A stretch of DNA of 64,000 nt, from NCBI GenBank assembly GCA_030704615.1, contig CM060733.1:59954001-60018000 (forward strand). The letters run 5' to 3'. The notes under the pieces are model-generated. The model was not told where the DNA came from and did no database searches. It saw nothing but the letters and a program-made list of their open reading frames with translations. How positions within the stretch are numbered: the first letter of the stretch is position 1; every line of letters begins with the position of its first letter. Origin of the DNA: Takakia lepidozioides (Eukaryota; Plantae; Bryophyta). Below are positions 1 to 64,000 of the stretch, piece after piece. A program made the translations under genes and the position numbers.

Positions 1-635
1 TTCTGTGTAATCTGTGTACCAGATAACGATGTCTCCCAATGTGGCCGAATACATTGCATAATCGATGCCTCCATAAGGGCAGTCGTCCCGGTTCCGGAAG
101 CACGGCATCCTTGCAAAGGAGGACCTGAGGACGTCTTTGATGCCGATGACAATGACCTTGCGGACAGCAACGAAGCCCTTAGATTTTCGAAATGATGAGA
201 AGCGGAAGAGCAGTGCGGGCTCCAATAATGGACCATCTGGGTCACAAGTACCCACCAATCATCGTGTAACGTGTTCAACAAGCCAGTGGTGGATGAACCG
301 ATACCTCTTTCTCATCCACGGGGTATAGTTTGAAATCTGCCACCGAAGTCCATCCCCCGGATGGAAATTTGGCGCCGCATTTACATCGAAGGGGGGATGG
401 ACTTCGTCGTCTCGAGTGGCTATAGGCCCACCTGGCACTTACTGCCCATAGTTTGCATGGCAGGGAAGGAAACCGAAACGGCTACATTCATGGATGAGCC
501 AATCTTCATCCGTGCAGGTTCCTGTCGGGGGAAATTTAAATGTGCCCTGGAGTGTTTGTGAGGAATTGCAGCGTTTGCTTGAATTTCTTCCAGCCACCGC
601 GCTGCTACCTCCTCCATCCGGGAGCTGCTGTCATT
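1..635 (-). pseudogene. Degenerate ORF of unknown function, paralogous to 634..1242(+); runs off the window start
   Basis: One minus-strand frame with several in-frame stops ends ...DVLRSSFARMPCFRNRDDCPYGGIDYAMYSATLGDIVIWV, which aligns with SVLRYSFSGMPCRRNPADCPYHGHDYAMFKPESGGIIVWL of the adjacent plus-strand ORF. Confidence 0.55.
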
Positions 636-1242
636 GAGCGTACTGCGCTACTCTTTTTCAGGGATGCCGTGCCGCCGAAATCCTGCTGACTGCCCTTATC
701 ATGGCCACGATTATGCTATGTTCAAACCAGAATCAGGAGGCATCATTGTCTGGCTTTCACTTTTCACAGACGCATCTGGAATCAAGCGGGAGTCTTTGCG
801 CACAATGGAGTATCTGGAGGGCTATTACCGCTTTGAGCGAGGTGAGGGCGAGGGTCAATGCGGTCCGTGGGTCCTGAAAATTGTTGACCTCAATATACCA
901 AGGTGGAATGGGATGCCGGACAGATCACGCACGGCCTCACTTTGGTGCTGGAACTGCTGCCAGTGGACCAGGGAGGACGGCACCGGGGAAAACTATATTC
1001 GTGGAGTTCACTCCGCTTTTCCAGTGTATGGAGACATTCGGCTGAGTTGCGAAGACGAATCGCACGGGCACAAGAGGCCCACAGTGACCTTGTCAATGTA
1101 TGATGGTGGTATGATTGATGGGCATGACATTGTCGTCAGCTCCACCAAGGGCACCAGATCGACCGCATTGCAGTTTACCTCGAGATGCCGCATCAGTAAT
1201 GAGCTTGTTTTGAGGGCTATCGAAGTTCCGTCGACTTGGTGA
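634..1242 (+). CDS. 5'-truncated Cys-rich ORF of unknown function (likely element cargo)
   Basis: 202-codon open frame with a non-ATG start. Protein-level similarity to the inverted neighbour supports a coding origin. Confidence 0.45.
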   Translation: MSVLRYSFSGMPCRRNPADCPYHGHDYAMFKPESGGIIVWLSLFTDASGIKRESLRTMEYLEGYYRFERGEGEGQCGPWVLKIVDLNIPRWNGMPDRSRTASLWCWNCCQWTREDGTGENYIRGVHSAFPVYGDIRLSCEDESHGHKRPTVTLSMYDGGMIDGHDIVVSSTKGTRSTALQFTSRCRISNELVLRAIEVPSTW

Positions 1243-1514
1243 CACCCATGTAGAAGGAGGAAGGGCTTAGATTTGTCTGGAGTTGCTAAATGTGAGACAC
1301 CGTGTTCGATCAATAAAACAACCCATCGTACCTCACTTCTGTGTGTTTGTGTTTCATCGTGTTCAAGAACTGCCGTAATTGGCCCACTGTTTACAATTAG
1401 AGGTCTCATTTCTACAATGTGTCTGTCCATATGAATATACCAGAGTCAGCGATATCACAATCCTGAGGTGAAGAAAATCCATGTATGAGTTGTAGGAAAC
1501 ATGTACACGCCGAA

Positions 1515-2410
1515 GCTCGGAAATTCGGCACTGCATTCCATTTTCTCCATGAAGCGATTTCTGGCAGCTCCCTTTCCTCCGTTGTCGTCGTAACGGAAAT
1601 GCTATACAACATTTCATTTCCTGACATGGCATTACCATACTTCGAATTTGAAATGCGGCGCCGCATTTCCATATTCGACCTTGAACTATCCAAGCATGTC
1701 CAGTCGCTAATGCTTGTCCATGTCCATACTTGAAATGCGGCACCGCATTTCCATGTCCGTCATCGAAATTTCACACCGGACAATGAAATGCGGCACAGCA
1801 TTTCCGGAGAGCACAATGGAATGCGGTGCCGCATTTCCGTCGAAGGGTCTGGAATTGGACAAACAACGATGGAAGTTCTGGAAATGCGGCACCGCATTTC
1901 CATGTCTGTCATCAAAATATCGAATCGGACAATGGAATGCGGTGCCGCATTTCCATCAAAGGGTCTGGAATTGGGCAAACAACGATGTCCCTTTTGGAAA
2001 TGCGGCGCCGCATTTCCATGTACGTCATCGAAATTTCTTATTGGACAATGGAATGCGGTGTCGCATTACCGTCTAGCATCATGGAATTGGGAGCCCAAGA
2101 ACGTCGATGGGTCTGCAATTGGAAAAATGTCCATCTCCAAAAGGTAAATGCGGCACCGCATTTCCATGTTCGACCTCCGCATTTCGATTTACATCCGTGG
2201 AAGGAGCTGGCAATCGGCAAAACTGCCGTGTCGGAAACGGAAATGCGGCACCACATTTCCGTTTGTCCGAACAGTTTCTGATGTCCAAACCATGAAACGG
2301 AAATTTGTTCTTGCCCCGGTTTTGGAAATGCGGTGCCGCATTTCTAAAGGAGGTTTGCAGTTGCCACATTTCCGTTCAGACATTGAAATGTGGTGCCGCA
2401 TTTCAGATTT
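1515..2410. repeat. Palindrome array A (GAAATGCGGYRCCGCATTTC), core spacing 53/63 bp
   Basis: About 13 copies. TGCGG half-sites start at 1736, 1789, 1822, 1885, 1938, 2001 and 2054 (spacings 53, 33, 63, 53, 63, 53). Confidence 0.9.
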
Positions 2411-2541
2411 TGGGAAGGACCAAGTTTGGACGATGTTGTCGTTTAGAAGCACATGGGAGAGGGGACATGAAGGACGGGGAGAATTCCCTTTATATACTCT
2501 GGAATTGAATTTAAATGTACAGAGAGTTCATTAAAATTGTA

Positions 2542-5500
2542 TTAATCTTGAAAATCATCACTACTGTCGTCCTGTCCTTGACTGTCCTGCTCCGCCTCCA
2601 CCCCGTCATTGCCTTTCTCATCTCCAGCGGACTGGTCGTTGGCCAGGCTTTCGAAAATCCCATCTTCACCTTGCGGAACCGACCATCTCACCTCCGTTGG
2701 CTCGTCGTCCTCCCTGTCTGCATCGCTCTTATCCGCTGAATCACATATGAACTTTCGCACCCGTCTACCTGCCTCAGCTGTTGCCAACTCTTTCCTTATC
2801 CTTCTCTCCTCCCTAGCCCTCTCCAAAATCTGCTTTACTTTACTGGGATTCTCACATCGTCTAATCGCTGTATTTGCGAGTTTAGCTGCATAACTAGGAA
2901 GGGAGTAGTCATTCACCGGGCTCGTCATGAAGTCGGCCCTCGCAAAGAACGGGACATTCTTCCTGGCAGGAAGTGTAGGCCTTACATGTTTCGACCCGGA
3001 TCCTCCAATCCTGCACATAACAATCACCAACGAGACCAATGAGAACCATAGTCCGGATATGCGTTTGACAAAAAATCACACAGAAGGCTTTGCAAACTTA
3101 CAATGTTTGCACTCACTCGTATTACGGGTTCTCCTCGGCACCAATGTCCATTGTCTCTTCCTCCGACTCCGACAAATCCGAGGAGTCTTTGACTTCGATG
3201 GGAGCCTTCACATTCTGTTGCAGCCCTTCCAGATGGGATCCCCAGACGCCTGTGTCCTCCTCGTAGGCAAAGAGGTGCCGGTCGGAAAACCGCCCAGCCC
3301 ACATTGAGGCACCTGTTACAATGCCATCCACACATTATGACATGGCCCTTCAGATGTTGCGAATGAAAGCATAACAAGAGTTTGCAGAAAAGCATACAAC
3401 AAGATTCTGCATACCTGTCCCACAGATGAGGTCGAGCACTGTGCCCTCCATGTCAGTGCATGTCTCCATAATTGTCTGAATGAAGGCAGGGCTCTGAGTG
3501 CGTGAATACCGCAGGGGTTCAGTTGAAGTGAGGCTATGAGGGAGAAGTTCCGTGGGAATGTTGTTGAACAGGACGTCGTAATCGATGGGGTCGCAGTTCG
3601 GGTCAACCAACAATCTCTCCTTCCGGAAAGCAAAGGTGGAGTTCTCCTTCACAAAGCAGTATGCATCGAACTGCTTCGTCTGCATACACAGTGGGGAACG
3701 ATTAGAAATCGAATGCGGCACCGCATTTCAAAACTCCTAAGAAAATGAAAGGACGAGTGCCAAGGTCGTAATTACCTTCTTCCCTTCCGACCGAAGGCCC
3801 AATGTGTTGATGCACGTCTACTTCTTCTTCAGAATTGGGACGGCGCTCTTGCGGGTCCACTTAGCAATTCCTGTCTGCGTGTTTTTGCCTCTGCTCGCCA
3901 GGACAACCACACAGCCTCTGTCGTCCAACACCATGCGGGCAAGCCCGAATCCTTTCTTCCAAAAAACCTCGGAGTACCTGTTCCAAGATGACAAAGCTTG
4001 CAGTCCTTCCACAGGCTCTCCGTCCGGAATATCCAAGATGATCATATCGCAAGACCAATCGGTGGCATTTCCGCCCCTCCTGCAATCCTTGTCTGCACAC
4101 ACCCTCTCAAAGAACGAGACCATCTTCAGAAACCCGGGGGTGTCGGAAGGCTCTTCGGCAGCCGCCTTCTTCAGTGCTCTGCCCTTCAGACCCTCCATGG
4201 TTTTCATGTATGCCAACTTGGCTGCCCGTCCATCCAAAGCCGCCAAGAAACTCTCATTCACACACTGGACTACTGTATCGGGATCCACTTTCAGCTTCTT
4301 CATTTCCACCGGCTCGAAAGGGTGCCCCCCCCGGGGGGTTGAAGAGTGTCTTCTTTACCGAGCCAGTTTTTGTCTCTCTCGTGACAATGGTGGGCACAGG
4401 GGCTGCGTCTCGAGGGGTGGGCTGGTTGCAAAGTCTCCATCGGAGTCCTCTTCCTCACCCTCTACCTGCACTATCTGTTTCTGCTTCTTTGTTTTCTTGG
4501 GTGTCACAACTGCTGCTCCATGCTGGCGAGTCCGCTTCTTTGACCCCTTCTGTTGAGCCTGCACAGCTGCATCCACCGTCTTCTGTACCATCTCAGCTGC
4601 CTTTCTGGATTGTTCCAGAGCAGCAGCTTCCTTTGCCAACTCTGGCCGAGCAGGGACACGTCTTTGCTTTCTCTTCTCTTCTGCTTTCGCGTGCAGATCT
4701 TTCTCAGACTCGTCAACAATTCCGCCAGACATGTCCAGGTACCACGGGCATCCAACCAGATGCGCGGCATGCCATTATTTCTGCAGCTCGGGTGTGTAGA
4801 CACAGCTTGGGCCCGCCACGGTCCAAGCCATGAAGAACGGGGGCTCTTGAGTCAGGGCCCCTGTCTGAAGAAGCACGTATTTCATATACCTACAGGGCAG
4901 TCAGCATGCGTGAGCAAAAGTTGAGACCAACGTACTCGCAGAGTGCAACCGAAAACATAAAATGCGAATGCGGTGCCGCATTTCCCAGACAAACCTCATT
5001 ATCAGGCTTTGCATACAATGACAGCTGGGCTTCACCTGTAAACAATTCGCATTGCAGCTTTTCCCGCTCCCTCCTGATGTGTAAACTCCACGCTCCTTCT
5101 TGCTGTCTGTAGCTCCCTGGCGAAGAGGTTGTCCTTGTAAGCACATCTGAAACGTGTCACGTAGTCTTCCAATGTCTGTGTTCCATCTCATTTGACGTAC
5201 AAGCCGAACGAATTTGTATGCATTACGACTTGCTCCTTCGCATTCGTCATTACCTGCGATTCCCACATGCATTGTCACGTAGCAGTTCAGGGAATTCATT
5301 TCAGAAAAGCAACTCTGGGGAAGTACCTTGAATTACCTGGAACCACCAAGTCATGCGGTTGAGCCACACATCCACTGAAGGGTCGGAAACTTCGAGTGGA
5401 AAAGACCACATTGTCCTTATACTCTCCGATGCATTCCAGATCGACAGCCACCGTGTCTGCCATTTCCGATCCAATGTCAGGAGCAGGAAGAAGAGTAGCT

Positions 5501-7450
5501 ATTGCTAGGAAGGAACTTCAGTAAATTGAAACATCACCTTCTCTTTCGCTTCAACACATGCCGTTGAGAGGTGATGCAATTTCTCCAACTGCATGGTCGG
5601 CTGCATGGCCCGAGAATAGTGTTTTGCAATCTCGGGGATGAAGTCCTTTCCAAGTGTCGGATCTGCAATGGCCACCAGCTTCACAAGCTTTGACTTGTAT
5701 TTCGTTCTGGACTTGACCCCGGCTTCCTTCAAGTGCTCAGTCAATGACTGCAATGTTTTGACCTGCCCCTCACTTTCCATGAAGAAGCGTTTGGCATGGG
5801 CCAAATCCAGCTTGATGTTTGACTGCCAACAAAAACATGCAGAAGCGTTACATTCTATTCATGTGGAAAGATTACCGAAAATTGGGGAAGGATGAGCAGA
5901 GGGAAATGGGAGGACGACTTACTTCATATATCACCTCCACCATTCCATCCATAGTGAGACGATACCATGTCCGGTCAGTTTTTGCCACGGCTTTCTAAAT
6001 GAGCTCGGGCTCCAGCATTTCCGCGAACATGTGCGGATCAGTGAGACCAGTTTTCCTCACCCTGTACAGCATATGTGCCATGTGGGTATGCACGTACGCA
6101 TTTTCAGTGACCCTGCAAGGCACACTCTCCAGTTCACTCCACGAAAGCACGGAAACAAAACAGATTGGAAACCGAAATGCGGCACTGCATTTCGAACGTG
6201 TTTGGGAGGGTATGAGTATCTTACGAGTTGAGGTCCGCCATGGCATTCTTGAGCAGGGAGGAGTCTGCCACCTTCACCTTGAGGATGACACACTCCACCA
6301 TGTAATGCCAGCCAATGTGCTTGGCATGGTTCTGCTTGATGTACTCCCACCAGGCGAGAAGTCGGTGATTCCCGTCCCACACAAAGAACATTTTACCCGA
6401 CATATGGCCGAAGTCAGGATCACCCTTCAGGGTTGCCTCGAATTCGTCGTTGCGACTGTGCCAGTGGGTATCCCATGTTGACAATTCCTCCGTAGTGGGT
6501 CCACGAGATTCGCCATCCTCATTCTCAAGGGAAACGTAGAAGGCTGGCGAACCTAGACGGTACCCTTCTCGAAATGCGAACTTGAGCTTATCCACATCTC
6601 CGGGAAGTGCCTGCCTGACGATGGGAAGGGAGACCATGCGACAGAGTGGGATTCGAAGAGTCCGCTGGAATACCCTGCTGCCCAGAACTCTGCCAATGCT
6701 ACTATGTGTCTCCTCCAACATTGTATCCGCTGCACTTTGGAATTCCTCCGGAGACATTTCTGCTGGTAGCGGCAGGGGCTGAGCAGCTTGAGCATCCCCA
6801 ACTGGAGCTGCACTCTGGGGAATCTTTGCGGACAATTGTGCAATTGCATAGGCCTCCTCCGGGCCTTCACTGGTCAGGTCTTCCTCAAGTGTGGTCAGGT
6901 CTTCCTGAGAACCTTGAGAGGCAGCACCCTCCTCCGGTACCAGATCAACGGTCGATCCCATTGCCTTCGCTGCAGCAGGTTGGAAATCAAGTAGGAACTG
7001 GGCTTCAGCTTATGGAATCGGTTTTGCGGGAGACTGCTCCGCCCTCCCCCTGATTGCCTTGTGCTTCCTCATTCTTGCAGGTGAAGGTGTCTGCTACAAT
7101 TGAATCTGCTTCATTCGCCTGGGTGGGGGGGAAACGGCCTGGTCCGGTTCAGAAACAAGTTGAAGGACGGGCTACTTCTTCTTCGTCTTTGCTGGAGAAG
7201 GGCTAGACCCCTGCTGGCGATTCTCCATGACCTTTGAAGGCGAGTCGCTCTCTAGGGCTTTGAACTGCAAAGACTTGCCCTTGGAAGCCGCGTCCTTGAA
7301 ACGCATAGGGCTAGGACCGGCAGGAAGACCCGTGCTCGTGGATCGGCTGGGTGTGCGTGCTGCAGCTAGCTCCACGGACTCTGCCTGCGGCTCTTTGGAT
7401 TCGTGCGATCCCTCCAGCACGTCCACCTTTCCGGTTAGGCATGCAAACAT
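2542..7450 (-). pseudogene. Multi-exon ParB/Srx-like domain + beta-class N6A/N4C DNA methyltransferase fusion (copy 1), with nonsense lesions
   Basis: ParB-like FVWDGNHRLLAW in 6221..6961. MTase motif IV-like CDMIILDIPDG followed by LARMVLDDRGCVVV in 3818..4309. RTQSPAFIQTIMETCTDMEGTVLDLICGTG joins across a GT-AG intron (3414..3313) to ASMWAGRFSDRHLFAYEED (motifs X-I-II). Acidic last exon ~2542-3012. Premature stops at e.g. 7172, 5995, 5505, 3818. The start codon is uncertain. Confidence 0.75.
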
Positions 7451-8049
7451 CTTCTGCAGTCAAGTCTCCTAGCATACAGTCTAAGAATTGCAGAAGAAAA
7501 ATGAGGCGGGTTTCGGTGCTCGATCAGCTGGCGAATCCCGATAGCACGGAGCTCTCACTGGTGGCTGGGTTGTCTGCGTGGCCTGATGCTGCGAGATGGC
7601 AATCTCCTCCTGTAGACGCATCTGCTTCCTCCCCTTCGGCATTGGCCTACGTCCGAAGTACAATTTTCGGAGCTTGCGACGATGTCTCTTCTCTGGTGCA
7701 TGCACTCCCTCCCTCTCAGGTTCAAGCATAAGAAGAACAAAGACAGGGAAAAGGGGCGAAGAGTGCAGATGGAAAGGACGCGAGAGGGGTGACTGAGGAG
7801 ACACAACAAAAGAAGATGAAACGGCGGTGATGCAGCACTGGGGTTCGAAAAGGTTGGAGGAAAGTGTCTCCTCGTGGACTTTGCGTCATTACGAAATTCC
7901 AATCGTTCAGAATACGCCTGCCGTCCGAAAAACAAACATCATTATCCAATGGTCAGGCCGCGCCGCCTCATGCCACTTCAGTCAGATAGAGTGCAGACAT
8001 GTGCCGCAATTCCGTTGTTCCACGTGTTCAAATTTGGAGTTGGAGTGAA

Positions 8050-8570
8050 AATACGAATGCGGCGCCGCATTTCCGTTAAGTACCATCACGAAGCTACACA
8101 TCCGTGCTTGTTGGAAGAAAATGCGGCACCGCATTTCCGTTCCACCTTCACATACCTTAGTTGTTGAACGGAAATACGGTGCCGCATTTCCGTCCCACAG
8201 CTCCATGTATGAGATACAAAAGGGAAATGCGGCGCCGCATTTCCGTTCTGGAATGTCGGAAAGTGCGACTCGGACGGAAATGCGGTGCCGCATTTCTGTT
8301 CCCGTTGTTCATGATTCTCAATCAGAACGGAAATGCGGTACCGCATTTCCGTTCCACCTTTACATACCGTGCTTGCTGGATGGAAATGCGTTACCGCATT
8401 TCCGTTCTGGAGAGTGTAAAGGTTTCCCCCGGACGGAAACTCGGTGCCGCATTTCCGTCGCTCTGGTGCATGACCAAGATGCAATACGGAAATGCGGCGC
8501 CGGATTTCCGTCCAGCAGCAATCGAAAGAATCACTCCGGACGGAAATCTGAAACCTCATTTCCGCATGCT
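8050..8570. repeat. Palindrome array B, 53-bp period, between the divergent ParB-MTase and transposase genes
   Basis: GGAAA-starting palindromes at 8170, 8223, 8276, 8329, 8382, 8435 and 8488, plus flanking copies. Confidence 0.9.
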
Positions 8571-8945
8571 GAACCTGAATGGGTTGCATTGTTCCGAAAC
8601 AACAGAATTGCGGCTAGTCTTGATGAGCACAACTTGGTTGTCTGACCGTTTTAACTAATAGTCCTGGCACTTGTCAGTGCGAACGCTCCTGTCTGTACCG
8701 AGAATACTACTGGATCCACCCTCAGGAGAAACTGTCAGGAGATGTTATTTCGTCGCCGATTCAACCATCATTGTCTAACTTACTGGTTATGGAATCACAC
8801 CTCCCACCTTCATGCATGTAGCTTGAAACTATATTTTCCACTTCAATGTGCGACTTCCAATCGTCGATGGACTCCGCATGGTGCCTGTGAGCCTTCGTCT
8901 GTCGCTATACTGAACCTCGCACTTGCCAACTTCCTGCGGTGTTCG

Positions 8946-10597
8946 ATGGCTCCGAATTCCTACGCCATAGTTTGCTGTCCTCCGCAACTTGGGAGAGCCT
9001 GGATCCCAGACGAGGGAGGACTTTGCAGAGTGACTGAAATTTACCTTTGTTCCAAATTCAAGCTCAAACCGGGCACAATTTATTTGGAAGAAGAAAGGAA
9101 GGATGTTCCTGGACAGGTTGACGAGACCATTGTCGTGCTAGGTAACGACGGAGGTTGCGGAATCGAATGGCACGTACCCCCATCAGACACCATCCTGTAC
9201 CGAACTGTGGGAATGCCCATTCCCTTTCCGAATCAGTCGCTGCCCACACCATCCACAAAGGAGTCCGGAAACCTACAGGCGGCCACTGCCAACAGAGAGG
9301 TATGCAACAATAATCATTCCCGACCTGGACCGTCAAGACCCTCCATAGCTTCTCGTGTGGACGTATTCGACATTTCCGACGATGAAGATGAGTGCATTGA
9401 GGTCCCCATGTCCTCCACACGGTCCTTCAAATCCGAGATGGACGTCTCTGCAGGTGCTACGCATGTACTCTCGAGCATAACTCCAACCCGGTCCATTGTG
9501 CAGCTCCTACGGCAACATCACCTCGATGGTTCTCGCTCCGAGCTGGCTGCTCTCGACTATGCCAAATTTCCGGTCAGGAAGGTAACGTTTCTGCCTCCCG
9601 AAGTCAATGGCAATGTCATCTTCGAGTTTCCACTTGTTACTTCCTCAAACAAAGCCTCAGGGATGTTAACAGACATGGATCGAAAGCATGACGGACACCC
9701 CTGGTGTGTGACGAAGACCACTAGCACGAAAATTGCTGATGGTGTTCGTGTACGATACGTCCTCTGTGCGGGGAAGCTGAGGTGCCTGAATCCCGCCTGC
9801 TTCCACTTTCTTTCCAAAGGAGGGCGGAGAAACGAGACGGATTGGACTAGCACAACGCATCATCCATTCATTGTCTCTAGCCAAGCTCCTGCGGGTACTT
9901 TCAAGTGCACACATTGCAAAGAACCACCGACGTACATGTCCATGTGCAGAGCCAAGCAATATTACGTTATCTATTTGCTCCCGGACTTGACTAGAGCTTG
10001 CATACACGTTGGGGTCCACTGCCACCCCTTGGCGAGAGGCAACATGCGTGAGGCTGTGGAGGTGAAATTGAGCCCCGGAGCCAGACCAAAGCAGATTCAG
10101 CTGAAGGCAGCCCACAAGATTGCTCTTGGCAAAATCATGTCTGAAGATGGTTCAGACCGAGTGCCCTTGAACGAAGAGGAGATGCTTGACCTGTTGGAGT
10201 CCGTCTCGCACGTTTGTAGTCCGAATGTGCGGAATCACATCGTATCTTGCAAGCAGGAGTTCGGCCGGGGGTCGGACATGCACTCAATTCTGGAGGTGAA
10301 ACGAATGACTGGATATGACTACATCCAAGGTAGCAGGTTTCCAGGGCAAGGCAGCGACTCCGATCGTTGTTACATTTTTAAAATGTCGACGTGTGGGCCT
10401 GGGAGTGGAGTCGACTTGGTCACTCGCATGACAACTGGAAACTTGTCGAATGCTTGGGTGATGTTTGACCACATCAAGCGAATTACAAACCATCAGTGGG
10501 TGACTATGGGTGTGCATGTTTATGACTATCACTCCAAGAGGCTCATGACGATTGCAATCTGCGAGATGAAAGGGGAGGACACACAGTCGGAGATGCA
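8946..10597 (+). pseudogene. 3'-truncated duplicate of the MULE-like transposase (GCM-like domain plus first catalytic Asp)
   Basis: Near-identical to 12072-13720. The frame is open from MAPNSY to EDTQSEM, then runs directly into palindrome array C. Confidence 0.8.
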
Positions 10598-11670
10598 ATA
10601 CCGCAATTCAGTTCTGGTGGAGCACGATTTTCAGTCAGAACGGAAATGGGGTACAGCATTTCCATTCTGGAGAGTATGACAGACTCCTAAAGACGGAATT
10701 GCGGTGCCGCATTTCCGTCCCACAGCTCCATGCCACAGATAGAAAACGGAAATGCGGCGCCGCATTTCCGTTCGGGAATGTCCGAAGGTGCGAGTCGGAC
10801 GGGAATGCTGTGCCGCATTACAGTTCCGATGGAGCACGATTTTCAGTCAGAACGGAAATGCGATACAGCATTTCCATTCTGGAGAGTATGAAAGTCTCCT
10901 CAGGACGGAAATGCGGTAACGCATTTCCATTCTGGAGAGTATGAAGGTCTCCCCCGGACGGAAATGCGGTGCCGCATTTCCGTCCCACAGCTCCATGCCA
11001 CAGATACAAAATGGAAATGCGGCGCCGCATTTCCGTTCTGGAATGTCCGAAGGTGCGACTCGGACGGAAATGCGGTGCCGCATTTCCGTCCCTTCGCTCC
11101 ATGCCACAGACCTAAAACGGAAATGCGGCTCCGCATTTCCGTTTTGGAAAGTCCGAAGGTGCAAGTCGGACGGAAATGCGGTGCCGCATTTCAGTTCCGA
11201 TGGATCACGATTTTCAGTCAAAACGGAAATGCGGTACCGCATTTCCCTTCTGGAGAGTATGAAGGTCTCCCCCGGACGGAAATGCGGTGCCACATTTCCG
11301 TCGCACTGGTGCATGAGTAAGATGCAAAACGGAAATGGCGCCGTATTTCCGTCCAACAGCAATGGAAAGTAGAACATCGGACGTTCATGCGGAACCTCAT
11401 TTCCGTCCACTGGATTCTTTTGAACGGACGGAAATTCGGCACCGCATTTCCATTCCCGCCTATTCAATGTGTCCTAGTCGATGAAAATGCGTTGTCGCAA
11501 TTATTTTCTACCGCATTTCCGTTCCACCATGGGCCTGCTTTTACAGTGGACTGAAATGTGGTACCGCATTTCCGTTGCACCAGTATTTTGGTTTCCCTGT
11601 TGACGGAAATGCGGTGCCACATTTCCGATCACAATCAACGAGAGGATGATGTCGAACTGAGATGCGGGAC
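10585..11670. repeat. Palindrome array C, exact 53-bp period with recurring spacer types (higher-order repeat)
   Basis: Palindromes at 10748, 10801, 10854, 10907, 10960, 11013, 11066, 11119, 11172, 11225, 11278 and 11331. Spacers such as cccacagctccatgccacaga and tctggagagtatgaaggtctcccccgg recur. Confidence 0.92.
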
Positions 11671-12071
11671 CGCCTTCCCATTCAGCCATGTGCAAGGGGT
11701 TGCATTGTTCCGAAACAACACAATGGCGGCCTGTCTTAATGAGGACAACTTGCTTGTCTAACATTTAACTAACAATCCTGGCACTTGTCAGTGCGAACGT
11801 TCATGTCTGCACCGCGAATACTGGTTGGTCCACCCTGAGGAGAAACTCTCAGGAAATGTTATTCCGTCGCCGAATCGGCCATCATTGTCATACTGACTGG
11901 ATATGGAATCACACCTCCCACCTTCATGCATGTAGCTTGCAACAATACTTTCCACTTCAATGTGCGACTTCCAATCGTCGATGTACTCCACAGATCCACT
12001 GACGTGGTGCCTGTGAGCCTTGGTCTGTCGCTATACCGAACCTCACACTTGCCAAATTCGTGCGGTCTTCG

Positions 12072-15000
12072 ATGGCTCCGAATTCCTACGCCATAGTTTG
12101 CTGTCCTCCGCAACTTGGGAGAGCCTGGATCCCAAACGAGGGAGGACTTTGCAGAGTGACTGAAACTTACCTTTGTTCCAAATTCAAGCTCAAACCGGGC
12201 ACAATTTATTTGGAAGAAGAAAGGAAGGATGTTCCTGGACAGGTTGACGAGACCATTGTCGTGCTAGGTAACAACGGAGGTTGCGGAATTGAATGGCACG
12301 TACCCCCGTCAGACACCATCCTGTACCGAGCTGTGGGAATGCCCATTCCCTTTCCGAATCAGTCGCTGCCCACACCATCCACAAAGGAGTCCGGAAACCG
12401 ACAGACGGCCACTGCCAACAGAGAGGTATGCAACAATAATCATTCCCGACCTGGACCGTCAAGACCCTCCATAGCTTCTCGTGTGGACGTATTCGACATT
12501 TCCGATGAGGAAGATGAGTGCATTGAGGTCCCCATGTCCTCTACACGGTCCTTCAAATCCGACATGGACGTCTCTGTAGGTGCTACGCATGTACCTCGAG
12601 CATAACTCCAACCCGGTCCATTGTGCAGCTCCTACGACAACATCACCTCGATGGTTCTCGCTCCGAGCTGGCTGCAATCGACTATGCCAAATTTCCAGTC
12701 AGGAAGGTAACGTTTCTGCCTCCCGAAGTCGATGGCAATGTCATCTTCGAGTTTCCACCTGTTATCTCGTCAAACAAAGCCTCGGGGATGTTAACCGGCA
12801 TGGATCAAAAGCATGACGGACACCCCTGGTGTGTGACGAAGACCACTAACACAAAAATTGCTGATGGTGTTCATGTACGATACGTCCTCTGTGCGGGGAA
12901 GCTGAGGTGCCTCAATCCCGCCTGCTTCCACTTTCTTTCCAAAGGAGGGCGGAGAAACGAGACGGATTGGACTAGCACAACGCATCATCCATTCATTGTC
13001 TCCAGCCAAGCTCCTGCGGGTACTTTCAAGTGCGCACATTGCAAAGAACCACCGACGTACATGTCCATGTGCAGAGCCAAGCAATATTACGTTATCTATT
13101 TGCTCCCGGACTTGACTAGAGCTTGCATGCACGTTGGGGTCCACTGCCACCCCTTGGCGAGAGACAACATGCGTGAGGCTGTGGAGGTGAAATTGAGCCC
13201 CGGAGCCAGACCAAAGCAGATTCAGCTGAAGGCAGCCCACAAGATTGCTCTTGGCAAAATCATGTCTGAAGATGGTTCAGACCGAGTGCCCTTGAACGAA
13301 GAGGAGATGCTTGACCTGTTGGAGTCCGTCTCGCACGTTTGTAGTCCGAATGTGCGGAATCACATCGTATCTTGCAAGCAGGAGTTCGGCCGGGGGTCGG
13401 ACATGCACTCAATCCTGGAGGTGAAACGAATGACTGGATATGACTACATCCAAGGTAGCAAGTTTCCAGGGCAAGGCAGCGAATCCGATCGTTGTTACAT
13501 TTTTAAAATGTCGACGTGTGGGCCTGGGAGTGGAGTCGACTTGGTCACTCGCATGACAACTGGAAACTTGTCGAATGCTTGGGTGATGTTTGACCACATC
13601 AAGCGAATTACAAACCATCAGTGGGTGACTATGGGTGCGCATGTTTATGACTATCACTCCAAGAGGCTCATGACGATTGCAATCTGCGAGATGAAAGGGG
13701 AGGACACACAGTCGGAGATGCATCTGTGGGAGGGCATAAACGAGCAGATGGCAAGGGCGAGATTGCCAGAGCCCAATTTCAGGGGATTCATGGCAGACAA
13801 CGCTCAGGCCAACTGGGCAGCGGTGCGGCGTGTGTACGGTGAGGACCCCAATGTGCCAATGGAGGGGAAAAAGAGATCCTGTGGATTCCATTGGATGCAG
13901 AGTCTATCCCACTACACTACCAAATTTGTTGCTAGCTCATTCCAGGCTGAACACCGTGTCCTTTGTACGGCGTGGAAGGATGCACCCACATTTGATGACG
14001 CAGAGGTTAAGTTTGCTATCATCGAGGCTTGGTGGAACACGTCAGGTGCAGTGGAGACAACCAATCTAGGAGCCTTGCACAGCTGGTTGGGGTGGTGGCA
14101 TTTCCGGTATCGACAGTTCAGACAATACATGCAGGAGGTATGATGCTGTCATTTTCGTACAATTGTCTTTCTATTACGGAACTTTCCATTGGTTCCTCAC
14201 CATTGTCTGTGTCTTTGTAGGAGCGGTGCTTGGATTCCGACATGGACATGCCGAACACGAATATGGCAGAATCAGTGCACTCCTCCTGGCGAGCGTCTTC
14301 TGCCGCACATCTGGTGGATGTAGTGACGGCCACAACGGAGGACATCGACAGAGCAATCATGCAGCAAGCCACGTACTACAAGTTCCTGAGCGGGAAACAA
14401 TGGGGCTTTGGGCCGGACAGGGAGGAATTGTTGGTGCGAACAGCTTCGAGGTCGAAGAATCCACTGAAATGGGCGACAACATTGCGAGAGAAGATCAAAG
14501 GGACGCCTCTGCACCGCAGAGGTGAGCACCTAGAGGGGGACGTCCGTACTCGCCCTGTGAGGCGGAGGATTGAAGAGGAACCCGGGTGCGAAGAGAATTC
14601 CTGGAGATCCGACAGGAACATTCGGACAGCACCTCGAGGGCCCGTCATGTTGCCGCACAATGTGTCTTCCAGCAGTGAAAGCCCAAGAAATTCCAGATCG
14701 CCATCGCCTTCAAGCGGGGATTCCGTGCAAGAAATTCCCACCGCTCGCTTGCCCTAGATTCCGCCCCCTTTTATGCAGTATGGCCAAGCCATTGTGGAGA
14801 CGACTGTGTCTGCGTCACAGTGGAGAATTGTTCGCACAAAGCCGTCGTTTCGAGGCAGGTGTTTCGCAATTCGAGTGGATACATGGCAACGTTGTTTAGA
14901 GATGATAAGGAGGAATCCAGATGGTGTTGTCCCTGCTCCTACTTTTACAGGAAGATTTGTCCATGCAAAGTTTGCGGAGGCGACAACCACCCAGTTTTGG

Positions 15001-15651
15001 TTCTGCAGGCACGACATTATGACTTGCGTGTATGGAAAGCCCAAGTACGGCATACAAACAATGCCAGAGGCTCCCCCGGTGTGGCCGGTGGAACCAGGCT
15101 GCGATCTGAGTCAGGTTGAGGCCGACGCCCTTACCGCCGCAGGATTTCGGATGGTGCAGCGCACTGACGTCCCCAGACAACCATTTCCGCTTCCACAGCC
15201 TCCACCACCGACCCCTGTGAGAGCAAGAACAATGGGAACCGACAGCTCTAAGCATCCTACACACCGTTGGGGGAAACCGAAGAGGCGGCGACCTCCCTCA
15301 AAAGTGAACGAGACAAGGATGGGGAATGCACTTCGGATGAACTGTACAATCCAGAGCTCGACAGAAGTGCCCCCACCAGGCTTCGGGCGTGTGTATCAGA
15401 TGGTCACGGCAGGCTCAGCTGTTTGCAATGAGGTGTACACCATCACCATTTCAGAATTACCCACCTGCAATTGCACCGACTTTCAGATCATGGCGAACAA
15501 GGGGGCATCATACTGCCCTTGCAAGCATCTGGACTACGTGTACCTAAAGAGACTCCGGTGTAATTCCACAACTCATCACTTCATACATGCACCAGGGTTG
15601 AGCCCCCAAGTGGTGCACACTCTTCTGAATATGGATCCAGGGGACCAGTGA
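12072..15651 (+). pseudogene. Mutator-superfamily DDE transposase with N-terminal GCM-like Zn domain and C-terminal SWIM finger (one frameshift, one stop)
   Basis: GCM-like DGHPW..CAGKLRCLNPAC..CAHC..C..GVHCHP. Catalytic VMFDH, FMADNAQA, CGFHW (CxxH) and TNMAESVH. SWIM CNCTDF..CPCKH. Intron 14138-14220 (GT..AG). A 1-nt deletion at ~12595 relative to copy 1 and an in-frame TAG at 14755. Confidence 0.85.
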
Positions 15652-16483
15652 CCTTGGCTTGCGGTCCCAACACAATGGTACGCCCATCCTTTTCGGATAG
15701 TAGAACTGTACTGCTGCAAGTAGCTCTGACTCTGGCCACAGAAAGGTCCGACTTATGTCTTGCCTACCAGTAACCTGTTTTGCTCGAACATCGATAATAC
15801 TATGTCATTCACTCGTGTTTCCACGTACATGTATTTTTGTGTGTTGGAGGGTTCCTGTTTTTCTGCTCTCCCAAACTTTGCTTTCCTCATTCGACCCCCG
15901 GCAAGGAAATGCGGCGCCGCATTTCCAAGTAACGTCGTAGGTACTGGTAGATGCGGCAGTCAGCAACACCAAACCGCCCAGAAATTTCGCACGTGCGAAC
16001 CCTAATACGGCACCGCATTTCCCAGTTCACTTGCAAAACTTTCCCGCCGAATACTGGAAGATGACAGAATTGTGCAGACTCTATTGGTTCAGTCGCGGCA
16101 AAAGGGTCAGCTTCATTCCAATGTTAAGGCATGTAAAACCGCGGAATACTCTATACAGGCCAGTATGCGACGTCGTTTTGCAGTGGTATACTGGATTTCT
16201 CGTTGCACGGTCACTCATTTCCATGAGCGGATCTAAAAAACCATGAGCGGAGTTGTTACTGACGACATATCTTTGCCGCATTACAGGATCCGTAACTTCC
16301 AAAAACGGCAAGGTCAAATATAAAACTATTATTTTAATACTTGTTTAATCTGCCGCATTTCCAAATTTGGAGTCCGCTCATGAAATCCGCGTGTCTTAGA
16401 CTTCGGCTCACCGCTCATGCGGCTCATGGCTCATGGCTCATGGTTTCTACTCATGAAATAGTAAACCTCCAAATCTTTATAAA

Positions 16484-16524
16484 CCCTAGACTAGTTTCTC
16501 ACAGCACGTGAGCTCATCAGTGGG
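16484..16524 (-). ncRNA. Minimal type I hammerhead ribozyme (degenerate stem II)
   Basis: ccca CTGATGA gctcacgtgctgtga GAAA ctag TC taggg. Confidence 0.7.
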
Positions 16525-17636
16525 AAAGAAAAGGAATGAGATACAAACCCCACCCCCCGCTTATATACTACTAGGAGTGAACTGCCTCGTGTGGACAATC
16601 TTCCAGTGGATGTCTCGTGAGGAGAAAAACCATCCAACAAATGTCTCGTACGGAGAAAATCGTCCAAAAAGTCTCGGTGGGAGAAAGTCATCTAGTGGAT
16701 GAAAACAAATTCTCGACAAGAGAGAACCAGATCCAAAGAATAAAAATCATCCAAACAGACAATTGCATATCTCTCAAATACAACTAACTCCGTGAGTTTA
16801 TGACTATGCAACAACCAATTACGCTGAAGTTAGAGCATGTTGTGAAAAGTCATAAGGGCTAAAACCACTTCGAAAGGAACGCAAAACCCGTAAGAGCTTT
16901 GCACACGCAGACCATCGTGCAACCATTGTCTTGCTAAAGCCTGCAGCTGTGTTGTCCTTAACGTGTCCAACCACGATCCCCACCTTCCGACCTCCAAGAA
17001 GAAACACGGCTCGGTCTTCGTATTGTTGCTTCATCAAATGAATGAGCAGCTTGGTCAAAAGAATGAAGATCAACATCTGCCTCCATTACATGAAGGCGAT
17101 TAAATATGCGTTGCAGCTAACACTATAAGAAAGTTTAGGGTTCACATAAAGTGTCAAAACAAGTGTAGCAGTACAACGCGGATGCACCGGGTGCAAGATA
17201 AACACAATCCGGGCAAATAAGTTTTAGGGGGGCCAGTTATGCACCCCTGGAAAAATTTCAGATCCTGTGAATCAAACCTGAAAGGAGAGATCCTGAGAGA
17301 CAGAAAACTAGAATAGAAGTATGCGAGGTGTCCTGAAATGCAACTGCAAACCTATGCAAGAGGCAAATGTGCGTATGAGAACTATTTCACTGGATGCACA
17401 GGAGAATAGAACCCTATCTCTGTTTTGCAAGAGAATGGACACACTAGGAACAACTTAGATGCAGATCTCACATGCACTACTCGAGAGGGAGTTTATGGCA
17501 TGCCGTATAGACACAGAGCTCATAACAATGCAATGATCTAAAGCAGGGGATACAAACGCATCTAAAACTCCACAACTTCAAAGGGTGAGACCACGAGGCA
17601 AGATCATGCAAAGTAGTGAAGCCAAATCCTTATAAA

Positions 17637-17677
17637 CCCCAGACTAGTTTCGCTCAGCACGTGAGCTCATCAGTGGG
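17637..17677 (-). ncRNA. Minimal type I hammerhead ribozyme, canonical
   Basis: ccca CTGATGA GCTCA-cgtgc-TGAGC GAAA ctag TC tggg: complete core, perfect stem II, palindromic mini stem III, GUC cleavage triplet, stem I ccca/tggg. Confidence 0.9.
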
Positions 17678-17800
17678 AAAGAAAAGGAATGAGATACAAA
17701 CCCCACCCCCCCGCTTATATGCTAGATTGTCCACACGAGGCAGTTCACTCCTAGTAGTAGATAAGCGGGGGGTGGGGTTTGTATCTCATTCCTTTTCTTT

Positions 17801-17841
17801 CCCATTGATGAGCCCACGTGCTGAGCGAAACTAGTCTGGGG
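17801..17841 (+). ncRNA. Inverted hammerhead copy (C3 changed to U; probably inactive)
   Basis: ccca TTGATGA gcccacgtgctgagc GAAA ctag TC tgggg, running directly into telomeric repeats. Confidence 0.7.
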
Positions 17842-18387
17842 TTTAGGGTTTAGGGTTTACAAAAGAGTGCAAACAAATACATGTAGCAGTGCAACAGAGT
17901 TCGAACCGCGAATGCACCGGGTGCATTAGTAGCAAAGTGCAAACAAGTTTTTTAGGGGCCAATTATGGACACCTTAGAAAACTTGTAGAAATATCTAGCC
18001 TGTGAATCAAAACTAAAAGAATCGATCGTGAGACACAGAAAACTAGAATAGAAGAGAGTGGGAGTGATGTTGCAACGTTCTAAAGTGCAAATGCAAAGAT
18101 ATGCAAGAGGCAAGTGTGTGTGATGAAACTAATTCACTGTAAGGACAGGAGAATAGTAACCTATCTCTAAGAAAGAGAATAGACACACTAAAGAACAGTC
18201 TTACAATGAGATCTAACATGCAACACTCGAAAATGAGTTTAAAACATGCACTACAATAGACACAAAGCAAATTAATGCAATGAACTATGCAGAAGATCAA
18301 ATCTAAAACTCAACAACAACAACAACAATGCCGCCAATGAGACAAAGAGACAAGAACACAAGATGCAGCAAAGCGAATCTCTATAAT

Positions 18388-18427
18388 CCCCAAACTAGTT
18401 TCGCTCAGCGCGTGAGCTCATCAGTAT
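18388..18427 (-). ncRNA. Minimal type I hammerhead ribozyme (weak stem I)
   Basis: CTGATGA GCTCA-cgcgc-TGAGC GAAA ctag TT tgggg. Confidence 0.75.
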
Positions 18428-19694
18428 GAAAGAGAAGGAAAAGAGATACAATGTGCACCCCTCACCCCGCTTATATACTGCGGAAAGTGAACTTGTCTCG
18501 GGGGGGGGAGAGAGAAAATACCTAATGGATGGAAAACATCCAAAATTGTCTCGGCTGGAGAGATCGTCCAACACATGAAAACTTAGATGAAAAACATCCA
18601 AAGTTTTCTCGGCAGGGGAGAAATATCCAACGCATGAAACTCTAGATGAAAAACATCCTAATGTTCTCTCCAAAATGGATAAACATCCAAACTAGAAGCT
18701 AACTGCATGTCTCAAATACAACTAGCCTCTAGATTTGTAACATAGCACGAACTAGATAGGAATGCAAGTTTCGTGCCCTCTTCCAACATACCATAGGTCT
18801 GTCAAAGGACGCTAACTGCGGGCTTTTTGCGGAACTTTCAAAAAGCCGCATGAAGTTTAGGGTTTAGGGTTTAGGGTGGTTAGCAAAGGCTTGAAAAGAT
18901 AACAAAAAGTAGAAAAAATACTGGAAAAAGACACAGTAGAATTTAAGGGGGGCCGGTTCGGACCCAAATACAAATGCAATGGAAACCAAGACAAATGCAT
19001 ACAAAGTGTGCCTATCGTGCCTAAAGGGATGCTATAAGACTATTATGTCTTATGCAAGGACTCCTGCCCTCACGAGATAGGGTTCTCTAATTGAAGAAAG
19101 AGGCACTTTTGCTCCAACCGTAAGCTTTTTTATGTTTGTTTTTCTTTGTTTAACGACAAAAATCTTGCTCACTATGGGCAAGCATGCGTTCAAGGTAGTC
19201 ACAAACATAGGGTCAAGTCTCAACCCCTAGTTGGAAAACTTATATGCCCCACCTTCAAAAAGAGATTCGTACCTCTAAGGAAGAATATGAAGGATTACCG
19301 CATAAGGTCATTGACGAGAAGGTTAGGTCGGCAGAGGCTTGCGCATGCCCATAGTCCTCTGATCGCTCGAGATGAACTCGAGGGAGGATCAACCAAGTCC
19401 CTTCTCTCCGACCATCGGGCGTACGACAAGGGAAACCGTGTAGTCGGGGCTAAATTAGCTTGCTCGACACGATTACCATATACCCCCAGCCGCCTTACCC
19501 ATTGTAAGCGGTGGCTAAGATGGCGTCAAACGGAAGGCTCTATACGCCCGTGCTTTGGAAAGAAAAAAGGCCTCGGAAGTAACCAAGGGTTGGGATTCCC
19601 CTCGGAGCCGAGCACCCTTTCGATCCAAGTTGTCCGGGCGGGCAAGGACTAGACTCTCGACTTCTCTAAATGTGGAGACACAAATGAGAGTTAA

Positions 19695-19750
19695 GGTGTT
19701 TTATTCCAAACAAGTTTCGTTTGATTGCTCAAGCTCATCAGTGGAACACC
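19695..19750 (-). ncRNA. Hammerhead ribozyme of the ORF-bearing Athena-like unit (different family)
   Basis: ggtgttcca CTGATGA gcttgagcaatcaaac GAAA cttg TT tggaataaaacacc; stem I ttcca/tggaa, with possible further ggtgtt/aacacc pairing. Confidence 0.7.
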
Positions 19751-20226
19751 AACCGAGCAAAATTGCTCCGAGCAAAATTGTTGAATTTGGTGATGATTGA
19801 AGATCAGGAAGGGGGAAGAGGACGAGGAATGTAAATGAGACCAAGGCCCAGGAGTTGTCGCTCCGCAAAGGAGAGAACCCTCTTGCTATAGTTGTGGATA
19901 GCAGTGTTGGTGACCCTGCATTCTACCTGGGAGGGAGTCTTCCTAGCAAAGAGCAACAAAGCGTATGCTTTCGGGTCTACGAGCGGGTACCAGAAAAGAC
20001 TCCTCGTGCGCCCCCGCGTCTGTGAGGAGGTACGTATGGCCGCTTCGTCTTCGTCGTTGTCGCACCCTTCGTCGTGGCCGGTTTTCCGTTGACCCTCGCT
20101 GAAGGTTTCCGGCCTCCCGTACCAAAACCGGTTGTGCGGTTCGAGCCTGACCTCTTGTTGAAGGAGGTAGGTGATGCAACAGAACGGGTGGAGACCCGGA
20201 TTCCTTTCTGCTGCTTGCCGTTTCCC
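19750..20226 (-). pseudogene. Penelope-like reverse transcriptase N-terminal remnant, entered by a -1 frameshift; RT core deleted
   Basis: The -1 frame is open from G GGA AAC (20226-20220) to IHNYSKRVLSFAERQLLGLGLIYIPRP*SSIITKFNNFAR, which matches the PLE N(L)S..L...E..LL.LGL.F.P motif. Confidence 0.75.
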
Positions 20227-21023
20227 GACTTTCCGCCACGACTCGCCTTAGGCTTACTAGCCGGTTTGGTCCCAAGCTTCTGGGCCTTAGGTTTCACCTG
20301 GATGGAATTCACCACCTTCTTCACCTCCTTGAGTACTTCCTTGACCACCACGCGTTTCACGAGGGTAGCAATGGAGGGTTCCACAGGGAGGGTCTCCGCT
20401 TCTTCCATAGCACCTTCTCGAGCAACGTTGCGAGCGGCGATAGCCGCAGCCTTGCTGACGTCGGAAAGTTGTTTGTGAATGAGAAATATATCTACATGAG
20501 TAACAAAGAGATTGTTAAGATGAAGATGCCACGACTCAATGGAAGACTTAGACTTGTCACCTATCAAATTTAAGGATCGTAAAGGCGAAATCAAATCCGA
20601 GAGGCGAGTCTCAAAGACCGGTTTCGATTGCTCGAGCTTGTGGGTCAAGCTAGCAAGACGAGTTTCTTGGGCTTTGATGAGTGCTTCAAAGCACTTGATC
20701 CGATATGCGGTTGTGCATTCGGCCAAGCTCGCATCAAGGACGGATTGGGCCTCAGGATCTCCTATTTGAAGTTTAGGAGGACTCATTCTAAGGGAGTTGG
20801 GTATGGTGCCTTCTTCGAATTGCACTCGCAATTTTTGAAGGTACTTGGAAGTCTTTTCATGCTCATGCCTAAGACTTTTGAATTCCTTGTCCGATGTGTG
20901 TACAAATGTAAGCAAAGGGGGAGGAATAGAGACATTCATGCTAAAAGAAAAAGACGCGGATGCATGAGAAGGGCCGACGCCTAAGCTAGGACATGGACGT
21001 TTGTTACCTGCTAGTTCCGCCAT
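19977..21023 (-). CDS. Athena-like ORF1: coiled-coil protein with basic C-terminal tail (348 aa, intact)
   Basis: ATG-initiated ORF with heptad-like helical segments and a K/R-rich tail; overlaps the RT frame; the ATG lies ~10 nt from a telomeric tract. Confidence 0.7.
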   Translation of the reverse strand: MAELAGNKRPCPSLGVGPSHASASFSFSMNVSIPPPLLTFVHTSDKEFKSLRHEHEKTSKYLQKLRVQFEEGTIPNSLRMSPPKLQIGDPEAQSVLDASLAECTTAYRIKCFEALIKAQETRLASLTHKLEQSKPVFETRLSDLISPLRSLNLIGDKSKSSIESWHLHLNNLFVTHVDIFLIHKQLSDVSKAAAIAARNVAREGAMEEAETLPVEPSIATLVKRVVVKEVLKEVKKVVNSIQVKPKAQKLGTKPASKPKASRGGKSGNGKQQKGIRVSTRSVASPTSFNKRSGSNRTTGFGTGGRKPSARVNGKPATTKGATTTKTKRPYVPPHRRGGARGVFSGTRS

Positions 21024-21033
21024 GGAAAAAAAG

Positions 21034-21590
21034 TTTAGGGTTTAGGGTGGTTAGCAAAGGCTTGCAAAGGTAACAAAAAGTAGAAAAAATACTGGAAAAA
21101 GACGCAGTAGAATTTAAGGGGGGCCGGTTCGGACTCAAATACAAATGCAATGGAAACCAAGACAAATGCATACAAAGTATACCTATCGTGCCTAAAAGGA
21201 TGCTATAAGACTATTATGTCTTATGCAAGGACTCCCGCCCTCACGAGATAGGGTTCTCTAATTGAAGAAAGAGGCACTTTCGCTCCAACCGTAAGCTTTT
21301 TTATGTTTGTTTTTCCTTGTTTAACGACAAAAATCTTGCTCATTATGGGCAAGCATGCGTTCAAGGTAGTCACAAACATAGGGTCAAGTCTCAACCCCTA
21401 GTTGGAAAACTTATATGCCCCACCTTCAAAAAGAGATTCGTACCTCTAAGGAAGAATACGAAGGATTACCGCATAAGGTCATCGACGAGAAGGTTAGGTC
21501 GGCAGAGGCTTGCGCATGCCCATAGTCCTCTGATCGCTCGAGATGAACTCGAGGGAGGATCAACCAAGTCCCTTCTCTCCGACCATCACA
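21034..21590 (-). repeat. Direct duplicate of the element 3' end (pLTR-like; copy of 18856-19415)
   Basis: Near-identical ~555 bp; both copies start at tttagggtggttagcaaaggc, and this one is truncated and capped by telomeric repeats at 21593. Confidence 0.9.
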
Positions 21591-22089
21591 AGTTAGGGTT
21601 TAGGGTTTAGGGTTACATGGCCATTCCTGCGAAAAGTGACCATTTTTTTTTCGTGTTTTGAGGTGACCTACCCCCCATTTGTGCATAATGTGGTTCCGAA
21701 TATGTAAAAATATTTCCCTATTGTATCATCATTCGTGAGATATGACACGTTTGACTTTTGACACATTTGGTTGACTTTGGCCTATATATAGCTTTTTTGG
21801 AATTTGAAAAGGCCTAGGTGGTAGTAGTAGGTATTATTAGGACAATGGTGGAAAAAGTTTGGCAAAAAGGTCAAAAAGTTGGCAAATATAGGCGTTTGAA
21901 GGCAAAACCCTAAAATGCCTATTGTGGCTAAATTTGGAGGTTGTTGGTGGTTTTGAATGGACCTATCCCCCCATTTAAAAGTATAAGGATTCCGAATATG
22001 TAAAAACATTTCCCCAATCCCTCGCCATTTGGGAGATATTAAGGAGTTGACTTTGGGTTGAGTTTGACTTTTTTGAATTTGGTCCAATT

Positions 22090-22920
22090 AAGGCAGCAAC
22101 TTTCAAAGTGAGATATCTTAAGCAAATCTTCGTCAATTTGGAAAGTTTAGGTGTCTATCTTGTGTAGTTTTTCTTGGGGAATCCAATGGTATGTGGCGCT
22201 CACCCTAATTCTTTGTAGAACTCTACTTACGAGCAACATTGTGAGGCGGACTTCTTTGTAGGATCAGCGACTTTCAAAGTGGTATATCGCGGCAAAATCA
22301 TGGTCGATTAGCAAGTTTGAGGTATGTATCTTGTGTGTTTTTTCATTACGCATCCAATGGTATATTGTGCTCGTTCTAATTCGTTGTAAATCGAAACTTA
22401 TGACTAAAAATGTGAACCTGCCATTTTTGTAGGAACTGCGACGTTCAAAGTGGCATATCTACACCAAATCTTGGTCGATTTGTGCGTTCAAGGTATGCAT
22501 CTTGGTCGTGTTTTTGTGTTGAATCCATTGGTATCTTGCCCATCTTCTAATTCGTCCTAGAACGGAAGATATGAGCAAAAACGTCAACCTGGTCTAAAAA
22601 GTCAGCAACTTTCAAAGTGCATTTTAGGGTGCTAATCTTGGTCATTTCTTTCATTCAGGGTATGCATCTTGTGCGCTTTTTTGTGGGGAATCCAGTGGTT
22701 TGCGGCGCTTGTTGTAATTCCTTGTAAAACAAAAGTTATGAGCAAAATAGTGAGTCGGAAACCCTTTTTAGTAAGGTGAGCGAACTTTAAGGGGTCATAT
22801 CTAGGTCAAATCTTGTCCGATTGGGGTAATGTTTATGTGCATATTGAGTGTTTTTTTGTTGCAAATCCATTGATATGTCTATCTTTTTGTGGGTCCTTCT
22901 AGATCAAAAGTTATGTTGAT
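22090..22920. repeat. Diverged ~171-bp tandem repeat (5 units)
   Basis: actttcaaagtg..atatct motif at ~22097, 22268, 22439, 22606 and 22783, with shared gaatcca(a)tggtat and ttatgagcaaaa blocks. Confidence 0.8.
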
Positions 22921-23031
22921 TTAATGAATCGGGTTCAATTAGGTGCTATATTTGGTCAATTCAAAAGTTGGATGTGTGTATTTTGGATAATTTCTTAATG
23001 TTATTTCTTCTTATATCGCAGGGTTGCCAAT

Positions 23032-24098
23032 ATGCCTCGTATGAAGTATACGGGGCCACTGATCGAGCTTGTCAGCTCGGACGAGGATGTACCAGCTCCA
23101 GTGAGGCCACCTGTTGCAGCTATGACGCCATCAGTACCTGTGGTCGATCTCAGCAGCTCAGACGAGGAGGAGGAGGTACTAGTATCTCCAGTACGGCCAC
23201 CTGTTGTTGTGCTGTTGCCATCGGCTGTTCCAGTGCGTCCGCCATTTGCTCCAGTGTGCCCTCCAGCTGCTTGGAGGCGGCCAGGACCTGCTCCAGTGCC
23301 TGAGGATCCTACTCTAAGGCGTTTGTACGCTCGTACACCGCTGCCCAGTCACGCGGCAGCTTATAGCATTTGGACCTTGACGCTGCTTGCTTCATGATGC
23401 TCACCAAAGATTTGCCGGACTTGTTTGGGATTATGGCCCGTCCGGCAAATGGGAAGGTGAGGGTCAGGGATCTTCCGGAGTTCAGTGATTGGTTGCATGT
23501 TATTTCGGATCCCATAGTGGTCAGGGTGTTTGCGGGGAGTGATACGGAGCAGAGAGACGGATTCAAGGCAGAGTTGGTAGATAGGCTACGGGTGGCGTTC
23601 GGGTTGACATTGACCTGTAGTACGGATAGTTCCACACTATCACGGAACCAAGTCAATGTTTCGGTTTCAGCCATGTCGCAGGCGCTTTATTCAGTAGGGG
23701 CTAGGGTATGTCGGGTTTCATTCTTCGGAATGAAATGGCAGATTCCAGATGTTGAGCCAGTGCTGGACCGGTTCATAGAGCGATATCGTGCAAAGATGGG
23801 TTCTTCTGTTCCAGTGCAGAAGAACCTATTTGATTATGGAGTCCGATTTCCTACAGATGGGTTGTTGTTCTTTAGGTTCAGTGATGCGCAGTACCGGGCG
23901 AGGAGGTATAGGGAGGGTACCGTGCACGAGATGTGCAACGAGGAGGGCTACGGGTCCGTGGATTTCAGGCCAGTTCTTGACTATCGCATAGCGAGGGTCA
24001 AGATCTACCAGGAGGTGTGTCACGAGATTCTCTCTGCGATACAAAGGCAGATGCTGGATCAGATGCCTGATACTAAGTGCGCAGTACAGGATCTGTGA
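23032..24098 (+). pseudogene. Frameshifted ORF of unknown function with SIM-like acidic motifs
   Basis: ATG at 23032 follows an acceptor-like ttcttatatcgcag. IELVSSDED and VVDLSSSDEEEE motifs and a Pro-rich linker; frame switch near 23370-23397 into a 242-aa globular region. Confidence 0.45.
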
Positions 24099-24920
24099 GG
24101 CAGCTACAGGATCTGCTCGACCGATGGGGAGCCATGACAGATGTTATGCGCAGCAGTCGACTGTCTGGCATCAGGGTTGAGATTACTGTTCAGACGGAGA
24201 TGGTAATTGACGGACGTCGGCTTTGCAGTGAGCAGGATTTATTTCGGATATGAAGCATTGAAACTGCATTGGGTGGGCCTTTTGACACTAGATCATTATC
24301 CATAGACATGTTCATGGAGTTTAGTGAGGTGCACGTATCAGCATTTGCAGCTACAGTTCACGGGAGAGATGAGAATCATCCATCTGTTGAGATACAGAGT
24401 GCTCCCACCTTTGCTCGCCAGGGTTAAGGGTTTAGGGTCTATAAAAGAGTGGAGACAAATGTAGCAGTGCAACAGGATGCGGACCGCGAATGCACCGGGT
24501 GCAATAAGAACACAATCCGAACCAAAAAGTTTTTAGGGGAGGGCCGGGTATGGGCGCCTTGAAAAAACTTGTAGATATCTAGATCCTGGGAATCAAAACT
24601 AATGGCGTTTATCCAGAGAGACAGAAAGCTAGAAAAGAAGTGTTGTTGAGATGTTCTAAGATGCAACTGCAAAGATATGCAAAGAGGCAAATATATGTGA
24701 TTGAAACTATTTCACTGAGATGACAGGAGAATAATACCCTATCTCTTTTGCTAGAGAATAGACACACTAGAGAACGACTTAGATGCTCATCTAACACGCA
24801 ACACTCGAGAAGGAGTTTAATGCATGCAATAGATGATAACAAACCTAAGGCTCAACAGCATAGAAGAAACATTGAGACAAGAACCCTTAGATGCAGAATA
24901 GTAGCCAATCTCTATAAAGT

Positions 24921-24960
24921 CCCAGAATAGTTTCGCTCAACAAGTGAGCTCATCAGTGGG
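24921..24960 (-). ncRNA. Minimal type I hammerhead ribozyme
   Basis: ccca CTGATGA GCTCA-cttgt-TGAGC GAAA ctat TC tggg. Confidence 0.75.
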
Positions 24961-25861
24961 AGAGAAATGGAATGAGGTACACAGAGCCTTACCCCCAGCT
25001 TATATACTGCTGTAAGGGGTTGTCTCAAATAGGTACAAGACCAAAATAGGTAAAAGAAAGTTATTTCTATGTCTAGAATATGACAAAGTTTTTTTTTGTG
25101 TCTAAAAAATAACTTCATGCCTAAATTAAAAAAAGATAATTTTTAAAGCCTAAAACTGGCTTGACAAAAATCAATAATATCTCTCCAATATAATTGACTC
25201 TATTGTAACTTGACTCAAGCACGATAGGAATACAAAATCCCTCGAGTCTTTTTTCAAACTAAAAGTTTGTAGAAAGAAGGTAACTGCAGAACTTTAGCAA
25301 AGTACTAATGAAGTTTAGGGTTAAGGACGTCCCTAAGGTTTAGAATAGAACACATATGAATGTTCAAGCTTTAGAATCAGAGGGGTCCACTTGCCGGTCA
25401 ACTTCTGAGTAGGTTGACAAAAAATTGGAACTATAAATGTAGCGGTACAACAAATTCGAACCGCGAATGCACCGGGTGCAATAGTAGCACAGTGCAGACT
25501 AAAAAGTTTTTAGTGGGGGCGGTTATGCTCCGAAAAAAACTTCAAGATATCTATTGAAAAACTCAAAGAGATGATTCTGAAGACAAAAATGTAGGATATG
25601 AATGATGTTGATATGTTCTAAAGTGCAATTGCAAAGACATGCAAATGACTAAAGTGTATGACTGAGACTGTTTCATCGTAAATACAGGATAACAGAAACC
25701 TATCTCTTATGGAAGAGAAAACACACACTAGAGAACAAACCTAGCAGCAAAGGCAAAACTAGACAGACAGTCTAAACAATACAACTGTAAGGTACAACAA
25801 CACAAAGGAGAAAGTGAGACAAAACACACTTATATGCAGAATACTAGCAAATCTTTATAAG

Positions 25862-25902
25862 CCCCAGACTAGTTTTGCTCAAAACCTGAGCTCTTCAGTG
25901 GG
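25862..25902 (-). ncRNA. Hammerhead ribozyme, core-mutated (GAAA changed to AAAA)
   Basis: ccca CTGAAGA GCTCA-ggttt-TGAGC AAAA ctag TC tgggg. Confidence 0.65.
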
Positions 25903-26049
25903 AAGAAAGAAATGGAGTGAAGTACAATGAGCCTCACCGCCAGCTTATATACTGTCGAAGGATTTTAATATACTGTCGACAGTTGCTTTGAGACGTTGCA
26001 ATATCGTAAAATCCTTCTTGTATTGTATGAAAGAATTGTCCAGTAACTT

Positions 26050-26400
26050 TTGAGCAGCCTCCACAAAGGTAGGAGTGTGATCCCGTTTGTTGAAAAACAT
26101 GCCCACTCGTGGTCTCGAAGAAGAACACTCCCGAATTGTGTACGGCTTCCTGCTTTAGAAAGTATCATTACAGACGGTCGTGACATTGTAAACGCTCGCT
26201 TCAAGGATGTGGTTTGCTCTGCCTTCAAGTCCTCTATTTGAGGTCATCTCAAGACCACAATGCGTGCTCTGACTACAGATGACTCCATCGTCATCAATCC
26301 CGCGGACAAAAATCTTGGGTTGGTGATCATGCGTAAGGATTGGTACATGAATTAAAATCGGCCACAAACAACATCTCTGTCAGGTTCAATCCACACTTAC
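26050..26400 (+). pseudogene. Penelope-like RT fragment (opposite strand to the hammerhead units)
   Basis: TMRALTTDDSIVINPADKNLGLVIMRKDWY matches the PLE L..D..IVIKPADKN.G.V.M...Y motif; in-frame stops. Confidence 0.75.
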
Positions 26401-27440
26401 CTGGCAGCTCAAACAGTGTGCGTCAACGCACACTGTTTGTGCCCCTTTTTGTGCTTGTTTATTGATGTGAAAAATGCCACATAGGGCCACTTTGGAAGGT
26501 TGAATCCACCCCTTATTGGAAGCTCAAACAGTGTGCGGCAACGCACACTGTTTGAGCCCCCCTTTGTGATTGTTTTTTGTTGTGAAAATAGGCCACATAG
26601 GGCCACTCTGGCAGGTTGAATCCACCCCGAATTGGAAGCTCAAACAGTGTACGGCAACGCACACTGTTTTGAGCCCCCTCTCTGCTTGTTTTTTGATGTG
26701 AAATTGGGCCAAACAGGGCCACTCTGGCAGGTTGAATCCACCCCGAATTGGAAGCTCAAACAGTGTGCGGCAACGCACATTATTTGAGCCCCTTTTTTTG
26801 CTTGTTTTTTGATGTGAAAATCGGGCACCTAGGGCCACTCTGGCAGGTTGAAGCCACCGGAAGCTCAAACAGTGTGCGTCAATGCACACTGTTTGTGCCC
26901 CCTTCACTGCCTGTTTTTTTATTTGAAAATCAGCCACCCAGGGCCACTATGCCATGTTTAAATCACCCCTTATTGCAAACTCAAAGAGTGTGCGACAAGG
27001 CACACTGTTTGAGCCCCCTTATCTGCTTGTTTTTTTATTTGAAAATCGGGCACCTAGGGCCACTCTGGCAGGTTGAATCCAACCCTTATTGGAAGCTCAA
27101 ACAGTGTGCGGCAACGCATATTGTTTTGAGCCCCCTCTTTGCTTGTTTTTTGATGTGAAATTGGGCCAAACAGGGCCAGTATGCATGCTCAAAACACCCA
27201 TAGTTGGAAGCACGAACATAGTGCGGCAACGCACACTGTTTGTGCCCCCTTTTTGGCTCCCTCTCGGCCTGTTTTTTAATGTGGTAATGTGCCACATAGG
27301 GCCAAATGTCATGTTCAAAACACCCCTATTTGGAAGCTGAAACAGTGTGCGGCAACGCACACTGTTTTCGGCCCCCACACTGCTTGTTTTCTTATGAGAG
27401 ATTAGGCCACACAGGGCCTGTCTGCCATGCTCAAAACACC
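26385..27440. repeat. ~116-bp tandem array, each unit with hairpin GCTCAAACAGTGTGCG-GCAA-CGCACACTGTTTGAGC
   Basis: Nine hairpins at ~26407, 26522, 26638, 26754, 26863, 26979, 27094, 27210 and 27335. Confidence 0.92.
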
Positions 27441-27489
27441 ATCATTTCTTGCCTCTCTCTTATATCAATTTGAATGAACAACCCTGCAG

Positions 27490-30395
27490 GAGAAGATGCA
27501 AAGAGTGGCGGATGAGAACCCTTCGGGGCAGGGGAAGGAGATCATTGGACGATGAGTTCTATGAAAGCAAAGCCGCTGAGATGCTGGGGGGTCAAAAGGT
27601 AAACTCTCAGCTTGTGGCGCAAAGTATGCTTGCCCCGGGTGGGAGGTTGAAGATTCCCCTGTGTAGGTTGGTTTCCATGCCCGTCGTTCGTCCACCCCTC
27701 AACAAGGACATCCTGAAGCTGGAGGCCGAGTTTGTTCATGGGTATTTGGATGGATCCGCAGTCTTTTACGGTTCTACTAGGGATTCCAAAGGCAATGAGC
27801 TCCTTGTGGATGAGTCAATCGTGGACTCCTGGGATCCCATTTGGAGACAGGTGAACGAATCCTTCGAACTTCTTCTCTCCAGGAAACCTTCGACCCAGGC
27901 ATTCTCAGGGAAGATATTTCACGTATGGGATGGCAACCACCGGTTGCTTGCATGGATGACTGTCATTGGGAGGCTGCACTCACAGGAGGAAGAGTGGCAT
28001 TATTCTGTTCGATCGATGGTGCTAGATTGTGACGGGAACATGATGGGTCTTCTGACGGCAACGAATGATGTGAAGAGGTTGGTTTCTCATTCTACATGTT
28101 CTAGTTGTGGTTCCGTGGTTCTTTTGTTCCAGTCCTCTGTTGACGGTTCTTGAATTTTATTCTGACTTTCACACATCATTCTGCAGAGGGACGGAGACAT
28201 CGCATGTCAAATCGAGTTTGGTTCACACACTGTACATGATACAAAGGATCGGGCAGATGCCCTTGACCAACTTCAAGACCATCCTTTCAGCAGAGACGTA
28301 CAAGAAGTGCGAAAGCTCCAAGACATGAGAAACGTGGTACTCGTTGACCCGTGAGGCTTTCATGGAGTATATGTACACGGTGAGATACATCTTCCATCAT
28401 CTGGCCTTTCGATATTCCTGCTTCCACATGTTTGTTTCTGTTTGTTTCCCTTGCCCTTGGGTTGATGCAACTCTCATGCATTCCCTTGCAGCAAGACATT
28501 GCAGATGCATGAGAGCGTGACAAACTGGAATACTACAGCTCTACCCCTGAGGAGAGAAGGACAGCAAAGGGGGTTGAGAGTCACATCCAGAAAGAGATGA
28601 CCGCCACAAGAAGGACTATTATGAGTGCTTTAGTTAAGCAGTTGAGAATTGCCGACCCATCATTCGGACCGTAGTTTCTTCAATAGGTGAAAAACCATTA
28701 CAACAAGCCAGGCAAACCGGAGATGGCCCAGGAGAAGTTACACAGGTTGTCTACCGCCATTGTGTCTTTAGAATAGAAGGTGAAGTGGCTACAGATATGG
28801 AACTCCGATCCCACTGTTAGGGATACCCACATGTTCCCCAGGCCGGAGAAAGAGAAGAAGACCCAGCGTGTCATTCCTGTTAATGACAATGTGCTGGACA
28901 CATGGCTTCACAAGGCCACTTACTGGAGTCAGGTATGATGTCCTTTGTTGTGTCACTTTCTTTTCATTTTTTCTGTCATTCTCTTTCCATGTTACATTGG
29001 CTGTGATTGTTTTTGGGTTCATTCTTGCATTTGAAACGTTTTGCAGTTGGAAGAAAAGGCCCGGTCGGTTCTACATATGCAGCTGGCTGACTGTGGGATC
29101 ACCATGACAACACTGTTCCAAGCATACATGAGGAAATGGAGAGCCACAGTGTGGCAATCTTGTTTCTTTAGAGAGTTCAGCAAGGATGGTGGCATCAGTC
29201 GAACAAATGAGCTTGACCAGCAAGAGAAAGGAGAGGAAGCCTAGAAACGATGCCTTTACAGGTGCGAAATGGACTGCCTAAACCCTAAAAACACTCTCCT
29301 CCATCCAACCTGTTTTGGGCTGACTCATATGAGTTTGCGGTGCAGTGTACTGTGCCGCATACTCTTTTAGGGGGTCTTCGTGATGTGGTGGAAAAGCTGG
29401 GAGACAATAATTGCATTGCATAATGAGGCTATCTCTATTCCTGCAGGTACATAAAGTATGTTCTCATGGCAGAGAACTGCTTGGACAAACATCCTGATTT
29501 CGTGGACCTTTGGCTTGTCCCTGCTGGCAGCAGACCATGTTTACTACGGGGATATTGCATGACTGGGGCCCAGACCATCTTTCTGCTTGTGGTTGGTATT
29601 TGGATTGCCCTGCTTCTGAGACCCCAGCTCAGGAGGTGTCTTTGAGGTGAGAGAATGAGCGTATAGCAGCCACCGCCGCAGCAGCCGACCTTGACATTCA
29701 TGATAGAAATTTGAGGACTCTTGCAGAGAATGAGCCTCCCGCTCAGGATACCCCGGGTAAAGGTAGAAAGGAAAAGGCAAAGGATGTTGCTGGTGGTGTG
29801 GGGAAAGGAAGGGGTAGGGGGAAGGGGGCACAAGGGCAGGTAGGTGGGCAGGGAAGTGTTGCAGATATTGGCCCTGTGGTGGATGTCCAGCAGACTCCAC
29901 CGCATGGTAGGGGATCCGGGAGAAAGAACAAGGGGGTGGTTGATCCCAAGGACCCGTACTATGCAGTGGAGCATCCCATGAGGGTCATTCACCCTACCAG
30001 GTTGGAGATGGCCAACGTCGGGTTCCTTGCCATGATGGAGTCCAAGAAATCTGATTACAAGGGCGAGCCATCACCAGTGTGGGAGAGGATTGTGGAGTTC
30101 CTCGGCACGGTGCGTGTTGTCTTTTGCTTCTTCTCTGTTGTGGGCATGGATCGTTTCAATCCTCTTGAGCATTCCATTGCATGCTTGTTTGCAGGCTAAA
30201 ATGACCAAATCCTAGGTGAACGGGAAGAAGAAGCCATATGCTGCCGAACTCATCATCCTGGACATCCCTGATGGGTTGCCAGTCCCGGATGTCTCTCCAT
30301 CGGGTGCTTGTCCAGGTTGGAATGCTTTTGATGAGCGCTACTGGCAGTGGATTTTCTCCTTTTGCAAAAAATTTCTGTCCGATGCAGGTGTTTTG
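27490..30395 (+). pseudogene. ParB-like + amino-MTase fusion, paralog 2; degenerate and 3'-truncated
   Basis: LKIPLCRLVSMPVVR..FHVWDGNHRLLAW. Intron after TNDVKR at the same place as after MADLNS in copy 1. Later AELIILDIPDGLPVP..WN..KKFLSDAGVLV, then the sequence switches to gag-like. Many stops. Confidence 0.75.
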
Positions 30396-33300
30396 GTGCG
30401 TGGTGCTCCTAGCCAACCACTACCTCAATGTGCTCAAGGCAACAAGGGGGCTCGGGTGAAGCTCAGGGAAGGGCAGAGAGGACCTCAGATGCAGGGGTCT
30501 CTCCCTTCATTTGCTGGCCAACAACGGGCGGCTGTGGTGTGCTGGACATGTGGAGGACTGCATGTCAAGAAGGATTGCCCAGAGGGAGGCAAAGGGCCGG
30601 CACATGCACAGCCTGCACAGTTGCAGTGTGGGCATTGTGGCAAGCACGGGCATGGAGAGGCCCAGTGTTATGGTTTGCATCCTGAGTTGCGCCGAAGCCA
30701 GTTCCAAGGGAACAGTGGTGGCCGGGGGCAAGGTGGAGCAGCCTGGAGAGGACGAGGTGGCCAGGCACGAGGTGCAGGCCAAGGGCAAGCTCAACATGGC
30801 CAAGGACGCGGAGGTCAGGGTGTTGACCAAGGCATGGCCAACCAGCTTCAGCAGCTAGAGCAGAGGCTCGCTGCCATGGCTACAGCTCAGGTGGTACCGG
30901 CTCCAAGGCCGGATGGTCCACCTCCTGCTCCTGAGGGAGGAGATATGGGAGGCATGGGATTCATGTGCGGAGCAGCACTACCACTAGTGCAGGTGGAGTC
31001 TGCTGCAGCCGTGACTCGAGGAGCAGCACGAGTTCCTGAGCCACGAGGTGTAGAGGTGGAGTTGGATCCACAGCGTGGGGAGGCAAGCCGTCAGGCTAGG
31101 CTCCCTCAGTCATTCACATTGGCGGAGACAATGTCGACGCCATCCATGGCACCTAGTTCTCGCCCGACAGTTACCGAGGTGGAGGTTACTATGCCATTGG
31201 GGAGAGCTACATGGGTAGCACCACTACCTAGTGTTGCCAAGGCTACAGCAGCTAGTGTACTGCTGGGAACGGCCACATCTGTGTGCCAGGCTCCATTGTT
31301 CTCGGCTACCATGATTGCGACGCCGGGGGTAAGACCAGCTGAGGTGTTCAGGCTGGCAGCTACACTCTGTGAGAGTGGGGAGGTTACTTTATCTTCTGCG
31401 GAGATAGTGGGAGGTGTAGTATCGGAGGGATCCTCGGATTTGAGGGTCAAGACTGCCACGGTGGCGCCATAGCAAGCTGCAGCTGCCAGGTTGATGGAGT
31501 TGCCAGCTAGGCCAGCCATTGAGCGCGCCATGGTGACACCTGGAGTTGTCATGTTAGACAACCGGGATGGCATTTTCTGTTTGAGTGGACCGGCAGACAA
31601 GAGGTACCGGCCACTACGGGTCTTGTTGGACTCGGGAGCTCAGCCATTGATGCTGGGCAGAGCTGCTATTGCAGGCTTGGGCCTCACGGAGGCGGATATG
31701 GAGCCTTGTCCTTTCCAGATACAGACGTCTCTGAGAAGATCGGAGCAGGCTCGGGGCATGACACCGCGTGAGTTGGCTATCAGACTACGGCCGGATCACC
31801 CTACAGATGGCTCAGTGATGCGAGCCAAGGCCATTGTGACAGACGCAGTCTCATATGATGTCCTGGTTGGTGGGGCAGTGTTGTACCCCATGGGCTTCAC
31901 CCTGGATTATTGGGAGGAGTCAGCTTCCTATAGGCCTGGATGGCAGGCAGGGGAGGGCCGGCGTGTGCAGCTCCCTGTGACGTTCATAGGAGGAGTTGCG
32001 GTTGCCCAGCGAGGCAAGATACCGACACTAGCAGCATTCACAGCGGCAGTGAGTTGGCCTGGAGAGTTGCTTGAGGGCAACGCTCATTCAGAGGATGTGC
32101 CACCTCCATGAGAGCATGATGATATGTATGGTATGGCGGAGTTGCCTGCCATGGTTGCTCAGACTCCATTGTGGGGCACGAGCAAGGATTTGCAGCGGGT
32201 TGCTGATCACGGGTGTAACAAGTCTGGGTGGAGGCTTTGTACCATCAGGAGAGGAGGAGAGTGCGGGGATTGCACCAGGACCACCTCAGTTGTCTCCATT
32301 GGACACCACACCTATTTTGTGGTAGTATCCGGATGAAGACATTTGTCTTCTGGACTTGTTTGGCGGGATCAGCACCGGATTAGCTCCTGTGTTACAGGCA
32401 GGTGTACGAGTTTGGCGTTACCTGTATGTGGAGAGGGATGAGACTGCACGACGCGTTTCACTTCGCCATGTTGCTAAGTTGGTGCAGCGGTACCCTGAGT
32501 TGTTGCCGGTGTCTGCAGTTCGTGGATATCAGCAGGCCTTGCCAGCAGACATTTCGTTGTTGGGGGCGCAGGATTTGGAGCGGGTTGGCTCCATTGATCT
32601 GGTAGTGGCAGGTTGGCCCTGCCAAGGGCATTCATCAGCCGGGCATGGCAATGGATTGCGAGACTCGAGGTCAGGTTTGTTTTGGGAGATGGTGCGGGTT
32701 TTGCGCCACTTGCAGCTTCATCAAGCTGTATCTCCAGCATACATCTTGGAGAATGTGCCATTGATGGGCGATTCTCGGGCCAGGGTGATGGCCAGTGTGC
32801 ATCAAGTCCGGTCGTGGCTTGGGTCAGCAGTGTTGCTAGATGCAGCTACAGTGGGGTCACGGGCTCATTGTCCACGGCTATGGTGGACTAACTTGATGCC
32901 ACCCGCACTGCTCAAGCGTGCATTTGATGGGGTGCAGCGGCCAGCACATCTCACAGTGGATAGCATTATGGACACAGGGAGGCAGTCTCAGCGTGTGAGA
33001 CACGATGACCGTTCGCCTTTGGCAGTGGTCAACAAGGTGGGTCAACCACGAGCAGCATTACCTACACTGCTCAGCTTCCCAGGATCGTATGCTTTCCGGG
33101 ATAGTGGACTTGGCCTCCTGTGGGATGCTCAGTTGCAGTAGTTAGTGGAGCCTAATGCTGACGAGCGTGAGCGGGCAATGGGTTTTACCACTGGTACCAC
33201 GGCGGTGTCGTCTCTTTCTGAGGCATCACGTCGTCAGGTGTTGGGGCAAGCAATGGATCTCAATTGCTTGACCTGGACTATTAGCTTGGCTATGGCTGAG

Positions 33301-33465
33301 CAACGTAGAGTGCGGAGTACACTTCCCTCGATGGTCTCTCTGCCTATGGCAGTGAGTGGGGGCGAGCATGTGAGGACCACGGGGTGCAGGCATCCATGGC
33401 ACACGTGGGATGTGCTCGAGGTTCAGAGGGAGTTGACAGCCAAGGTGGCGGTGATGGATGAGGTT
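30396..33465 (+). mobile_element. Ty3/Gypsy-like retrotransposon fragment: gag zinc knuckles, aspartic protease, C5 DNA methyltransferase
   Basis: CWTCGGLHVKKDC and CGHCGKHGHGEAQC knuckles, RGG-rich region, protease VLLDSGAQ, then DNMT motifs. RT, integrase and LTRs are not present, so the superfamily is inferred from domain order. Confidence 0.7.
32330..33300 (+). pseudogene. C5 cytosine DNA methyltransferase domain (retrotransposon-borne)
   Basis: Motif I LLDLFGGISTG, IV AGWPCQG, VI ILENV, VIII AHCPRLWWTN, IX ERERAMGF, X RQVLGQAMD; one TAG at 33139. Confidence 0.9.
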
Positions 33466-34037
33466 GGCTACACTGTCAAGCTAGGATACAAATTGATCAA
33501 TTCTCCAAGGTCCTTCATCAGTAACTGGAACACAAAATGGAACCACTATCAGCTCAGCCAGGGAAATTGGGACAAAATTTGGAAAGATATATGGCGAAAG
33601 GATCGTGCTGCAAAAGTCTCCGCATTCTTGTGGAAACTAGCACACATGATTCTGTCTGTCAGACAAGCAACACACGAGGATACTCCAGCTTGTACTAGAT
33701 GTCTTACAATACAGATCAAATTCTAATTACCTCCAAGCATGCCCAGCTAGATTCTCTCCTTTCACTACCTTTAGTCCTGCATTGTCTTCAGCGCCCGAAG
33801 ATGGATCATTGCATGCATAGATTTTCAGGACACAACCCCAATCCCCCTCCTTGCTACACTGTTGAAGAAAGCCTACCTACTGTCTATTCCATCTCTCTCT
33901 CCAAAATCATCTCACACATCTCCCTCTTAATCCCTCTCTCCTTAGTTTCTGCTTTGTTAGCTAGTTTGCTAGGGTTTCGGGGGAGTCTACCCTCGGTGAG
34001 CCTCACAGCCTACGGTGTCCCATTTCTATAAAAAAAA
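33465..34037 (+). mobile_element. L1-like LINE 3' fragment (zf-RVT region, 3' UTR, A-tail)
   Basis: GYTVKLGY..WDKIWKDIW..KVSAFLWKLAH..CTRC, followed by a pyrimidine-rich UTR and an A8 run ending at 34037. Confidence 0.7.
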
Positions 34038-34268
34038 CCTGGGGGCAATGGAATCTTGAATCGCGTAAAGCCCTCGTTGTAGGACTTCACCTAATACATA
34101 ATGCACGAAGATGATTGTATGTCAAAATATTTGTAGATGTACTCCCCTACTTGTGCACACTAGAAAAATTTCAGTGACCAACAATCAGTAGCTCAGTTGG
34201 ATATTGCACTAAGTACCACCTAGATGATTCTAGGTCAAATCCTGCTATCATGATGGGTGTGTATGTTC

Positions 34269-36478
34269 TAGTGTTGGACTGGTATCAGGTTTTGCTTCAG
34301 TAGGTTCCTGGTAGGAAGAAATTTTGTTTTTGTGTTTTGGTAGGTTGTTAAATAATGTTTTTTTTTCAAATTCTGGTACCAGGCTTGTAAAGCTTGATTC
34401 TAGCACATCCGGATTATTCCACTTCCTCTGCTGGGTTTATGCTAGTTGAGGGATGTAAACTCGGCAAAGCATGATAGTGAGGAAGGAAGGACCTATCAAA
34501 GAGGACCCAAGATCTTACGCACGCTTAAGTTCATCTGTCATACACAAGAATGAACACACCAAAGTAGACCGGGGCCCTTAGGCTTCCAGTTCACCACTTT
34601 ATATAATCCTGCATGCTAATCACAATGAACAGGTTGGCCACTTCTGATTGGCTCTCCAGATTTTAACCAGGTGCTCATCCAGATAGGATGCCACGCAATC
34701 ACTTTTAGGATAAGCTAGCTATTTACTTAAGACAGCCTACTTAATAGACATGCCAGGTCGCTTCATCCTAATGGTCATCCATCCGCATTCATCACTGGAA
34801 AATATCTAGGTGAGTGGAATCAATGCCTTCACAGGCTGGTATCAACAATGTACTTCATGAAAAAATGGAGGTCTGATATCAACAATGGTCCTCGAAAATA
34901 TTCTTGCAAAATATCAACAACGGTTATCAATAGTCATTCCTTCTCAATGCCTAAGCATCCATCCAATGCATTCTTTTGGATACAATAGGAATTGCACCTA
35001 CTTCACTATCGGGATATTTGCCAATGAAGCTTCTACTCATACTTCGGAATGGCGGGCATGCCTTATGGTCAGGTCACTTACAGGAGCGCCTGAAGTGCAG
35101 AAACCCTGTCACTTTTGTAAACTACTTGAAGAGCCAATCTGTAGATCACCGTGGAGCTCATTATGTTGTTGCCTATCTTCAATGTCTAGCTTCAAATCCA
35201 CAATACATGACAATGCTAATCCTACCATATCTGCCGTAGTTGCTACAATATCTCCTCCCACATTGATACTAGGAAGCTTATACCAAGAGCTGCAACATAA
35301 CCGTAAAGACGGTTAACAACACGGGTTCTATCGCCGTAAGCCGAGGCGGGTCGGCATGCCCGGTAGGGTTCCTGCAGGGGTTGATAGAACGAGAGCACAA
35401 ACGGCCTGAGCACAGGAAAACGTAGGCGTGAGCATAAAAACACTGCAATAGGGTATACATATTTTCACGGAGATAGAATTCATATGAATAGGGTTCCACA
35501 ATAGCGAAAAAAATTAGTTGTGCATGCCTATCTCTGTCCCCATTATGTCCCTAATTATGTCCCTAAATCCTAAACCCTAATGAAAATAGACACCCGTAAT
35601 GTATATCTTCAAGCTCCAAGTCCACATATATACAACTTTGGTATCCTACAAAAGAATAACACATTAGGGAAAAACAAAGTCACAATAACCAACATCATCC
35701 AAAACACACAAATACCAAACAATAGTTGAACAATTTAATATAATGAGGCAAACAACGGGTTTCGGTAGCGAAATAAATCAAAGTATTGGGTTTCGCCAGA
35801 GAAATAATGAAGTTCGCCAGCAAAATGATGGGTTTCGCAAGCAAAATAATGGGTTTGCCAAGGAAATTTCTAGGTATTGCTGTGTAGGTCATTATCCAAT
35901 GGTTTCACGGACGAAACAAAATGTGTTGTGTTTGGTATATAAGAGATGACGTGAGATTGTTTTATTTTGCTAATGAATTGTCGGTATGTCGGTACCCATG
36001 CTTTCGTGGGCAAAACAGAATGAAATAAATCTAGTTTCACTGATTGCATCGAGCGCCACTTGCACTTGATTAAATACGCAACTATTAAACAACGAAAATC
36101 CTTGATGGAGACGGCACCTACCGAATATTCCTTATGCCCCAACTTCGCGTGGCTTGTGCTCACGCCTACATTTTTCTGTGGTCACGCCGTGTTTTTGTGC
36201 CGTGAGCACAAATTGCACATTTTAGTTTCACCATCGCATCTTTTCAGGAATACTCTTGGAATTTCCGGTATATCCTCTTCTGCTCACGTGGGCACAAAGG
36301 TGAGCCTGCTCACGTGCTATCCAACCTCGGTTCCTGCCGATCACTCGCGCAAGCCCTACCGCCGGGCCTGTTCTGCATGGAATTTTCCAATTTCAAGAAC
36401 CTTATGGTAGATTAGCTTATATCCGGGTTGTTACCCGGATTAATAACCGGGTGGACCCTCAATACCAGTCCAACACTC
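34269..36478. mobile_element. Non-autonomous hAT-type element (~2.2 kb)
   Basis: 16-bp TIR AGTGTTGGACTGGTAT (34270-34285 / 36462-36477); 8-bp TSD GTATGTTC at 34261 and 36479. Confidence 0.85.
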
Positions 36479-36486
36479 GTATGTTC

Positions 36487-36812
36487 CAATGTTGTGCGGG
36501 TAGTGCCTTTTTAAGGGACCCGCCTGGTTCAGGTATTTTTTGGAGCCTAGTCCGGGTCCAGATCCTTGTTTTTGAAATTTGAAACTTTTTTTCTGTCACA
36601 TTTAATTAAATAAATGTCAGGTAAATGTCACATTTTTTTAAAAATAATTTCTACATATATTTATCCATTTATTTATTAGAATTTAAACCCGGACCCTGAC
36701 CTAGCAGGTGGGTCCGGGTAGGGGTTCATTTCAGACATGAACTCGGTCTTTTGTGATTACGCGGGTTCCGGTGGGGGGTCCAGTTACCCGTACCCAGACC
36801 CGCACAACATTG
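36487..36812. mobile_element. hAT-type MITE (326 bp)
   Basis: 15-bp TIR CAATGTTGTGCGGGT; 8-bp TSD GTATGTTC at 36479 and 36813; ACCCG-type subterminal repeats. Confidence 0.9.
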
Positions 36813-37506
36813 GTATGTTCTTCTCTCCCTTCCTTGGGAGGTGGTCCATGCTCAGGCCTTCAGGGGGAGGTTTCTGTCAAAGAGTCTCCTCTCACTATAA
36901 TTAAGGGGCCTGATTTGTGAGCTGTCACTCCCAGGTGTTTTCTCTTTTTAAAACAATAAAAAAAAAAAATTTGAGCCCCCCATTACATGTGATGAACAAC
37001 AACAGTGAATATCTTAGCCATCTACCATAACTAGGGCTACCTAAAATGGTCCTCAGAGTTAAGGTAAGGGTTAGCAAACTTCAAGTGTGAATCAGTAACT
37101 GGTGATCCAATAATTCATGGTACATGAGCTTCCCAGTCGACCTCCCTCCTCTTTGACTTAATTTCCTTCAGCTCCTCTTATCCCTTCAATTGCTACGTAT
37201 CTTATGCACCAAATTTTGAGTTATACCACAGAATTGTACACATGGCTGCCTCACAGAGACTATTTCCACTAAGGTCGAGAGATGATAGGGAGAATAACAG
37301 AAAGCCTGCATAGTTACATAAACATAATTTGCAATGGCCTCCAATTTCATCCCAGGCTAATGAATGTTGCATATGGTTCCTATTGCAACAAAAAAGCTGC
37401 GAGTCAGTTCAAGACTTCCACAATGAAGTGAGTTTGGAATATATGAGTATAATTAAGGACTCAAGGTGGACTAGGCATGCTAACCTCAATGGCATTTGAC
37501 CAAAGC

Positions 37507-40421
37507 CTAAACTGCACCAATCTCCTTGAGCCATGCAGTATGCAAGGGACATGGGTCGCTACCACCCCTTGCTAATGCCCTCTTGGAAATGCCATAGAAC
37601 CAGCCATTTCTCCAGTCAAACTGCACAACACAATATTATATGAGAAAGCACCAGGACAGGAGAAGCTGGTGGGAGTTTACAGAGACAGAAGCGTTGTTAA
37701 GAACCAACACCTACCACTGCTGGCAGGCTTGCTTGCCGAAAAGATGAAAGTTCGGGATCAGGGCACAGAATTCTGTGAACATTTGGAAGTACTAGTAGAG
37801 CTCTACCAGAACTGTCACTGGGTTCGATGGCAGATTTATATAAGCCGACATTAGTGGATGCACCAATTGAATGCAGCTATGACACTTGAGGCAAGGTATG
37901 TCCATATTTAAAGATGAAGCTGCCTCTTGCCTTCCAGATTCTGTCATCAAATTTGATGCCACTATGCATGTCAGAATAAGGCCTAAGGAGGGAATAGTTT
38001 TCAGTCTAAGCTGGTGCATTCACAATCTGTTTCATGCTTTAAACAGGCATTAGAGTAGCCATTCAGCGCATCAAAATTACAGCCTCCCAACATCCACACC
38101 ATTCACATATAGGACATTTTTCCCTGCTGGTGACTTGCTGCCTGGCAATTGACAACATTTCCCTAGAACCTCAAAGGGAGAGAAAGAAGATGTGAGATGC
38201 AAGCATCAATCAGTCATTGCAGATGTGTCTTGCAGCATCTTTGTGAAGCTGTTGTGAGTTCTCATAAAAAATGTAAAGAGACTGACACAAAGGGAGAGAG
38301 AATGTACTCATAAGACGTTGTTTGCCGTAGCCTTGTGGCCATTGAACCCGCGCCCAGTTTGAGCGGGACACAAAGGGAGAGAGAGAGAGAGAGAGAGACC
38401 TCTTTCATAGCTGTAGGAAAATGGGAGACGGAACGTGCATACGCACAGAGTCGCTCCTCCATCCCCGCTTCAAACTCAATTTTTTTTTCGGCTGCTGCCG
38501 CCGCTGCCAACTCCTTGATTAGCTCAACCACCTGACCATGACAATATGTTTGTCAGAACCATGCTATAGCGACCACAATGATATCGTTTTCATGATAGTG
38601 GCGATAAGCATGCACCCATTGGTCTCTACAGACATTCAACATCCTAACCATGTCCATTTGCAGGTAGAGAGAGAAAGGCGAATATGCTCTCTTGACATGG
38701 CACAACCCAAAGAAGACGGAAGAATAAAGAAAGGACTACAAACGGAGGTATATACCTCATCTCGATAGCTCTTCTCAACGTCTCCTACAGTAGCGCCAGG
38801 ATGGCGAACTCCCACCAGCATGAAAGCTGAGATCCATATTAACTTTTCGAGCTGTGGTTTCTTAAACTCCTTTGGTTCAAGCACCTGTGATCACTCAGAT
38901 GCACGAAAGAAATAAGCCTTGTCACATGTCATTACAAGCCTCTAGCTCTCACAATTCATTTATGCCTACCGTGACCTTGTGGCAATACTTCTTGCATCCA
39001 AATTCTGTAGTGGACAAAGGAAGAGGAAATTAGTGAAGGATAAAACAGTGATTGAGAAAGAGGGAGACATCTGATGTTGACCTTGCACGACAGGCCAGCT
39101 GATTGTAGGCGTGTTGCTGTGGCTTCGGCCCACTTGCCTGACGCCGCTGTTAGACCCTCTGGATTAGAGTCTGTCTTTCCATCAACAGGAGCATCTCCAG
39201 CCTTTGCAACAGCAAAGTAAACTAGAACTTGGGAGGCCCCCGCTAAATTACGGCTTTCAAGCCATGGCTCGAGCATCCCATTCTGCAAAAACACCAAATC
39301 TGCTCGAAACCCTTGAGTCACTGTGCTGGTAAGTTTCTTCATTTCAGAGTACCTTCAGGGCAGAGGATTGAAACTAAAGAGCTTCAAATCCTAACATAAA
39401 CTCCATAGAGAACTTGTCTGATGTTCAGAGTGATATGACCAAAGCCAACAACCACCAACAGTAAGTGTCTAACACATAGCACGAGCTACCATTAGAATTA
39501 AACTGTTTTGCTCAATCCAGCCAGACAACCTAAGAGCTTAAAATATTCCGCGCCTTCTAGTACTTCAATGAGCGGTAAACTATCAGGCTAGCGGCCTTTA
39601 TAATCTAGGTTCATATCCTAGTTCTCCGAAGCAGTAATTCAGATGAACAGGAGGATCCAGAGTTGTGCCATTGGGGACTACAAAGCGCCAGGTTTATTTA
39701 TGTGGAAGACGGAGATGGGTTCGTTCTGATGACTTCCTAGTAACAATCATGAGCTTCTCAAAGCCAATGGAGCTTAGGATATCCAGAAGCACTGACATGA
39801 AGCATGTCAGAAACTGGTTAAAAATATGAAGCAGAGAATATTTAATTAATCAGTTGTATGGCCTGAACGCGCTTGCATCATCCAGAAAAAGCGATGAATC
39901 GCCAGCGGGCAGGATGACCTACCATCACGACGAGCTGGAGGAGTTGCCTCGACCACAGAATCAAGAGCGTCGATGCGAGTACATACAAAAATCGGTCCGG
40001 TGCTATTTGAAGGAATTTGCTCGCCCCGTCTAACCACAATATCCCGACCTAATCCCATCTTCTCCAATGCTTGGCCCACTCTTCCAGCTCCCACAATCAC
40101 CCCCGCCACAATACCTGCCATCTCTATGTTCTGTGTCACCTGGGAGCTACCCACTTCAACTGAACCTCGTGGGACCTGAAGCCCAGGAAATCTTTGACGA
40201 GATCTGTTCTTTGGACCGAATTTACCTGAGAACCTTTGAGCAGTCGAAGACGGCAGAATTTCAAGACTATAGATGCATGAAGCCCTGCATGCCTTATCAC
40301 ATTGTGGAGCAGGAAAGATACCTGTTTCAAGCCTATTGAAGGAACAAGAGGAGGACAAGAAGAGAGTACATTTAGTTCGAGACAGGGAGAGGGAGGGATG
40401 AGAGAGAGGAGCAAGCGCCAT
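37507..40421 (-). CDS. At1g16080-like conserved plastid protein (Rossmann GxGxxG, ketopantoate-reductase-like)
   Basis: Transit-peptide-like N-terminus, IVGAGRVG, DLVFLQNGMLEPW, LEKLIWISAFMLVG, RLCAYARSVSHFPTA, FDWRNGWFY..DPCPLHTAWLKE; five GT-AG-bounded exons. Confidence 0.85.
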
Positions 40422-41423
40422 CGCCAGCCTGAGCAAGAGCGGGTAGAGAGAGGGAGACAGCCATAGGCTTCTTCTGGATAATGTCCCGTGCACTCTTATA
40501 GCCACTACTACCTCCCTGAAGGTAATACCAGGAACACCTCGGTTTTTTCCCAAGAACCCTGAAGACGTATGAAATTACCGTCTTGGAGGTAACGCATGAT
40601 TCTTTGCCAACATTGCAGTCCTGGTCTGCATGATGCAAGCTCTCCCTCATTCAATTGATAACGAAGTATCTTTGAAGTCACCTCCTTTGTAGTCTTCAAG
40701 TAAATGGATATCCAGCACAACTGTACAGTTTGACTGCACCTTCCTTTCTCCTTCAAAGCACCACATCACTGATTGCATGCCTATCTAGACTGAGAACGCC
40801 TTGCCATGATTTTTTGAGAGGGAACCAGCAATGGAGTAATGGTAGCAGTTTTGTGCCTCCCCATGTATGAGAAGCCACTCAAATCACAACAAAACTGAAG
40901 GATTGAGAAACACTAGGGGTTCACAAGCTTAATTATTCAGTAACACATTATCATTATGTTTAAGGCATCTGCATCCCCTGAGGCTCCTCAACATGGGATG
41001 AGGGCCTGAAGCAACCAAAGAGCCTTGGAAACCAATGCCTGGAAGGCAACACAATGACAGGATTGGCACAATTGTGCAATATACAAAGTGGTGGGGTGAT
41101 TGAACGTTAAGATAGCAAAGCACCGGCAGTGAGGGGCCAAGGAACTCTCTGCAATTTGCACTACACTTGGTTGGACCAAAATAAACAGACACAAGATGAC
41201 TATTTATGTTCAGGCATGAAGCTTTGGTGGACATGTAAGCACTGGGGGCACCCCCTCAGCTAAAACCCACCCTTCCCCTGCCTTTCCAAGGTCTCCTGCA
41301 TAACTTGTCATCTCAACAACTCCACCAGGATAACAGACGATTTGTCATGGGCGTCTTGTGGGCTACAACTTTAGTGCTAGTTTTACATCCCAAAGGGACT
41401 GATCCTGGTGTTGACAGCAGATG

Positions 41424-44400
41424 TCAAAGATCACCAGACTCAATCCTGTCCACCAGATCCACCCTTGTTTTCCTCTTCCAGTTATTGGCAGTAGCCACGA
41501 GATTGATAAGCCCTATCACTTGTCCTTTTGTGTACTCCTGCAAGGACATTCATCCACCGGGATTATTTCCACCACCTTCTTGTAAGCCCGTGAAAGACTG
41601 GCAACCTTGCATTCCCTTAATAAATCATGTTGCACAGAGAGTTGAAACTTACAGGATGTGTGCGGACCCAGTGTAAGTACTCTGTTTCAGGGAGATAGAA
41701 GGCCTGCTCAAACAACAGATCAGTAAGTTAGCCCAACACCTTTGGCAACACCTTGCAGACACCTCTCTTAGCACTGGTAAGAAGAATATCGTACCTTAAT
41801 GTATGTTTCTACTATCTGTAAGTTGGACCTCAGCCTTGGGGGCGCTAAATGCTGCAAGCCGTTTATCAGAACCTGCAAATAATTCACCAAGGCTTCAGAA
41901 CCAGGAAAAGTCAGGTGCAACCAGAAATGACGGAAATGGAGAAGGCACCAACTGTACAAACCTGGAGATCAAGAGACATTAAAGCACGTCCCTCGTTATT
42001 GCACCGTTTCACACGTGAAAGACCTTCAACAAGAGTCTCTGCAAGTGTGTCCACTCCATATTCTAACAACAGGTCCAGCATCTGCAAGCATAATGCATAG
42101 CCTATTAGAGATTTCGGTGAGCTTAAAAGAACCATTTGCAACATGCACCTCGGAACTGCAATTGTACCTCATAACCTCAGGCAAAACCATGGCCGGAAAT
42201 GAATCCTATCCATTCTCTGGGTCGGCAAGATGAAGCTAGGTGGAAAAGAGCAACCTGCCCCATGGAGATTTCTTCCAGGAGCTTTTGAACATGTATGAAA
42301 TGCTCCAGCAAAGAAAAACACAACGATCACAAATGCGCCTAGAAGAAAATTGGAGGCCCACCTATTTGTCAGGCAGATACACTCCTGACAGCCCATAGTA
42401 CTGAACCTCCATGCTCAAATGTATATGGGTCGGGCAATGGAGAACAAGAAACAACCTCACCTGTGAAAGGCATGCAAAAGTGCAAGACCCAGAAGCCAGG
42501 ACAATGCCATACCTCCTTTTGGAGACCTCCGTGCACCAGCTTGCTGGAAAATTGTTTGTACTCACCCAGCAGCAGATCTATATATCTGCCACCACACATA
42601 CCCATTAAGTCCATCTGCCCTATGTATTATTCACTGGCAAAAGCTTGGCTTATGCATATCTACTTTACAAGAGTTCCGTAAAGGGAGCTTATGATGCATG
42701 TAAGTGAACATAAACATTTGAAAGTGCAAGAAGAGAAACCCCACTGCCTTTAAGCCCACTGCTTCTTTAGGCAGGTGATTCCAAAGCGCAAGAAGTACAA
42801 TTATTAACCCCAGCTGCACGCAGAAGCACATCCCCAAAGACAGGCCGTGAAAATGGCAAAACTCGAGAATGTGTTACCCATTATGTTCCATTCCCAAATC
42901 TTTGAGCTCCCACCTTACACTCGCGATGCGATCGACATACCTGCATGGAAAGCCCCCTATCTGAATACAGTGTACATCTGAGCATAGAAATTACATTGTT
43001 CCCCACATGAGGCTCACCCTAAATGTGCCTACAATCTTCAACTCCTATACCTGTAACCCACCAGAATTGAAACCAGAATGCATCAAAATACAGGTCAAAA
43101 TTGGCTTCACATTGCCCTGATGTTCTCAAACTCTGCCTTCCTCAACCTTGTGGGGACAAAAGGCTCCTTGCCTTTAGGCATCGACAAAACTGCTGGTTTC
43201 TGATTAGTGCAATCAGAGAACAGGCTAAGCCTATGAGACGCTGTTTTGCGAATTGGGACAGATTCGAGCTTGCAAAATGAACTAGTCCACATCATGCAGG
43301 GTTTTTTGTTTTTCTTTTAGGATTCGCAAAGTGAAACATATATATTTTTCACTGCGCCCTTTGTTCACAGAGCCAACAAAGTGCAACGCACCTTTCTGAG
43401 ATCCATACTCATAAGCTTTCCCAGAATTCATTCAGTAATTTGGTTGTTTGGCGCATGTAGCCCACCTAATCTGATATGTATGTTCACTTTACATAAGGGC
43501 ACTTCTTACACAAGACAGTCTGGACCGGGCAGAGGAGAGGGAAGCTGCCGGGGAAGACATGTAACCACTATTGGTATGGCCTTACATTGAATATCCATCA
43601 TCAGTGTAAGTAAAGAGTAACCCTAATCCAAGTAAAAACCTAAACTAACACAACATGCTCACAAATCTCCCTACCTGGGTTTGCCACTTAATGGGAAAAC
43701 TTAGCATCCTGCATTGAATAGCCATGCAGTTATCCGGATAGCCCAAATGAACAATCTACACCTTATAAGGTCACTGCCATGTCTTTATCAACATCCAGGG
43801 AAACAGGAAATGCACCCCACCTACCCTCCAATGTTGAGGAGCATCCTTGCCACTGCCTTGTATATATGCTCTTTCAGGTCAGGGACAGCATCTACCTGCA
43901 TATTCAACACAATATCCTTATAAGTACTCCATACAACTGTCTCAATAATATAAACCTGAAGAGACCCTGCTCTGTCCCCTGTGCTCAAAGTTCTGTAGCT
44001 CAGACCATCCAATCTTCTACAGAAGCAACTTAAAAGTCCAAAAAGTGGGATGGCAGACCGTGCGGGCATAGAAATACTCCACTGAAGCTAAAGAATCCTG
44101 AGGCAGCATCGCCTGCAACCACGGTCGAGACCTTTTCAACATTTGGGAGAGGCACCTGAGTGACTCTGCTGCCACAGAGCGCTCCTGCACAGAAGTTCAT
44201 TCTCAGTGACTGCCTTTTCAAAGACGGTAAAGGGACAGACTATGACACACCACAATATCCATGGAAGTCCAAGAATCCCAAGCACATTGACAACAGATAC
44301 TGTGCCAAAAACTGAGACATCTGGCCACCGACCAATGCCTTTCAACTTTGGGGAAGATTTCATAGGATGAGCACAGCATTGCAGGTGCAACTTCACCCAC

Positions 44401-47400
44401 ATACATATTGCTGAACACCACCACCATAGCATGCCGTTCTCTAGAATAGTGGGGCTACGACTGCATTCGTGTTGGAGAAAGAGAGGTTTTCCACTTCCTG
44501 CACACAGGGATAAATACAACAGGTGCGCAAGAAGCAGGCTTCAACTTTGCCTTGGGTGCACTTTCGGCTTAACTGCAACACCCAGTCTAAGAAGCTGCCA
44601 ACCAACAAGTAGAGACCTTGCATGCTTGCTGTTCACATACACTAGATAGACGTTCATATTTGGCCAGTTGATATAATCCACTAGGCACAGTTCAGATCAG
44701 AAAATCCACCATACCACTTGAGTGTTGGTTCTTCCTATCATATGACCTTCCACATACATAGGATCAAATGTCACCTTAAGAGCATATAAATTGCTGGCTG
44801 ACATCATAATTGTTGCACCTCCATACACACTCTGTGTTGGCGCCGTCTCTGAGGAAACGCTAGAATTGTTGGAAGCATTACTTGCTCCAAAGGTTAAGCC
44901 CACATTTGAAGGAGATGTGTGAGAACTAGTGCTTGCAGCATGTTTCAACCGTTGCTCCTCGAGTCCTTGTGATATCCTTACCAAGGTTGCTCGTAGTCGA
45001 GCTGTCAGCACTGCTTAGACATGCCACCACACCACACCAAAGACCCCATCAACTGTGACCCACAATGCGCAAGCTTTTTGAAAACATCTCTGAAATTATA
45101 TATCATCCTCCAGGGAGTCACTAGTAGGAGGACTGCAACTAAGCAATGCCTTGTTGTTGACGGGGACCATTATAAAATATCCAAACCTTGAGGATAAGCT
45201 GGAAAATGATGATTGGGCGAGTCGTGAAGTGCTCATTATAAGTTAAATGATCAATCACCACTACAAATAAACACATGAAATTGAATTGGCTCAAATTCTA
45301 AAGTAAAAGCATCTGCTAGTGTTCTCATGGTTCTCTGCATGATATTCAAATAATTCGACAATCCTCAGGAGCTAAATGAAACAAAAATAGCATGGAGCAC
45401 AAGATAGTCCAAGGTAATATGATCATGTGAGTCAACTTACAGTTAGAGTCTGAATGGTTTCGACTGCCACTGAATGCCTCACGCTGCCCAAATGTCTTAT
45501 AAATGGAAAAAATATATAATTCAAATAATTGACATAATCCCTGTAACAAACCAGCAACCATGTTACGATATATCTAAGATGAACGAAAGGACATGGGGGT
45601 TTAAAAAATGCAAAAATAATTGTCCCTTCATATTTTGATGCTGGAAAACCGTTACTAGTCTAGTTAAGGATATAAGCATGCCCTATACACACACATGCAG
45701 GCAGAAGAAGCATCTTGGCCTACTGCATACCTTGAAAACCTCTGAAGCAATTGGCTGCATTAATTGCGTCAGCCTTGCGTACTTGTCCATATATCTGTCA
45801 ACATATATTGTTCAAGACAGACAGCAGTAACAATTTGTCAACCGAGCAGAATGAATTGTTGCCCTCTAAAGGAATGCACATTAGAAGAGAGCTACCCTCA
45901 TGACCAGCCACATGCCTTGCTTGCAAAGGCTAAGCTGAGAATCTATGCTTTTAGAGCTGGACATGGAGTTTTCTAGAAAGTACGAGTCACAAACTCCAAA
46001 ACGTATTGTTCCAGAAGACTTCATAGTGTTTAGAACAGCAAGGAGGAAGGGTACGGGAACACACCTAAGCATGCTGACAGAAGAGTGAGTAAGTACTAGA
46101 CCCTTCTCATCTCCAAGTCCTTGGTTATCCTTGGTATCCCTAACGGATGAACTTTTCCTGAAAGTATGGTACAGGCGGCCTGGCAGCTGACTCTCCTCAT
46201 CTATGAAGTCTGCCAGCAGATCTTCATTCTCATCATCTTCCTCATCTTCTGCCTTCGCAGCCCCATTCTCAACTCTACTCACACCGTTTGCCATCACAGC
46301 ATCTCCTTCATCCCCTTTCACAACCGATGGACTCTGAACTTTTCTTTCAGAGAAAGGATTGCCTTTTTCGAGCCAATCTGCAAAACCAGAGGGAACAGCA
46401 CCAGAGCTCACGCTGCCCCCTCCAGCTTGAGAGCTTACCACATCATTGCTCGGGGCAGTTCCACCAAGCAATGATGCCCCATTGCCAGTCAGACCTGCTA
46501 AGTTCACGGACTTGAGCGCCACTGATGACAGCTGCTGCCACATTTCTTTTTCCATGATCATCCGCAGCACCTATGTCCCAGCCCATTTGATGTTTTCCTT
46601 AAAAGCAAGATAGGACAGACATTTCCGAAAGTGCTTTCAAAGCACAAATTCAGGAGCAGGATCTGTGCAAGATGGGAATAGTCCTTAAGGTGGTTAGAGC
46701 TACTTACTTCAAGATTCTGGCAATGGAAGGCACCAAAGTACTGCTCACTCTGCTTTCCCATCTGGGTTCGTAATGAGGCAGCCTCGGCACCGGAAAAGGC
46801 TTCTCCTGCTAGAATGAACTTATTCACCCAGTCCAGGCTCTGCAAAAACTGGTGAGGGCTTGTCGCACAGATGGCATCAGAGGAAAGCAAGGCCGCTACA
46901 CGCCGGGCTGCAAGTTCCCATACGGTCTTTCGCCCCTTTTCTAGTGCTCTTCCCACAGTGGTTATCATAATTTCCTCACGCCTGGACAGACTACAACCGG
47001 CTCCACTTTCTTCTCCTGAATCCTCTCTAGACCCCTGACTCTGCAGATCAAGCTCACCAGTTGATGTTGTTCCATTTTCACACAGTTCCAGGCTGTCAGC
47101 AGATGATTTTTTTCTGGAGAAACTTCTAGTGAGTAGCCTACTTCCAATACCGGTCGCTTGTAATGGTGACGTAGAAATTTGAGCCAATGACGGCTCAGAA
47201 GAAAGTGAGCCTGTGCGGACATGCCTACTTTCTTTCACATTATTAACCAGATCTCCATAGCTTCCAGAGCGCCGGTGCTTGCCATTCAAAAGACGATCCC
47301 TTAGAATGTCACCTGGAGGAACAATATCTGCTGTCACCTGCATTTCTTCTGTTGCCTGCAAAAGGAACGAGCTTCAGGGTCAACAACCACCAATGCAAAC

Positions 47401-50400
47401 AGCAGTGAACATGATGCATCAATTGTCCGTTGTAGAATCTTCCAATTCTAGACTGCAGAAGCAAAAGAAAATATTTTCAAGCTTCTAACTCCATCTTTTG
47501 TCCTCTGTCATGCTTCTCAAACTCTTGTTGTATAAACAAAACTTTCCAGGTCCCTGTTACAGTTAAAAGCTGGTCCCTCCAGTCTTTTGAAAGTTCCTGA
47601 GGAAATTGAGAACTCCTCTCTATCGTAAAGAGTATAAGGACATACTTTAGGATGTTGCTGCCATGTCATCATAGTGTAGTATGAACACATCAAGTCAAAG
47701 AGCACCTCCAAGGTCTTGCACAAGAATTGCCTGAACTTGGACTCGGGAAGCTGCAAACACAAGTCCCTGTATGGAAGTCTGCATGACCAGCACTGTTTGT
47801 GAGCTCTAAATCTGAAAAAAACCACCAGTAAACTCCTAGCAAAAACTACTGGTAGAGCTCTGATCAGATACAGGACATCCACTCCATACGCCATGTGCAT
47901 TGCAAATGAAACTTACATAGGTATCAAACATCGCAAGCAAACCAGACAGTGAGATTAGCAAAACCACAACTCGGATAATTTCAGGAGTCTTAAGAATTGT
48001 GGAAGTGGAAACTTGACACACAACACACTCCACCACTTCTTGAAAACAAAGATAGGTGTCAACCTGCTCTTCTTCTGGGCAATTTGTGCATCCTCTCCCT
48101 GCATAGACCATGTGCGAAGTACATCTCCAATGTTATCTTCTGTGTTACACCTATTTAGTTTGTGCCCAGCTAGGTTTGAGCAATAGCTTAAGTGAAGTCT
48201 TTCAAAGCAACAAGAAACCTGGAGAATAAGGTGCCATAAGGAGAAGAGTGTGCTTAATTGCAACAACAACCTACGCAAAGTGACCTGTGGCAGCACCAAA
48301 CTCATGGCAGTGACAATGGAAAAAAGGATGCCCACAGAAATGGTGGATTTTGTAGTCAACCACCAAGTATAACTATGCTTCCAAGCTAGATTGTGCAACA
48401 AAGATCAGATTGCACTAAGTAAGCAGGCCTCTCTCTAACTATCAGAGACAAGGAACAACCTCTACACAAGGCTTCTGACTCTACCTTGGTACTTTTCTGC
48501 ACATTTTTGTAACAGCATGGAGAAGGACTGATCGCCTTGTTTAGTTTAAAAGCATATTCAAGCTGTACCAACATAAAGATTCAAACAGACAGACTGTTTC
48601 AGATCTGTGGCATGTGCAATATTCCTCACCTGGAATAGCAAGTTCTTGAGAACATCATGTGTTTCAGATACAACGATTTGCGCAAAGAAGCTCTGCACCT
48701 TGTCAGCAAGACCAGCAACATCGTCCAACAAAGTATAAGCATCGATCACCTGCAACATGGAGAGATAGCATGCAATCTCACTGGAAGTGATTGTGACACA
48801 TCCAACAAAGAGCTTTCGTAATATCAGCTATACACAATTCAGATACCCAAGACAACAAGCTTTTTGAAGTGCCCTTGTCAGATCCAGAAGAGAATGAGAC
48901 ACCTCACAATTCCAAGGGTAGACCCATGGATGGACTGAGAGTTCCTTCAACACTGCAGCTTAGCAGCCGGCTGTGGTGTCGACACTTGCAACTAAAGCAG
49001 CCCATGAAAGAAAACCAAGATACACATCACATAAGATCTCGTGCAACAACCCTGTAAGTCTATTTACACAGTGGAACGTCACATCACTCCTACTTCCAGA
49101 AAAACGCATCAAAGAAGTTCGGCCAGACTTACAGTCGTATATTTCCGGACATCAAATTTGCGGCAAACATCCATTAGCAGCCCATCTACTTTGCCGATAG
49201 TCCGTTGTAGCCATTCCTGAGATGAAAATGTGGCTCAGTAGGTAAGTGCATGTTTCTTATGTCTCAGGCATCCCTCCGACAGGACATCAATCAGACTAAC
49301 GATATTTTCTGTGCATTGCAGGAGAGGGATTACACAGGAAAAACTAAAGATCTATACTAATAGCTCAAGTGTTCAAACCTCAATGCTATGATTCATATCC
49401 TGGATAGCTGACAGCTCTGGACATTCTTCCAGCAGCAGCAAACACTCCGAGCACATCTGCAATGCCTGGGCAGCCATTTTCACTTGTATGGTTTAAATTT
49501 TAGAAGTGGAGCGAAGCCACATGCCACAGAGATGATGAAAATGTCCACAAAATGACAGATTAATACGTTCTTGACACAGTTTAGGTCCTTATCATGTAAG
49601 AAATCAACAAAAAGGAAACGCAATGAAAATTTCCAAATTAAGACATTCAAAATCAGTGTACAGCTGACAACCAGACTGAGCAAGAGCAACGAGTCAAATC
49701 AGCCTTAAAAACAGTCAGGTTCACATACATGAAACTGAACTCAACTCACTTTAGCATACTTCCCCTCTTCAACTCTACCGTCAAGTTGGGCTTTCATGTC
49801 CATAGAAAGCTGAATTCGCTCCAAAACCGGAACCATATCCTGCAGACAAAGAAATTTATAATACAACTTAACAGTAGTGAAGTATGTCAGTAAAAAAACA
49901 TTAGGTTGCCCACTACAACAATGAACATGTAATAAAGTAAAAAGAAGTGATCACAGCCAAATCATGTCATACCACTTGGGATTGACACAGTAGCTATGCA
50001 GTATGCACATGCAGGCATACTCCAAACTTGAACTTACCAGCAAAATTTGTTTTTTTCTCACGTTTGCAGCAACCACAAGATCTTGTGACACCTCATGCAT
50101 AGCCTGCGACAGGTACCTTCGTCCATTCTGTACAAAAAAAGCTCCATCAGAGGTTCACACTGCCCAAGGGCAGACAGAACACTGGCCATTTAGAAGTGCT
50201 AGTACAGTCAGCAGATTACCTTGCATATGATACTCGCAACCTGCAAGTCTCTGTCAAGCTCTGTCACAAGCTGCATCCCCTTCACTGCAGAGCAAACGAA
50301 GAACGTCAACTGGATCACACTTCCAACATGCTTGCCAGTGAACAGAAGTCAATTTTGGTCAAGACGCGGAGTTAGAGCTGCCGACTATGATGGAATTATA

Positions 50401-52845
50401 CAATACTTTACAGGAAAAATTTCTGCCTCTCATCCTCGATAGGCATCAGCCTTCTTGAGGCAATGCCAGCCCAAATTTCCTAGGGTTTTTAAGAAAATTA
50501 GTATGTGCTGTTTGGCATGTAAAACACCAAACATTCTTCCAGCTACAACAGTATGCACCATCAAGCTCACAATAAACCCCTTTTGATCCCCTTCTCATCA
50601 TCATTGTGCCTGTTATTAGTGAAATAAGTAATCGTTCAAATATTGAACTGCAGCCCTCCTCCCTATTCTTGCTTTCTTCATGACTCGCACCATGACCATT
50701 AGAACTTTGCTACATTGGCCAACAAACTTAGATGTGAGTGCAATCATCCACTAGGGGCAAAATCATTGTTCAAAATCCAAGATTTGAACTCCTTGCTTGC
50801 CAACCACACAGTCATGAGTGGGTTTCAGCAAGACAAATGGCTACTGACATACTCAGTCATGTCATTGAATACTTGTCAGCACCTAAAAATAGGCAAGTAC
50901 TGTGTAACTCCTGCACATGCATGTTTCTTATCCACAAGTTATGAAGATGGCAATTCACTAGCCTTACAAAGAGAAAGACTATACCCATCTCCTCATGGTG
51001 TTCCATAACTTGCTTCGAAAGTCTCTCTGTTATGACATCGAGCTGCAACAATTTCTGTCCAACCTGCAGTAGCGATACCAAGGCAAAGACAACTCAGACT
51101 GCGGACAAGATTGTGTTTTAACAATTCATCAAGAACTTGAAAACGTGCACAAGGAAGTTAATTGCAAACGTAGAGGAGGAGGCAAGATTATTAGTTCAGA
51201 GGGGACACAGAAATTGATAGTCTCTGCACTAAGAATTGATTCCCAGGGCAAGAGTTGATGGGGCCGGTTGAGGACAGAAAGCCAGACAGAGCTCCAAACC
51301 ACCAAAGTAAGGAAAGAAGGCCTATCTATAGAGGCAATGTGCCACACTGAACATCCACAACAGCCAGGAGGCTACCTTGGCATCGAAATACTTTTGTTCC
51401 ACACCTTCCTCTGGCATGTCACGCAGCATATGCCTCACAGGATCAAAACCCTGCTTTTCACACAAGACGTCAGGAGAGAGCATGCAGCACCAATTAGTGA
51501 ATTCACAGAAAGCGGATTGTGTTGGTAGCACCTGCACTTTTCCAATGATACAGGGACTGGTGCACAGGGCATCAGGCAAACTGTGCTGTAGTTGAAGGCT
51601 CAGTCCCAATGAGATACAAAATTTCATTAGAAGCAATCAGTTCAAGATGTTGATCTCTCTCTAGATCCCATTTGAGCTTAATGCCTTGTCCATTCTCTCC
51701 TTTGGCTAAGCCAAATAGCTGACATATTGTGTGCCCCTGGCATGCAGGGCTAAGGTATGGACCAGGAGGCCCTTTTGTTCCCCTTCAGTGTTTGTTTCAC
51801 AAAGGACACCTACTGCACCTCTATTTGGTCTGGTAACTGACTCTGAAAGTTGTGACTCTTTTCTGGTATGATTTCTGGGGTAAATTTCCCTGATACTGTA
51901 TATTCCATCCATAGTAGCTAATGCATGCGAGGGATTGCCAGGGTTGACGGAGACATGCAGCAAGATTCATTCCCATATGTACCCTACCAATCCCTGACAG
52001 CTCTCATGGGCCTCGTCTCGGATCTTGTACCTCCTCATAGAAGACTTGATCGAGCTCCTCCACTGGCTCTCCACGAGGACGGCTTGCATAGACTGAGGTG
52101 GTACTTAGAGATAGGCGCTCATGTGGTGGAAGAGCAGCAATCTTCCTGGCAACTGCAGCAGCTGCAGCAGCCCGAGCTGGCACCTAACCCAAACCACATG
52201 TCAACTTCATCCATATAAAGGCATTAACACTCAAGATGGTCTTGAGCTGCCTGTTAGAAAGAACATGGTTTGGACGCTCTTGTGTGCAGAGGCACCCAAA
52301 AAGATCAGAAGCTGACATAAGTGAAGAAATTTGGGACCGTAGAGGTCAGAGTTCCAGAATAGGACAACTAATATGAGTGCATGCCAATTATGTTGGATCA
52401 GAAGACAAGGGGCAATTGAGATGACCGGCATTGCTCCTCTATGTTGAACCACTTTCTGCCAACTATGTAGGCATAGGTGCTTTTCTCATATCATGAACCT
52501 CTTGCATTGAGCTCAATTTCATGCCAGAGCAGCATCGCCCAGAAGAATGATGGCTTGGAGAAGTCACCATGTTTGACATGTCTCGTTACAATATAATTAG
52601 GGTTACAGGTGCGAGAGTTGAAAATGCTTTCTAAACCGTATACTGCAGGGAAGACTGTCTCCAAGGCGTATTAGGGTTTTCTCCTACTCTTCCGTTTCTT
52701 TGCTCTCCATTCCTCTTGCATTGTTCACAGTTGAAGTTAGGGTAAGCACCTCAGGTCGCCCCGACGACCATGACGACCTGGTTAGACTTCTCGCCGAAGA
52801 AACTGTCTTGAGCCATTTTTCGCCGATGCTATATATATCCTCCAT
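41424..52845 (-). CDS. VPS50: VPS50/syndetin (EARP complex subunit), multi-exon
   Basis: Exons MEDIYSIGEKWLKTVSSARS..RPE (52845-52750), VPARAAAAAAVARKIAALP..FYEE, FDPVRH, LLQLDVITERLS, LPYRDLCLQLPESKFRQ, EGLSRVKRCNNEGRALMSLDLQ, and last exon EYTKGQVIGLINLVA..WKRK. Confidence 0.9.
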
Positions 52846-54318
52846 GGCGGCCTGCTAATACGAGCCCTCAGAGGGAACTGATAGTGCAGTACTCATAAGG
52901 AAATTTTCGCCTTTGTTGTGGTGCCTTCCTCGCAGTTCCACATGTAAGAGCCACCTCAACACCTTCGTTCCTTTTCAGAACCATATCTTTGACTGGCAAC
53001 CTTTGAGGACACCACATTTCTGTGGAACTATCGTACACATACAAGCTACAGGTCCAAGAACACATCGTCGTGTGCTGTAAGCCAGTTACCAGAAAGAAGG
53101 CAAGCCCGCATGTTTATAAGCAGCAAGCCTGACCGGCCTGAAGCCTTTGCGGCCAATAAATCCATATCAGCTGTCGCATACAACATATTCAACCCATAGT
53201 CGCGACAATGTTGAGGTGTAAATCGTTTTCCTCTTGAACTGGCCCACACAATCTGGAAAATTCATCCTTGCCATAACATTATTCACCCTGTCACCAGGAA
53301 ATCATTGTGCCATGGGCCTCCAATCCCCCCAAGCGGCATTCAATCCAAATTCTCCCGGTTTCAGATTTGGACAGCAACCTCTCTCAAACCTGACCAAAGG
53401 TTCAACCACGAATGCCAAGGGTACGGAAAATCTCAAAACCTGCTATAAACTCTCTCCGCCATTCTGAGTTGCTCTCCCACCACCTCTCCATCGCATGTTC
53501 TTACACATGATCAACGCGAACATTCACCACGCATCACAGCACGCTCGAAGCGTTGCAATCCAACCTCGCATCGCCTGGCCACAATACGCACATCGTTTTA
53601 ATGCACATTGTGCAACCTCAGTGATTCAATCCCCTACGCATTCCGATCCGAGTGATGCGCACAGATTCTATTCAAGAGCATGAAAATCTCGCCTGCCACC
53701 CTCCAATTCCTCGCCTGCCTGCCTGCCCTCTCACAGGGTTTAGGTCATGCCCCCACATGCATGGCATCCCATGCCTGACAACCAATCTATTATGAGCTCC
53801 CGGATGAACGTGCACGATCATCCACCAACGAACCCCTCTGGCATAACGCGGCTAAACCAGTTTAGCCAGAACTGCGCTCACGGACGAAACTCAACCTTCG
53901 TCCGTCCCATCCGCTCCCAACAGAATCCAACATTCATCCGTCCCAAGATAACGAACGGATAACAGGGGGCTTTACAAAAAGGAACACGAGTGGCCCGCGC
54001 CCCGCCACGACCACCCGTCACTTTTCGGGGTCGTATCATACCACACGCTGTGCGGGCTATCGCCATGTATAGCCCCATCGTCACCTGGGATTGGGCCGTG
54101 GCTTGGGACGTGGCGGCAGGCTGCTGCAGACTGGCACGCAGGCCACAATGGAAGAAGAGTGCACGACAGGGGACCAACAAGGTGGGGGTGGCCAGGGAAG
54201 GGGGATGAGGGGAGGGAGAGGGAGACAGAGGGAGACTAGGGAGAGAGAGAGATGTTTGGGATTGTAGAAGAGGGAGAAAAAGAGAAAGGAGAGGGAGAGG
54301 GAGAGGGTGACTCCCGGG

Positions 54319-57300
54319 ATGGCGAGTGGAGCTTCGTTTCTGTCTGCGGAGGGAGCAGCGGCGGCGGCGGTGAGTGCAGGAGGAGGGGCGTGCATAGGGA
54401 CAGGGACAGCGGTAGGACAGAGTGGGAGAAGGAGGGGGGGGAGGCTCAGGCACAGCGGGCAGGGGCAGCAGCAGCAGCAGCAGCGGGGCGGGGAGGCATG
54501 GGGGGGAGCTGTGCAACGTGTGGCAGTGGGGACAGGGCGGGCTCCAAGTGCAGGCTGGGGCTGGGCTGGGACGCAGCATAGTGTGCAGGCGCAGGGGGGG
54601 TTGAATTCGGAGTTTTGTGGGAGGAGGTCTACACGGCTGGTGTCCAAGTTTCACCATGGGCGGCAGAAATTGTATTTGGGGAAGCACAGTCCTGAAGCAG
54701 ATATGGCCGCTCAGGAGATTCTGCAGGCGCCGTCTGTGAGGAACACCTCGGGATTGCTTGACAAGTGGTGCCACCAGCTGGTTGGCTTGGAGGATTTCCC
54801 CTACCTTCTGCGGGAGCTGGGGAATCGAGGTGAGTGGGAGAGGGCGTTGCAGAGTTATGAGTGGATGGTGCGGCAGGAGCACATCAAAAGTGAGTGGAGC
54901 AAGCTGGCAAGTATCATGATAAGCACTCTTGGGCGGTTGGGGAAGGTGGAGATTGCTCAGGAGGTGTTCAATAGGGCGCAAAAGGTCGGGTTTGGGAATA
55001 ATGTGTACGCGTACTCAGCTTTGGTTAGTGCGTACGGCCGCAGTGGAAGATGCGGTGAGGCACTGAAGCTGTTTCACTTGATGAAGAAGTGTGGTTGCAA
55101 GCCCAACCTTATCACCTACAACACTGTTATTGATGCCTGCGGGAAGGGTGGAGTAGACTTGAGGATGGCTCTTGACATCTTTGATGAGATGCAGCGGGAA
55201 GGTGTGGAGCCCGACCGCATTACTTTCAACTCTCTCATTGCCGTGTGCAGCCGAGGCAGCCTCTGGGAGGAATCGCAGCGAGTGTTTGCTGAAATGCAGC
55301 GTCGGGGTATTGAACAAGATATTTTCACCTACAACACTCTCATCGATGCAGTTTCCAAAGGGGGCCAGATGGAAATGGCTGCCACCATCATGTTGGACAT
55401 GCGGCGCAAGGCAGTGAGTCCCAATGTGGTCACCTACAGCACAATGATTGATGGATATGGAAAGCTTGGGTGTTTTGAGGAAGCCATTAGCTTGTATCAT
55501 GAGATGAAGGAGGCTGGCATTCGGCCTGATCACGTCTCCTACAACACACTTATTGACATTTATGCGAAGCTTGGCAGGTTTGAGGATGCTCTGACTGCAT
55601 GTAAGGACATGGAAAGGGCTGGCTTGAAGGCAGATGTCGTCACTTACAATGCCCTGATAGATGCACATGGAAAGCAGGGAAATTATGAGGAGGCAGCATG
55701 CCTGTTTGAAAAGATGAAAGGGGAGGGGCTCGTTCCTAATGTGCTCACTTACTCGGCCCTGATTGATGCTTACTCCAAGAGAGGCATGCATCAAGATGCC
55801 AAACAGGTCTTTGGGGAGTTCAAGAGGGCTGGACTTAAGCCCGATGTTGTTCTCTACAGTGCACTAATTGATTCGTATTGCAAGTGTGGTTTGGCTGAAG
55901 ATGCCACGGAGCTGCTGCAAGAGATGTTACAGGCCGGCATCCAGCCCAATATCGTGACTTATAACTCTCTCATTGATGCATATGGTCGAAAGAGCCAGGT
56001 AATCATTTTAATCTCTATATGGTGCAATATCTATGCAGCTTACTGCTATCCTTGTATTGCCTGTTAGCTCTGACTTAGTTACAAACTCCTTTTCCCCAAT
56101 TGGCATGAATAATCACTGTATTTGTTGTGGGTGGCAATCTAAACTGAGTAGTATCTTTCAAAGCAGTGTATTTTTGTAAAAATGCAGTTGCTAAGAGGCT
56201 AGTGGGCAGTGTGTTGTAATTACCACACTTCTTTCTGTCTGTATGGTTTAGAGTAGATTAAGCTTGTTGGGCATCCGTATGTTCTCCAGAGTGTTGATTG
56301 TTGTTGGCTCGTGCAGCTGGACAGCATGGAAGTGATGAAGGGGTCCAAATCAGCTCTCTACAGATGTGGAAATGAGGGGCATTTGGATTTGGAGTCTGGA
56401 AACAGAATGCAGCCTTTCCAAGACAATTCTGGGGAGCGTACCATATTGGCTGCTGTCAGAGTATTCCATGAAATGCAGCAGTTTGGATTGAAACCAAATG
56501 TGGTAACATTTTCGGCCATCCTCAACGCCTGCAGGTGAGCACAGTCAGAATCCCCATGCACACACCTTATATTTTGTAGGAGCCCCCTACATCACAGTGG
56601 ATTGAGAGTGACATATATTCAAGTGACCTTTTTCAGAGCATCTGTGAAGGCTGGGTTAAGCTGTCCTGGAAAAGATTTTGAGTGTTTTAACTCCGAAGTC
56701 TGTAGCGTGGTGTTCTGTTCAATTCTTACTAAGGCAGCAGCGTGGGCCATACTGAGCGGCCCACATACACTCTAGTCTATGCAGCCCTGTGAAGTGTGGA
56801 GGATATATTTGAAATGACATGCTAGAAAGTGCCTAACGGCAGATATGGAGTACATAGTAGGTGCTAACATCGCAGGTAATGTATTTGGGGCAAAATGTAG
56901 TCGATGTGCCTCATTGCAGGAGGCATCACTGTTGCTGGATGAGATGCGGTTGTTCGATAGTCGGGTGTATGGCGTGGCTCATGGGTTGCTGATGGGTTCA
57001 CGTGAGCGGGTATGGAGGGAGGCGGAACGGCTTTTTGATGAGATAGCGCAATTGGACTATGCTACTGGTGCTGCCTTCTACAATGCTCTCACCGATGTGC
57101 TCTGGCATTTTGGCCAGGTACTGCTCACAATTTGTGCACATCCTTTAATGGATGGGTGGAGGAGAATTATCCTCATGGTCCCCTTGTCTTATCTTCTTCT
57201 TCTGTGGATCAAACTTGTTGAACCATTCCCTTACTATTTTGATTTCATTTTTTGTGAAGGCATTAGTAGATGAAATGTACTCTTCAGTCTGGTGCAAGAA

Positions 57301-59393
57301 ATCACCTCTTCCTTGCACCCTTCATTGTTTGGCAGTTCAAGACCATTGAACCGCCAAATGGGACTGCAGCTCGTTGAGTCATGGAGGACAGAGTGGACCC
57401 AGAAGCTTGGCAGATTTGGGGGAAAGTTAACCAGACTCTGTAGTGGTTGACCTACTTCACGTAAAACATTGTTAGGACATTGAAGCCTGACTGTTGCTAG
57501 TTCTGGGCTAACCTCCTTAGAGTGGTAGCAACCCCAATGGATCAAGGACTCTTAAATGTGCCTGCTCTGAGCGGTGTCACTTTTCTTGTAGTTGACTCGC
57601 TGCTCTATTCCGATACAGTAGGGGACATCTAGTTATTGTGCTTCAGTTTGCGCGAGTGAGCCTGAAGATCGTTCACCAAAGCCATAGGTTCCATTAGCTG
57701 TCAGGTGTTCTGAAGAGTTATCTATTTGTGATAGTTCTGACAGCCTAAAGAATCTCAGATCAAGCATGGAGTGGATCGCTTGAGCTGGGCAGCCACTTAC
57801 AAGGTTTTCTTTCATCAATAGAAGTCACAGCAAGAAGACTTAGATCAGGGCATAGTATTTGATAGGCCCCTTGGGCAAGCTTTCAGCACAATGTTCTGCT
57901 AGTGCTGCCCTGCCCTTGTCCCAGTTAACAGCATTCACAGGAGTCACATAACACAATGGTTTGATAGTCGCAGAAGATGGAATGGTCTTAGTAAGCAGTG
58001 CGCACATTCACCTGGTATTCTTGCAGTATGTGGCCAATAGTTGTTTGTTCCTTGGTTATTTCATGCTTTGCTCATAGTCATGGAAGTTTAGTTTTACCAT
58101 ATGCCATTAGGTGAATTGTATTGCAAGCACTTTGAACCAATGTATGTCAGCATATATTCAGGGAAGATAGGTCTTGTTGGTCTTGTCACAGTGGGAAGGA
58201 GCACAAAAGGTTGTCGTGGCTGCCAAGCGACGGCAAGTGTGGGAGAATGCCTGGTGGCGCTCAGAGCAGCAATTTTGCTTGGATCTACACCTCATGTCCG
58301 TAGGTGCAGCACAAGCCATGCTGCATTCTTGGCTACTTGATCTCCGAGCATTGTTGTGGGAAGGACATGATTTGCCCCGTGTTCTTAGGTATTCTCTTTG
58401 CTCTCCCGGACTTGCCTTGTTGTGCTCTAAATGGAGGAAGTTTGGGTCAGCTTGTGCCTTAGCATTGGAAGGATCTCTACCCTTGGATAGTTGTGTCACA
58501 TGTATTGGTCAAATTGAACTAGACTCTTGTCAATACCCAGTTCAGAATCCAAGGAAACTCATGTTGCACAACATATTTTTTGGGATATTGGAAGGCGTAC
58601 TTATTGTGGAAGCAGCCTCTTGCAATTGAAGGTTTGACTTTTTGCTCCATTGGCCACAATGAAAGACAGAAAAGAGCATTACCTCAGTGCATGGTGCTAT
58701 GTTTGACTGGGACATTGACATTGCAAACGTTCTATTGAACACTGTGTGTAGACTATAGGATGTCGGCAAGAATTTGGGTTATGGGGGTGTTTCAAAGGTT
58801 TGATCAACCCAATTGGGCCACCAGCACTGTGGCCCTCAAGTGGCGGCCCAGGTTGATTGCTATGCAGCAATGGGCACACATATTGGAGAGGACTACATTC
58901 CAGAAGTCAAAAAGATATACATCAGGAAGTATGGGGCGCAGCTTTCCATGCACTAACTAATGGAAGTCCTCAAGAAATGTGATAAAGTCAAAACGTGAAA
59001 TGTAGTCATGGTGGTTCTTGTGACTTGCCAAACGCTTGAATGGAGGATTCATGTGCGGAGAATCAAGAACAGTGTGTGATAGTGGGTGTTACTGGTTTGT
59101 GCAGCATTTTGACAGGGTGGGGCAAGCACAGCAAAGTAGCGGGGGACAGTACAGTGAAGCGCGCCGTTGAATCACGGCTGCTGGAGATAAGGGCACCGTT
59201 CCATGTGGGACGTTATAACGAAGGGCGACTGGTATGTGCAGGTCATGTGGTGCGTGCATGGCTACAGGATCCTAGAACATTAGACTTTCTGATTCTTCGA
59301 GACCTTCTAGTCAGTCCCTTAAAAAGAAATGAGCTTCCCGAGTTGAGAGTTTTGTCACCAAGAGAACCCCATGTGGCAAATTGTGTTGGTTAA
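54319..59393 (+). CDS. GUN1: GUN1 plastid PPR-SMR protein
   Basis: [16 protein letters not shown], ~10 P-type PPR repeats, [31 protein letters not shown]; SMR motifs [11 protein letters not shown] and [14 protein letters not shown]. Exons ~54319-55998, 56317-56534, 56901-57117, 58191-58388, 59105-59393. Confidence 0.93.
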
Positions 59394-62300
59394 ATCCAAC
59401 CAAGTGTTGGGGAGTTTTGGGAGGGAAGGCCCAGCTCTGGGGCCTTCCCTCGGGGCTGATAATTGAGAGTCCCAGGCAGTGCCGACCACTAGAGTAGGAA
59501 CACAGGGCTGGGTCTTTCCCTCAGGGCCCTGGGTTGGAAACTGTTCATGTCTAAATGAGTTCTTAGAAAATGCAGCAGGATAGCTTCTGAATATCATGTG
59601 CTCAAGTAGGCATTTTGGTGGATTCACTAACACATCCACACGCGATTGGCCTAAAGCAATAATATTATGTGTTTCAAGTGTATTCATGTTCTCTAAGCAG
59701 CTTCTATCAGGTCTTGTTGGTTGCCTCTGGTTACTCCGATGGGAACGGAAGGGAGAGTATAGAAGAGATATACGCCCCCATACCAGGGGGTCGTAAGCGA
59801 GATTACAGAAGAGATCAATGCTCCCACACGCTCCCATACAGTAAGAATGGGCGAGTATATGTATGATATGTGTTCTCTGTAGAACTGGCATCAGCGACAG
59901 GGGGATTGTCACTTGTCCATCCCTGGGCCAAAAATGTGGGCAGACCTGCCCATAAATGGGACCCTACCACTCACTGCCAGTTAAACTCCCTGCTTCTACA
60001 GAGACAAGCACACTAGGTAGGCAAGCAGACAGCTATTCACAATTTCTTTGGAAACTACAGTCTACATTTTGAGCAGCCTTGTCCAGGCATCAATTTCGGC
60101 ACTCAAATTGGAATGCCAGATAATTTGCATTGATTCACATGAAGAAGACGATGGGGGTCTCCAGTCCTGGCCATTTGAGAGATGCTGCCCGTTTTGTGGG
60201 GTGTTGAGTACATGTATGCTCGGACCTGCCATAGCACTTGATCGCAGTAACCCCTCACAAGGATTTTGGTTTGGTAAATATTCATGTATTTTTGACTGCT
60301 TGTATACATACTAGAAACTATTAAGTTTGATTCTACAGGAGGCTGAGCTATTTTGACTTTCAGCGAGCTAATCCGGCAGCACATTTAATTTTCTTAAATG
60401 ATCTGGACCACCCTGTACATTAACAGTGAATCCTGTTGGTTATGCACGAGCATACCTCAATTTTGCAACGAGTTTCAACTTGGACTGGTGGGTAAAACCC
60501 ACAATCAACTCTTGGAAAAGTTGATACGCCTCAGAGGAAATGCACTCAACATGGCAAACAGTCCCAGGAATGGTGAATGAACCAAGCAGCTGAGATATGA
60601 TGCAAAGACACTCTCGCTTTCACCACAAGAGCAAACCTCATCTTGAAATTGGTGAAAACAGTTTGCATCCCGTACAACGATTGCTCGCCCAACAATCTTT
60701 GAGATTAACTTGGTGGTCATGTGGCAGTCACCACACACACAGGAAGGTTCTTAATAACACGGAGAGGCTCCCCACGGGCCGTGCTAATCAGCCCAAAAGC
60801 AATGGCCAGCATCTCACTGTGGTGGCAAACTGAAATTTCCTTTTGCTCCTACTCCACATCATGCAATAACAAGCCTGGGTGAGGAACGCACACTGCCTCC
60901 TTCATCAACTCATGAGACACTCTTGTCAGATCAGCATGTATTTCCTCAATTTGTGGATGCAATTTGTGATCTACCATGAGGGTGTGCACCCTGTTGCCAA
61001 CCTCAATGCGGCAGCGACCTGGCTATATTTCTTTTATCTTTTCCATTGCTCTGTACATGTGTTGATTGGGTTAAAGGCCTATGGCAGTGTTTGTGGTCCT
61101 TATACCCTTCATCTCATTATATTTTGTCCTCTCATGTGTAGGCCAAGATTAGTGGAGTCAGTGGACAAGGTGGGAGTTACTAATCTAATGCAAGACGTGT
61201 ATTTCCACACCAGAATCACTGCTGTGTGCTTGTCGGTGAATTTATAGCTGTTGGTAAGGGATTTGGCTTTCTATCTCCTTAGCTTCAGTTGGAGATGTCT
61301 TCCCTTGACTCTTGATCTTGATTAGCTGTTCCTTTGATAGTTGAAGGAGTATCTTTGTGTAGAAGACTTCCAATGCAATAGTCCAACCCTACCATTCCAA
61401 ATGACCTCTGGCAGGTTGTTTCCAGCCTGGCCAGGGAAGGGCTGGCTCCGTGGCCACTTGTCATCCTTGACAAACATATCCTCATTTGGTTTCTTGCTCC
61501 TCAGGAAAACGGTATGGGAGATCAAAGAACAGTGAAGTTCCGTGTCACTACGCTGGTCCCTATGCGATCCAAGTCTACATAGTTCTCAAAATTGCATGTT
61601 TTGGATGCAGACCTGCAGGGAGTGAAAGAGGTCGAAGAGCTTAGTGTAGGGTGGGCCTCCCTGCTTTTACAAAACTGACTAGAGGGCCTGTGCAGTGACT
61701 TGAGGAGATCAAGGAAGCTGCAAGCAGAGTGCATAATGATGTCCCGGACTTCGAGGAGCTTCCCAGATTTGTGCTGGTTGCTGCTGTTCTCCCCGCCCAC
61801 GGTGTGCACACACCTCCAACTCATCTTCCATTAATTTTGTGAGGACCACGCATAGGGAAGGGCAGCAGATGAAGATGCATTTAGCGGTTAAGAATGAGTG
61901 AACGAGGGCGGCAGCCTCAATTCACGCGTATCGGAAACGGCTAAATGCCCTTCATCAGCTGCCCTTCACCGGCGCAAAACACCAACCTGCTCCTCCATCA
62001 ATCTAGTGTCTACCTTCGTCCACGAGGCCCCCATGGCTACATGCAGATAGACCGCATACAAAGGTGATACTAACGTAAGGTCTTGAAAGCCTCCCTGCCA
62101 CACCCAAGCTTTGCAGATCCTGCTGTCATTCTATTCCAGGTAATCGTAGGGAGCGTAACCAGTTGTTAAAAATAGCTACGCAGCCAAGGGACGGAAAACG
62201 CGCTACTAATATGTCGTCCAATCAAGTGTATCGCATCCGGATCAATGTTCAGTGGGCAGCTGTCAGTACAGAATGGACTAGGTAACCGGCGAGAGCTGGC

Positions 62301-62761
62301 CGGTTACAGGTAATAGCTATCACGGGTCACCGGTCAGGTCGAGCCGGTTACCGGACATAGCGGGAGCGTCAAGCTGACTGGCTAATGACCGGTTACATGG
62401 GAGGTACCTTGGGGTTGGGAGGTAGGTAGATAAGTCGGTTGCTCTCTTTCTTGTTAGAATTCGTGTTTATGTTTTGTTTATCTCTGCTGTTTCTAGTGCG
62501 CGTTTGAGCGAGTTTTAATTCTCAGATGGAGGTTATATATGTATTTAGAGTAGTCAGATGTAGGTATTTCGATTTCTGCACACTAGTTCAATTCTGAACC
62601 ATTTAAGCTATACTAGCCACATGTCACATCTGAAGTGCAACAGGTGTCGTGACGTGTCGCTTGCGTAGTGGTGCATGTGTTCCTCTAAAGCCTCTCCATG
62701 TAGGCAACGCTCATCAGACAATGTAGTCATATAGTTAGTCGTATGTAAGTCATAGAGTTGT

Positions 62762-63330
62762 CACTACATCACTATCTTATGCATGACTCCAGGTGCCACG
62801 CACGCAGTCACGGCTATGACTTGCAAAATGCAGTCCTAAAGACTAGTCGCTATGACAGGGTTTTTTTCACTATAGAGTGAAGTAGTCATGAACGCATATA
62901 GGACTGAAAAAATAGTCATATGTGCAGTCATAAAAACACTCATCTGTTGTAGTGATATTTAGCAGACACTCATACCTTAGCAGACAATCTGGACTTCAGC
63001 AGACAAAAACATTTCAGAAGACCTAATTATGGACATATACAGTCTGGTGAAGTCTTCCACAGATGAGCAGACTACGCGACAACACAAAAAATAGGTCTGT
63101 CGGCTTCAGCACAAGTCGGTTCATACGGGAGCTAACTGCTATGCAGCAAAACACACACGATCCATTGGGCATTCGGAGCTCTATTGACCATTCAGCAGAC
63201 CACAAGACTCAGCAGACCATGGCAATGAGCAGACCACTGCCTTTAGCAGACTCCAGAGACTGGGGTAGAATAAGTAAGAGACCGAACTATGGACGTGCAT
63301 AGTCTGCTGAAGTTCAGCAGACTAATCGAC
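62762..63330. mobile_element. CACTA-like remnant(s): CACTAC..GTAGTG ends with subterminal repeats
   Basis: CACTACATCA at 62762 and TGTTGTAGTG ending at 62954, with many TAGTCAT/ATGACT motifs, then AGCAGAC repeats to ~63330. No matching 3-bp TSD. Confidence 0.45.
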
Positions 63331-64000
63331 AGTAGTCCCAAAAAAATGCATAAAATTGCAGGAATGGTTTGATAGCATTACCTCGTCAAGTATGTTGCCC
63401 GCATCGCCATCATGCATGGCATTCAACCACTTTTCTTCGGCTTCCCGAATACTTGATGTTATCCGTCTTGTCTGCACATATCTGAAGAAAAAGGGGAAGA
63501 ACTGCGGATCGTCTTGGGGTGGGCAGACTGGTGGGAGAACGCCAAACCAAAATAGGTGCAACGTTCCCGGGCAGGCTGGACCCGTAGACTTGTGGGTGGT
63601 CTTTTCAGGTCCCATATCTTCGGTATGCCCAACCCGCAGACCAGGCTGCTGGTCTCCTGGGCGGTGTGGGCAAGAGAGGTGTTGTCGTCCAGGCTGTCTA
63701 TGAGCATGTCCAAGTTTGTCCTCTCAGATAAGGCAATATCCACTGCACTGGACAGTGGACCTTGCCCTTCGAAGTCATTATTTCGGATGATGTGACATAA
63801 TATATGACTAGCATGTTTATGCCACGTGTCATCAAGAATGTCTCTGAAAATAATTTAATAGTTATATTTGTAATTTTAAATTCTTAAATTTATATTTTAT
63901 TTTTGAAAACAGGGGATAGCAGCTTGGAATTTTTTATTAAATGGTATTAATGTTTAATTTAATAATGTAGATTAAACAAACTTCAAAATAGACTTGCATA

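Follow-up and report, generated by a model that had tools for sequence, protein, structure and literature searches.

Remnants of endonuclease-less Penelope-like elements with hammerhead ribozymes and telomere-type repeats in the moss Takakia lepidozioides

The 64,000-nucleotide stretch of Takakia lepidozioides DNA analyzed here (the window) holds a series of related sequences that carry both hammerhead ribozymes and telomere-type repeats, which raises the question of what kind of element left them. A preliminary description had proposed noncoding retroelements that prime on telomeres and pass through circular RNA. Our analysis suggests that endonuclease (EN)-less Penelope-like elements (PLEs) of the plant Coprina/Athena kind, primed by the telomeric G strand and belonging to two families, left a fossil head-to-tail chain here, a reading to which we assign a probability of about 0.7.

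Layout of the ribozyme-bearing units

The five related hammerhead-bearing units of the preliminary description were recovered by pattern counts, MAFFT alignment, and repeat analysis; they are homologous and lie on the minus strand at 16.4 to 26 kb. On that strand the order is TATATAAG, 45 to 51 nt, a type I hammerhead, a body of ~540 nt, and CCCTAAA repeats, and every unit has TATAAG 45 to 51 nt before CUGAUGA. Identity between units is ~70%, and the promoter/ribozyme parts of U4 and U5 are 94 to 96% identical. These units (family A) and an inverted piece among them are as follows.

25313..25975, minus strand: U1, cut just upstream of its TATA box (TATAAG at about 25949); hammerhead core at 25898, inactivated by G12 to A, with variant core CTGAAGAG; an extra ~75 nt before the terminal tract at 25322-25313
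24415..25312, minus strand: U2, beginning right after the tract at 25322-25313 with sequence homologous to the start of U3; TATAAG at about 25004; core at 24956, hammerhead intact, predicted cleavage after 24925; terminal tract at 24438-24427, with degenerate repeats continuing to 24420
17840..18856, minus strand: U3, with an open reverse transcriptase (RT) C-terminus remnant at 18854-18729 ending in ..CWKRARNLHSYLVRAMLQI-stop; TATAAG at about 18475; core at 18424, with weak helix I and H17 = U; body; tract at 17859-17839
17131..17723, minus strand: U4, cut 5 nt upstream of its TATA box (TATAAG at about 17719); core at 17673, with helix II GCUCA/UGAGC, palindromic ACUAGU, and predicted cleavage after 17642; body; tract at 17142-17133
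16465..17130, minus strand: U5, with a 550-nt 5' region starting after a tract; TATAAG at about 16565; core at 16520, helix II destroyed; cut by unrelated sequence ~25 nt past the cleavage site
17724..17845, plus strand: inverted promoter-hammerhead piece of 122 nt, from -75 to about +10 of the cleavage site, with C3 to U

The pattern CTGATGAG..GAAAC had five minus-strand matches, against 0.09 expected by chance; with the variant core of U1, there are six hammerhead cores in 16.4 to 26 kb, plus the one inverted copy. The ribozymes are of type I (open helix I), and those of U2 and U4 retain the core, helices, and cleavage triplet. Among U1 to U5, only these two passed a strict hammerhead descriptor, U4 being the best, and the others and the inverted copy carry the defects listed. 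The inactivated U1 ribozyme is one end of the 940-nt hammerhead-to-hammerhead RNA given as an example in the preliminary description. Rfam returned no match at the gathering threshold (HH9, 22.6 versus 52 bits; Hammerhead_3, 20.1 versus 48.5 bits), as expected for a 1-bp helix III. Across seven PLE lineages, helices I and II show full compensatory changes around a constant core, and most of these lineages have a 6-nt palindrome as helix III. Three plant PLE lineages without further similarity in their DNA have TATAAG and CUGAUGA 46 to 47 nt apart.

Matches like CCCTAAACCCTAA numbered 10, against 0.1 expected. As had been proposed, the units end in C-strand telomere repeats of a single polarity: all seven C-strand tracts of at least 10 nt in 16.4 to 26 kb lie on the minus strand, which is the sense strand of the elements. 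Six of these tracts form the end of a PLE-derived unit, and the seventh ends a spacer (X); the tract follows the cleavage site by ~540 nt in family A or ~860 nt in family B, the second family. If the units were a DNA-level repeat spread by segmental or satellite duplication, with the tracts incidental, their clustering and ~30% divergence would be accounted for, but this is highly improbable. Homologous units have unrelated flanks, unit boundaries coincide exactly with tracts of one polarity in seven of seven cases, the 5' extent varies between units as in truncated cDNAs, and a coding PLE of the same architecture lies within the chain.

The claim that unit ends are fixed and nonrandom stands for U2 and U3, which have identical 5' and 3' ends in unrelated flanks; the 5' ends, at 25313 for U2 and 18855 for U3, are homologous starting with the first base past the tract. 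It fails for U1 and U4, which have no fixed 5' end, break near the TATA box, and adjoin inverted PLE pieces. In U5, ~230 nt after the tract did not align to U2 or U3. The two identical breakpoints of U2 and U3 could also have arisen from one truncated copy that later propagated, as in the retrozyme reading considered below.

Reverse transcriptase sequences and a telomere-like tract in the coding region

The 5' region of U3 matches positions 558 to 598 of the RT profile (conditional E value, 5e-8; i-E value, 7e-4 in the whole-window search) and was also found by tblastn with residues 589 to 616 of P0006 (E value, 7e-5). The frame stays open for 42 codons, and its stop comes immediately behind the ..LVRAMLQI motif, leaving no GIY-YIG domain; about 250 nt separate the stop from the TATA box. 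The corresponding remnant in U2 has decayed too far to be recognized at the protein level.

The 5' boundary of U3 lies 44 codons before the RT stop, and in five intact RTs a telomere-like tract within the reading frame, T1, lies 41 to 45 codons before it. T1 encodes T-L-N-P-K-L and reads ACC CTA AAC CCT in five of six intact plant PLE RT open reading frames (ORFs) and ATC CTA AAC CCA in the sixth; carriers are Selaginella, Cryptomeria, the family studied here, and three further relatives. CTA makes up only 3 to 9% of the Leu codons in these ORFs, the chance of the T1 codon set per ORF is 0.002 to 0.009, and conserved Leu and Asn codons nearby vary, unlike T1. The start tract of U2 and U3 was identified as T1 from its homology and its position, a full-length family-A parent being absent from the material. 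From their sequence, the family-A units appear to be the T1-to-T2 segment (~1 kb) of an EN-less PLE, T2 being the 3'-terminal tract. The view that they form a separate noncoding family was thus not upheld, since U3 opens with an RT C terminus and the tract at its 5' boundary is RT coding sequence in intact plant PLEs. Because the RT gene itself contains this conserved telomere-like tract, the fixed unit ends need no circle.

Family A has no extended similarity to the family-B element of the window, which lies in the same chain together with the remaining pieces.

18857..21032, minus strand: family-B EN-less PLE, internally deleted, 96% identical to Logan contig L001, whose layout is intact
21023-19977, minus strand: its ORF1, 348 amino acids
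to about 19765, minus strand: its RT 5' part, the first ~54 RT codons, then a junction with a 12-nt duplication
core at 19741, minus strand: its 3' part, with helix II mutated, a ~860-nt 3' region, and a tract at 18877-18855
21033..21592, minus strand: copy of the family-B 3' region, 555 nt, 5' truncated, 97.7% identical to 18862-19416
21048-21033, minus strand: T2 of that copy, a 16-nt tract
21593-21614, minus strand: end tract of spacer X, 22 nt, with the polarity seen in the units
21615..24414, no strand assigned: spacer X, 2.8 kb between the two clusters, with 171-nt tandem repeats at 22094-22915
26149..26361, plus strand: inverted PLE RT fragment, containing stops, profile positions 92 to 161, with a PADKNLG motif

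The family-B RT N terminus matches the RT profile (19932-19729; i-E value, 5e-13). The family-B layout, which is also that of L001, L007, and L008, runs from ORF1 and RT through a USE-like box, TATA, 46 nt, and a type I hammerhead to a leader/3' region of ~0.86 kb and T2 (ACCCTAAACCCTAAAC); after 9 nt, the next ORF1 follows. The copy at 21033..21592 acts as a pseudo-long terminal repeat (pseudo-LTR) upstream of ORF1, and with the inverted partial copies it gives the chain the hallmarks of PLEs. The inverted RT fragment lies ~170 nt beyond the 5' break of U1 and was found by hmmsearch with a profile of 75 RT homologs (i-E value, 8.8e-15) and by tblastn with P0022 (42% identity; E value, 2e-10). 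PLE protein similarity was sought in spacer X, and none was found.

Searches with ORF2 of L001 found PLE RTs of Cryptomeria, Selaginella, and Ginkgo with E values down to 1e-160. PF01541 was missing from the top RT homologs (490 to 658 amino acids) and present only in distant EN-positive matches. Judged by these similarities, the predicted RT is of the PLE type without an endonuclease. The RT remnant of U3 and the coding PLE in the chain bear out the link to EN-less PLEs drawn in the preliminary description.

Priming at telomeric tracts and alternative origins of the chain

What we observe at the locus is its anatomy, the RT remnant, the conservation of T1, the TATA-hammerhead spacing, and the polarity. 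From these, we infer that priming occurs, that synthesis stops at T1, that the promoter is used, and that the ribozyme cleaves. The G strand of a chromosome end would anneal to T2 of the RNA, with RT supplied in trans, and the cDNA would extend back through the body, the hammerhead, the TATA box, and the RT C terminus. Copying T1 would leave two telomere repeats at the cDNA 3' end, a legitimate chromosome end that could be capped, extended by telomerase, or used as primer for the next element. With the cDNA end made telomeric at T1, short T1-T2 pieces with fixed ends would accumulate. The layout, with the promoter-hammerhead module downstream of the genes, implies that transcription begins in one unit and crosses the tract into the next; templates would therefore hold tracts internally, and the ribozyme may trim the capped leader after read-through. 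Internal initiation has been demonstrated for a canonical PLE, in agreement with internal tracts (PMC11167929).

One alternative, based on RNA circles, is that the ~1-kb units are self-propagating noncoding "telomeric retrozymes": hammerhead-to-hammerhead RNA from neighboring units is circularized, or RT jumps end to end from one cleaved RNA to another, and G-overhang priming at the tract, now internal, is followed by one turn that restores both promoter and ribozyme in a permuted copy, so that truncated pieces would breed true. Since the unit has tracts at its borders and its promoter-ribozyme module inside, every transcript must cross a tract, and the same ends of U2 and U3 in unrelated flanks indicate independent insertions. 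Relatives assemble as cyclic unitigs (L007, L008, and L010, with prefix equal to suffix over 29 to 30 nt) or as perfect tandems (Cryptomeria L011, a genomic tandem with a period of 4330 and 99.2% identity in which T1 is the sole tract). In lineages with T1 only, a tract-primed copy would have to extend beyond one unit of its template, tandem or circular, to restore an intact RT gene. The palindromic helix III points to ribozymes acting as dimers, such as tandem transcripts would provide (PMC4209133), and a proposal for animal non-LTR retrozymes has them spread through circles as passengers of PLEs (PMC7229834; bioRxiv 10.64898/2026.07.22.740005). We nevertheless consider this origin unlikely. 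The RT-encoded T1 already accounts for the fixed 5' end; U1, U4, and probably U5 differ in 5' structure; no neighboring pair in the locus has both ribozymes intact; the ribozymes of the locus copies decay like neutral sequence; and cyclic unitigs fit tandem DNA as well as circles.

A broader form of the idea, in our estimate similarly improbable, is that plant EN-less PLEs replicate as permuted units. T1 would be the primer site inside the RT gene, intact RT would be regained only by more than one round of tandem or hammerhead-circularized RNA, and a truncated T1-T2 piece with promoter and ribozyme would be a heritable protein-free "telomeric retrozyme."

The locus appears to be interstitial, possibly an internalized end, with genes flanking the array. 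Its site is not explained by purely terminal addition. It is possible, though doubtful, that the array was made away from a chromosome end, by capture at internal double-strand breaks or interstitial telomere-like repeats, with twin priming giving the inverted pieces. The ordinary genes on both sides of the array fit this origin, and so does the inverted 122-nt piece (95% complementary to U5 and 97% to U4 in the repeat search): it runs into G-strand repeats via the motif GGGGTTTA, meeting the C-strand repeats through this postcleavage sequence as if a C-strand 3' end had primed there. Successive terminal additions, however, predict the uniform polarity of tracts and units, later rearrangement could equally have internalized an end, and inverted partial copies are general in PLEs (PMC8557442).

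Relation to known elements and implications

The chain of EN-less PLEs shares with Coprina, Athena, Terminons, and the EN-deficient PLEs of Selaginella a PLE RT without GIY-YIG, a coiled-coil-type ORF1 upstream, a type I hammerhead, 3' reverse-complement telomere repeats, head-to-tail and mostly 5'-truncated copies separated by tracts, inverted partial copies, and pseudo-LTRs (PMC8557442, PMC6431247, PMC4209133). In Athena, the tract lies directly downstream of a 3'-terminal hammerhead, whereas here 0.5 to 0.9 kb separate them. The locus further differs from Athena in its TATA box 46 nt upstream of the ribozyme, in a second tract within the RT ORF that is conserved coding sequence and a preferred truncation point, and in the bryophyte host and apparently interstitial chain. 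These differences from Athena and Coprina were not found described in the literature covered. The earlier statement that nothing of the kind was described in plants was too strong: passages in PMC4209133 (citing Gladyshev and Arkhipova 2007) and PMC12477314 report EN-less, telomere-associated hammerhead PLEs in Selaginella.

Metazoan non-LTR retrozymes resemble the locus in encoding no protein, in carrying hammerheads, and in their kinship to PLE pseudo-LTRs; PLE RT presumably copies them, and their minimal palindromic helix III suggests dimeric ribozymes. They are short tandem monomers with abundant circular RNA, whereas the units here are heterogeneous, tract-bounded ~1-kb PLE tails with an RT remnant, known from DNA only. 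Plant LTR retrozymes are likewise noncoding, hammerhead bearing, and equipped with a promoter beside the ribozyme, but they have type III hammerheads in true LTRs, a primer binding site (PBS) and polypurine tract (PPT), and mobilization by Gypsy RT. The locus shows none of this: the ribozyme here is of type I, and no LTR pair flanks any unit. The TATA-hammerhead module implies a logic like that of Drosophila HeT-A ("promoting in tandem"), a telomere-specific element in which a promoter in the 3' part drives the downstream neighbor in a head-to-tail array. HeT-A is a non-LTR element (jockey clade) with an oligo(A) tail and has neither a ribozyme nor telomerase-type repeats. In Anolis Poseidon, a canonical EN-positive PLE, reverse transcription begins at an internal site of the template RNA, close to the junction of pseudo-LTR and ORF (PMC11167929), and T2, 9 nt upstream of the ORF1 ATG, lies at the same junction. 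Poseidon is primed by a target that the endonuclease has cut and that lacks homology to the RNA, whereas the presumed primer here is the telomeric G strand, complementary to the tract.

PLE RTs are the closest relatives of telomerase. Telomere-associated plant retroelements are rare according to reviews, with Selaginella as the stock example (PMC12477314), and the locus extends the EN-less telomeric PLE system to a bryophyte. It adds two features. In the RT gene of Selaginella (a lycophyte), Cryptomeria (a conifer), the bryophyte family studied here, and three relatives, a telomere-repeat tract has been retained as coding sequence, through which a cDNA left incomplete would finish in a regular telomere end. 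In addition, a promoter and a ribozyme at a set distance form a module located behind the genes. Should T1 function in the proposed way, it would account for the harmlessness of such elements to chromosome ends and for the predominance of short ribozyme-bearing tails in the chains, and it would provide an easy approach to the old problem of why PLEs are found as partial tandems.

Hammerhead units on the minus strand

We identified five homologous units (U1 to U5, family A) on the minus strand at 16465-25975. The order within a unit is AGTATATAAGC, a TATAAG-to-CUGAUGA interval of 45 to 51 nt, a type I hammerhead, a body of ~540 nt, and one to three CCCTAAA repeats.

Family-A units and ribozyme lesions in the window
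U1: 25975-25313, minus strand, hammerhead unit, ribozyme G12 changed to A
U2: 25312-24415, minus strand, hammerhead unit
U3: 18856-17840, minus strand, hammerhead unit, ribozyme helix I weak
U4: 17839-17131, minus strand, hammerhead unit
U5: 17130-16465, minus strand, hammerhead unit, ribozyme helix II lost
Inverted copy adjoining U4: ribozyme C3 changed to U

The hammerhead pattern was found five times (0.09 expected) and telomere-like 13-mers ten times (0.1 expected), and the minus strand carries all seven tracts of at least 10 nt in the region from 16.4 to 26 kb. Pairwise identity among the units is ~70%, and the promoter-ribozyme parts of U4 and U5 are 94 to 96% identical. Unit homology, the excess over expectation, and the uniform tract polarity confirm the five hammerhead units with telomeric repeats reported in the preliminary description.

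The ribozyme has the core CUGAUGA, a 5-bp helix II (GCUCA/UGAGC), GAAA, the cleavage triplet GUC, and a two-part helix I; helix III is a single base pair within the palindrome ACUAGU. Rfam at gathering thresholds returned no match. The best sub-threshold match was HH9 (22.6 versus 52 bits), as is to be expected with minimal forms of helix III. Comparison of seven PLE (Penelope-like element) lineages revealed an invariant core, full compensation of changes in helices I and II, and a helix III that is mostly a 6-nt palindrome (ACUAGU, ACAUGU, or ACCGGU). Such palindromes were read by Cervera and De la Pena as dimer-forming ribozymes (PMC4209133). Covariation of the distal helix I stem, whose CU-rich and AG-rich strands pair in several registers, is not claimed within family A. 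A strict hammerhead descriptor was passed only by U2 and U4. By these features we class the motif as a real PLE-type hammerhead, and the majority of its copies at the locus are predicted to be dead.

An RT remnant and a telomere-like tract within the RT gene

The units had been regarded as a separate non-coding family of "telomeric retrozymes." Protein searches revealed, however, that the first 120 nt of U3 encode the C terminus of a PLE RT. The remnant was matched by tblastn with residues 589-616 of P0006 (E, 7e-5), by RT profile positions 554-598 in a six-frame search of the whole window (i-E, 7e-4), and by positions 558-598 when its own region was searched (conditional E, 5e-8). It comprises 42 open codons ending in ..PMVCWKRARNLHSYLVRAMLQI-stop, with no endonuclease after it. 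The RT homologs, from Cryptomeria, Selaginella, and Ginkgo, are PLE-type proteins of 490 to 658 aa without an endonuclease domain. The tract at the 5' junction of the unit coincides with the site of a G-x-T-L-N-P-(K/T/R)-L motif in intact plant RTs, the codons of which spell the telomere repeat (ACC CTA AAC CCT AAA C). We designate this tract inside the RT gene T1 and the 3'-terminal telomeric tract T2. The distance from T1 to the stop is 41 to 45 codons in intact genes and 44 in U3. The remnant in U3 and the 5' junction at the T1 position argue against a separate non-coding family, and on this evidence we take the family-A units to be the part of an endonuclease-less PLE that lies between T1 and T2.

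T1 in plant RT open reading frames
L006, Selaginella: 16-nt perfect tract
L010, Logan run: 16-nt perfect tract
L011, Cryptomeria: 13 nt
L012, Logan run: 14 nt
L001, same or closely related species: 13 nt
L008, Logan runs: two overlapping partial repeats

Five of the six intact plant RT ORFs use the codons ACC CTA AAC CCT at T1; L008 has ATC CTA AAC CCA. CTA accounts for only 3 to 9% of Leu codons in the six RT genes, and codon choice is varied at conserved Leu and Asn positions nearby, which argues that T1 is conserved at the nucleotide level.

The L010 element carries T1 without T2, and at 220-255 its hammerhead helix II reads GACC-CUAAA-GGUC, hence a CCCTAAA unit lies within the ribozyme itself. 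A scan of metagenomes with the family-A ribozyme pattern returned no more family-A copies, only the PLE of an unrelated organism (L004, L005). L005 (1790-2110; likewise L004) assembles as a circular or tandem contig with a 77-nt end overlap; its hammerhead is nearly identical to that of family A and lies 36 nt 3' of a TATA box. Its ORF1 has a long Asn-Pro repeat run encoded by CCCTAA-type telomere repeats, which we interpret as a second case of a telomere repeat serving as coding sequence in a PLE.

The 5' ends of the units were compared. Homology between U2 and U3 starts at the base immediately 3' of the tract. U5 also begins 3' of a tract, with ~230 nt there that do not align, and its missing remainder was sought beyond the neighbouring insertion and not found. 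In U4 the break lies 5 nt before the TATA box, and the unit adjoins a 122-nt inverted copy of a promoter-ribozyme piece, fused to G-strand repeats via GGGGTTTA, which is found 3' of the cleavage site. U1 breaks just upstream of its own TATA box, and ~170 nt past the break lies an inverted RT fragment with stops (26149-26361; profile positions 92-161; i-E, 9e-15). Inverted partial copies beside pseudo-LTRs are a PLE hallmark (PMC8557442). We also noted that family-A RNA directly 3' of the cleavage site is the G-strand-like UGGGGUUUA, a motif with no counterpart in family B, the second PLE family at the locus. At 17839-17848 the inverted piece meets C-strand repeats exactly at UGGGGUUUA, and the junction looks as if it had been primed by a C-strand 3' end.

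The fixed unit ends had been attributed to circular RNA: hammerhead-to-hammerhead RNA would circularise, and copies primed at its tract would be permuted units. In favour of this model, L007, L008, and L010 assemble as cyclic unitigs, Cryptomeria L011 is a genomic tandem (period 4330, 99.2% identity) with T1 as its sole tract, and in T1-only lineages tract-primed copying can restore the RT gene only if it spans more than a single unit of a template that is tandem or circular. At this locus, however, no adjacent unit pair has two intact ribozymes, that of U1 being dead, and in three of the five units the 5' structure is different. The fixed ends do not require a circle, which we consider possible but unlikely here.

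The family-B element and its surroundings

Between the two family-A clusters lies an internally deleted copy of a coding endonuclease-less PLE (family B; 21040-18857). It contains ORF1 (348 aa) and the initial ~54 RT codons, which include the LSFAERQLLGLGL motif, then jumps to the hammerhead, an 860-nt 3' region, and a 23-nt tract. Upstream of the element, a 555-nt copy of the family-B 3' end (97.7% identical) with a 16-nt tract forms a pseudo-LTR. The intact layout is retained in Logan contig L001, which shares 96% identity with the window copy (93% for the ORF1 protein) and reads: RT ORF end; USE-like TCCCATATCG; 28 nt; TATATAAGG; 46 nt from TATAAG to core; hammerhead with a perfect helix II (GCUUGA-GCAA-UCAAGC); 860 nt; ACCCTAAACCCTAAAC; 9 nt; ORF1 ATG; ORF2 (RT). 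The order is the same in L007 and L008, which represent a more remote plant relative (RT 53% identical), with 47 nt from TATAAG to core. Derivation of family A by deletion from the window's family-B element was considered and rejected; the two share nothing beyond the tracts, a single 17-nt match, and the 13 nt of the ribozyme core.

The family-B deletion (19745-19775, minus strand) joins RT codon ~54 to a position 33 nt 3' of TATAAG, which is where transcription is expected to start. As a weak lead, the deletion may represent a template switch at an RNA 5' end; it may also be coincidence, because TTG-G-GTT microhomology and a 12-nt duplication are present at the junction. In the 3' regions of family B, a second conserved block, GGGCATATAAGTTTTCCAAC, was observed ~400 nt ahead of T2 (window 19240-19260 and 21400-21420; L001 935-955; L002 120-140; L003 35-55), including relatives whose ORF1 is only 43 to 46% identical to that of the window. 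It could be a second promoter or an RT recognition site.

Also between the two unit clusters is a 2.8-kb stretch (spacer X; 24414-21615). It contains tandem repeats of 171 nt (22094-22915), and the telomeric tract at its end, 22 nt long, has the polarity of the PLE units. Its plus-strand ORFs have no detectable homolog; the ORF at 23370-24098 matched nothing in PDB, and its Atlas hits were all below threshold. Pfam searches of ORF1, L001 ORF2, and the spacer X ORFs gave no match. The array is flanked by genes and other transposons, so the chain appears to be either a fossil turned internal or one built at an internal break. Elsewhere in the window, 54307-56067 is an intact GUN1-like PPR-SMR gene fragment with best matches in mosses and liverworts (Physcomitrium, 76% identity; Marchantia, 74%; Sphagnum, 85% over part of the length), which marks the host as a bryophyte, and the ORF at 32356-33141 has a C-5 cytosine DNA methyltransferase domain (PF00145; E, 8.5e-13).

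Putative promoter module and proposed mechanism

The TATA-hammerhead module lies 3' of the genes, and three lineages that otherwise lack DNA similarity share its 46- to 47-nt spacing. In two coding PLE families, the hammerhead-facing TATA box is preceded by a USE-like box of the plant snRNA type (TCCCATATCG, L001 360-402; GTCCCATAATCA, L007 2413-2460), with 39 to 40 nt between the starts of the two boxes; this spacing is intermediate between those of the Pol II and Pol III types. For family A, a Pol III-type USE-TATA arrangement was dropped, the USE match being weak and confined to U5 and the inverted copy, and the body having T5 to T7 runs at which Pol III would terminate.

Hammerheads in telomere-associated plant PLEs are already described for Selaginella (PMC4209133), as are animal non-LTR retrozymes, proposed to be PLE passengers (PMC7229834; bioRxiv 10.64898/2026.07.22.740005), and the telomere-priming model for PLEs is prior knowledge. 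In Athena the ribozyme and tract are adjacent, whereas here they are 0.5 to 0.9 kb apart. The literature surveyed gave no account of this gap, of a fixed TATA-to-hammerhead module 3' of the RT gene, of a bryophyte host for this PLE system, or of T1 as a coding, codon-level conserved, putatively preferred truncation point, although a prior description of the last is possible.

In endonuclease-less PLEs, C-rich repeats of the RNA attach to G-rich overhangs, and the copies are mostly 5' truncated, with short telomeric caps, in head-to-tail chains (PMC8557442, PMC6431247). We infer the same process at this locus. The position of the module downstream of the genes implies that transcription would begin in one unit and cross T2 into the next, and the ribozyme would then cut off a short capped leader. 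T2 lies at the pseudo-LTR/ORF1 junction, the site at which internal initiation by a canonical PLE RT on its RNA has been demonstrated (PMC11167929). When T2-primed cDNA reached T1, its 3' end would consist of two telomere repeats and thus offer a usable chromosome end. Truncation would therefore be favoured at T1, and ~1-kb pieces with fixed ends would build up.
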